Below are positions 1 to 40,729 of a stretch of DNA of 40,729 nucleotides, in pieces. Both the position numbers and the translations under genes were made by a program. Positions within the stretch are counted from its first letter, which is position 1, and each line of letters opens with the position of its first letter. Source of the DNA: Candidatus Woesearchaeota archaeon (GTDB lineage: Archaea; Nanobdellota; Nanobdellia; SCGC-AAA011-G17; JACPNG01). The DNA is taken from NCBI GenBank assembly GCA_017609525.1, contig JAFCDT010000001.1:1-40729 (forward strand), read 5' to 3'. Below the pieces are notes generated by a model. It ran no database searches. It saw only the letters and a list, made by a program, of their open reading frames with translations, and had not been told where the DNA came from.

Positions 1-84
1 CAATCAAGAATGAGTCCTAATTTTTTCAAAAAGTGGGCACAAAAAGAAAACTTTATTTACTTTAACAATTAATCTGTTATTAAT

Positions 85-606
85 ATGTTTATACCAGGAC
101 AATTAATATCAATATTAACTTTTCCAGGAGTTATTTTTCATGAACTTGGACACAAATTATTTTGTGATTGGACTGGTGTAAGAGTTCAAGAAGTATGTTA
201 TTTTAGATTTGGCAATCCTGCAGGATATGTTGCTCATGAACACCCAAGAAATTTTAAGCAGTCATTTCTTATCTCTGTTGGACCTTTCGTTACTGGAACA
301 ATTTTTGCATTATTGTTCTTTCTAATTTCAAAGATATTCCAAACAGAGTCATGGATTGGGTTATTGTTTATTTGGATTGGTGGTTCAATAGCTATGAACT
401 CTTTTCCAAGTTCTGGCGACGCCAAAGTTTTATGGAAAGAAACGAATAGACACATCAAAGATAATTTTTTAGCAGTTATTGGGTATCCTTTTGCTTTAAT
501 TATCTGGATGGCTAACGCTTTAAGTATTATTTGGTTTGATCTAATTTACGCTGTTTTACTTTACAGTTTAATTAACCCTCAAATTTGGGGATCTTTTTTT
601 AGTTAG
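85..606 (+). CDS. Polytopic membrane protein with HExxH zinc-metalloprotease motif (DUF3267-like putative zincin)
   Basis: 173-aa ORF. HELGH sits at residues 19-23, followed by several long hydrophobic segments. The family call is from memory of the motif context only. Confidence 0.55.
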   Translation: MFIPGQLISILTFPGVIFHELGHKLFCDWTGVRVQEVCYFRFGNPAGYVAHEHPRNFKQSFLISVGPFVTGTIFALLFFLISKIFQTESWIGLLFIWIGGSIAMNSFPSSGDAKVLWKETNRHIKDNFLAVIGYPFALIIWMANALSIIWFDLIYAVLLYSLINPQIWGSFFS

Positions 607-676
607 TGTCCGCTCTTTTTAATTCTATAATATACTAAAGAGATAATCTTTTAAATCAAAAGCTCTTTTTTAAATT

Positions 677-1084
677 ATGTCTTTTGAATATTTTGAACAT
701 ACAGCAGATATAAAATTTCAAGCTAGTGGAAAGACAATAGAAAAAGCATTTGAACAAGCAGCTATGGCTTTAAAACAAGTAATTGCAGAAGACGTTAAAG
801 TTAAAGATAAAATTAATAAAGAAATAAAAGCAAAAGGGAAAGATAAAAAAGCACTATTATATAACTTCCTAGAAGAATTTCTATATTTATTAGATGCAGA
901 AGATTTTCTATTCTCAAAAGTAACCAATATTAAAATAAAAGACAATACTTTAAAAGCAAATATTTCAGGAGATAAAGCAAGCAACTATAAATTCACCAAC
1001 GATGTCAAGGCAATCACATATAACAGTATGTTTATTAAAAAAGAAAAAGATAAATATGTTGTACAAGTAGTTTTAGATGTATAA
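677..1084 (+). CDS. Archease (RtcB activator/chaperone)
   Basis: 135 aa. N-terminal FEHTADIKF signature and C-terminal KAITYNSM...VVLDV are typical of archease. It lies immediately upstream of rtcB. Confidence 0.9.
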   Translation: MSFEYFEHTADIKFQASGKTIEKAFEQAAMALKQVIAEDVKVKDKINKEIKAKGKDKKALLYNFLEEFLYLLDAEDFLFSKVTNIKIKDNTLKANISGDKASNYKFTNDVKAITYNSMFIKKEKDKYVVQVVLDV

Positions 1085-1086
1085 TT

Positions 1087-1475
1087 ATGCCTGATAAACA
1101 TAAGGTATTTAAACATTAAAAAAAGAAAAATTAAGGAAAACCATAAATGATTTTGTAGACTATTATTGGCATTTTCCAAAAGAAGATATTAAATCAAAAA
1201 GGTTTATTAAAGAAATACTAAGAAAAAAATCAAGAATAAGCAAAAGCACAGGAGTCATTAGATTAATTTCTAATAAAGAAGCAAATCTACTCAATTTACA
1301 GAAAGAATTAAATAAGTTTTTAAATATTGGATCTAAAGTAAATAGAAGAAAAAACAGTATCGGCACGATTTATTTTGAATTAAGTATAAATAAAAAAGAA
1401 GAAGTAAAAAAAATGATTAAACATAATTTAATAAATAAAGAACAAAAAGAAAAATGGTTGAAATTAAAAAAATAA
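1087..1475 (+). pseudogene. Frameshifted or start-less Lys-rich ORF between archease and rtcB
   Basis: ATG at 1087 opens a 10-codon frame (MPDKHKVFKH*) ending at TAA 1117-1119. The -1 frame is stop-free for 120 codons (1113-1472, TAA 1473-1475). That frame has no ATG/GTG/TTG before 1413, and its end overlaps the rtcB start. Confidence 0.4.
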
Positions 1476-2869
1476 ATGATTATATGTACAAAATAGAAAA
1501 AAAAGATTCTATGAAAGTCCCAATTATCATTTTTGCATCTAAAAAATTATTGGATAATATAAAAAAAGATGATACGTTAAAACAGGCAGTGAATATGGCC
1601 ACCCTAAAAGGGGTTATTAAAAATATAATTGTATTAAGTGATGCCCACCAGGGATACGGCGCATGTATTGGAGGTGTTGGGGCATTTGATACTGAAAAAG
1701 GGATAATTTCTCCAGGTTTTGTAGGCTACGATATAAACTGCTCAGTAAGACTCCTAAAAACAAACCTAAAACTAAAAGAAATTAAAGGTAAGGAAAAAGA
1801 AATTGTTAATAATTTATTTAATGATATTCCTTCTGGTGTAGGTGTAAAAGGAAGAATCAAACTTGATGAAACTGAACTAGATGAGATATTAAAAGAAGGA
1901 GCTCAATGGGCAGTAAAAAAAGGTTATGGAAAAGAAGAAGATTGCAAACATACAGAAGAAGAGGGCAGAATGCAAGAAGCAGACCCTTCTGCAGTTTCTG
2001 ATAGAGCTAAAAAAAGAGGAAAGCCTCAATTAGGAAGTCTGGGGGCAGGAAATCATTTCTTAGAAGTTCAAGTAGTAGATAAAATCTTTGATGAAAAAGT
2101 AGCAAAAACTTTGGGATTAGAAAAAGATCAGATAACAATAATGATACATTGTGGATCTAGGGGGCTTGGACACCAGGTAGCATCAGATTATATTAAAGAA
2201 ATGGAAAGTAAATATGGTTGGCCAGAAGTAGACAGAGAATTAGTAAATGCACCAATCAACAGTGAGCTAGGGAAAAAATACTTTTCAGCAATGGCTGCGG
2301 CTGCAAACTTCGCATTCGCCAACAAGCAATTAATCACTCATTGGGTCAGAGATTCAATGAAAAAAATATTTCCAAATTTTAAAGCAGAAGTAGTTTATGA
2401 TGTTTGTCACAATATTGCTAAATTTGAAGAGCATATAATTGACGGTAAAAAAAAGAAACTTCTCGTAATGAGAAAGGGCGCTACAAGGTCTTTTGGTCCA
2501 GGTAAAGAAGAAATACCTAAAGATTATAGAGATGTCGGACAGCCAATTATTATCCCAGGAAGTATGGGAACAGCATCATATGTTTTAGTTGGAACAAAAA
2601 AAGCAGAAGAAATCTCATTTAGTAGTACTGCCCACGGGGCAGGAAGGTTAGAAAGCAGAACTGCTGCTAGAAAAAGATTTAGAGGAGAACAAATACAGGC
2701 ACAATTGCAACAAAAAGGGATAGAAGTGAAATCAGGGAGCTGGAAAGGTTTAGTAGAAGAAGCTCCCCAAGTATATAAAGACATAGATGAAGTTGTTTCT
2801 GTTTCTCATAAGGTTGGAATAGGTAATTTAGTTGCAAGAGTTAAACCTATAACAGTAGTTAAAGGATAA
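1454..2869 (+). CDS. rtcB: RNA-splicing ligase RtcB (3'-phosphate/5'-hydroxyl RNA ligase)
   Basis: 471 aa with RtcB hallmarks: SDAHQGYG, GYDINC, GAGNHFLE, HCGSRGLGHQV, PGSMG, STAHGAGR. Confidence 0.95.
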   Translation: MVEIKKINDYMYKIEKKDSMKVPIIIFASKKLLDNIKKDDTLKQAVNMATLKGVIKNIIVLSDAHQGYGACIGGVGAFDTEKGIISPGFVGYDINCSVRLLKTNLKLKEIKGKEKEIVNNLFNDIPSGVGVKGRIKLDETELDEILKEGAQWAVKKGYGKEEDCKHTEEEGRMQEADPSAVSDRAKKRGKPQLGSLGAGNHFLEVQVVDKIFDEKVAKTLGLEKDQITIMIHCGSRGLGHQVASDYIKEMESKYGWPEVDRELVNAPINSELGKKYFSAMAAAANFAFANKQLITHWVRDSMKKIFPNFKAEVVYDVCHNIAKFEEHIIDGKKKKLLVMRKGATRSFGPGKEEIPKDYRDVGQPIIIPGSMGTASYVLVGTKKAEEISFSSTAHGAGRLESRTAARKRFRGEQIQAQLQQKGIEVKSGSWKGLVEEAPQVYKDIDEVVSVSHKVGIGNLVARVKPITVVKG

Positions 2870-2905
2870 AGTTGTTCAACTAAAACCGCTAATTTCTATA
2901 AAAGG

Positions 2906-4099
2906 TTAGGCTTTTTTTTCTTTTTTCTCCAGCACATTCTTTCTTTCAACAATAAACTTAGTCATAAACTTGGCACTAACAGAACTTACAATAATACTAT
3001 ACAGGACAAACAACAAAGACAGATCAACTATTCCTTTCAGTCCTGGAATATCATAAGATAACAACAAAAATATAACAGTTGCAACAGCAACACCTTTGGC
3101 TGCACTTAAAGTCATAAAAATTCTTTCCTTAAAAGTGATGTTCTGCTTACGAAAAGTAAAAGTAACAGCCAAGTATCTTATAGCTAAATAAATTCCAAAC
3201 AACACTAGAGATTTAATAATAAAAATTATGTTAAGATTAAGTTTAATCATTATTCCTAGCAGAATAAAAACAACAATCTTCAGGAATTTAGTAAATATGG
3301 TGGAAAATTCCCTAATGTTTTCTTTATCTCTTAATGCCATAATACCAAACATAAAACCTAAAGTTGTCACACTCAAAACACCGTTTCCATTGAGGTATTC
3401 AGCCAAGGTATAAGAAATTAAAGCAGCAGCTATAACAGCCAATGGAGACAGCATCTTCTGAGACCAAGACCTCATGATCTTAAAGAAAATAAAACCCAGG
3501 ATCAAGCCAGTACCAACCCCGGTCATAACCTGTTGTAAAAAAATAACTGGAATTGTTTTAGTTACTAAAGTGCCAGAATAAAAATCAACAATCAAAAAAG
3601 GAATTAAAACAGCTAAAGGAGTATTAACAATAGATTCAAACTCTAAGATCTCAGCAATTTTCTGTTTTTTCTCTCTCAGAATACTCAATAAAACATCAGG
3701 ACTTGTTCCAGACATTAATGCACCAAATAAAGCTGCCAAAACAAAAAAACTTAAATCTGAAATCTTGCTGGTAAAAAGAAGATAAGTAGCTAAACTCAAG
3801 AGAACAACACTAAAAATAAAGAACACAAAGGCCAACTTCATTGCATGAGGAGACAGTTTTTTTATTTCCCCAAACTTAAATTTAGAAGTGCTATCAAATA
3901 AGATCATAATCAATGCAAAAACAGAGAAAGCAAACAAAAAACCAGCATCAAAAACAAATGTACTAAAATGCCCAAAAATCAATCCAGCCAGTAATAATAA
4001 CAATATTTCTGGCACCTTAAACCTATAAGCTAAACCAGAAACAATAATACCTATTAAAAGCAATAACGATAATAACGACAATGGGGTTAAAGGGTCCAA
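2906..4099 (-). CDS. Cation:proton antiporter (Na+/H+ exchanger family, CPA-type)
   Basis: 397 aa and almost entirely hydrophobic, with about 11-12 TM segments. The layout resembles NhaP/Kef-type exchangers. No soluble domain is present. Confidence 0.6.
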   Translation of the reverse strand: MDPLTPLSLLSLLLLIGIIVSGLAYRFKVPEILLLLLAGLIFGHFSTFVFDAGFLFAFSVFALIMILFDSTSKFKFGEIKKLSPHAMKLAFVFFIFSVVLLSLATYLLFTSKISDLSFFVLAALFGALMSGTSPDVLLSILREKKQKIAEILEFESIVNTPLAVLIPFLIVDFYSGTLVTKTIPVIFLQQVMTGVGTGLILGFIFFKIMRSWSQKMLSPLAVIAAALISYTLAEYLNGNGVLSVTTLGFMFGIMALRDKENIREFSTIFTKFLKIVVFILLGIMIKLNLNIIFIIKSLVLFGIYLAIRYLAVTFTFRKQNITFKERIFMTLSAAKGVAVATVIFLLLSYDIPGLKGIVDLSLLFVLYSIIVSSVSAKFMTKFIVERKNVLEKKEKKA

Positions 4100-4160
4100 T
4101 ATATCACCTCACATAACAAATATAGAAAGATATATATAAACATTTTCATTACATTTTTTT

Positions 4161-5348
4161 ATGAAAGTTCTGGACAAGATAAAACCAACAAAAGAAGAAA
4201 CAAAGAAAATCAAAGAACTAACAACAGAAATTCTTAAAAAAATAAAAATAAAAGACTGTAAATTAGAATTAGGAGGCTCAATAGCCAAACAAACATTCTT
4301 GCGTGGAGACCACGATATCGATATCTATGCAATTTTTGATTTTAAGAAATATCATAACAAAAAAATCTCAAACATCTTAGAGAAAGCACTAAAGAAACAC
4401 TACAAAATTTCAGTACTGAAAGGTTCAAGAAATTATTTCCAGATTAAAAAAGACAATTACATCTTAGAAATTGTTCCAATACTAAGAATTAACAAAGCTT
4501 CAGAAGCATTAAACATTACAGACATTAGTCCCTTGCATACAAAATATGTCAAAAAATTCAAAAATAAAGATGAAATTTTACTAACAAAGGCATTCTTCAA
4601 AGCACAAAAATGTTATGGAGCTGAATCTCATATTAAAGGTTTCTCTGGCTATGTAATAGAGATCCTGACAATTCATTATAAGACATTTAATAATCTAATA
4701 AAAAACATTGCAAAATGGAAATCAAGAACCTTAATTGGAAATAAAGAACTAATTCAAGCTTTAAATAAATCAAAAAAAACCTCTCCATTAATTCTTATTG
4801 ATCCTACTGATCCAAAAAGAAATGCTGCAGCTGCCTTGGGGAAAGAAAAATACAAATTAATAATTAAAAAAGCAAAGCAATATTTAAAAAACCCTTCTGA
4901 ATTATTTTTTGAAAAAAAACCATTTATATTGCCAAAAACCGATCAAAGCCTAATTGTTATAGAATCAACACCCTTACAAGGGAAACAAGATGTCGTTGGT
5001 TCAAAACTGCTTTATTGCTATAACTACATAAGGAAAAAACTTATTTTCAATGATTTTAAGGTTATAAAATCAAACTGGAACTGGAAAGATAAAGCAGTAT
5101 TCTACTATATAGTTGATAAAAAACCTCTGTCAAAGTACAAAAAGCACTACGGTCCTCCAAAAGAGATTATGCGGGCAGTAAAGGCTTTTAAAAAGAAATG
5201 GAAAAATAAGAGAATATACAAAGAAGGAAACAAAATATATATAAAGGTATTAAGAGACCATATCATAGCAAAGGAATATATAGAACAGTTAATCAAAAAA
5301 GATAAAAATATCAAAAATAGGGTTAAGGAAATAAAGGTGATAAAATGA
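4161..5348 (+). CDS. cca: Archaeal class I CCA-adding enzyme (tRNA nucleotidyltransferase)
   Basis: 395 aa. The N-terminal GGSIAKQTFLRGDHDIDIY nucleotidyltransferase motif and overall length fit archaeal CCA enzymes. Confidence 0.8.
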   Translation: MKVLDKIKPTKEETKKIKELTTEILKKIKIKDCKLELGGSIAKQTFLRGDHDIDIYAIFDFKKYHNKKISNILEKALKKHYKISVLKGSRNYFQIKKDNYILEIVPILRINKASEALNITDISPLHTKYVKKFKNKDEILLTKAFFKAQKCYGAESHIKGFSGYVIEILTIHYKTFNNLIKNIAKWKSRTLIGNKELIQALNKSKKTSPLILIDPTDPKRNAAAALGKEKYKLIIKKAKQYLKNPSELFFEKKPFILPKTDQSLIVIESTPLQGKQDVVGSKLLYCYNYIRKKLIFNDFKVIKSNWNWKDKAVFYYIVDKKPLSKYKKHYGPPKEIMRAVKAFKKKWKNKRIYKEGNKIYIKVLRDHIIAKEYIEQLIKKDKNIKNRVKEIKVIK

Positions 5349-5710
5349 GCAATAAAAGTTGGTTAAATAAACTCCTAAAATATGAAGACATGCCTGAAAG
5401 CTACGAAGATGATGAATACAAAGAATTAGCAGAAATCCCGGCAGAAGAGAAAAAAGATAAATTAAGCATAAAAATCTTTGATATTAAAGATGAAAATCAT
5501 GTTAATGAAATACTGGACAAACTAAGAGAAGGCAAGACAATAGCTCTGATTAACACTTCTTATTTAAAAGATGATTCTTTCCTAATGAAGCTTGCAATGA
5601 GAAGAATCAAGAAAACATGCGAAGCTATTGATGGCGATGTGGCCGGATTGTCAGAAAATTTATTTGTTGCTACTCCCAGTTTTGTTAAGGTATCTAAAAG
5701 AGAGGTTTAA
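5345..5710 (+). CDS. sepF: SepF-like cell division protein (FtsZ anchor)
   Basis: 121 aa. An acidic N-terminus is followed by a SepF-like core (IKIFDIKDENHVNEILDKLREGKTIALIN ... AIDGDVAGLSENLFVATPSFVKV). ATGA overlap with the cca stop. Confidence 0.65.
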   Translation: MSNKSWLNKLLKYEDMPESYEDDEYKELAEIPAEEKKDKLSIKIFDIKDENHVNEILDKLREGKTIALINTSYLKDDSFLMKLAMRRIKKTCEAIDGDVAGLSENLFVATPSFVKVSKREV

Positions 5711-6429
5711 GTTTTTATTTTTCCTTGCTGCCAATCTCTGATTATTGTTTTAGCTGCTTCAACAGTATTGGGTTTGCCCCCTTTCTTCAATTTCTTCAAC
5801 TTCAAAGCAATCAATTCCAATTTCTTTTCATAGCTTTTCTCATCTTCAATCTTATAGAATTTTTCAACTTTCCCTTTCAATAATTTCAATAATTTCAAAG
5901 CAACAAACTCAGGATCTTTTAATCTTGTTGGATCCTTACTTCCAATTAACGCAGACTTAATCTCATCCTTCTCACCAAAAGAAAAAACACCCGGAGTATC
6001 AATTAATAATATCCTTCCAATTCTCACAAACTGATAGCCTCTGGTAAATCCACTCCTAGCACTAGTTCCAGCTTTATGACGACCAGCCAAGGCATTAATA
6101 ACACTGCTTTTGCCAGTATTGGGATATCCTACCACCCCTACTACAACCCTGTGCCTGGGGGCTAAAGATAATATTTTCTGTCTTAAGATTCCAATGCCTT
6201 TTCTTTCCTTAGTAGAAACATAAACACAATTCTTTAACTTCCTTTGTTCTTTTTTACTAATCAAATCAGCTTTATTAGCAACCAAAATCAGTTTTTTATC
6301 TCTTCTTTTTACTTTATCTTCTACCTCTTCATTTCTACTTTCTTCAAAACTTCTTGCATCTAGAATTTCTAATATAATATCTGATTTATTAATTATCTTT
6401 CCAACAACTTCCCAATAAGACCTTTTCAT
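5707..6429 (-). CDS. Circularly permuted GTPase (YlqF/RbgA-YawG type ribosome-biogenesis GTPase)
   Basis: 240 aa. G4 (NKADL) precedes G1 (GYPNTGKSS) and G3 (DTPG), which is the permuted order of this family. Confidence 0.8.
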   Translation of the reverse strand: MKRSYWEVVGKIINKSDIILEILDARSFEESRNEEVEDKVKRRDKKLILVANKADLISKKEQRKLKNCVYVSTKERKGIGILRQKILSLAPRHRVVVGVVGYPNTGKSSVINALAGRHKAGTSARSGFTRGYQFVRIGRILLIDTPGVFSFGEKDEIKSALIGSKDPTRLKDPEFVALKLLKLLKGKVEKFYKIEDEKSYEKKLELIALKLKKLKKGGKPNTVEAAKTIIRDWQQGKIKT

Positions 6430-6465
6430 AAAACTAACAATAAGAATTTTATATTTAAACTTATC

Positions 6466-6852
6466 TTATTCTTCTATTAACTCTATTCCTTCAACATCTT
6501 CTAAAAAACCCGTCAACATCCTCTTGATATTCCTCCCGATGCATTGCTTCCTTTTTTCGTGCATTCTAGGCCTATCGAGAGCAACAATTTTAGCATTACA
6601 TTCAGAAACAACTTTTGGTTCAAAAGGATAAAATGAAAACTCTTTATTTTTTACATACCACTCAATCAGGCTTATCTTTACTTCTAAAAGAGAGGGCTGC
6701 CATGTCTCTCCATTTCTCGATATCTTCCTAAGGTTAACATAAGAACTGATAATCCTTATACTATAATTAGATATCTCTATCCCACTATATTTAGTTGGTT
6801 CTCTTACCTCAAAATATGCACCATCGTCTGGTTTTACTAATCTAAGTATCAT
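6466..6852 (-). CDS. Hypothetical protein
   Basis: 128-aa ORF with non-low-complexity composition. No motif recognised. Confidence 0.45.
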   Translation of the reverse strand: MILRLVKPDDGAYFEVREPTKYSGIEISNYSIRIISSYVNLRKISRNGETWQPSLLEVKISLIEWYVKNKEFSFYPFEPKVVSECNAKIVALDRPRMHEKRKQCIGRNIKRMLTGFLEDVEGIELIEE

Positions 6853-6995
6853 GAAAACAAATCAACACAAAAAAAATAAAAAGGTTGTTATGTGGGATCT
6901 TCTTTGTAATTCATAAAATAATAATGATTGCACAACCGAAACATTTATAAGTAAATACTATAACCTAATATTAAACCTGATTCTGGTGAATAATT

Positions 6996-7631
6996 ATGAA
7001 AGAAGACATTAAAACCGGTACAACAACACTTGGTCTTATATGCAAAGAAGGAATTGTGCTGGCTGCAGATAAAAGAGCTAGTGCAGGATATATGATAGCA
7101 GAGAAAAAAATGGACAAAATTCTACCAATTACAGATAAAATAGCTGTTACTACAGCTGGATCTGTATCTGATGTCCAGATGCTATTAAAACTAATAAAAG
7201 CTCAAATAAAATTAGTTTCATACAGAAGAAATAAAGAGCTAAGTGTAAAAGAAGCAACCAACTTACTGGCTTCTATGGTTTATAGTTCTATACGAAGGCC
7301 AAGCATGGTGCCAAGCATTACTGGTTTCCTAGTGGGTGGACAAGATCCAAAAGGTTTTCATCTTTACAATATTGGAGTGGCTGGCTCTATAATCAAAGCT
7401 AATGATTATAAAGCAGACGGATCTGGTATGCAGTTTGCATTAGGAGTTCTTGAATCATCTTATAAAAAAGACATGTCATTAAAAGAAGGGATTAAATTAG
7501 CAGTTAAAGCCGTAAATACTGCTATTCAAAGAGATGTAGCTTCTGGAAATGGCATAGATGTTGTTACTGTTACTAAAGACGGAGTAAAAAGAGTATTTGA
7601 AAAAGAGATTAACACAAACATTTTGGTATAA
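6996..7631 (+). CDS. psmB: Proteasome subunit beta
   Basis: 211 aa. A short propeptide is followed by GTTTLGLICKEGIVLAADKRAS (Thr1 nucleophile context). Confidence 0.9.
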   Translation: MKEDIKTGTTTLGLICKEGIVLAADKRASAGYMIAEKKMDKILPITDKIAVTTAGSVSDVQMLLKLIKAQIKLVSYRRNKELSVKEATNLLASMVYSSIRRPSMVPSITGFLVGGQDPKGFHLYNIGVAGSIIKANDYKADGSGMQFALGVLESSYKKDMSLKEGIKLAVKAVNTAIQRDVASGNGIDVVTVTKDGVKRVFEKEINTNILV

Positions 7632-7652
7632 AATCTTCTTTATAGTTAAAAA

Positions 7653-9554
7653 ATGGCAGACATCCTGAACGAAATATTAAAACAGATACCAAAAGGCAAA
7701 ATATCTGACTCAGTATTTGAAGGAGCAAATATAGTATTATATACAAAAAATAAAGATTTCTTATTTAATTCTAATGGTTTAATAAAAGAAATAGTTAATA
7801 GTATCAAAAAAAGAGTAGAACTAAGACCAGATCCTGCTTTAACTCTGGATCAAGAAGAAGCAGAAAAGAAAATTAAAAAAATAATTCCAAAAGAAGCAAA
7901 TATATCAAACATAATTTTTGATCCACAACGTTCAAGAGTTATAATTGAAGCAGAAAAACCCGGGTTAGCAATAGGAAAACAAGGAGATCTATTAAAAGAA
8001 ATAAAACAAAATACACTCTGGGTACCATTAATTAAAAGAACACCAGCATTAAAATCAAAGATTATTGAAAACATTAGATATGTTCTATATGAAAATTCCG
8101 AGTTTAGGAGAAAGTTCCTCAATCAAGTAGGTAAAAGAATATATGATGGATGGAAAAAGGAAAAAAAAGAGGAATGGATAAGGCTGAGTGTTTTAGGTGC
8201 AGGCAGAGAAGTGGGAAGGTCTTGTTTTTTACTACAAACACCAGAATCAAGAGTATTATTAGATGCAGGTGTTAACGCAGCAAAGAATCTGGATGACCCT
8301 TCTGCATATCCTTACATGGATATTCCGGAATTTAAGATTGAAGAACTAGATGCAATAATTATTTCTCACCCCCACATAGATCACTGTGCTTTGGTTCCAT
8401 ATTTATATAAAATGGGTTACAAAGGACCGGTATATTGTACTGCTCCTACCAGAGACATTATGGCTTTGCTATGCCTAGATACAATTAAGATTGCGCAAGC
8501 AGAAGGAAGAAATCCCTTATATTCTAGTTCAGATATTAAAGACATGGTAAAACACACAATCTGTTTAGATTATGAAGAAGTTACTGATATCACTCCAGAT
8601 GTTAGGTTAACATTTTATGATGCCGGACACGGATTAGGTTCAGCACTATCTCATCTACACATTGGTAATGGTTTACATAACTTTGTTTATGCAGGAGATT
8701 TTAACTATGAAGTTTCTAATTTATTGGCAGCTGCAAACACAAAGTTCCCAAGGCTTGAAACAATTATGATAGAATCTACCTACGGAGCCAAAGATGATGT
8801 TCATCAATCAAGAAAAGAAACAGAAGACTATTTGTTAGACCTATTAAATAAAACAATAAAAAGAGGAGGAAAGGTATTAATGCCTACATTAGGTTATGGA
8901 CGTTCACAAGAAATAATGATTATTATTGAAAGAGCAATGAGAAATGGGCTAATCCCAAAAGTTCCAGTTTATATTCAAGGAATGGTTTGGGACATTACTG
9001 CAATACACACAACATATCCAGATTTCTTTAATGCAAAAGTTAAAGGAAGCATTTTCCATAAAGATCATAATCCTTTTTTATCAGACATATTCCAACAAAT
9101 AACAAGCAGAGAAGATCAGAAAAAAGTCATTGAATCAGGAGAGCCCTGTATTATTATGGCAACATCAGGAATGTTAGTTGGGGGAGCTTCAGTTGAATAT
9201 TTCAAACATCTAGCAGAAAACCCAAACAACACAATAATTCTTACCTCTTACCAGGGAGAAGGAAGTTTGGGAAGAAGAATAGAAAACGGAGCAAAAGAAA
9301 TTGACTTTGGTAGTGCTGAAAAACCAGAAATAATACCAGTTAAAATGGAAACACACTCTATTCATGGGCTTACAGGGCATTCATCTAGAACACAACTAAT
9401 GAATTACATTGGCAGACTAGACCCAAAACCAAAAAAAGTTATTATTGTCCATGGAGAAAGTTCTAAATGCCTGGATTTAGCTTCTTCTTTGCATAAAGCA
9501 TATAGAATAGAAACTAGTGCACCTAAAAATCTAGAATCTGTTAGAATAAAGTAA
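7653..9554 (+). CDS. fttA: aCPSF1/FttA: KH-domain beta-CASP metallo-beta-lactamase ribonuclease (archaeal transcription termination factor)
   Basis: 633 aa. The N-terminal KH-like region contains a GKQG motif, followed by the HPHIDHCA (HxHxDH) MBL motif and beta-CASP/C-terminal H motifs (GHS, VHGE). Confidence 0.9.
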   Translation: MADILNEILKQIPKGKISDSVFEGANIVLYTKNKDFLFNSNGLIKEIVNSIKKRVELRPDPALTLDQEEAEKKIKKIIPKEANISNIIFDPQRSRVIIEAEKPGLAIGKQGDLLKEIKQNTLWVPLIKRTPALKSKIIENIRYVLYENSEFRRKFLNQVGKRIYDGWKKEKKEEWIRLSVLGAGREVGRSCFLLQTPESRVLLDAGVNAAKNLDDPSAYPYMDIPEFKIEELDAIIISHPHIDHCALVPYLYKMGYKGPVYCTAPTRDIMALLCLDTIKIAQAEGRNPLYSSSDIKDMVKHTICLDYEEVTDITPDVRLTFYDAGHGLGSALSHLHIGNGLHNFVYAGDFNYEVSNLLAAANTKFPRLETIMIESTYGAKDDVHQSRKETEDYLLDLLNKTIKRGGKVLMPTLGYGRSQEIMIIIERAMRNGLIPKVPVYIQGMVWDITAIHTTYPDFFNAKVKGSIFHKDHNPFLSDIFQQITSREDQKKVIESGEPCIIMATSGMLVGGASVEYFKHLAENPNNTIILTSYQGEGSLGRRIENGAKEIDFGSAEKPEIIPVKMETHSIHGLTGHSSRTQLMNYIGRLDPKPKKVIIVHGESSKCLDLASSLHKAYRIETSAPKNLESVRIK

Positions 9555-9558
9555 TTTA

Positions 9559-9589
9559 TTGTAAATCTTCCGATTTTTTCTTGTAAATT
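9559..9589 (+). promoter_or_regulatory. Conserved upstream motif TTGTAAATCTTCCGATTTTTTC plus a second TTGTAAAT copy 22 nt downstream
   Basis: Nearly identical to the reverse complement of 25242-25265 (TTGTAAATTTTCCGAATTTTTTTC). It lies 30-60 nt upstream of the ATG at 9620. Confidence 0.35.
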
Positions 9590-9619
9590 CTTTTTAAAAA
9601 TAATTTTATAACCTAATTT

Positions 9620-10312
9620 ATGTCCAATGTAATAAAAAGAGGTCCCACATATTTATTATCCAATATTTGTTATGGAAAAAAAGAACCAGAAGAAATCCAA
9701 CAAAAAGAAACCGCACCACAAACAACAGAAACAACATGTTTTGATAAAATAGATGAAATAAAAAGAACTTTAGAAATAGCAACGACCCATAACCTGCCGG
9801 CCAATATAAGGAAAGAATTTAGAGAATATCTCGAAAATAAATATGGTATTTCTTTAGATATAAAGGATTCTGGATTAACCTGTATTTTAAAAGGTACAGA
9901 CAGAATAAGAGAAGGGGATGCAGTATTTTACAAAACACAAAATGGAATGGACTTTTTTCGAGTATATGGCAGAAGATTAATCTTAACACCTTCAAGATTT
10001 CGGGATTTAGAATCAATAAAGAACCTGTTTAATTTAGAATATCATCAAGAATGCCATCCAAGATCAAGATGTTATAGATATGAACCAGATTATAGTGCTA
10101 ATGAAACCCCCCAAAGCCACCCATTTCCACACTATCCAAAAGAATTTGAATATCCCATTAAACTAGTTAATCATAATGATCTTTTAATTGCAGAAATCTT
10201 TAATTGCAAGCACGAGGACCATGAAGAATTTTCTGTATTTAGTGAATATCCTTTTAGAAAACAATTAACGCACTTGCTTATCGAAGGATTCTATCATGCT
10301 AGATGGAGGTAA
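9620..10312 (+). CDS. Hypothetical protein (His/Cys/aromatic-rich C-terminal half)
   Basis: 230-aa ORF whose 3' end overlaps the next ORF by 10 nt. No motif recognised. Confidence 0.55.
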   Translation: MSNVIKRGPTYLLSNICYGKKEPEEIQQKETAPQTTETTCFDKIDEIKRTLEIATTHNLPANIRKEFREYLENKYGISLDIKDSGLTCILKGTDRIREGDAVFYKTQNGMDFFRVYGRRLILTPSRFRDLESIKNLFNLEYHQECHPRSRCYRYEPDYSANETPQSHPFPHYPKEFEYPIKLVNHNDLLIAEIFNCKHEDHEEFSVFSEYPFRKQLTHLLIEGFYHARWR

Positions 10313-11316
10313 AAATGGGTGATGAAATAAAAAATTTATTAGAAGAACTAAGAGGAAAACAACTATTAATAGAAAGAAATAATCCAGAAAGAACTACAGA
10401 TCTTCCAGCTATTTCACGACTAGATAAGTTAGCACAAAGACATAGCACCCCAGCAACAATGGGTTCTATGCATCAAGTAACAGAAAATAATTGTGACGTA
10501 ATAAAACTCTTAAAAGACATAAATAGGAAAAACAAAAGAGCAGCTAGAATCTCTTCAATCTTACTCAGGGAAAATAGCGGCTTTCTGGGAAGACTAACAT
10601 CAATGCTGTTGGGTGGGGAATCAAGAATTTACTCCTTGGGTGAAGAGTATTTAGATATTCATAATAGTATAAATGATAGAACAAGCAGAGTAATAGGATA
10701 TATTCGTAATGAGTTTTTAAAGCCAATTTCAGAAAGGTTTATTGATATAAGAGAAGATCTAAAAGAATCTCTTTTTAGTTTGCTTCATTACAGAAACGAA
10801 GAAATCGAAGAAATTGAAAAAGATCTTGAAAGATATGAAGAAGGTATGAAAAGCTCTGAAGAAAGAATAAAATCCGAGGCAGTAGAGGACATAATATTGG
10901 AACTAACAAAGGAGGCTCTTTATGAAGAAGCATACATTTCAAGAAGAGACCAACTGCTTAAGGAACATCACCATGTGAACCAAAGTAAAGAAAAAATCCT
11001 TGATACATTTTACCATGCAGCATTACTCTATCAACAAAGGGAAATGTTTATGGCAAGCGATCGTATTCTCGAGGGTCTTTACAATAAATCAGTAAGTGCA
11101 TCAGAAGTAATGAGTGATGTTATGAGGGGTTATAAAGGACAAGGATTAATTAGGGCTGTATCAAGAAATCTTATGGGTTTATTGGAATCTGCAACAGCAA
11201 TTAACAGTGAGATAGCAGTAAGAAACATGCAGGGTCTAGAAGAAATCAAGAACATAAACTACAGAACAAAGAGATTATCAAGAGGAGAATTAAGAAGGCA
11301 TCTTTTTGGTAACTAA
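10303..11316 (+). CDS. Hypothetical all-helical/coiled-coil protein (weak TelA-like resemblance)
   Basis: 337 aa, translationally coupled to 9620-10312. The [12 protein letters not shown] segment followed by long helical E/R-rich repeats recalls TelA-family proteins. This is from memory only. Confidence 0.55.
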
Positions 11317-12425
11317 AAATCAAAAATTTTTTCAAAAAAACCTTTTTCTATTTTTATTTTTTCTTTACCCTCTTTAGCCAATAACCTAAACAACTCTTTT
11401 TGTTTCTTACTTAATTTTTTAGGTGTTCTAACAACAACCCTAACAAACTGATCGCCCTTGCCATACCCATCTATATTATCAACACCCTTTTCTTTTAACC
11501 TAAATACAGTGTTGGTTTGTGTTCCACCAGGTATCTTAAGTTTAACATTACCATGTAAAGTAGGAACATTTATAATGTCTCCCAAAGCAGCCTGGCTAAA
11601 ACTTATATAAACAGTAACATAAATATCATCATCCTTTCTCTCAAAGATCTCATCTTCATTAACGTGTATTACTACAAACAAGTCACCAGGAATTCCGTCT
11701 TTAATAACTTCTCCTTCCCCTTTAATTTTAAGATAAGAATTGCTTTTTATGCCAGCTGGAATCTTTACAGTTATCTCCTTGCTACTTTTAACTAATCCGC
11801 TACCTTTACATCTATTGCATCTTTCTCTAGCAATCTTCCCATTACCATGACAATAATTACACATGCTGGATTGACTAAAGATTCCAAATGGGGTTCTTTG
11901 GGTCCTGGTAATATGGCCTGTACCATCACAATGATCGCAGGTTTTCAATTCTTTGTTTTTTGCTCCTGTACCACCACAGTCCTCACAATTGACATGTTTA
12001 TATATTCTAATCTTTTTCTTTGTTCCAAAAACAGCATCTTTAAAGTCTATGTCAATATCATACTGTAAATCCCTTCCTTTTCTTGTTCTTCTACCTCCAA
12101 AAAAACTCTCAAAAATACTGCTCCCAAAACCACCAAATCCAAATTCTCTTAGAATAGACTCAAAGTCAAAACCCCTAAAAATATCTTCCTGGCTAAATCT
12201 TTGGTCAAAACCTTCATGCCCAAACCTATCATACTGTTGTCTTTTATTATCATCACTTAAAACAGCATAGGCTTCACTAATTTCCTTAAACTTTTCTTCA
12301 GAATTCTTGTCTTTAGAAACATCAGGGTGGTACTTTAAAGCTAGTTTCTTATAAGCTTTTTTAATTTCCTCTTTAGTTGCATCTTTATTTACACCCAATA
12401 TTTCATAATAATCTTTTTTTGTCAT
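11313..12425 (-). CDS. dnaJ: Chaperone DnaJ (Hsp40, type I)
   Basis: 370 aa. J domain with KYHPD, a G/F-rich linker and four CxxCxGxG zinc-finger repeats. Confidence 0.95.
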
Positions 12426-12427
12426 GA

Positions 12428-12685
12428 TTAAATCCGAATATCAACAGCATATCCTGGCGGAGTATCTTTTAATTCTTCATGATTTCTAGCATCATAAGCT
12501 GCTTGCATTAGCATTTCCTGCCTATATTCAACAATATTATCGGTGGTTTCTTGTGTATTTCTTCCTCTTAAATGCTCAAAGGACCTGTCTTGATCAACAG
12601 GCCCCAAAAACAAAGACAACACCATGGTTAAACTTTCTTCTAAATCACTAACAAATAATTCCCAAAAATCATTTCTTCTTTTCAT
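12428..12685 (-). CDS. Small Arg-rich hypothetical protein between dnaK and dnaJ
   Basis: 85-aa ORF. It overlaps the dnaK 3' end by 17 nt and stops 2 nt before the dnaJ ATG. It has 8 Arg and 2 Lys, unlike the neighbouring genes. Confidence 0.4.
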
Positions 12686-14495
12686 CTTCTTCCTCTACAA
12701 CCTCTGCATCTACAACATTTTCTTTGTCATCTTTTTTATCTTCTTTTTTCTTCTGTTGCTCCTGTGCAGCTTGTTGATACATTTTTGCACCAATTTCTTG
12801 TGCTAATTTCTGTAATTCTTCAGTCTTTTTCTTAATTTCCTCTGTACTGTCTCCTTTTAATGCTTCTTTTAATTCATTAATTCCTTTTTCAATCTTTTCC
12901 TTAACATCCTTATCTACCTTGTCTCCATACTCTTTCAGTAGTTTTTCTGTTGAATACACCAAAGTATCTGCATTATTCCTTAACTCAATACTTTCTCTTT
13001 TCTTCTTATCCTCTTCCTCGTGTTTCTTTGCTTCATTAACCATTTTTTCAATTTCATCTTTATTCAATCCACTTCCACCAGTAACTGTAATCTTCTGCTC
13101 TTTGCCAGTTCCTAAATCTTTGGCGCTTACATGAACAATCCCATTTGCATCTATATCAAATGTAACCTCAATCTGTGGTACTCCTCTTGGTGCAGGAGGA
13201 ATTCCAGTTAATTCAAACCTTCCTAGGCTTTTGTTATCAGCAGCCATTTCTCTTTCCCCTTGTAAAACATTGATAGTCACAGCTGGCTGATTATCTGCAG
13301 CAGTTGAAAAGATCTGACTCTTCTTCGTTGGTATTGTGGTGTTTCTTGGAATCAAAGGAGTTCTAATCCCTCCCAATGTCTCAATACCCAATGTTAATGG
13401 AGTTACATCTAACAATAAAACATCCTTAACATCTCCTGCTAAAACACCACCCTGTATTGCAGCACCCAAAGCAACTGCTTCATCAGGATGTACAGATTTG
13501 TCTGGGTCTTTATTTGTAATATCTTTAACAAGTTTCTGTACTGCAGGAATTCTAGTACTTCCTCCAACCAGAATAGTTCTATCTATTGCCTTAACATCAA
13601 TCTTTGCATCTTTTATTGCCTGCTTGGTTGGACCTTTTAGCTTTTCTAGAATATCTGAAATTAACTCTTCAAACTTAGCTCTGGATAATTTCATATTCAA
13701 ATGCTTTGGTCCAGATTGATCAGCAGTTATAAATGGTAAATTAATCTCTGTTTGTTGCGCACTACTTAACTCAATTTTAGCCTTTTCAGCAGCATCCTTT
13801 AATCTTTGTAAAGCCACATTATCTTCTCTTAAATCAACGCCATGCTCTTTCTTAAACTCCTTGGCAATGTAATCAATAAGTATCTCATCAATATCATCTC
13901 CACCAAGATGATTATTTCCACTTGTAGCCTTAACTTCAAATACATTGTCTCCTAATTCCAGTATAGAAACATCAAAAGTTCCACCACCAAAGTCAAAAAC
14001 TAGTATTGTGTGATCGTGGCTTTTATCCAGTCCATAAGCTAAACTTGCAGCTGTAGGCTCATTAATTATCCTTTTTACTTCCAGGCCCGCAATTTTTCCA
14101 GCATCTTTTGTAGCCTGTCTTTGAGCATCCTCAAAATAAGCTGGAACAGTAATAACTGCTTCTTTAACTTCATGGCCCAAATATGCCTCAGCATCTCTTT
14201 TTAGTTTTTGTATAATCATTGCACTAATTTGCTCTGGACTATAGTCTTTATCATTGACATGAATCTTATCTTTAGTTCCCATTAACCTTTTTACACTTCT
14301 TACAGTATTTTTTGGATTAGCTATTGCCTGCCTTCTAGCAACCTCTCCAACCAAGATTTCATCATCTTTAAAAGCAACAACACTTGGTGTTGTATTATTC
14401 CCTTCTGCACTGGGGATTATCTTTGCTTTTCCACCCTCCATAACAGCAACAGCTGAGAATGTTGTTCCTAAATCTATTCCAATTATCTTTCCCAT
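12669..14495 (-). CDS. dnaK: Chaperone DnaK (Hsp70)
   Basis: 608 aa with [15 protein letters not shown] and VGGSTRIP Hsp70 signatures and an acidic/Lys-rich C-terminal tail. Confidence 0.97.
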
Positions 14496-14504
14496 TTTAA
14501 CCTC

Positions 14505-14843
14505 CTATCCAAAATAAGGTACATGATCTTTTTTAGATATTTTTTTACCTTTTTTCTTTTCAGCCTTAACTAGTTGTTTTGGTTTTTCTATCTTACCAAA
14601 CTCTTTTTCATATTTTTTAATTGCATCACCCAAAATTTTATGCAATTGTTTAGACTGGTATGGATCAACCATAATTAGGTTATGCGCGATATTAATCACA
14701 TTGCTCTCTTTAGCTCTTACATCAATCCTTGGGGTAATGCATTTAAAATCAAAAATAAACTGCATTGGATTAAAATTAATACTTAATTCATGCGCATAAA
14801 ATGCATCTCCGTCTTTTATATTAAAACTCAAATTTCTTTTCAT
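14505..14843 (-). CDS. DUF3467-like protein embedded in the hsp70 operon
   Basis: 112 aa. FYAHELSINFNPMQFIFDF and DAIKKYEKEFGKI resemble the two conserved blocks of DUF3467 as I remember them. ATGA overlap with the grpE stop. Confidence 0.6.
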   Translation of the reverse strand: MKRNLSFNIKDGDAFYAHELSINFNPMQFIFDFKCITPRIDVRAKESNVINIAHNLIMVDPYQSKQLHKILGDAIKKYEKEFGKIEKPKQLVKAEKKKGKKISKKDHVPYFG

Positions 14844-15283
14844 TTCTTTCCTCCTATTTTTACCTTGCTCGGTCTTATTACTTTATCATTTAACATATAA
14901 CCTGCCTGTAATTCTTCCAAAATAAAATCTCCTTCACCTTCTTTGATTAAAGCTTCATGTAATTGAGGATTAAACTTGCCTTCTGCCTTAATTTTTTTTA
15001 GACCTTCTTTTTCAAGTATAGAAAAAAACTGTGAATACACTAATTCAATGCCTTTAATAAAACTTTCTTTATTTTCTGTGTTCTTGAAAGCAAGATCAAA
15101 ATTATCTAAAACTCCCAATAATTTCTCTATCAATTCTTCATTAGAGCATTTAATCCAGTTCTTTTTTTCTTCTTCTAATCTTTTCCTATAGTTATCAAAT
15201 TCTGCTTGTAATCTTTGTAATAATTCTTTATACTCTTCTAATTGTTTTTCTTTGCTTTCTTTTTTCTTGGTTTTTTTTGCCAT
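14840..15283 (-). CDS. grpE: Nucleotide exchange factor GrpE
   Basis: QAEFDNYRKR and the C-terminal GY..ND.VIRP.KV motifs. Start placed at Met24 of the track ORF (15283), because codons upstream translate a GC-rich hairpin. Confidence 0.88.
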   Translation of the reverse strand: MAKKTKKKESKEKQLEEYKELLQRLQAEFDNYRKRLEEEKKNWIKCSNEELIEKLLGVLDNFDLAFKNTENKESFIKGIELVYSQFFSILEKEGLKKIKAEGKFNPQLHEALIKEGEGDFILEELQAGYMLNDKVIRPSKVKIGGKK

Positions 15284-15298
15284 TTTAAAATCATAATA

Positions 15299-15332
15299 AG
15301 CCCTGGAAAAGAGGTGTGAAAAAACCAGGGCT
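15299..15332 (-). terminator. GC-rich hairpin (AGCCCTGG-N18-CCAGGGCT) between hsp20 and grpE
   Basis: Perfect 8-bp inverted repeat at 15299-15306 / 15325-15332, flanked by T/A runs. It is a striking GC stem in an AT-rich spacer. Confidence 0.45.
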
Positions 15333-15359
15333 TTTTTTAAACGATTTTTCACTAAAACA

Positions 15360-15809
15360 TTATTTAATCGCTATCCTTTTACCCCTCTCAATCAACCTTT
15401 CTTTCTTTGGTGCCTCAATTCTGAGGATGCCATTTTTATATTCTGCAGTGGTGTTGTCTACATCAATTTTTGCCGGTAGAGGAATTGCTCTGTAAAATCC
15501 GGAATGGATCCTTTCTTGCCTAAAAAAACCTTTTTTCTCAATCTTGATATTCTGTTTTCTTTCAGCTTTCACTTCAATAACATCATCTCTCACATGGAGT
15601 TGTATGTCTTCTTTCTTAACTCCGGGAATCTCAATTTCAACCATGACTTTATTTCTGCCTTCATTCACATCACAGGAAGGTTGCCTGAAATTAGCAAATT
15701 CTTGTTTGTTTTTCCAAGGAAGCAACTGTTTATCAACGCTAAAAAAATCCCTAAACATCCTATCCATTTCTTTATGCATTCTTCTTATATCTTCAAAAGG
15801 ATCAAACAT
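15360..15809 (-). CDS. Small heat-shock protein (Hsp20/alpha-crystallin family)
   Basis: Alpha-crystallin core (DV.E....V.VE.PGV.KEDI...V.....I.A.R ... F.R...LP..VD...A.Y.NG.L.I..PK). Start moved to MFDPFED (15809), which has GGAGGTG 6 nt upstream. The track start at 15860 is a TTG. Confidence 0.88.
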   Translation of the reverse strand: MFDPFEDIRRMHKEMDRMFRDFFSVDKQLLPWKNKQEFANFRQPSCDVNEGRNKVMVEIEIPGVKKEDIQLHVRDDVIEVKAERKQNIKIEKKGFFRQERIHSGFYRAIPLPAKIDVDNTTAEYKNGILRIEAPKKERLIERGKRIAIK

Positions 15810-15860
15810 TTCTTTCACCTCCGTTGACTTTAAATCGACAACTTGTTGAAGTAAAATCAA

Positions 15861-15917
15861 CTTATTTAAATACTTTTCGGAAAAACTTTATATATTCATA
15901 AAAAAATAATTAAAAAG
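15861..15917. promoter_or_regulatory. Divergent hsp20 / wHTH-regulator promoter region with TTTTC-G-GAAAA palindrome
   Basis: The palindrome at 15874-15885 lies between TATA-like TTTATATAT (15887-15895, plus direction) and TATTTAAATAAG (minus direction). Confidence 0.35.
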
Positions 15918-16319
15918 ATGATAACAAAATTCTCAAGAATCACAATTATAAGAAAAAAACAGCCATGTAAAGAACTAAATGCAGAAATACAGTGGTTGGG
16001 CCATTCTTTGGGTTTATTCAGTGAAAGAGACAGAGAAAAGTCATGTTTCAGGATATTCATAGAGCTTATGAAGTCAGATAAGGGGCATTTATCTAGTGAA
16101 GAAGTAGCTTCTAGAGCCAATTTAAGCAGGGCAACAGTCATTCATCATCTTCGTAGATTAATGGACTCAGGCCTTGTATTAAGCTCTAAAAACCGGTATT
16201 TTTTAAGGCACAAAGAACTAAGTAAACTAATCTTAGACCTTAAAAAAGACATAGAAAACACATTTAAACACATGGAAAAGATAGCTAAAGAAATAGATAA
16301 AGAACTTAAGAAGTATTAG
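15918..16319 (+). CDS. Winged-helix (ArsR/TrmB-like) transcriptional regulator, divergent from the heat-shock operon
   Basis: 133 aa. HTH segment LSSEEVASRANLSRATVIHHLRRLMDSGLV, followed by a wing and a C-terminal coiled coil. Confidence 0.65.
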   Translation: MITKFSRITIIRKKQPCKELNAEIQWLGHSLGLFSERDREKSCFRIFIELMKSDKGHLSSEEVASRANLSRATVIHHLRRLMDSGLVLSSKNRYFLRHKELSKLILDLKKDIENTFKHMEKIAKEIDKELKKY

Positions 16320-16327
16320 ATTGTTAA

Positions 16328-16885
16328 TTATTTAACAAACTTTTCATGTACAAGACTATAATCATGCAATTCCTCATCCTTAAACCATAATTTGATTTCT
16401 TCTTCAGCCTCTTTCACATTAGCAGATGCATGAATTAAATTAGGGATTCCTCTTTTCTGAAGACTTGCATAACCCAAGGCCATATGCGCAAAATCTCCAC
16501 GAATAGTTCCAGGTGGTGAGTCCTTGGGTCCTGTAGAACCAACAATTTTTCTAATAACCTCAACGCACTGGATGCCTTGTAATACCATGGCAATAACCGG
16601 ACCTTCACTTATATATTTTCTTGTACCATCAACAATCATCTTACCAATTTCTTCAGCACTTTCTGTATACTCCACTCCAAATTCATCCCAATCTTTCTTA
16701 GTTTTATTACCAACAATAGGGATTAAATCATCAGTGTAGTGTTTTTTAGCAAACTCTTCGTCCACCCACACCATTTTCATGCCAATAATCTTTAATCCAG
16801 CCCTTTCAAATCTTCTTATAATATTTCCTACTAAGCTCCTTTGTACTGCATCTGGTTTTAATAAAACTAAAGATCTTTCTATCAT
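16328..16885 (-). CDS. ndk: Nucleoside diphosphate kinase (long form with insertions)
   Basis: 185 aa with LLKPDAV, RF...G, GPV.AMV and TIRGDFA motifs and NLIHAS at the active-site His. It is about 30 aa longer than the canonical ~150-aa NDK. Confidence 0.85.
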
Positions 16886-17061
16886 TTTTTCCCCTTCTCA
16901 AAAAACTTAGTCCATTTGAATTTTCTTGGTTTTCTTCTTAATTTCAATTTATTTTTCTCGCATTTCTTTGAACAAAAATAATTAATCTTGCCACTGCTAT
17001 AGACAAACATCAAACCAGTGCCTTTTTCTATTCTCTTTCCACAAAAGCTGCAATCAACCAT
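16882..17061 (-). CDS. rpl24e: 50S ribosomal protein L24e (eL24)
   Basis: Not in the ORF track (59 aa). Hand translation: [59 protein letters not shown]. This is the CxxC...CxxxC L24e zinc ribbon. Its TGA overlaps the ndk ATG (ATGA). Confidence 0.9.
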
Positions 17062-17062
17062 T

Positions 17063-17329
17063 TTAATTCTTCTTGCCTTGGGTTAAGCTTCTTGCTTCTA
17101 TTTCAGTTTCCCTTAACATTAAAACATCTTTTTTTCTTACAGGGCCTTTAACATTTCTTCTTAGAATTTTATTTTTATCTCTTCCATCCAAGATCTTACA
17201 TCTAACCTGGATAGCCTCTCCTCTAGTACCGGTTCTGCCAATTACCTCCTCAACTACCGCAGGAACTGCATCACTAAACATCCTGTCTTCTTTCTGTTCT
17301 TTTTTCTTTTTCTTAAATTCCTTGGCCAT
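17063..17329 (-). CDS. rps28e: 30S ribosomal protein S28e (eS28)
   Basis: [28 protein letters not shown]...[16 protein letters not shown] core. The Lys-rich N-terminal extension may or may not be translated (alternative Met17). Confidence 0.9.
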
Positions 17330-17330
17330 T

Positions 17331-17651
17331 TTATTCCTTTAGTTCAGAAAGCTCTTTAATTAATTTCTTGGCTTCGCCCTCATTTACAATAGCTACTGCC
17401 GCAGTAGATCTTTCTAATCCAGCAGCTCCACCCAAATCATTCTTTGAATTAACTTCTAATAGCTTTATGTCTTTTTCCTTGCATAAAGGTTTTAGATGCA
17501 TTATAATTTCAGGCGGATTAACATCTTTAGCTGTAATAACTAACTTAGCTAACCCTTTCTCAACAACCTTGGTTACTTCATTAGCTCCTTTCTTAATTTT
17601 ACCAGTAGATTTAGCAATTTCTATGGCCTCAAATATCTTATCATCGTCCAT
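17331..17651 (-). CDS. rpl7ae: 50S ribosomal protein L7Ae (K-turn binding protein)
   Basis: 106 aa with the typical L7Ae blocks [27 protein letters not shown] and AAVAIV. Confidence 0.95.
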
Positions 17652-17662
17652 TTTGAACCTCC

Positions 17663-17692
17663 TATCATCGTATCTTAAGATACTAATTCATT
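17663..17692 (-). promoter_or_regulatory. K-turn-like stem-loop in the L7Ae 5' leader, abutting the GGAGG Shine-Dalgarno
   Basis: Leader RNA: CUAAUGAAUUA-GUAUC-UUAA-GAUAC-GAUGAUAGGAGG. Perfect 5-bp hairpin, then potential tandem G.A/A.G pairs and a 3-bp CUA/UAG stem overlapping the SD. The bulge is only 2 nt. Confidence 0.3.
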
Positions 17693-17737
17693 AGTTAGAT
17701 TGGTTTAGAACTACATCCATTTATAAAGGTTTTGGTA

Positions 17738-18022
17738 TTAATCTTTCTTCTTAAGTTCTTCAACAGTCTTTTTAAAATATTCAACCTGTTTTTCAGAAAC
17801 CCTGCCAAATTTTAGATAATAAATCTTAACAGATCTCAAAAAAGGGCTTTCTCTATAAAACTCCTCGGGAACATCAAATAATTTTCTAATTTTAGGATCT
17901 TTAATCCTTCCTTTTAATTCGTCTTTTTGACAATCATAACAAAGAGGAAACTGTTTTCTAGAAATCATTTTAACCATGTTTTTTCTGCATCTAACGCACC
18001 TTTGTTTGTATAAAACTTTCAT
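17738..18022 (-). CDS. Hypothetical zinc-ribbon protein
   Basis: 94 aa with CxxC (CVRC) and CxxC (CYDC) pairs. Co-directional with and downstream of gltX. Confidence 0.5.
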   Translation of the reverse strand: MKVLYKQRCVRCRKNMVKMISRKQFPLCYDCQKDELKGRIKDPKIRKLFDVPEEFYRESPFLRSVKIYYLKFGRVSEKQVEYFKKTVEELKKKD

Positions 18023-18023
18023 C

Positions 18024-18218
18024 TTAAGTTAATAAGTATCCAATTATTATAAATGAAATGCCTAAAGCACCCACCATTTGTTCTTTTTTTATGTCTCTAA
18101 TCACTTTCTTGTCTATTTTATGGTCTTTCATCATTCTTCTATGCACCAATAAAACAGAAATTCCAATAAAAACCTCCCCTACAATTCTCAAACTTTCCCC
18201 CAAAGCAAACAAATCCAT
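18024..18218 (-). CDS. Small two-TM membrane protein, hypothetical
   Basis: 64 aa with two hydrophobic segments separated by a basic loop. There is 1 nt between it and the next ORF. Confidence 0.4.
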   Translation of the reverse strand: MDLFALGESLRIVGEVFIGISVLLVHRRMMKDHKIDKKVIRDIKKEQMVGALGISFIIIGYLLT

Positions 18219-18235
18219 CTTTCACCTCCTATAAA

Positions 18236-19867
18236 TTAATTATGAGTAAACCAAAATATTAGTTTATCTTTTTCTTTTTTATCCAGCCTGCAGAAACCAA
18301 ATCTAACAAACTGTACAATAGTTCCTTCTTTCAATTTCATTAAATCTTTCTCGCCTAATCCTTTAGTAACCTTCCCATCGGGCATAAACACTTCAACATT
18401 AATATTGCCACCCTTTACAGGCAACCAATGAATTAAAGCTGCATGCAAAGAAGCATCATGCTCTCTGGATACAAATTCTAAATCTTTAAAATTAAACAGA
18501 TTAATTAACCGATACATCTTATTCTTCTTTAACCTGTCACCAACATAAAAATTCCCATTAGTTTCAAAAACTCTAAATCCCCTTTTAGGGTAGTCAGGAT
18601 GTAAAGGCACTTTCGCTTTAGTTCTCGGAGCTTTTTTAATATTTATTTTAATAGGGTTAGCAACAAAGAAGTACCTGTTGGTTTTTTTATCCAATATCCT
18701 TCTATTTCTTACATACAGATCCTCCCATGTTAAAATAGACTCAGCCTTAGTAATGCCACTGCTAACAACAAAATCAATAATCGCTTCTTTAGTAAAGCCT
18801 CTTCTTCTTAGTGCAACTATTGTAGTTAATCTAGGATCATCCCATCCAACTAATTCTTTCTTTAATATTTTATTTCTGATAATTCTCCCGCTTGATTGCA
18901 CCCCTTTAATATTAAACCTTGCAAATTCATATGTATGTGTAACATTTAATCCGAGTATTTTTTGAATATATCTCTGCAATTCAGACCTTAACTCAAACTC
19001 CTTGCTTCTTAACCTATGTGTAACTCCATAATATCCATCCATAATTGCATTTTGAAAATCATAAGTAGGCCAAACTCGGTATTTTTTGCCCAATCTTGCA
19101 TGTTTAGCATCAACAATCCTAAACATAGCAGGATCTCTCATAGTTGTATTCAAATGATTCATATCAATCTTCAATCTAACAATCGCATCTCCAGCCTTTT
19201 CATCAAAGAACTTTTCCCAATTTTCCATGTTTTTCTTGCCACTAACATGTCTATGCTCACATTCTAAAGCCCGCCTTCTGTTTGCACTGATCTCCTGTTG
19301 GTTACAATAGCAAACATAAGCATCATTTCTCTTAATCAGCTGCTTGCCAAACTTGTAGAATAATTCAAGATTGTCAGAAGCATACTGCAATTTGTCCCAC
19401 TTAACACCCAGCCATTTAAAGTCTTTTAACATTATGGTATAGAATTCCTTTTTAACCAGCTCAGGATTAGTGTCCTCAAATCTAAGAATAAATTTTCCAT
19501 TATACTTTTTAGCTAATAAATAATTCAGGATTAAAGCCTTAGCATGGCCAATGTGCGGATATTTTTCCGGACCAGGCGGAAATGCGGTTACAACTTTCTG
19601 TCCTTTTTTAATTCCTAAGAACTCAAAAATATCTTTTTCTTCTTTTTTTATTTCGGTTTTTCCACCCAACTTTTCTAGTTCTTTTTTCTGTTCTTCTAAT
19701 TCCATAGAATTAACTTTTTCAATAACATCTTTAGTTTCTTTAAAGATTTTCTTTTTATCCTTAACTTTGATTGTTGAGAATATCTTACCAAGGACAGAAC
19801 CTAGCTCAGCTTTTCCTTTGTAACTAACTGCATTCTCTAAAGCTAATTTAAAAATCTTTTTGTCCAT
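18236..19867 (-). CDS. gltX: Glutamyl-tRNA synthetase, archaeal type
   Basis: 543 aa. HIGH motif (PHIGHAKA), RFEDTNP, a KMSKS-like region and the archaeal N-terminal ALENAV..KGKA extension. Confidence 0.9.
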   Translation of the reverse strand: MDKKIFKLALENAVSYKGKAELGSVLGKIFSTIKVKDKKKIFKETKDVIEKVNSMELEEQKKELEKLGGKTEIKKEEKDIFEFLGIKKGQKVVTAFPPGPEKYPHIGHAKALILNYLLAKKYNGKFILRFEDTNPELVKKEFYTIMLKDFKWLGVKWDKLQYASDNLELFYKFGKQLIKRNDAYVCYCNQQEISANRRRALECEHRHVSGKKNMENWEKFFDEKAGDAIVRLKIDMNHLNTTMRDPAMFRIVDAKHARLGKKYRVWPTYDFQNAIMDGYYGVTHRLRSKEFELRSELQRYIQKILGLNVTHTYEFARFNIKGVQSSGRIIRNKILKKELVGWDDPRLTTIVALRRRGFTKEAIIDFVVSSGITKAESILTWEDLYVRNRRILDKKTNRYFFVANPIKINIKKAPRTKAKVPLHPDYPKRGFRVFETNGNFYVGDRLKKNKMYRLINLFNFKDLEFVSREHDASLHAALIHWLPVKGGNINVEVFMPDGKVTKGLGEKDLMKLKEGTIVQFVRFGFCRLDKKEKDKLIFWFTHN

Positions 19868-19900
19868 TTACTAATAAAACTCAATTATAATATAAATAAC

Positions 19901-20335
19901 TTATGTTTTTATCCTTCTATCTTTGGGTATAAAGTTTTTTATCATTCCGTCTTTGTAACTCCCGCACCCATAAAAGTCATTTTTATATTTGACCAGCACA
20001 TAACCGCTGTAATCGCCTTCAGCCTTAACATCCTCTCCCCTAACCCATTTTTCTATTTGTTTTTTATCAAGCTCAACAACATTTTTCTTAGCTTTTTTAC
20101 CGATTATCTGGCTGCCTTCAATGCTCAACCTGTCCCTATTCAAAAAATAAACCCCTAATGAATTAACATACAACCTGCCTATTTCAAAATCCTTAAGTTT
20201 ATTGCTTAACAAATATATCTTATCTTTTCTTTGAATAAAGACGTAATCCAATCTTAAGTCTTGAATACCATACTGCTCTTTTAGATACTCTATAATCTTT
20301 TTTCTTTGCTTAGAGTTTAAGATTTTAAGATTCAT
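19901..20335 (-). CDS. PUA-domain RNA-binding protein, Nip7-like (UPF0113)
   Basis: Start moved to MNLKIL (Met26 of the track ORF), with a TATA-like TTATTTATAAAGG about 40 nt upstream. The C-terminal GYVLVKY.NDFYGCG...G.IKNFIPKDRR resembles PUA/Nip7. Confidence 0.5.
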   Translation of the reverse strand: MNLKILNSKQRKKIIEYLKEQYGIQDLRLDYVFIQRKDKIYLLSNKLKDFEIGRLYVNSLGVYFLNRDRLSIEGSQIIGKKAKKNVVELDKKQIEKWVRGEDVKAEGDYSGYVLVKYKNDFYGCGSYKDGMIKNFIPKDRRIKT

Positions 20336-20428
20336 TTTACGAATAATGACTAGCATAACTTCTATAAAAACCTTTATAAATAAGAAAACATCAAAAATAC
20401 TTGATTTCACTCTTCAAATATCACTTTC

Positions 20429-21043
20429 ATGAAGGATCAAATCAAAAAAGCAATAGAAGTATACAATAAGTATGCTAAGATCTATGCAGACAGGACATTT
20501 AATGTAATTCTGCAATTCCAACAAACAGAATTTATTTCTTTACTTCCAGGGAAAAAAGTCCTAGACATAGGGTCTGGCTCAGGAAGAGATGCAAAACACT
20601 TTAAAGAAGAAGGCTTAGATATTACTGGAATCGATATTTCTGATGGTCTATTAGACGAAGCTAAAAAAAGGGCACCAGGAGTGAATTTTCAAAAAATGGA
20701 TATGCTTAATATGACCTTTAAAGAAAACTCTTTTGATGGAATATGGATAGCAGCCACACTGTCAGACATAGAAAAGAAAGATGCTAAGAAATTTCTAGAA
20801 GATTGTAAAAAGATACTGAAAGACAAGGGTGTTATTTACATCTCAGTTAAAGAAGGAGAAGGAGAAAAAGTAGAAAAAAAGAGTTATCTAAATAATGAAG
20901 AAAGATTTTATAGTTATTACACAAAACAAGAATTAATGGATTTATTAGAATCTGTAGGATTCAAAATAGTAAAATCAAGAAAAATAGAAGATCCAGATAA
21001 TAATTGGATAGAAGTTTTCGCAAAAAAGCCTATTTCTTCCTAA
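20429..21043 (+). CDS. Class I SAM-dependent methyltransferase
   Basis: 204 aa with motif I VLDIGSGSGRD, the post-I acidic GIDIS and FDGIW. Confidence 0.85.
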   Translation: MKDQIKKAIEVYNKYAKIYADRTFNVILQFQQTEFISLLPGKKVLDIGSGSGRDAKHFKEEGLDITGIDISDGLLDEAKKRAPGVNFQKMDMLNMTFKENSFDGIWIAATLSDIEKKDAKKFLEDCKKILKDKGVIYISVKEGEGEKVEKKSYLNNEERFYSYYTKQELMDLLESVGFKIVKSRKIEDPDNNWIEVFAKKPISS

Positions 21044-21431
21044 GGCCAAACAATAAGATAATAACACCAAGAACAATAGCAGAATCTGCAATATTAAAAA
21101 CAGGCCACACTTTAAAATCCAAGAAATCAACTACATTGCCTAAAAAAACCCTATCAATCAGGTTCCCTAACAAGCCCCCCATTAAAAGTCCAAAACCTAT
21201 AAAATGCTCCTTATTTTTGTAATAATATCTCAAAAGAAAAAAGAAGATTACCAGGCTAAGAAATATCAGTACCAGGTTCATTCCCTTAAACATTCCAAAC
21301 AAGGCACCACTATTTAGGTTATAATTTATTGAAAAAAATCCAAAATCCTTGTGCACATTTTTAAACAAAAATTTAGTTAACTGGTCAAGAAAAACTATGA
21401 TTGCTGTTATTGATAAAAATTTATATTTCAT
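21030..21431 (-). CDS. lspA: Lipoprotein signal peptidase (signal peptidase II)
   Basis: 133 aa, 4 TM. NSGALFG, GGLLGNLIDR and VVDFLDF..WPVFNIADSAI match the LspA conserved blocks, including the catalytic Asp contexts. Confidence 0.85.
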   Translation of the reverse strand: MKYKFLSITAIIVFLDQLTKFLFKNVHKDFGFFSINYNLNSGALFGMFKGMNLVLIFLSLVIFFFLLRYYYKNKEHFIGFGLLMGGLLGNLIDRVFLGNVVDFLDFKVWPVFNIADSAIVLGVIILLFGLRKK

Positions 21432-21922
21432 AATTGTTGCATATTCAAAAATGATTTAGCTTGATTAAAAAACTCATAGGTCTGTTCTTTTAATTCTACA
21501 TTATACCTTACATACCTGTCTCTCATAACAAGTTTTTCCCATGTTTCTTTAATGAACTTGACCAAGAAAGGACTTTGCCATCTCTCATCCCAGTCAACTT
21601 TTAAATAAGATTTAACACTAATTGTTATCTTTCCCTTGCAAGCAGATTTATTTTTAACCTTGACCTTTTTAATATTCTGTAATTTAATGCCTACATCAAT
21701 AAAGAATTTAATATATTCATCAACCTTTCTTTCAGAAGTCCATCCAATCTTGGTGTTTTTAGACTCATCCCCTCTAACCTGCTCAGCATGATCTTTTTCA
21801 AAAAGGTCATAATTTTTCCTATTAAACCAGTCTCTCATAAACTGATAGAATTTATCCAATTCAAAAACCGATTCCTTGGTAAAGGTTATTGAAGGGTACA
21901 CCACCCAGTCTATCTCTGACAT
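21428..21922 (-). CDS. Uncharacterised ~165-aa family, tandem paralog A
   Basis: 164 aa with no signal peptide. It shares ELDKFYQFMRDWF..KNYDLFEKD and SERKVDEYIKFFIDVGIK blocks with paralog C. ATGA overlap with lspA. Confidence 0.7.
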   Translation of the reverse strand: MSEIDWVVYPSITFTKESVFELDKFYQFMRDWFNRKNYDLFEKDHAEQVRGDESKNTKIGWTSERKVDEYIKFFIDVGIKLQNIKKVKVKNKSACKGKITISVKSYLKVDWDERWQSPFLVKFIKETWEKLVMRDRYVRYNVELKEQTYEFFNQAKSFLNMQQL

Positions 21923-21961
21923 AATATCCCCTTGTGTTTCGATAAATATAATACTTTCGGT

Positions 21962-22462
21962 TTAAATATATTGGTCAAAATAATTCTTCATCCACTCTCT
22001 CAATTCGTTTGTTTTATTGTACAAATCCAAGATATGGTCGTCAATTCTTTTAGGATTAACAAACCTTTCCCATATTTTCCTGATTGATCCTTGTGGTCCT
22101 TTTTTAATAATGCTAGACCCGATTTTGATATCAAAATCTCCTTTAAATCTTTTTGATTTTTTGCCTTCATATTCTATTTCAATCTCCCTTACTCCAACCA
22201 AGATCCATTTTATCTTTATCAAATAATGAAAATATTTTGTTTTTTTCTTAACTGCTGACCAGAAAATATTAATGGTTTTTGCGCCATCTGGAAATTCCTG
22301 AACATCATACTTGTCTTCATTAAAAGGACTATCATAGCCATTGTGGTCAAGCCACCTTTTAACATCCCTGTAAAAATATTTTAAATCAAGAATTCCAACA
22401 TGCCTAACCCTGAACTCTTTAACAACCTCAATCCTTTCTTCTTGTTTTTCAGCCATCTTCAC
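21962..22462 (-). CDS. Uncharacterised ~165-aa family, tandem paralog B
   Basis: 166 aa. It has the same length and block order (DLKYFYRDVKRWL..NGYD..FNEDK; KKKTKYFHYLIKIKW) but is the most divergent copy. Confidence 0.65.
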   Translation of the reverse strand: MKMAEKQEERIEVVKEFRVRHVGILDLKYFYRDVKRWLDHNGYDSPFNEDKYDVQEFPDGAKTINIFWSAVKKKTKYFHYLIKIKWILVGVREIEIEYEGKKSKRFKGDFDIKIGSSIIKKGPQGSIRKIWERFVNPKRIDDHILDLYNKTNELREWMKNYFDQYI

Positions 22463-22467
22463 CTCTT

Positions 22468-22965
22468 TTAAACATGATACAACTCTAAGACCTCTTTGAT
22501 TGCTTCATGAATCCCCACCATATCTCCATATATTTTTGCTGCATAAAATTCTGGTAACTTGAATCTAATAATATATTGATTATAAATTTTCATCAGAAAT
22601 TTCCCCCATTTATTATATGCAAATTCATTTTTATAATCTAATTTCATATCTCCCTTAACAATCACTTCAATAATGCCCCTATCTAATAGTTTGCCTTTAT
22701 ATTTAACTTTTTTAGTATAGTAAGATTCTATTTCAACAGTAAGTACAAACATAACATAACCATCTACTTTTCTCTCGCCCTTAGCTTTAAAATTAATTTC
22801 CACTCCTTTCTTTTTTATTTTAGTAATGTTTTTGTCTTCAAAATAATCATATTGGCGGGCTTCTATAAATTCTTTTACAGTTTTATACACTTTATTAATA
22901 TCATAAATCCCCTCCACCATTATTTTCATTCCCCTTGTAGGGTGGATAGACACGGTCTCAACCAT
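22468..22965 (-). CDS. Uncharacterised ~165-aa family, tandem paralog C
   Basis: 165 aa. DINKVYKTVKEFIEARQYDYFEDKN and GERKVDGYVMFVLTVEIE align with paralog A. Confidence 0.7.
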   Translation of the reverse strand: MVETVSIHPTRGMKIMVEGIYDINKVYKTVKEFIEARQYDYFEDKNITKIKKKGVEINFKAKGERKVDGYVMFVLTVEIESYYTKKVKYKGKLLDRGIIEVIVKGDMKLDYKNEFAYNKWGKFLMKIYNQYIIRFKLPEFYAAKIYGDMVGIHEAIKEVLELYHV

Positions 22966-22969
22966 ACTA

Positions 22970-23458
22970 CTATATCTCCTCCTTATTCTTATAAGTATTT
23001 CGGTTAAACATCCAAAAAATAAAAATAATTAAAATAATTAAAATTAAAACTAATCCCAACCAGAAATAGTTCCTTTCTGGCTTGGGATTTTCAATAGTTA
23101 GTAATTCTTCGTTTTCTTTATATATAACAATCTCTTTAGCTTCTTCAAAATAAGGAACCAGTAAACCAAAATCAACTTTATTTAATACAATAACATCTCC
23201 TCCTTTGCTTGAAGAATCAACATAAATTCTGTTAGGGACATCAAATCTAAAAGAATAGATTTTTGCATTTTTAGAGGAAACAACAGCCAGATAATATTCT
23301 CCTTCCTGAATTTTCCTATCAGGGTAATATCCAAAGAGATTATATTTATTATTTAAAGAAAGTTTACCATCTTCGTAATGTAAACTAACCAGAACAACAT
23401 CACTTGCAACTACGAAAAAACTGCAAACCAATAATAAAAATAATAATTTAAATTTCAT
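22970..23458 (-). CDS. Secreted beta-rich protein with N-terminal signal peptide and C-terminal TM anchor
   Basis: 162 aa. N-terminus MKFKLLFLLLVCSFFVVAS, C-terminal YFWLGLVLILIILIIFIFWMF. 4-nt overlap with the upstream peptidase gene. Confidence 0.65.
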   Translation of the reverse strand: MKFKLLFLLLVCSFFVVASDVVLVSLHYEDGKLSLNNKYNLFGYYPDRKIQEGEYYLAVVSSKNAKIYSFRFDVPNRIYVDSSSKGGDVIVLNKVDFGLLVPYFEEAKEIVIYKENEELLTIENPKPERNYFWLGLVLILIILIIFIFWMFNRNTYKNKEEI

Positions 23459-24492
23459 TTGTAAACCCCTATTCTCTTTAATATTTCATTTTTACTCACT
23501 TCATTAAATTCATTTAAGCTAAAAGGTCCAAAAGATCTCATTATTGAATCGTCACTAGACCTATAATAACTTTTCAGACTGCAGCCTAAGAATTTATTTT
23601 CCCACTCTGGGTTCTCTTGGCAATTTGCTGCATTAACCTTGTCTAAGCCTTCAACAAGGTATTCGTCTGCTAATTTTCCCAAAATATGACCAAATTCATG
23701 TAAAACAACCAGATTATCATCTGCGGTATTTATAGCCATAGTCCTTCCAAAAGAGCTACTCCTTGGAACATCCAACAATTGTTTAGATAAGATTATAATA
23801 TAATCATTAGGGCACCTAGCAGCTAATCGTTTAGCCTCAAGATCATCACAAATAATAAAATCTTCAGTGTTACAATTAATCTTTTCATCAACAAAATAAA
23901 AATTAAAACTGTCCTTATTAGAGCTTAATGGCTCCTTAGAAAACAAAGTATCAATATACTCATTTACCTTAGAACTAAAGTCTTCATTCTTCAGATTGTG
24001 ATTCAAAAACACAACATCAATATTATTACCTTTATTATATAAAACAGACTTACATTCTTGTTCTGATTTTGTTAATTTAATCTCAACATCTTCTTCTTTT
24101 ATAATCTCAAGTTCTACAATTCCATTAACCTCACTACAAATAGCATTATTTTGAACATTAAATCCTCCCTCTAACTTATAAAAATGTCCTGGAATAAAAT
24201 AAATTCCCTTGCCTTGATAAATAAAATCTTGACTGTCTCCTTCATCAGAAGCAACACAAACTTTTTTAATTCTGTTTGGCAAAGAAAAACTTACAATTCT
24301 AGAACCTTCTTCTAATCCCTTATATTCATCAACTATATTTCTTAAACTCAAGGCAATATTAGTTAACTGAGCTGTTTCTGCGGTTTTCTGGCTTTTCTTA
24401 ATCATTATAAATCCAAAAACCAATATGACAATAACAAGTAGCAAAATAAATATATAAATAAACATATGAGAATTAATCTGACCTCTTTTCAT
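23455..24492 (-). CDS. Membrane-anchored zinc metallopeptidase, M64 (IgA-peptidase)-like
   Basis: 345 aa. HEFGHILGKLADEY matches the HExxHxxxxxxDEY signature I associate with M64. The N-terminal MKRGQ + 22-residue hydrophobic segment is a signal anchor or possible class III (prepilin-like) signal. Confidence 0.6.
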   Translation of the reverse strand: MKRGQINSHMFIYIFILLLVIVILVFGFIMIKKSQKTAETAQLTNIALSLRNIVDEYKGLEEGSRIVSFSLPNRIKKVCVASDEGDSQDFIYQGKGIYFIPGHFYKLEGGFNVQNNAICSEVNGIVELEIIKEEDVEIKLTKSEQECKSVLYNKGNNIDVVFLNHNLKNEDFSSKVNEYIDTLFSKEPLSSNKDSFNFYFVDEKINCNTEDFIICDDLEAKRLAARCPNDYIIILSKQLLDVPRSSSFGRTMAINTADDNLVVLHEFGHILGKLADEYLVEGLDKVNAANCQENPEWENKFLGCSLKSYYRSSDDSIMRSFGPFSLNEFNEVSKNEILKRIGVYK

Positions 24493-24506
24493 TAAAATTA
24501 AAAATA

Positions 24507-24848
24507 TTAGCCTTTATTTAAAGATTTTGAATTAGGATAATTCTCTCTTGCCCTTAATACAGCCCCATTATATTCTTCAGTAGCTGGTTGAACAACAATC
24601 TGAAACCCATCATGGTATATTGAAGGCTCAACCAATTTAATTACTTCTTCAAGAAACTCCTCATCCCCTTGTCTTGGGTGGATTGTTAATATCTTTCCAT
24701 GCAAAGTAACATCCGAGTTCTCAAGGACAGCACATCTTTTACTGCACGATAGAAATGCGTCTCTAGAACATAAAGGACTATCTCGTATCTTTTCTTCTAA
24801 CAAACCAAGCAATTCTTCAATTCTTTTTACCGCTGGGTCATCTATCAA
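24507..24848 (-). CDS. Hypothetical protein (three clustered Cys)
   Basis: 113 aa with a TTG start and GGAGGG 11-12 nt upstream. It lies 14 nt upstream of the peptidase gene. No motif recognised. Confidence 0.45.
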   Translation of the reverse strand: MIDDPAVKRIEELLGLLEEKIRDSPLCSRDAFLSCSKRCAVLENSDVTLHGKILTIHPRQGDEEFLEEVIKLVEPSIYHDGFQIVVQPATEEYNGAVLRARENYPNSKSLNKG

Positions 24849-24907
24849 TATCCAAATCCCTCCTCAAAATTAAGAAATTTTGATCATATAAAAACATTAT
24901 TATACTC

Positions 24908-25225
24908 TTATCTATAAAACAAAGAAACAATTTTTTCCAAACCATACCCCACTAAAGAACCTATTGAGGAAGTAACCGGCCACATTTTAACACCAACCCA
25001 TAAACCTCCAAACCCCCCCACGCCTTCCAAAGGCAACTCTAAAAAAGAATCATTTAGATTAAGATAATCAACTAAGAGATCTATACTTTTATAACCCAAA
25101 AAACTGCAACACCCAACACCAATTAAAATTCCTAAATTAGAACCCAAATACGCGCCACCCCCCATCCCCTTCCTACATTTTGTAGCTAAATCAGCCAATC
25201 CCATAAGAAATACTATAACAATCAT
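24908..25225 (-). CDS. Gly-rich small membrane protein (glycine-zipper-like), hypothetical
   Basis: 105 aa with GMGGGAYLGSNLGILIGVG and GVGGFGGLWVGV segments. It is the first gene of the minus-strand array. Confidence 0.45.
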   Translation of the reverse strand: MIVIVFLMGLADLATKCRKGMGGGAYLGSNLGILIGVGCCSFLGYKSIDLLVDYLNLNDSFLELPLEGVGGFGGLWVGVKMWPVTSSIGSLVGYGLEKIVSLFYR

Positions 25226-25241
25226 TTTTATATTCTCTTTT

Positions 25242-25266
25242 GAAAAAAATTCGGAAAATTTACAAG
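25242..25266. promoter_or_regulatory. Conserved motif GAAAAAAATTCGGAAAATTTACAAG in the divergent control region
   Basis: Its reverse complement matches 9559-9580 at 21 of 22 positions, allowing two single-T/A indels. TATA-like ATTTATAAAG (25276-25285) follows it ahead of the ATG at 25308. Confidence 0.35.
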
Positions 25267-25307
25267 AGTAAAAACATTTATAAAGAAATTAACCTAATAA
25301 AATAGTA

Positions 25308-26777
25308 ATGGCAAAGATTGCTCAAAAAGCATTTAAGGGTGTTTTTTCTGGTTTAATTAAAAAATCAGAAGAAAAAAAAGAGGAAACTAAGTTTGAAGAC
25401 AGAGATAAGTTGCTGGGAAAAAGAATTGACCAGTGGCATTTCCATATGGTTATACAAAAACCCGGCGGCCTTGAAGAAACATATTTCTGGTTACTTAATT
25501 ATTTAAGAAGCGGGCATCTTGGAGGGTATGAAATAACAAAAACTTCAGATGTTTTCACAGCAACCGAATCCTCAAGTTATTTTGGTGATCTAGGTACAAG
25601 AAAAACACAATTACAAGATAAAGTAGCGCAATATCTGGGTACAATAGGGAACATGTCAAAAGCTCTTTTTCAAATAATCAGAGAACTAAGAATCATAGAT
25701 GAAAGATTAACTTATTATGATGAAAGCAAAAAGCAATGGTCTAAAGATAAAGAACAGCACGAAGAGGGAGAGGCAGCAGAGGTTGCTTTAAAGAGCATAT
25801 GGGTGGATATGGTTGAAGGGGGCGCAAAGAATCCAAACTCTGTTACATCCTTGTCCACACAGGTGGGTTTTATAACTCTACCAGACTTTTTCTATAAAAT
25901 TAGTGCAAAATCTATTAAAGATGTTGATAAGAGTGTGGATAAATTAAAAAAAGAGGGAGTAAACAGGAAGGTAAGGGAAATTCTAAAAAGAAAACTATTC
26001 CAGTATTATACGTGGAAGGAAAAAACAGAAAAAGAAATAAGGAACAGAAGAAATTTTACATTAAAATATCTAAGGCAACATTACTATTCTATGAAAACCT
26101 ACATAAGATGGATTAAACCCTACCTAAGACACATAAATAAATTAGAACTTGCACATTATCAAAACGATCCAGAACTTGTAACTGCTTTTGAAACAGCCAA
26201 AATAGAAGTAGAGGTTATTGCAACAAAAAAAACATTTGAGGCTGAGACACCCTTGGGCTTAGTAAAAGCACCCTACCAAGAAGTTATGCCATGTATAAGA
26301 TTACAATTCAAATACACAACAATCCCACAAATGGCCTTTCAGCAAGGCTATCAAAAAGGAGCAATACACGCAGGAAAACTAGAAGTAATAATGGAGGCTT
26401 TTACACCAAAAGCCAAAGACATAAAAAAATATGAAGAATTAAAAGAAAAAGAAGATTTTGAAATAATTGAAGCATTAGAAGCATCGATGATGTCTTTGGG
26501 AGATGAACTCAAACGCTACCTAGAAGAAGCAGGAGAAAAATTTGATGAAGAAAAAAAAGAAAAAGAGCCAGAAAAAGATACTATGCTATCTCCTTTCATA
26601 GGAATATTCAAGGGATTTAAAGAATTGATTCCTAAAAGAGGGAAAAAAGAAGAAACTAAAAAAGAAGAAAAGAGTAAATTTATTAGTCAAGAGGGATCAC
26701 AGGCTAAAGGAGTAAATAGAGACCTCTTTGTTTTATACCACATATACAAAAAAGCCCATGGCATGTTAAGTTGGTAG
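25308..26777 (+). CDS. Hypothetical 489-aa protein (P1) with amphipathic basic termini
   Basis: Long ORF with complex composition. N-terminus MAKIAQKAFKGVFSGLIKK and C-terminal LSPFIGIFKGFKELIPKRGKK look like amphipathic helices. No catalytic or NTP-binding motif recognised. Confidence 0.7.
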   Translation: MAKIAQKAFKGVFSGLIKKSEEKKEETKFEDRDKLLGKRIDQWHFHMVIQKPGGLEETYFWLLNYLRSGHLGGYEITKTSDVFTATESSSYFGDLGTRKTQLQDKVAQYLGTIGNMSKALFQIIRELRIIDERLTYYDESKKQWSKDKEQHEEGEAAEVALKSIWVDMVEGGAKNPNSVTSLSTQVGFITLPDFFYKISAKSIKDVDKSVDKLKKEGVNRKVREILKRKLFQYYTWKEKTEKEIRNRRNFTLKYLRQHYYSMKTYIRWIKPYLRHINKLELAHYQNDPELVTAFETAKIEVEVIATKKTFEAETPLGLVKAPYQEVMPCIRLQFKYTTIPQMAFQQGYQKGAIHAGKLEVIMEAFTPKAKDIKKYEELKEKEDFEIIEALEASMMSLGDELKRYLEEAGEKFDEEKKEKEPEKDTMLSPFIGIFKGFKELIPKRGKKEETKKEEKSKFISQEGSQAKGVNRDLFVLYHIYKKAHGMLSW

Positions 26778-27310
26778 ACCTTAAAAAATATTTAAAGGAA
26801 CTTAAAAAACTCCATCCTGTTGAAAGATTAGATAAACTAGAAGCACTTATGAATGTTGTCTCAAAGGATAAAAAACTAAGCAAAGAAGTTCAAAAAGAAT
26901 TAGATAAAACAATTAAAGAACTACAAGACCTAAGGTTATGGAAAGGAACAAGATCCATAGGTTTAAGTGCTAGGGTAATAAAGCCTACTTCAGAAAAACC
27001 AACAGAAGAAAATCTAGAAGAAAAAATAATAGAGACTCCTCCCCCAAAAGAAGAAAATAAATCTCTTAAAATTTATTCACCAGAATCAGAAAAAAAACCA
27101 GAAGATGATTACCATATTGGACCAAAAAGTGAAGAACCATTATATAAACAGTCAAATAACCACGAAGAAACACAATATCAACAGCAAGATACTACTCAAG
27201 AACAGGAAAAAAACTTTTTTAACCCCCCTTCGCTTTCAAAACAAATAGATAACTATCAAACTGCACCAAAAGAGGAAAGAAAAAAGAAAAAAAATGAATC
27301 TAGGTACTAG
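26771..27310 (+). CDS. Hypothetical protein (P2): short helical N-domain plus P/E/K/Q-rich disordered tail
   Basis: 179 aa. The TTG start overlaps the P1 stop by 7 nt (alternative ATG at 26849). The 3' end overlaps the P3 start by 17 nt. Confidence 0.5.
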   Translation: MVDLKKYLKELKKLHPVERLDKLEALMNVVSKDKKLSKEVQKELDKTIKELQDLRLWKGTRSIGLSARVIKPTSEKPTEENLEEKIIETPPPKEENKSLKIYSPESEKKPEDDYHIGPKSEEPLYKQSNNHEETQYQQQDTTQEQEKNFFNPPSLSKQIDNYQTAPKEERKKKKNESRY

Positions 27311-29108
27311 TTATTGGCATTCTTTGGATAGAGTAAGCAAAGATCTGGAATTATCTGGAAAGGATTTTGCAATTAGTCATGGTATTGGAGATGTAAAACA
27401 AGGGCTTAAAGCAAATATCTTTGCTGGTGCTTCTCAAATAGAGCTTGGTTTTATGGGCCAAGGCAAGGGTTCAAGGTCACAGCCAACAGGCGTAACTCCA
27501 GAAACATTTGGGAAAACAGAAAGAGAAGAAATGAGAGAAATGGCCAGGGTTAACGAAGTTAAGATTTCTACTCATGCATCAGCAAATGTAATGGGTTTTG
27601 CAGGTTATAATGAACAAGGATTTAGAGATGAGTTAAGAGAACGTGCACTTCATGAAGTGAAAAGAGCAGTAGATTTTGCAGCTGATGTTGCTCAAGGTGG
27701 ACCAATAGTGGTTCATACAGGAGAGTTCCCCAGAGACGTTGCAACAAAATACTATGATGAAGAAAAAAAGATGGGGTTACAGCTATACCCAGAAGAAAAA
27801 GAAAAGGGGATAGTGCAATTCGTGGATGAGGAGACAGGAAGAATAATTGCTTTAAGAAGAGATACAAAAGTTTGGTTAGAAGAAAGAGATCCGGAAACAG
27901 GTCATCCAATACCCGAACTTGATAAAAATAAAGAACCAACCGGAAGGTATCATTATCAAAAAAGAGATTATAAATATTTTGAAGATTTAGCAAAAGAAAA
28001 ACAAAATGGTAAAAACCCGGCACAACTTTTTCTTGAAGCGCATCAGCAAAGGGATATAGAGATGCAACGTGGAGAAGAAAAAAGATTTTATGCTGAAGCA
28101 GAAAAGATAAAAGAAACCATTGACAAGATTAAAAGAATCAAAGAAGAATATGTGGGGGGAGATAAAACAAAAAATCAAATTGCTGTAGATTTATTAGAGA
28201 CAGAACCCGGTGTACTTCGTTCAGAAAAAGAAGCAGAAATATTAAGAAAAGATCCAGAAAGATTTGCAAATGAAAAACTAAGAGAATTAGAATTGGCTTA
28301 TGATTATTACAAAGATGCTTCATTAGGTTATGGAAAAAGAGCAGTAGAAATGGAAGACTCCCTTAATAAAATTGTTCCAATAGAAGATTATGCACTAGAA
28401 AGAACTGCAGACTCTATATCTCAAGCCGCAATGTATGCTTATGAAGTAGAAAAAAAGAAAAAACTAAAAGAGCCTTTATTTATTGCACCAGAAAATGTAT
28501 TCCAAGAGCAATATGGAAGCCATCCTGAAGAATTAAAAAAGATAATTGTAGAATCAAGGGAAGAAATGGCTAAAAAACTAGTACAAAAAAAACACATATC
28601 TGAAAGAGAGGCAAAAAAAATAGCCTCAGAACACATTAAAGCTACATTTGATATTGGTCACGCACATAACTGGAGAAAGTATTTTGATGGAGATGACAAA
28701 CAATATCATAAATGGTTACAGGGTCAGGTAAAAAAATTAGTTGATGAAGGGATTATTGGTCATGCTCATATTTCAGATAATTTTGGGTACTATGATGAAC
28801 ATGTTATACCAGGAGAAGGAACTGCTCCAATAAAGGAATTCCTTGCAGAGCTAAACAGAAAAGGAAAGTTTAAGGGCCAAATGGTAGTAGAACCTGGAGG
28901 GCAACCAGATCCAAATCGGCCTTTTGATGTTCTAAGGGGGATGTGGAGGACAGCAGGATCACCAATGTACAGGATAGATGGAACATCACAATCATGGACA
29001 GATATCGAGAATTCCTATTTTGGAAGAACAGGAAGCCCAACATATCTTGTTGGTGATATAGCACCTTCAAAAGATTGGACATTATGGAGTGAAACAGCAT
29101 TAGAATGA
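27294..29108 (+). CDS. Endonuclease IV (Nfo)-like / xylose-isomerase-like TIM-barrel protein (P3) with large helical insertion
   Basis: 604 aa. STH94AS, VVH141TGE, APE400N, FD453IGH456, H492ISD, YD501EH503VIPGEG and VVE533PGG align with E. coli Nfo HDSY/HPGS/ENTAG/DTCH/HLND/DRHHSLGEG/LETI metal-ligand motifs. About 240 extra residues lie between H141 and E400. Confidence 0.7.
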   Translation: MNLGTSYWHSLDRVSKDLELSGKDFAISHGIGDVKQGLKANIFAGASQIELGFMGQGKGSRSQPTGVTPETFGKTEREEMREMARVNEVKISTHASANVMGFAGYNEQGFRDELRERALHEVKRAVDFAADVAQGGPIVVHTGEFPRDVATKYYDEEKKMGLQLYPEEKEKGIVQFVDEETGRIIALRRDTKVWLEERDPETGHPIPELDKNKEPTGRYHYQKRDYKYFEDLAKEKQNGKNPAQLFLEAHQQRDIEMQRGEEKRFYAEAEKIKETIDKIKRIKEEYVGGDKTKNQIAVDLLETEPGVLRSEKEAEILRKDPERFANEKLRELELAYDYYKDASLGYGKRAVEMEDSLNKIVPIEDYALERTADSISQAAMYAYEVEKKKKLKEPLFIAPENVFQEQYGSHPEELKKIIVESREEMAKKLVQKKHISEREAKKIASEHIKATFDIGHAHNWRKYFDGDDKQYHKWLQGQVKKLVDEGIIGHAHISDNFGYYDEHVIPGEGTAPIKEFLAELNRKGKFKGQMVVEPGGQPDPNRPFDVLRGMWRTAGSPMYRIDGTSQSWTDIENSYFGRTGSPTYLVGDIAPSKDWTLWSETALE

Positions 29109-29911
29109 AATTTGAAATTAAAAAAAGAAAAAGAGAGATAAAATATCCAACAGAAGAATTTGAAATAGCAAGAAAATTTGCTAAATTATTGTATAAAGAA
29201 TTTGGAGACTTGCTAAGAGCAGTAATTCTCTTTGGCTCAGTAGCTAGGGAAAAAATGGCTACAGAAAAAGACATAGATGTCTTGATAATTCTTGATGATG
29301 TAAGAATAGTTTTAACAAAAGAACTAATTCAAACATATAGAATAATCTTAGAAAAAATAGTAGCAGAAGTTGATCCAAGAAGACTCCACATTCAGACTAT
29401 GAAATTCACAAGCTTCTGGGAATATGTAAGGGTAGGAGATCCAGTAGCAATTAACATACTAAGATATGGTGTAGCATTAATAGATACAGGGTTTTTTGAT
29501 CCACTACAGGCATTACTGGATGAGGGAAGAATAAGACCAAGCAAAGAATCTATTTACACATATTTTACCATGGCCCCCTCTAGTTTGCATCGGTCAAAAC
29601 AACATGTATTAACTGCAATGATAGACTTATATTGGGCAACAATAGATGCAGCACATGCAGCATTAATGCAAATGGGTGAAATTCCCCCAAGTCCAGAGCA
29701 TGTTGCAGATATGCTTGAGGATAAACTAGTCAAGAAAAAATTAATAAAAAAAGAATATGCAACAATAATGAGAAGACTATACTATATCTTTAAACAAATA
29801 ACACATAGAAAGATTTCTGAGATTGATGGAAAAGAATATGACATATATCAAAAACAGGCAACAAGGTTTGTAAAAGAGATGCAAAAATTTATAGAAAAAA
29901 AGAAAAAATAA
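29105..29911 (+). CDS. Nucleotidyltransferase (MNT/KNTase-like) with C-terminal helical HEPN-like domain (P4)
   Basis: 268 aa. LFGSVAREKMATEKDIDVLIILDD is the pol-beta-type GS...DxD motif. ATGA overlap with the P3 stop. Paralogous to the central part of 37011-38768. Confidence 0.75.
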   Translation: MKFEIKKRKREIKYPTEEFEIARKFAKLLYKEFGDLLRAVILFGSVAREKMATEKDIDVLIILDDVRIVLTKELIQTYRIILEKIVAEVDPRRLHIQTMKFTSFWEYVRVGDPVAINILRYGVALIDTGFFDPLQALLDEGRIRPSKESIYTYFTMAPSSLHRSKQHVLTAMIDLYWATIDAAHAALMQMGEIPPSPEHVADMLEDKLVKKKLIKKEYATIMRRLYYIFKQITHRKISEIDGKEYDIYQKQATRFVKEMQKFIEKKKK

Positions 29912-29923
29912 AAGTAACTAGAT

Positions 29924-30373
29924 TTATACTCTAGCTACTCCGTTTCTTGTTTCTGCTCCTTGAGTGTTTGCTGCATAGATTCTGTAAGCAGCTGTTCTAC
30001 TCATGTTTCCTAAGTTATCTGGATCTGATCCTCTATAGGCTGATCCTATAATACTTATTTTATTTCTTTGTAGCATTTCAGTAGCATATTGTTCCGCTTC
30101 ATCAAGATTGCCTTGCTGAAGTGCATCAAAAAGTCTAACCAAAGTTTCATTAGTTCCTCTCATATATGTTCTGAAAACCTCTAGCCTCTGAGCATCATCT
30201 CCAATTGCATCATACAAAGCATCAAATTGTGCTCTTGCCGCATCAATATATGCCTGACCTAAATCTCCTTGAAGATTACCATCAACCATATCAGCTAGGT
30301 TGCCAAATAATCTCCATCCTGCAGAAGTTAAACCATTATGTGCTTGATTTATTGTTTGTTCGTCAAATGGCAT
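29924..30373 (-). CDS. Lys-poor, Ala/Gly/Asp/Gln/Arg-rich helical hypothetical protein
   Basis: 149 aa with 12 Arg and 1 Lys. GGAGG lies 12 nt upstream and TATA-like TTTATATAT about 50 nt upstream of the ATG. Visibly higher GC than its flanks. Confidence 0.65.
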   Translation of the reverse strand: MPFDEQTINQAHNGLTSAGWRLFGNLADMVDGNLQGDLGQAYIDAARAQFDALYDAIGDDAQRLEVFRTYMRGTNETLVRLFDALQQGNLDEAEQYATEMLQRNKISIIGSAYRGSDPDNLGNMSRTAAYRIYAANTQGAETRNGVARV

Positions 30374-30457
30374 TTTTAATAATATCCTCCATTTTATTTA
30401 CTTTTGAGTAACAAAAATCATATATAAACCTTTCGTTTTTAAAAACTCCCGGAATTC

Positions 30458-32764
30458 TCAACCACCAGCCTCTCTTCTGGCAAAATCTAATAATAGCTTC
30501 TTCTCAGTTCTGGCAACAACCTCTCTAATATTGCCAATAGCATCTGGATTAACACTGATAGAATCAATACCAGCCATAACCAAAAATTCAGCCATTTCAG
30601 GTTTGGACCCAGATTGACCACAAATACTGGTCTCAACTTTATTTTTCTTACAGATATCAATGACCTTCTTCATTTCGCCCTTTACAGCAGGATGTAATTC
30701 ATTAAATAAATAGGCTATTTCATCATTATTTCTATCCACTCCCAGAGTTAATTGAGTCAAGTCATTTGTACCAAAACTCACAAAATCAACACCCTCCTTG
30801 CATATGTCTTCAATAATCCAACAACTGGCAGGTGTTTCAATCATAACTCCAAACTGGATAGTTAACCCTTCTTCTTTGAATATTTCTTTAGCCTTCCTGA
30901 CTTCATCAATATTTATCACAAAAGGAATCATTAAGCCAAGATTATTATAACCCTCATCTTGTAACTTTTTTAATGCTTTGAATTCACATCTTAAAATTCC
31001 CTCTTCTTTTAAACTACGTCTTATGCCATGGTTACCAAGCATTGGATCTGTTTCATGCTCTTCTTCATCCCCTCCCTCTAGGTTTCTGTATTCATCAGTT
31101 CTAAGATCACTAGTTCTAATCCAGACAGGCTTGCCTTTAAATGCCTCAGCAATCTTCCTAATGCCATTAACTAATAATTCAATATATTCTTCATGCCTGT
31201 TATCCCTAATATATTTACTAGGATGGACTCCGCCCTCAGCAATCATTATTTCTAATCTCACCAAACCAACACCATCAACATCTAGCTCTGCTATCCTCTT
31301 AGCCATATCTGGAATATCCATAATAGCCTTAATTCTTGTTATTGTTTCAGCGCCATCTTCAATATGATAGACCTCTTTTTTCTCTTCTTTGATTTCTATT
31401 TTTCCTTTATACACCTCTCCCTTAGAGCCATCAACAGTTATAATATCCCCATCCTTTAACAATTCAGTTGCCTTATCAGTACCAACGATTGCAGGGATCA
31501 TCATCTCTCTGGATACAATTGCCGCATGTGAAGTGAGTCCTCCTTCATCAGTTACAATGGCTGATGCTTTTTTCATAGCAGGAACATAATCCGGATTTGT
31601 CATAGTGGCTACCAGAATATCTCCTTCATGTACTTTAGATAATTCAGAAGCATCCTTAACAATTTTAACAGTTCCAGAAGCAATTCCCGGACTTGCAGAC
31701 AACCCTTTTAATAAAACATCCCTCTTTTCTTCTTCCTCTTTAACCTCTTCCTTAGCTTCAACTTTTTTCAAAGTAGTAATTGGCCTTGACTGTACTATAT
31801 ATATCCTAGATCCTTCAATTGCATACTCAATATCCTGTGGGGCTTTGTAATGATCTTCAATTTTCTTAGTTAGTTCACCCAATTTCTTTATTTCATAATC
31901 ATTTAAGACCTGTTTTCCAGGCTCAATTGTTTTCTTAAAATTCTTTTTTGTATTTGGATCCAAAACAATCATCCATTCCTGTTTATTCAGTTTCTTTTCC
32001 TTTATCTTTAAGCTATTTTTGTCTAAAACATAACTATCAGGAGTAATTGAACCAGAAACTACTGCTTCACCCATTCCAAAACCTGCTTCAATTAATATTT
32101 CATTCTCATTGTTATTGACTGGATTAACACTAAAGATCACTCCGGCCTTATCAGACTGTATTTGTTTTTGAACAATTACAGAAATCAAAACCTTCTCATG
32201 GGGGAAATTATTTTTAACCCTATAGTATATTGCTCGTGCAGTATACAAACTGGCCCAACAATGTTTAACTGATTCTAATAAATGATTATTACCTTTAACA
32301 TTCAAAAAAGTTTCCTGTTGGCCAGCAAAACTAGCATCAGGTAAATCTTCAGCAGTGGCAGAACTTCTAACAGCAACATATGGGGGATCTCTTCCAGCTT
32401 TAATAATATCCAAAGCCTTTCCTGCTTTTTCAAACAGTTTCTTATCAACATTCAAGGTTTCATAAGCTTCAATAATATCATTTCTAATGTCTGCTGGCAT
32501 TTCTATGCCAAGGACAAGATCTCTAATCTGCTTAGAAACATTTTGCAATTCTGAATTATTATCAACATTTAAATCTTTAAGTAATCCAAAAATTTTCTCT
32601 TTAATATTATTTTTTTCTAAGAAACTCTTAAAAGCTTGAGCAGTAACAGCAAAACCTGGAGGGATAGGAAAGCCAGAATTATACATCTCACCTAATGAGG
32701 CGCCCTTGCCACCAGCAACATCAATACTTTCTTTATTAAGTTCACTAAACCATATAACGTTCAT
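30458..32764 (-). CDS. ppsA: Phosphoenolpyruvate synthase (pyruvate, water dikinase)
   Basis: 768 aa. N-terminal ATP-grasp (GGKGASLGEM), phospho-His domain (GGLTSHAAIVSREM.IPA.VG) and C-terminal PEP-utilising TIM barrel. Confidence 0.92.
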   Translation of the reverse strand: MNVIWFSELNKESIDVAGGKGASLGEMYNSGFPIPPGFAVTAQAFKSFLEKNNIKEKIFGLLKDLNVDNNSELQNVSKQIRDLVLGIEMPADIRNDIIEAYETLNVDKKLFEKAGKALDIIKAGRDPPYVAVRSSATAEDLPDASFAGQQETFLNVKGNNHLLESVKHCWASLYTARAIYYRVKNNFPHEKVLISVIVQKQIQSDKAGVIFSVNPVNNNENEILIEAGFGMGEAVVSGSITPDSYVLDKNSLKIKEKKLNKQEWMIVLDPNTKKNFKKTIEPGKQVLNDYEIKKLGELTKKIEDHYKAPQDIEYAIEGSRIYIVQSRPITTLKKVEAKEEVKEEEEKRDVLLKGLSASPGIASGTVKIVKDASELSKVHEGDILVATMTNPDYVPAMKKASAIVTDEGGLTSHAAIVSREMMIPAIVGTDKATELLKDGDIITVDGSKGEVYKGKIEIKEEKKEVYHIEDGAETITRIKAIMDIPDMAKRIAELDVDGVGLVRLEIMIAEGGVHPSKYIRDNRHEEYIELLVNGIRKIAEAFKGKPVWIRTSDLRTDEYRNLEGGDEEEHETDPMLGNHGIRRSLKEEGILRCEFKALKKLQDEGYNNLGLMIPFVINIDEVRKAKEIFKEEGLTIQFGVMIETPASCWIIEDICKEGVDFVSFGTNDLTQLTLGVDRNNDEIAYLFNELHPAVKGEMKKVIDICKKNKVETSICGQSGSKPEMAEFLVMAGIDSISVNPDAIGNIREVVARTEKKLLLDFARREAGG

Positions 32765-32967
32765 TCTACACCTTCTTTTTTAATTAAAGAATAAGTCAAA
32801 TATATAAAGATTTCTACTCTCCATCACCAAAAATAAAGCCAAATAAAATCTCTTCTCTATTTTTCTTTAGAATTTTCTTAGCTTCTTCAGAATTATCTGA
32901 AATCTCTTTCCTTCCTCCCGACACCCTAATTTGCATATAATATCCATGATTTTAAAATATTTAAAGA

Positions 32968-33753
32968 TTATCCGCCTGCACTGCTATATTTCATCATAGC
33001 TTTTTTCCACAAATAAACACTAATAAATAAAAATAAACTCACTGAAATAATTGCACCAATTACGGATTTATAATCTAACCCAAATACTAAACTACTTGCT
33101 GGATAGGTAGACATTACAGCAACAGGAACTAAAAAAGTTAAAAAGAATCTGAATCCAGTTCCATATATTTGCACAGGGTACCTTGCCAAATCAAGAACTC
33201 TGAAAAACAAACTAACCAACGCTTCAGACTTTACCACTAAAAAAGATAAAGCTGCTATTAAAACCATCAATGAATAGGCAAACAAGAATCCAATAATTAT
33301 TAAGAATATATAAACTAAAAAGTTAAAAGAAAAGATACTCAAATCTAGCTTAATCATACTCCAAGTAACCAATACAATGCCTGTAAAAGTTTCTGCTAAT
33401 CCCCCAATATTTACAGAACTAAATGAAAAAAACAGCAAAGTGTTGTAAGGTTTAATTAAATATTTATCAAAGGTTCCCTCTCTGATTTCATCAATTATTT
33501 TATAAGGGATCATTATAAGCAAAAAGTGAGTTAATCCACTAATCAATATTAAAGTTCCCTGAAATAAAATAAACTGTTCAAGGCTCCATCCAGGAATTCC
33601 TAGCGTTGTGTTATAAATTAAAATTGCCAGTAAAGGACTAATAAAATCACCAAGTACCAAACTCAAGGATTTGATAACAAAATTCGTTTTATAGGCTAAT
33701 TCAGAGCTCAATTCAAGAGCGAATGACTTAGTAAACAATTTTAAATATCTCAT
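32968..33753 (-). CDS. ABC-2 type transporter permease
   Basis: 261 aa with about 6 TM. 4-nt overlap with the upstream permease gene, in a three-gene ABC operon. Confidence 0.7.
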   Translation of the reverse strand: MRYLKLFTKSFALELSSELAYKTNFVIKSLSLVLGDFISPLLAILIYNTTLGIPGWSLEQFILFQGTLILISGLTHFLLIMIPYKIIDEIREGTFDKYLIKPYNTLLFFSFSSVNIGGLAETFTGIVLVTWSMIKLDLSIFSFNFLVYIFLIIIGFLFAYSLMVLIAALSFLVVKSEALVSLFFRVLDLARYPVQIYGTGFRFFLTFLVPVAVMSTYPASSLVFGLDYKSVIGAIISVSLFLFISVYLWKKAMMKYSSAGG

Positions 33754-34556
33754 GTTCCTGCTCCTGCAAATTTCTTATAAGCTCTTCTCCAAACTAAAAT
33801 TCCCAATAAACATAAGATCACAATCCAAACAAGCTGTATGCCCATAACTCTTAAAACCTCTACAAAAGTGTATTTCTCAAGATAAATGTTAATGACATGG
33901 TATCTTATGTATTCAAAAGGTAAAAAAGATGAAATTCTCTGAAACCATTCTGGAAAAAAAGATAAGGGTATCAATGCTCCAGACAAGAAAAATACAAAAA
34001 TTCTTCTCATCCTCCTTATTCCACCAATTTTCATTAACCAAAAAGCAGTAAGCCCAACTAAAAAGCTTATAAAAAAATTCAAGACAAAAGCCATAAATAA
34101 GGCCACAAAAAATAATAAAAAGTAAGCCGGTCCAGCAATTTTAACATTAAAAAATACTACTGCAATTATGAAAAAAGGAATTGTTTGTATCAATAGATTC
34201 AATAACTTAAGGCCAATTAAAAAAAAGAAATTGCTTCCTATATAGTTTATTGGTCTTAGTAAATCAGTAACCAAGTAGCCCTGCCTGACCGCCTCTTCCA
34301 TCCACTCATCTATATCAGCCCATACAAGAAAACTTATGATTATACTAACCGCATAATAGCTAATTAATGCGGGCAGAGTAAAGCCCCTTATAATTTCCTG
34401 ACCAGTATAACCATAAATAGCATTCCATAGAAAATAAAAGATTACTAAATTAATTGGAGCAGTAAGAAGATGGACTAAGGTATTAAACCTATAAATTAAA
34501 CTAATCCTGAAACCAGCCTTTATTTCACTTAGATATCTATAAAACAAGTTTTTCAT
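33750..34556 (-). CDS. ABC-2 type transporter permease
   Basis: 268 aa with about 6 TM. 4-nt overlap with the ATPase gene. Confidence 0.7.
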   Translation of the reverse strand: MKNLFYRYLSEIKAGFRISLIYRFNTLVHLLTAPINLVIFYFLWNAIYGYTGQEIIRGFTLPALISYYAVSIIISFLVWADIDEWMEEAVRQGYLVTDLLRPINYIGSNFFFLIGLKLLNLLIQTIPFFIIAVVFFNVKIAGPAYFLLFFVALFMAFVLNFFISFLVGLTAFWLMKIGGIRRMRRIFVFFLSGALIPLSFFPEWFQRISSFLPFEYIRYHVINIYLEKYTFVEVLRVMGIQLVWIVILCLLGILVWRRAYKKFAGAGT

Positions 34557-35536
34557 TTTTCATAAATATTTCTTATAATTTCCTCTATTGGAGGATCCTG
34601 AATAAGAATATCAGCTACCTGATAGTTCTCTAAAAGATAACTAACTAACTCATTTATGCTTTTCTTTTTTACATTAATTTCTATCTTTAACTCATATTTT
34701 CTTCTCTTTAAAACCTTACAACCTTTTAATTTAAATCCCTGGTGTGCTTCCTCAAGCTTAACATCCACGATTTTGTTAGATAAATATTCTCCCTTAATAT
34801 TCTTCAAAGATCCATCATAGATAATTTCTCCGTGATTAATTATTATAATCCTATCACATAATTTCTCAATATCCTGCATATCGTGCGTAGTCACAATAAA
34901 GGTCGTTTTATCTTTTTTGTTTGTATCCTTAATTAAATCCCTAAATCTGTCCTTAGCAATTATATCTAAACCAATGGTTGGCTCGTCTAAAAACACTAGT
35001 TTAGGATTGTGTAATAAAGAAGTTATAGCCTGGCATTTCATTCTTTCTCCTAAACTTAAATCCCTAACAGGCGTTCTCATAACCTTCTCTACATCTAACA
35101 ATTTAACCATGCGGTCCAGTCTTTCTTTGTATGCTTCTTTTGGAATAGAATAAAATTCCCTATTCAGTTCAAAAGTGTCTACCGCAGGCAAATCCCACCA
35201 CATGGTGTTTTTTTGACCAAAAACAACACCAATGTTCTTAACATATTTCACCCTGTTCTTCCAAGGAGTCATGCCTAAAACTTTAACATTTCCCCCACTT
35301 GGGTACAAAATTCCTGAAAGTGTTTTTAAGGTAGTGGATTTTCCTGCCCCATTAGGTCCTATAAATCCAACTATCTCGCCTGGCATGATCTCAAAACTAA
35401 TGCCTTTTAATGCTTCCTTGATAATATACTTTCTTTTAAACAAAGATTTGAAAGCATTCACTAATCCAGGCTCCCTGCTGTGGGTTTTGTATGTTTTTTT
35501 TAAATTTTCAACACAAATTATTGGTTCATTTTTCAT
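34553..35536 (-). CDS. ABC transporter ATP-binding protein
   Basis: Walker A GPNGAGKST, signature LSLGERMK and Walker B LVFLDEPT. Start placed at MKNEP (35536), which has GGAGTG upstream. The track ORF extends to 35581. Confidence 0.88.
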   Translation of the reverse strand: MKNEPIICVENLKKTYKTHSREPGLVNAFKSLFKRKYIIKEALKGISFEIMPGEIVGFIGPNGAGKSTTLKTLSGILYPSGGNVKVLGMTPWKNRVKYVKNIGVVFGQKNTMWWDLPAVDTFELNREFYSIPKEAYKERLDRMVKLLDVEKVMRTPVRDLSLGERMKCQAITSLLHNPKLVFLDEPTIGLDIIAKDRFRDLIKDTNKKDKTTFIVTTHDMQDIEKLCDRIIIINHGEIIYDGSLKNIKGEYLSNKIVDVKLEEAHQGFKLKGCKVLKRRKYELKIEINVKKKSINELVSYLLENYQVADILIQDPPIEEIIRNIYEK

Positions 35537-35665
35537 AGTTCTCACACTCCAAAAAGTTGAAGGGTATAAAATGTTTTGCAATCACTGCAAAAGTCATAAA
35601 GCTATATTAATCCAGATGAGAAATAGTTCCGGCTTTCATATAAATAAAGAAATAAATGCTTATAT

Positions 35666-36187
35666 TTAAACTTTGCTATCCACAATTCCGCACTTGCATG
35701 GCAACCTGTGAACTGCTCCTTTTAAGGCAGCCCTTGCAGCCACAACATCTTTATTATTAACATAAATGCTGAATATTCTCTGATTTTTTTTAACCTGTGC
35801 AGCACTTCCAATAACCTTACCAAAAGCCCTCTGCATTCCAGTCTGCATTCTGTCTGCTCCTGCACCAGTAAGCATCTTATTTTCCCTTAAGGCGTGGTGA
35901 GGATACAGCCTAACTTTTAGATGAAAATTGCTTGCACCCAACACTTTATTCAGTTTTCTATTTATTATAAGTCTTGCAGATTCCAGGGCATTTTCCCTAA
36001 CCTGTATTTTTTCTTTACTATAAAGGCTGATTTCATTTCTAAATTTTTTCTTTAAATTTCCAATATCAAATTTAACAACTTTTATTGTTGGAACAGCCTT
36101 GATATAGCCTTTTTTCTTATACTTACTTTTCCTAGTATAGGCTCTCTTAACCGTTCTGTAACATTTAGCTTTTCTTAAACTAGCCAT
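35666..36187 (-). CDS. rpl10e: 50S ribosomal protein L10e (uL16)
   Basis: 173 aa. The typical L10e pattern is present: a basic N-terminus (KCYRTVKRAYTRKSKYKKKGYI), LYPHHALRENKM and GAGADRMQ.GM..AFG. Confidence 0.92.
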   Translation of the reverse strand: MASLRKAKCYRTVKRAYTRKSKYKKKGYIKAVPTIKVVKFDIGNLKKKFRNEISLYSKEKIQVRENALESARLIINRKLNKVLGASNFHLKVRLYPHHALRENKMLTGAGADRMQTGMQRAFGKVIGSAAQVKKNQRIFSIYVNNKDVVAARAALKGAVHRLPCKCGIVDSKV

Positions 36188-36437
36188 TTATCTCAACCTC
36201 AGTATTGATAGCCTGACCAGGCATCCCTTTTTCAAAAATAACCCTCAAATTTCCTTTATTGCCATGTAAACTGGCAATTTTTCCTTTAATTTCTTTCCCT
36301 TTTGGACTCTTCCAAATAACCTGCTTGTCAATTAAAGATTCTGCTTTTTCTTTATTTATATTTTCTATTTTAATTATCATATGGGTATTGCTCTTAGTAT
36401 GCCTTCCCATCCTGAAATTTACAATTTTGGCTTTCAT
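36180..36437 (-). CDS. rpl35ae: 50S ribosomal protein L35Ae (eL33)
   Basis: 85 aa. V.WKSP.GK.I.GKI...HG.KG..R..FEKG.PGQA matches the archaeal L35Ae core. Confidence 0.85.
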   Translation of the reverse strand: MKAKIVNFRMGRHTKSNTHMIIKIENINKEKAESLIDKQVIWKSPKGKEIKGKIASLHGNKGNLRVIFEKGMPGQAINTEVEING

Positions 36438-36446
36438 TTGCTTTAA

Positions 36447-36956
36447 TTAATATCTTGTATCTCTTTCAGAACTAAACCCCTCATTTCTTAAAAAACTTTC
36501 GTATTCAGCCTGTACACCGTCCCCACTCTCCTTAGCTAATCTTCTTTCTATTTCCCAAACTCCCTCTCTTTTATCTTGATCTCTTAATTTTTTGATAAAT
36601 TCCCTTTGTTTTCTTCTCTTTCTTTTTTTAACTATCTCTCCAATACGCTCTCTTCTTCCTTCAAAAAAACCTGAAAGGTTTGTATAGATATCAAGACTCC
36701 TCAACTTTCTTTTAATAAAACCATGTGTAATTGCCATAGCAACAAGCGAGGATAATTCTCTTTCCCTTAAAGCCAAACCCTTGTCAATACAGTTTTGCAT
36801 AACAGAAGGATATTTTTGCGAATAATACCCTCCAAATTCCTTTACAATCCCTTCTATCTCATCAGAACGATTATAATTACCTAAAACCTTCTCTAAAATA
36901 TTACATCCCATCCGATAAATATTACCAGGGGAGTTTGTTAGTACTTTTTGTTTCAT
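36447..36956 (-). CDS. Hypothetical protein with basic KRKRRKQR patch, upstream of rpl35ae
   Basis: Start placed at MKQKV (36956), with TATA-like TTTTAAATAC about 35-40 nt upstream. The track ORF extends to 36986. No motif recognised. Confidence 0.5.
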   Translation of the reverse strand: MKQKVLTNSPGNIYRMGCNILEKVLGNYNRSDEIEGIVKEFGGYYSQKYPSVMQNCIDKGLALRERELSSLVAMAITHGFIKRKLRSLDIYTNLSGFFEGRRERIGEIVKKRKRRKQREFIKKLRDQDKREGVWEIERRLAKESGDGVQAEYESFLRNEGFSSERDTRY

Positions 36957-37010
36957 TTTTTCTGTATTAAAGAAGTAAATTAACAAGTAAAGTATTTAAA
37001 AATCTTTCTA

Positions 37011-38768
37011 TTAGTAATTAACCAAAATCTGTATATTCTTGCCAAATAAAGACCTTAAATCCTCAAAAATTGTCTCTTTGATAAACACCCTGGCTGGAAC
37101 AGTAACCTTGGCAATATACTTTTCAAACTCTTCTAAACTGCTCTTCCTTAAATTAACCAGTCTTCCATTCTTAATATCAGCCATATCAATCTTATCTTTT
37201 TCCTTGATATTGTTGGTAATAAAAGCAACATTATCCAATAATAAAACCTCTCCAAACTCCTTGCCGTACTTAAATCTGATCTTTGCTCTTTCTAATTCAA
37301 TACTTTTCTGTCTTTGAATATAATCAACCAATGTCTTAATAAAAAGCCTTGCTTCTTTATTTGCCTTAACAACCTCTTGTTTGCTCATCTTTCCTTTGTC
37401 ATATTCTTTCTTAGTCTTAATAACATTTTTTAAGATTCTAAGATACTTCTCAGGAATTAAGCCTTTGTCAACCAGCACTGTTTTAAATAATTGGTCTATT
37501 TTAGTAACAGTGATTTTTTTCTCTCCTGTTAGAAACAATGCATCTCTTGTAATTGCCACACAGGTATCATATGTATTCAAAATGCTTTCTTGTTCACGTT
37601 TTTTGTCCATTTGATCAAATAGTTTTTTTATTCTCTTTAAATAATCATCAATAGTATCTAGTAAATCATCAATATCTTTTCCCTTAATTGCTTTAATCTT
37701 CCCATGCTCAACATCTTTATAGTATTGTCTCACTTTCTCTAAAACATTAACATATTTCTTCTCCAATAGTTTCTCTTTTTTAACAAATATTTCGTCTAAT
37801 AACTTAACAGTTTCTTTTGGAGTTGGTGGCGGAATTCCATACAACATCAATGCTGCTTGTGCAGGATTCATAGCTGCATAAAATAAATCCTCTCCAATAA
37901 TTCCAAGCAATTTAGCCCTGGTTCTTTGAACAAGCCTTTCCCCAATCTCCATATTCATATCAATTGCTTCAGGGCTTGGTTTTATTCTGCCCATCTTCAA
38001 TAATAATTTCCATGGCATGAATACACCACGGTCAAATAATGGGACTCCATCTCTAAGCATTGTAAAAATAACAGGATTTGCGTCCTTTATACTATCCCAA
38101 AAATCAGTTAAGATATATGTTTGAACATGGAATTGAACCCCTTTTAATCCAGCCATCTGTCCTGCCTGAAGACCCATGCCTTGAATAATTGCTCTTAATT
38201 TATCCTTTAATTCAACCCTTGGCATCCTTTTAACATCAGTATCATCTACAACTACAAAAACATCAATATCATTATAATTTGCATCTCCTCTAAATAAACT
38301 TCCAACAGCAATATAACTCAAGATATATCTCTCAAACTTCTTGACAGCCATATTCTTATGAATTTCAGCTGCTTTTAATGCACCCAACATTCCCTTATCA
38401 AATACTAAATGCCCCTTACCAATATCAGCAAGAATATCCCATTTAGCATCATACATTGCTTCTCTTAAATCAGAAATTAACATTGTCTCTGATTTGAAAA
38501 GCGGATCGGTTTCCTTAGCTATTTCATCAACAACATTGATTATTTTTTCTCTTAACTCCATTTTATTCATCTTTTTACTGTCATGGTCATCTATAAGAAC
38601 AAACAAATTAACAGTTTTAGAATTTTTTTCACCTTTTAACAAAGGAAAAACAGCAATACCAACAACATATTTATCAAATTTTTTTAAAACAGCTTTCTTA
38701 AATTTATTAATTTTATCTTTATGTTTCTCTAATTTTTTTTTAACATCCTCAGAAATAACAACTTCCAT
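37011..38768 (-). CDS. Tandem nucleotidyltransferase-domain protein with HEPN-like helical domains
   Basis: 585 aa. A degenerate first NTase (VGIAVFPL...VNLFVLIDD) is followed by an intact second one (VGSLFRGDANYNDIDVFVVVDD). GRIKPSPEAI and PAQAALMLYGIPPPTPKE blocks are shared with 29105-29911. Confidence 0.75.
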   Translation of the reverse strand: MEVVISEDVKKKLEKHKDKINKFKKAVLKKFDKYVVGIAVFPLLKGEKNSKTVNLFVLIDDHDSKKMNKMELREKIINVVDEIAKETDPLFKSETMLISDLREAMYDAKWDILADIGKGHLVFDKGMLGALKAAEIHKNMAVKKFERYILSYIAVGSLFRGDANYNDIDVFVVVDDTDVKRMPRVELKDKLRAIIQGMGLQAGQMAGLKGVQFHVQTYILTDFWDSIKDANPVIFTMLRDGVPLFDRGVFMPWKLLLKMGRIKPSPEAIDMNMEIGERLVQRTRAKLLGIIGEDLFYAAMNPAQAALMLYGIPPPTPKETVKLLDEIFVKKEKLLEKKYVNVLEKVRQYYKDVEHGKIKAIKGKDIDDLLDTIDDYLKRIKKLFDQMDKKREQESILNTYDTCVAITRDALFLTGEKKITVTKIDQLFKTVLVDKGLIPEKYLRILKNVIKTKKEYDKGKMSKQEVVKANKEARLFIKTLVDYIQRQKSIELERAKIRFKYGKEFGEVLLLDNVAFITNNIKEKDKIDMADIKNGRLVNLRKSSLEEFEKYIAKVTVPARVFIKETIFEDLRSLFGKNIQILVNY

Positions 38769-38793
38769 ACTGATTTTCTAATATATAAGATAT

Positions 38794-39000
38794 TTAAAGG
38801 TTTTGGTCTATCAATTGAATATTGTCTAATGGGCTTTTTATTGTAATTAGTCTTGGTTTTATTGTATGCAGGTAAGTTAATGTTATTCTTGCTTCATTAT
38901 AGCCCAATAGTGACTGCACAGCTGTAATATCATTTCCGTTTTCTAATAAATGAGTAGCAAAACTATGTCTTAAGGTATTGTATGAACATTTTTCTTGATT
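38794..39000 (-). pseudogene. Tyrosine recombinase/integrase C-terminal remnant
   Basis: Hand translation of the minus strand: ...[47 protein letters not shown]...*. This is the [20 protein letters not shown]....T..Y.H catalytic-Tyr region. The frame has no start codon or N-terminal domains. Confidence 0.7.
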
Positions 39001-39062
39001 ATACGAGCTTGTCCTCCTCCCACCTAAGATGTAAACTTTTATATATAGAATTAGATTTTATT

Positions 39063-39614
39063 ATGAACATGCTAAACAAAATCAGAGAGCTAATTAAAAA
39101 CGAAGCTGATGAAGCTGATTGGAAGTATCATCTTGTTCCAGTCGTGAAGTATGCAAAAAAACTGGCAAAAGCAATGAATGCCAATGAAGAAGTTGTTGAA
39201 CTAGCTGCTTTACTTCATGATATAGGCAGATTACGTTTCGGTGGAGAAAATCATAATATTACTGGTATTCCTGAAGCTGAGAAAATTTTAAAAGAACATA
39301 ATGCCCCGCAAGATGTTATTGATGAAGTAAAGCATTGCATTGAATCTCATCGTGGAAAAAAAGAGATTCCACCAAAAACAACTATTTCAAAAATAATCGC
39401 TAATGCAGATGCAATGGCCCATTTTGATATTTTGCCGGCTTTTTTCTATTGGCTTTCAAAGAAACAAACATTTGAAGAGGCTTTCAGGTGGATTGATAGT
39501 AAAATTGATAGAGACTGGAACAGAAAATTAACTCTACCAGAGGCAAGAGAGATGATGGAAGAAAAGTACAAAGCAATAAAATTAGTTCTTAAATCTAATG
39601 AAGAATATATGTAA
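39063..39614 (+). CDS. HD-domain metal-dependent phosphohydrolase
   Basis: The AALLHDIGR HD motif plus downstream H and D residues. Start placed at MNMLNK (39063), with TATA-like TTTATATAT about 20 nt upstream. The track ORF from 38982 overlaps the integrase remnant. Confidence 0.75.
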   Translation: MNMLNKIRELIKNEADEADWKYHLVPVVKYAKKLAKAMNANEEVVELAALLHDIGRLRFGGENHNITGIPEAEKILKEHNAPQDVIDEVKHCIESHRGKKEIPPKTTISKIIANADAMAHFDILPAFFYWLSKKQTFEEAFRWIDSKIDRDWNRKLTLPEAREMMEEKYKAIKLVLKSNEEYM

Positions 39615-39758
39615 TGGTAGGCTGTGGACAACGCTTCGGGGACGCGGCGCTTAAAATTCTTTCAGAATCTTACCCTTGTATAACATCGATTATGTCTAAC
39701 TAATTTTGGGATTTTTTTTATAGTAAAACTTATATAATTTAAAACTTTAGTATTAATT

Positions 39759-39938
39759 ATGTATCCTGCTGAATCAAGAAAAGATATAAAATGGCTTGAA
39801 GATTTCTTATCAGGTTATCGGCCATTTTCAGATTCTGATGGTGATAAGATAATTGCAGAGATTAGATATGATCCTAAAACCAATACAGTAGAATTTGTAG
39901 CAGCATCTGCAAAAGATTCAGACTATAAACCTTCCTGA
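39759..39938 (+). CDS. Small hypothetical protein (59 aa)
   Basis: Not in the ORF track. MYPAESRKDIKWLEDFLSGYRPFSDSDGDKIIAEIRYDPKTNTVEFVAASAKDSDYKPS. TATA-like CTTATATAAT lies about 25 nt upstream, and the composition is non-repetitive. Confidence 0.35.
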   Translation: MYPAESRKDIKWLEDFLSGYRPFSDSDGDKIIAEIRYDPKTNTVEFVAASAKDSDYKPS

Positions 39939-39994
39939 TTACAAACCCCAAAACCATAGTAGAATTTATATATATCAATAACCCAACCAGAAAT

Positions 39995-40534
39995 ATGAAA
40001 ATTGGGTTTGCAATACTATTGGATAATGAAAGCCACAATTATGCCCGTAAATTAGAGTTAGAACTCTGTAAGAATTTTGGCTTATGCTGGGGTTTAAAGC
40101 AAAGCCCCCATATAACAATAAAAGCACCATTCGAAACAGAAGAGCTAGATCCTTTTATAGAATACCTTGAAGATCTAGCTAAAGAAATCGTGCCTTTCGA
40201 GATTGAATTAGCGGGTTTTAATTATTTTGAACCCAAAACAATTTTTATTGATGTTAAAGAAAATCCTAAGCTTAAAGAACTACACTCTCATATTTTGAAA
40301 GATATGAAAGAAAAATTTGGTATTGAACCTAATGAATTTGAAGGAGAAAATGTAAAATTTCATTCTACTATTGCTCTTGAGGATGTTACAGAAGAAAAAT
40401 TCAAAAAAGCAAAAGAATATTTAAAGAAATATACTCCAAATTTCAAGTTTAAAGCAAAGACGCTTGGGCTTTTCTATTATCTTGGGGATGATGCCGGTTG
40501 GATTATCATAAGAAGAATAGATATTAAGTCTTAA
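39995..40534 (+). CDS. 2H phosphoesterase superfamily protein (LigT / 2'-5' RNA ligase-like cyclic phosphodiesterase)
   Basis: 179 aa with two HxTx motifs (HITI, HSTI) about 80 residues apart, as in 2H enzymes. Confidence 0.7.
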   Translation: MKIGFAILLDNESHNYARKLELELCKNFGLCWGLKQSPHITIKAPFETEELDPFIEYLEDLAKEIVPFEIELAGFNYFEPKTIFIDVKENPKLKELHSHILKDMKEKFGIEPNEFEGENVKFHSTIALEDVTEEKFKKAKEYLKKYTPNFKFKAKTLGLFYYLGDDAGWIIIRRIDIKS

Positions 40535-40564
40535 CATTTTCTCGCAATTCATTCATTACTAATA

Positions 40565-40729
40565 TTAAGAAGTCTGGCAGATTGTTTCAAGTTTATCTTC
40601 TTTGTCCCTTAACTCTTTAATTTCTGACTCGGGAATTCTTTTATACTCCATAAGTAAATGAGATAGGATTGGAATCTGGACTTCTCCTTTAAAAACATCT
40701 TGTGTTTGTTGAAAACCCTGAACAATAGA
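40565..40729 (-). CDS. Hypothetical protein, C-terminal fragment truncated by the window edge
   Basis: The minus-strand frame is open from the window end to TAA at 40565-40567 (...PILSHLLMEYKRIPESEIKELRDKEDKLETICQTS*). Confidence 0.35.
   Translation of the reverse strand, partial: SIVQGFQQTQDVFKGEVQIPILSHLLMEYKRIPESEIKELRDKEDKLETICQTS

Follow-up and report, generated by a model that had tools for sequence, protein, structure and literature searches.

What process is served by a cluster of four overlapping genes, two of whose products resemble a metal-dependent TIM barrel and a nucleotidyltransferase (NTase), while the other two belong to no recognisable family? The cluster lies in a stretch of 40,729 nucleotides, which is called the window below. 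According to the ORF list of the window it consists of four plus-strand ORFs, P1 to P4. Their positions and those of the associated features are:

25277..25284, + strand: TATA-like box TTTATAAA, read from the sequence, about 24 nt before the ATG of P1
25308..26777, + strand: P1, 489 aa, ATG start
26771..27310, + strand: P2, 179 aa, TTG start, 7 nt over the P1 stop
27294..29108, + strand: P3, 604 aa, ATG start
27345-27734, + strand: N-terminal half of the P3 barrel (aa 18-147), from the AF2 model
27735-28469, + strand: P3 insertion (aa 148-392), predicted to comprise a beta subdomain (160-224) and a helical bundle (226-389)
28470-28961, + strand: C-terminal half of the P3 barrel (aa 393-556), from the AF2 model
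28962-29105, + strand: P3 tail (aa 557-604), conserved, modelled as disordered
29105..29911, + strand: P4, 268 aa, ATG start, ATGA overlap with P3
within P4, + strand: NTase domain (approximately aa 17-125) with G44 S45, D56xD58 and D64 D65
within P4, + strand: C-terminal region (approximately aa 126-268), very conserved
29911..29941, no strand assigned: 12-bp inverted repeat, from a terminator-like scan and reading of the sequence; consensus match only

The overlaps were read from the letters and amount to 7 nt between P1 and P2, 17 nt between P2 and P3, and 4 nt (ATGA) between P3 and P4. Identical overlaps were found in the closest relative, locus L087, whose P1 is 81% identical. The overlapping four-gene operon proposed in the initial annotation is thus confirmed. 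In a check that had been set beforehand, the genes were also found to co-occur in other genomes. P3 is located within 4 kb downstream of P1 and on the same strand in 56 of the 67 eligible species-level genomes, and P4 is downstream of P3 in 38 of 52 genomes. As a rule, P1, P3 and P4 follow one another on one strand with short gaps. At least 544 species-level genomes, all from one archaeal order, contain a relative of P1. The cluster is flanked by genes for ribosomal proteins, GluRS, NDK, LspA and PPDK, and the GC3 and codon composition of P1-P4 is native. We conclude that P1-P4 is very probably a conserved core operon. The data show that it is vertically inherited and co-transcribed in Woesearchaeales-type DPANN archaea, and that it is neither a mobile nor a defence module.

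Judged by its sequence, P1 founds an order-specific family. The more than 730 homologues detected all come from Woesearchaeota/Nanoarchaeia, and none has a Pfam match. A search of 1.84 billion representatives with the P1 profile yielded approximately 727 clusters that represent only the family itself; the best 150 of the 727 are mostly full-length, with some fragments. No family match was obtained for P1 in Pfam, NCBIfam, PADLOC and PHROGs, nothing was found in the PDB with either the single sequence or the profile, and a comparison of all 39 family members with Pfam gave scattered chance matches only. A scan of viral contigs (IMG/VR) detected no relative. The AF2 model of P1 has a pLDDT of 73, and Foldseek found no match to it at E<1e-3 in the PDB and BFVD. 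The predicted core is a seven-stranded beta-sheet (residues 44-85 and 297-365), which bears a long helical stalk composed of helices 95-144, 148-170 and 220-280. From the core, a disordered linker leads to a conserved helix at the C-terminus, with the motif LYxVFKKxHGML. The family alignment contains 40 invariant columns. Loops 85-93 and 342-351 are strongly conserved, yet disordered in the model. In some P1 homologues a UBA/SAP-like insert had been suspected; it was not confirmed, as Pfam gave nothing and the PDB matches were weak (Ku70 SAP domain, E 0.017; archaeal NAC, E 0.19).

P2 is a fast-evolving, disordered protein. Its N-terminus is helical and carries the conserved motif L.P.ER...L..LL; its tail is of low complexity, rich in E, K, P and Q, and contains short conserved motifs (W, LE..V and a C-terminal Y). 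In 37 related loci an ORF of this type, 137-213 aa long and with the N-terminal motif, is located between P1 and P3. Support for TTG as the start codon of P2 comes from the fact that no other start preserves the motif that is common to these 37 homologues. P2 is missing from loci in which the gap between P1 and P3 comprises just 13-106 nt. Searches of Pfam, NCBIfam and PHROG with P2 gave no match. The earlier view of P1 and P2 as partners outside the characterised families is upheld.

P3 matches PF01261 at 2.6e-15, and its AF2 model (pLDDT 84.8, pTM 0.81) has eight barrel strands. Sequence and model together identify P3 as a xylose-isomerase-like TIM barrel that is split by a predicted insertion of approximately 245 residues. 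A comparison to see whether this insertion is a copied P1 was negative (hhalign probability 0.16). The candidate metal ligands of P3 are H94, H141, E400, D453, H456, H492, D501, H503 and E533. With the exception of H503 (41 of 43 sequences), they are invariant in all 43 sequences. In the model they are placed at the ends of predicted barrel strands 3-8 and in the loop after strand 7. These nine candidates parallel H69, H109, E145, D179, H182, H216, D229, H231 and E261 of E. coli Nfo both in order and in strand position, and the local motif H-x-x-D-N ... D-x-H-x-x-x-G-x-G is common to P3 and endonuclease IV. As far as sequence and model can tell, P3 appears to keep the endonuclease IV ligand motifs, as had been proposed.

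By sequence, P3 is nevertheless not a member of the Nfo family. None of the NCBIfam nfo models matched P3 at E<=1, and a P3 profile search of the PDB returned no endonuclease IV chain. In hhalign, the P3 profile gave no significant match to E. coli Nfo (probability 0.2) and the alignment with an insertion-free P3 profile failed in global and local modes; the Nfo sequence used here agreed at all nine ligand positions. The fold of endonuclease IV (E. coli Nfo, M. tuberculosis End 5ZHZ) belongs to the same TIM-barrel superfamily as that of P3, but lacks a giant insertion. In a Foldseek search with the P3 model, the M. tuberculosis enzyme occupied rank 27 (126 columns, E 0.054).

Among solved structures, the one nearest to P3 in sequence is MJ1311 from Methanocaldococcus jannaschii (PDB 3WQO), with a profile E-value of 2.3e-10 and values of 9e-4 and 1.8e-4 in single-sequence searches. 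It was also the only PDB sequence found with an insertion-free P3 query. The two proteins have in common the motifs FDIGHA and H.H..DN.GY.DEH...GEG and a barrel Glu. Significant alignment is limited to the C-terminal barrel half; the N-terminal His motifs also align. MJ1311 comprises 293 residues and has no insertion, whereas P3 has about 245 more residues between strands 4 and 5, as well as a conserved 48-aa tail that is absent from MJ1311. 3WQO is described as a 'D-tagatose 3-epimerase-like protein' of unassigned function. Uechi and colleagues reportedly noted in 2014 that all nine zinc ligands of endonuclease IV are conserved in MJ1311. MJ1311 is not known to have the DNA groove of endonuclease IV. 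MJ1311 has been listed as a predicted endonuclease IV homologue of M. jannaschii (PMC2770678). The earlier label 'Nfo-like' for P3 is too specific, as MJ1311 is nearest by sequence and 3-epimerases are nearest by fold.

P4 matches PF01909 at 9.5e-8 (32.8 bits, compared to a cut-off of 21) and PF18765 at 1.2e-6. The match above the cut-off and the intact GS and DxD motifs bear out its assignment as a Pol-beta-type NTase. There are 2659 homologues, the best 120 of which are 61-89% identical. Column identity averages 69% among 30 homologues, in which G44, S45, D56, D58, D64 and D65 are invariant. The C-terminal part contains R163-x3-H167, which does not fit the canonical catalytic HEPN spacing R-x4-6-H, and Pfam gave no match over residues 126-268. 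P4 has an N-terminal helix as well as the G-S and DxD motifs in common with NTases of the KNTase, ANT(4') and MNT types, and with 268 aa and two domains it resembles KNTase in size and layout. Weak matches (PDB, NCBIfam) were obtained to kanamycin and streptomycin NTases and to an MNT-like PDB entry. The similarity is limited to approximately 60 residues of the NTase core, whereas the C-terminal 140 residues match nothing. Furthermore, the conservation of P4 by far exceeds that of NTases from resistance or toxin-antitoxin systems, and its gene keeps a fixed place in the chromosome. The usual targets of KNTase-like NTases are small molecules or proteins rather than polynucleotides.

We infer that the products of P1-P4 may cooperate as a multi-subunit enzyme. 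P3 would be the catalytic phosphoesterase, with nine residues that would reproduce the trinuclear-metal sites of endonuclease IV and MJ1311, and its beta-plus-helical insertion and disordered tail might act as docking arms. P4 would be an active Pol-beta-family NTase, transferring a nucleotidyl group onto the product or a partner. P1, putatively a new fold composed of a sheet and a coiled coil, could be a scaffold or substrate-binding subunit, and P2 a disordered adaptor. The substrate might be a polynucleotide end or lesion, which P3 would cut or clean and P4 extend or tag. The operon would then constitute a lineage-specific housekeeping system for the processing or repair of DNA or RNA ends. 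The P3 tail and the two P1 loops, conserved yet disordered in the models, give a hint of a complex of P1-P4; another one is the basic pI of P1, P2 and P4 (9.2, 8.5 and 9.5, respectively). The chances that the four proteins are functionally or physically coupled appear to be balanced. As a whole, the explanation in which a phosphoesterase and a nucleotidyltransferase form part of a complex that acts on a polynucleotide end is put forward tentatively, and the nucleic acid nature of the substrate is in itself doubtful. No nucleic-acid-binding domain was detected in P1-P4 by means of Pfam and NCBIfam. Moreover, the best matches of the modelled P3 fold are sugar 3-epimerases and the endonuclease IV match is weak, which argues against a polynucleotide, as do the missing profile match to Nfo, the usual targets of KNTase-like NTases and the apparent lack of a DNA groove in MJ1311.

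A partial analogy, and no more than that, is offered by bacterial and archaeal PolX with a PHP domain. There, a Pol-beta NTase is paired with a trinuclear-metal phosphoesterase, as proposed for P4 and P3. The PHP phosphoesterase of PolX cleans DNA ends and AP sites. Its fold is PHP, whereas P3 would be an endonuclease IV-like TIM barrel, and P4 lacks the polymerase finger, thumb and 8-kDa domains of PolX. In contrast to the activities of PolX, P3 and P4 are encoded by separate genes and are accompanied by P1 and P2. It would be an improbable further step to regard P1-P4 as a Woesearchaeales-specific machine that accomplishes essential nucleic-acid end-processing or repair by a route undescribed elsewhere, possibly replacing a lost canonical pathway.

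Few uncultured DPANN archaea are as widespread as the Woesearchaeales, in which most of the genes that define the lineage are still uncharacterised. The P1 family is new, as no relative was found by sequence or structure, and P3 is predicted to be an unusually elaborated form of the endonuclease IV/MJ1311 metal barrel. Elucidation of the cluster could show what the orphan MJ1311-like branch of TIM barrels does and could reveal a housekeeping process that is specific to reduced, probably symbiotic cells. The novelty claimed here is modest: the cluster has no described match, and a new mechanism is not claimed. In agreement with the initial annotation, neither PADLOC nor literature searches for a Woesearchaeal cluster revealed a described system of this composition.

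Alternatively, the genes might belong to a small-molecule pathway, in which P3 would be a metal-dependent sugar or polyol isomerase or epimerase like the ketose 3-epimerases and P4 would O-nucleotidylylate a hydroxyl of the product in the manner of KNTase or ANT. The product could be an envelope or glycan precursor, for example, and P1 and P2 would be accessory or localising factors. This reading is rather unlikely. It would account for the fold of P3: the best Foldseek matches are ketose 3-epimerases (D-psicose, D-tagatose) and UlaE, the L-xylulose-5-P 3-epimerase (E 1.6e-4 to 1e-3, probability 1.0, target TM 0.6-0.72), and the Glu-Asp-His-Glu metal site of the epimerases has counterparts in E400, D453, H492 and E533. 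The nearest solved relatives of P4 are likewise the kanamycin and streptomycin nucleotidyltransferases, and LspA and envelope-type genes adjoin P1 in many genomes. However, P3 is only 8-15% identical to the 3-epimerases, matched none of the NCBIfam epimerase models up to the cut-off, and differs from them by its insertion, its tail and five extra invariant His and Asp residues. These (H94, H141, H456, D501 and H503) would be superfluous for a single-metal epimerase and match a trinuclear phosphoesterase site. P1 and P2 show no enzyme-like or membrane features, and both the column identity of P4 and the putative docking segments, conserved but disordered, point to macromolecular partners. Finally, the adjacency to LspA is lost in a distant clade, whereas the link between P1 and P3 stays.

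It is also conceivable that P1-P4 are unrelated lineage-specific genes without a common function, kept together by slow decay of gene order and by tight packing in small DPANN genomes, and that their overlaps reflect genome compaction. A wider block consisting of a PUA protein, LspA, P1-P4 and PPDK is indeed syntenic in many relatives, and part of the P1-P4 synteny may be due to the general gene-order conservation of small genomes. Tight coupling of the four genes is not obligatory, because toxin-antitoxin pairs and other genes intervene in relatives (MazEF, a 227-aa membrane protein, a regulator, a methyltransferase and DUF483), and P1 sometimes occurs without a nearby P3, for example in locus L002. 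Nevertheless, this explanation is distinctly improbable. P1 and P3 remain adjacent in 20 of the 23 loci that have no LspA neighbour, and the link thus outlasts the surrounding synteny; in these distant-clade loci the identity of P3 is 26-45%, mostly about 30%. The usual same-strand order with short gaps and the recurrence of all three overlap lengths in L087 likewise speak against it. The claim that the operon is part of a 9-kb block without a housekeeping assignment turned out to be overstated, as part of this block was inserted between LspA and P1 in a lineage-specific manner.

A membrane or cytoskeletal module, with P1 as a BAR-like coiled-coil membrane shaper or tether with amphipathic terminal helices and P3 and P4 as modifiers of a lipid head group or partner protein, is very unlikely. 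Many of the weak Foldseek matches of P1 are BAR and F-BAR domains and the EmrA adaptor, and LspA and membrane proteins adjoin the genes. Moreover, the window's own P1 combines an amphipathic N-terminal segment of charge +5 with the conserved C-terminal helix. The BAR-type matches, however, have probabilities of at most 0.38, TM values of at most 0.2 and an rmsd of 15-40 A, values that reflect no more than a general resemblance of long helices; together with EmrA and STAT, they form the sub-threshold noise produced by long helices. An amphipathic basic N-terminal helix, regarded previously as a feature of P1, does not characterise the family, since 12 of the 39 homologues lack the N-terminal extension. 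In addition, the C-terminal helices are confidently modelled (pLDDT about 80-89), and no transmembrane segment or signal peptide was read from the ORF translations of P1-P4.

The initial annotation's comparison with defence, abortive-infection or toxin-antitoxin systems, comprising a nuclease-fold effector, an MNT/HEPN-like regulator and sensors, is hardly credible and was rejected: the composition is only superficially like that of nuclease-plus-NTase modules, the P4 matches to the PADLOC candidates PDC-S09 and PDC-M05A are of the generic NTase type and those to MntA (22.2 bits, cut-off 60) and HalB (23.4 bits, cut-off 190) are weak, P2 and P3 reach chance level at most in PADLOC and P1 none at all, the window contains no HEPN toxin or HalA neighbour, IMG/VR holds no copies and PHROGs no match, and the genes occupy a conserved housekeeping locus throughout one order with native codons. 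The defence framing is unsupported; the conservation of P4 is the opposite of that of patchy, fast-evolving defence genes. P1-P4 looks like core cell machinery rather than anti-virus defence.

Candidate regulatory sites were found at both ends of the cluster. The TATA-like box is likely to be an archaeal promoter, giving rise to a leaderless or short-leader transcript; its distance to P1 fits the spacing between TATA box and start in archaea. A bacterial promoter scan of the window stayed at chance level, the bacterial model being inapplicable to archaea, and Rfam and tRNA scans of the whole window were empty. The inverted repeat is located in the region of a 12-nt gap in which P4 and a 149-aa ORF end convergently, and it may form a shared 3' end or terminator hairpin for the two genes.

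The initial annotation had described P1–P4 as four consecutive overlapping genes. They and the element preceding them are located as follows:

25277–25284: TTTATAAA element, ~24 nt upstream of the P1 ATG
25308–26777, forward strand: P1, 489 aa, ATG start (ORF list)
26771–27310, forward strand: P2, 179 aa, TTG start (ORF list)
27294–29108, forward strand: P3, 604 aa, ATG start (ORF list)
29105–29911, forward strand: P4, 268 aa, ATG start (ORF list)

The junction sequences confirmed the overlaps (7 nt, 17 nt and an ATGA of 4 nt), which are identical in the closest relative (81% P1 identity, 172-kb contig). The position of TTTATAAA would suit an archaeal TATA box giving rise to a leaderless or short-leader transcript, and the four genes are probably co-transcribed. 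An inverted repeat of 12 bp lies where P4 and the gene after it converge. GC and GC3 of P1–P4 are the same as in the neighbouring genes; there is therefore no sign of a recent transfer.

One genome per GTDB species was scanned for relatives of P1, and at least 544 of these genomes had one. P1–P4 were shown to be a conserved, vertically inherited gene cluster of one archaeal order, present in no fewer than these 544 species-level genomes. Linkage was counted in 80 related loci, of which those with enough flanking sequence were eligible. As expected for the proposed operon, the genes occur together in other genomes: in 56 of 67 eligible loci, P1 is followed within 4 kb and on the same strand by P3, and P4 follows P3 in 38 of 52, often after a gap of 8–55 nt. 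The median distance between P1 and P3 is ~550 nt, which leaves room for a P2-sized gene. LspA, used as a control for background synteny, is the divergent upstream neighbour of P1 in no more than 31 of 59 eligible loci. P3 still follows P1 in 20 of the 23 loci that lack an adjacent LspA, at a P3 identity of 26–45% (mostly ~30%).

The P1–P3–P4 linkage is strong but not absolute, and the tight translational coupling is typical but not obligatory, because inserted genes, a distant P4 and a solitary P1 exist. In a distant clade (L083, 11590–18372; L072, 7604–12907), P3 comprises 729–740 aa and P4 is found ~4 kb beyond it; a PH0730-like regulator, a DOT1/RrnaAD-like methyltransferase and a DUF483 protein are encoded in between. 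A gene for a Kef-type Na/H exchanger is located upstream of P1 in this clade. In other relatives a MazE–PemK pair or a membrane protein sits inside the cluster, and P1 is occasionally alone (for example in locus L002). Toxin–antitoxin pairs were seen between P1 and P2 in three related loci (L004, 9642–10200; L021, 11462–12020; L017, 5526–6148); one inserted pair is MazE plus PemK according to precomputed Pfam assignments, and another has a PIN/VapBC-type appearance by eye.

P1 gave no match in the Pfam, NCBIfam, PADLOC and PHROG models and none among PDB sequences, neither by phmmer nor by profile; comparison of all 39 aligned members with Pfam yielded scattered chance matches only. A P1 profile detected 727 clusters among 1.84 billion representative proteins, 309 of them below 1e-30. 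The best 150 of these 727 are mostly full-length (440–560 aa), with some fragments, so the family is a closed one. The alignment contains 40 invariant columns at a mean column identity of 41%, and the strongest motifs are TA.E.SSYFG, LFQI.RELRI.DERL.YY, W.D.VEGGAKNP.SV, LPDLFF, WLKPYLRN and IPQMAYQQEYQRGAIH.G. The AF2 model (pLDDT 73, pTM 0.54) consists of a seven-stranded sheet formed by residues 44–85 and 297–365, a helical stalk within it (helices 95–144, 148–170 and 220–280), a disordered linker and C-terminal helices. Foldseek found no match with E<1e-3 in PDB or BFVD; the weak ones are generic long-helix proteins with a TM of at most 0.2. The amphipathic helices proposed for both termini stand in part. 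The C-terminal helix is conserved; the amphipathic N-terminal one is present in the window protein, with a hydrophobic moment of 0.42 and a net charge of +5, but is not a feature of the family, because 12 of 39 homologues lack the N-terminal extension. A subclade of homologues (P0043, P0050, P0053) carries a helical insert of ~45 aa (..VIEVMEKTG..KEKAIEALKKAG..) at columns ~536–585 of the family alignment A1, within the disordered C-terminal linker. By eye it resembles UBA/SAP domains; Pfam gave no match, and PDB only weak ones (Ku70 SAP domain, E 0.017; archaeal NAC, E 0.19).

The window P2 was not matched by tblastn in the related loci. An iterative search united the ORFs of 137–213 aa between P1 and P3 of 37 loci in a single family. 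Conserved in this family are L.P.ER...L..LL at the N-terminus, one Trp, an 'LE..V' and a C-terminal Tyr, all amid low-complexity E/K/P/Q sequence; these motifs support the TTG start, and the original description of a short helical part with a P/E/K/Q-rich tail holds. P2 is absent wherever P1 and P3 are only 13–106 nt apart.

P3 matches PF01261 (E 2.6e-15), and its nearest solved protein by sequence is the TIM-barrel protein MJ1311 of Methanocaldococcus jannaschii (3WQO; profile E 2.3e-10). Chains of endonuclease IV (EndoIV, Nfo) were absent from the sequence and profile searches of PDB. AF2 modelled P3 with confidence (pLDDT 84.8, pTM 0.81), and the barrel consists of the eight strands 25–29, 48–52, 90–94, 136–141, 395–400, 450–453, 488–493 and 529–532. 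An insertion of ~245 residues between strands 4 and 5 forms a beta subdomain (160–224) and a helical bundle (226–389). The tail 557–604 is highly conserved and disordered in the model. For P3 as a family, mean column identity is 43%. Foldseek ranked ketose 3-epimerases and UlaE highest (E 1.6e-4, target TM 0.6–0.72), with EndoIV of M. tuberculosis in 27th place (E 0.054, 126 columns).

Nine P3 residues, H94, H141, E400, D453, H456, H492, D501, H503 and E533, are kept in 41–43 of 43 homologues. Their positions are the ends of strands 3 to 8, a site three residues past strand 6 and the loop after strand 7. Their order matches that of H69, H109, E145, D179, H182, H216, D229, H231 and E261 in E. 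coli Nfo; all nine ligand positions were confirmed in the Nfo sequence used. The P3 profile did not align significantly with this sequence (probability 0.2), and none of the NCBIfam nfo models matches P3. The Nfo-like barrel with a giant insertion survives with respect to the insertion and the order of the candidate ligands; judged by sequence, P3 does not belong to the Nfo family. The nine EndoIV zinc ligands are reportedly conserved in MJ1311, and its DNA groove is said to be absent. In PMC2770678, MJ1311 appears as the predicted homologue of EndoIV in M. jannaschii. We conclude that P3 is a barrel of the MJ1311 type in which an EndoIV-type set of candidate ligands is combined with a giant insertion specific to the lineage.

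The assignment of P4 to the Pol-beta-type nucleotidyltransferases was corroborated by PF01909 and PF18765, both above cut-offs. In 30 homologues, G44, S45, D56, D58, D64 and D65 are invariant and mean column identity is 69%, far above that of P1 and P3. The matches in PDB and NCBIfam, namely KNTase, ANT(9), an MNT-like protein, HalB and MntA, are weak; they are confined to ~60 NTase-core residues, with scores far below the family cut-offs. The C-terminal 140 residues had no match in the family and PDB searches, and R163-x3-H167 is at odds with canonical HEPN spacing.

As the initial annotation had held, the composition of the cluster is unlike any pathway or system in the literature and model libraries searched. 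P1 and P2 have no relatives beyond their own families, P3 is a new architectural variant in a branch of its barrel superfamily that is itself uncharacterised, and P4 represents a new subfamily, under strong constraint, within a known fold. The system is placed outside known kinds because nothing matched it, and not because a new mechanism was demonstrated. 'Dark' operons that are conserved within one lineage are frequent in DPANN genomes; the finding is therefore of specialist interest rather than a cause for astonishment.

The four products would act jointly, because the P1–P3(–P4) linkage persists and the monomer models show disorder in conserved segments, namely the tail of P3, two loops of P1 and the motifs of P2. 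Conserved yet disordered segments are typical of partner-binding regions. With its nine-residue site P3 would hydrolyse phosphoesters, and P4, whose GS/DxD motif is intact, would transfer nucleotidyl groups. Since P1, P2 and P4 are moreover basic (pI 9.2, 8.5 and 9.5), a complex for polynucleotide end-processing or repair is tentatively favoured. It is a doubtful proposal, because no nucleic-acid-binding domain is detectable in P1–P4, sugar epimerases provide the folds nearest to P3, and enzymes of the KNTase type act as a rule on small molecules. The main alternative is a small-molecule pathway with P3 as epimerase and P4 as O-nucleotidyltransferase. Further alternatives to the polynucleotide complex are that the synteny reflects no common function and that P1 acts at the membrane. 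The defence, abortive-infection or toxin–antitoxin framing was rejected because PADLOC gave no hit for P1, only chance-level hits for P2 and P3 and only generic NTase hits for P4, no viral copies were found (IMG/VR scan for P1), composition is native, the position among housekeeping genes is fixed, and the conservation of P4 is extreme.

The neighbourhood of P1–P4 is a housekeeping one rather than a variable island. P1 is preceded by genes for HSP20, NDK, the ribosomal proteins L24e, S28e and L7Ae, GluRS, a PUA-domain protein, a methyltransferase and LspA, followed by three paralogues of ~165 aa, a 162-aa membrane protein, an M64-like peptidase and two small proteins:

21428–22965, reverse strand: three tandem paralogues, 164–166 aa
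22970–25225, reverse strand: 162-aa membrane protein, 345-aa M64-like peptidase, 113-aa and 105-aa proteins

In the closest relative, P4 is followed by genes for a PPDK/PEP-synthase-type enzyme, an ABC transporter and the ribosomal proteins L10e and L35Ae. The paralogues have no match in Pfam, NCBIfam and PHROG. Homologues (22–43% identity, 1–3 copies) adjoin LspA and P1 in about one third of the related loci, and the family may be part of the same conserved neighbourhood as P1–P4. The block at 22970–25225 has the appearance of an insertion, specific to the lineage, that separates LspA from P1. Its genes, including the peptidase with its N-terminal hydrophobic segment, gave no tblastn match in 85 related loci (L001–L085); the closest relative, L087, has at the corresponding positions a gene of 163 aa and one matching PF09471 (Peptidase_M64), whereas both small genes are missing there. 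Scans of the whole window (1–40729) revealed neither a tRNA gene nor an Rfam family at gathering threshold. A convergent ORF (29924–30373, reverse strand) encodes 149 aa, rich in Ala, Gly and Asp and acidic (pI 4.6), a composition unusual for this AT-rich genome; its GC3 is native. It matched no family and, by tblastn, none of the related loci, where different small ORFs fill its position.

All named homologues of P1, P3 and P4 are from Woesearchaeota, Nanoarchaeota or Nanoarchaeia MAGs, except for a few labelled 'uncultured Methanosarcinales'. Several public MAGs with the latter label carry a P1/P3/P4 cluster of the Woesearchaeota type (loci L047, L049, L054, L055, L058, L066, L068, L069, L075, L077, L080 and L085), which suggests that these bins are taxonomically mislabelled.
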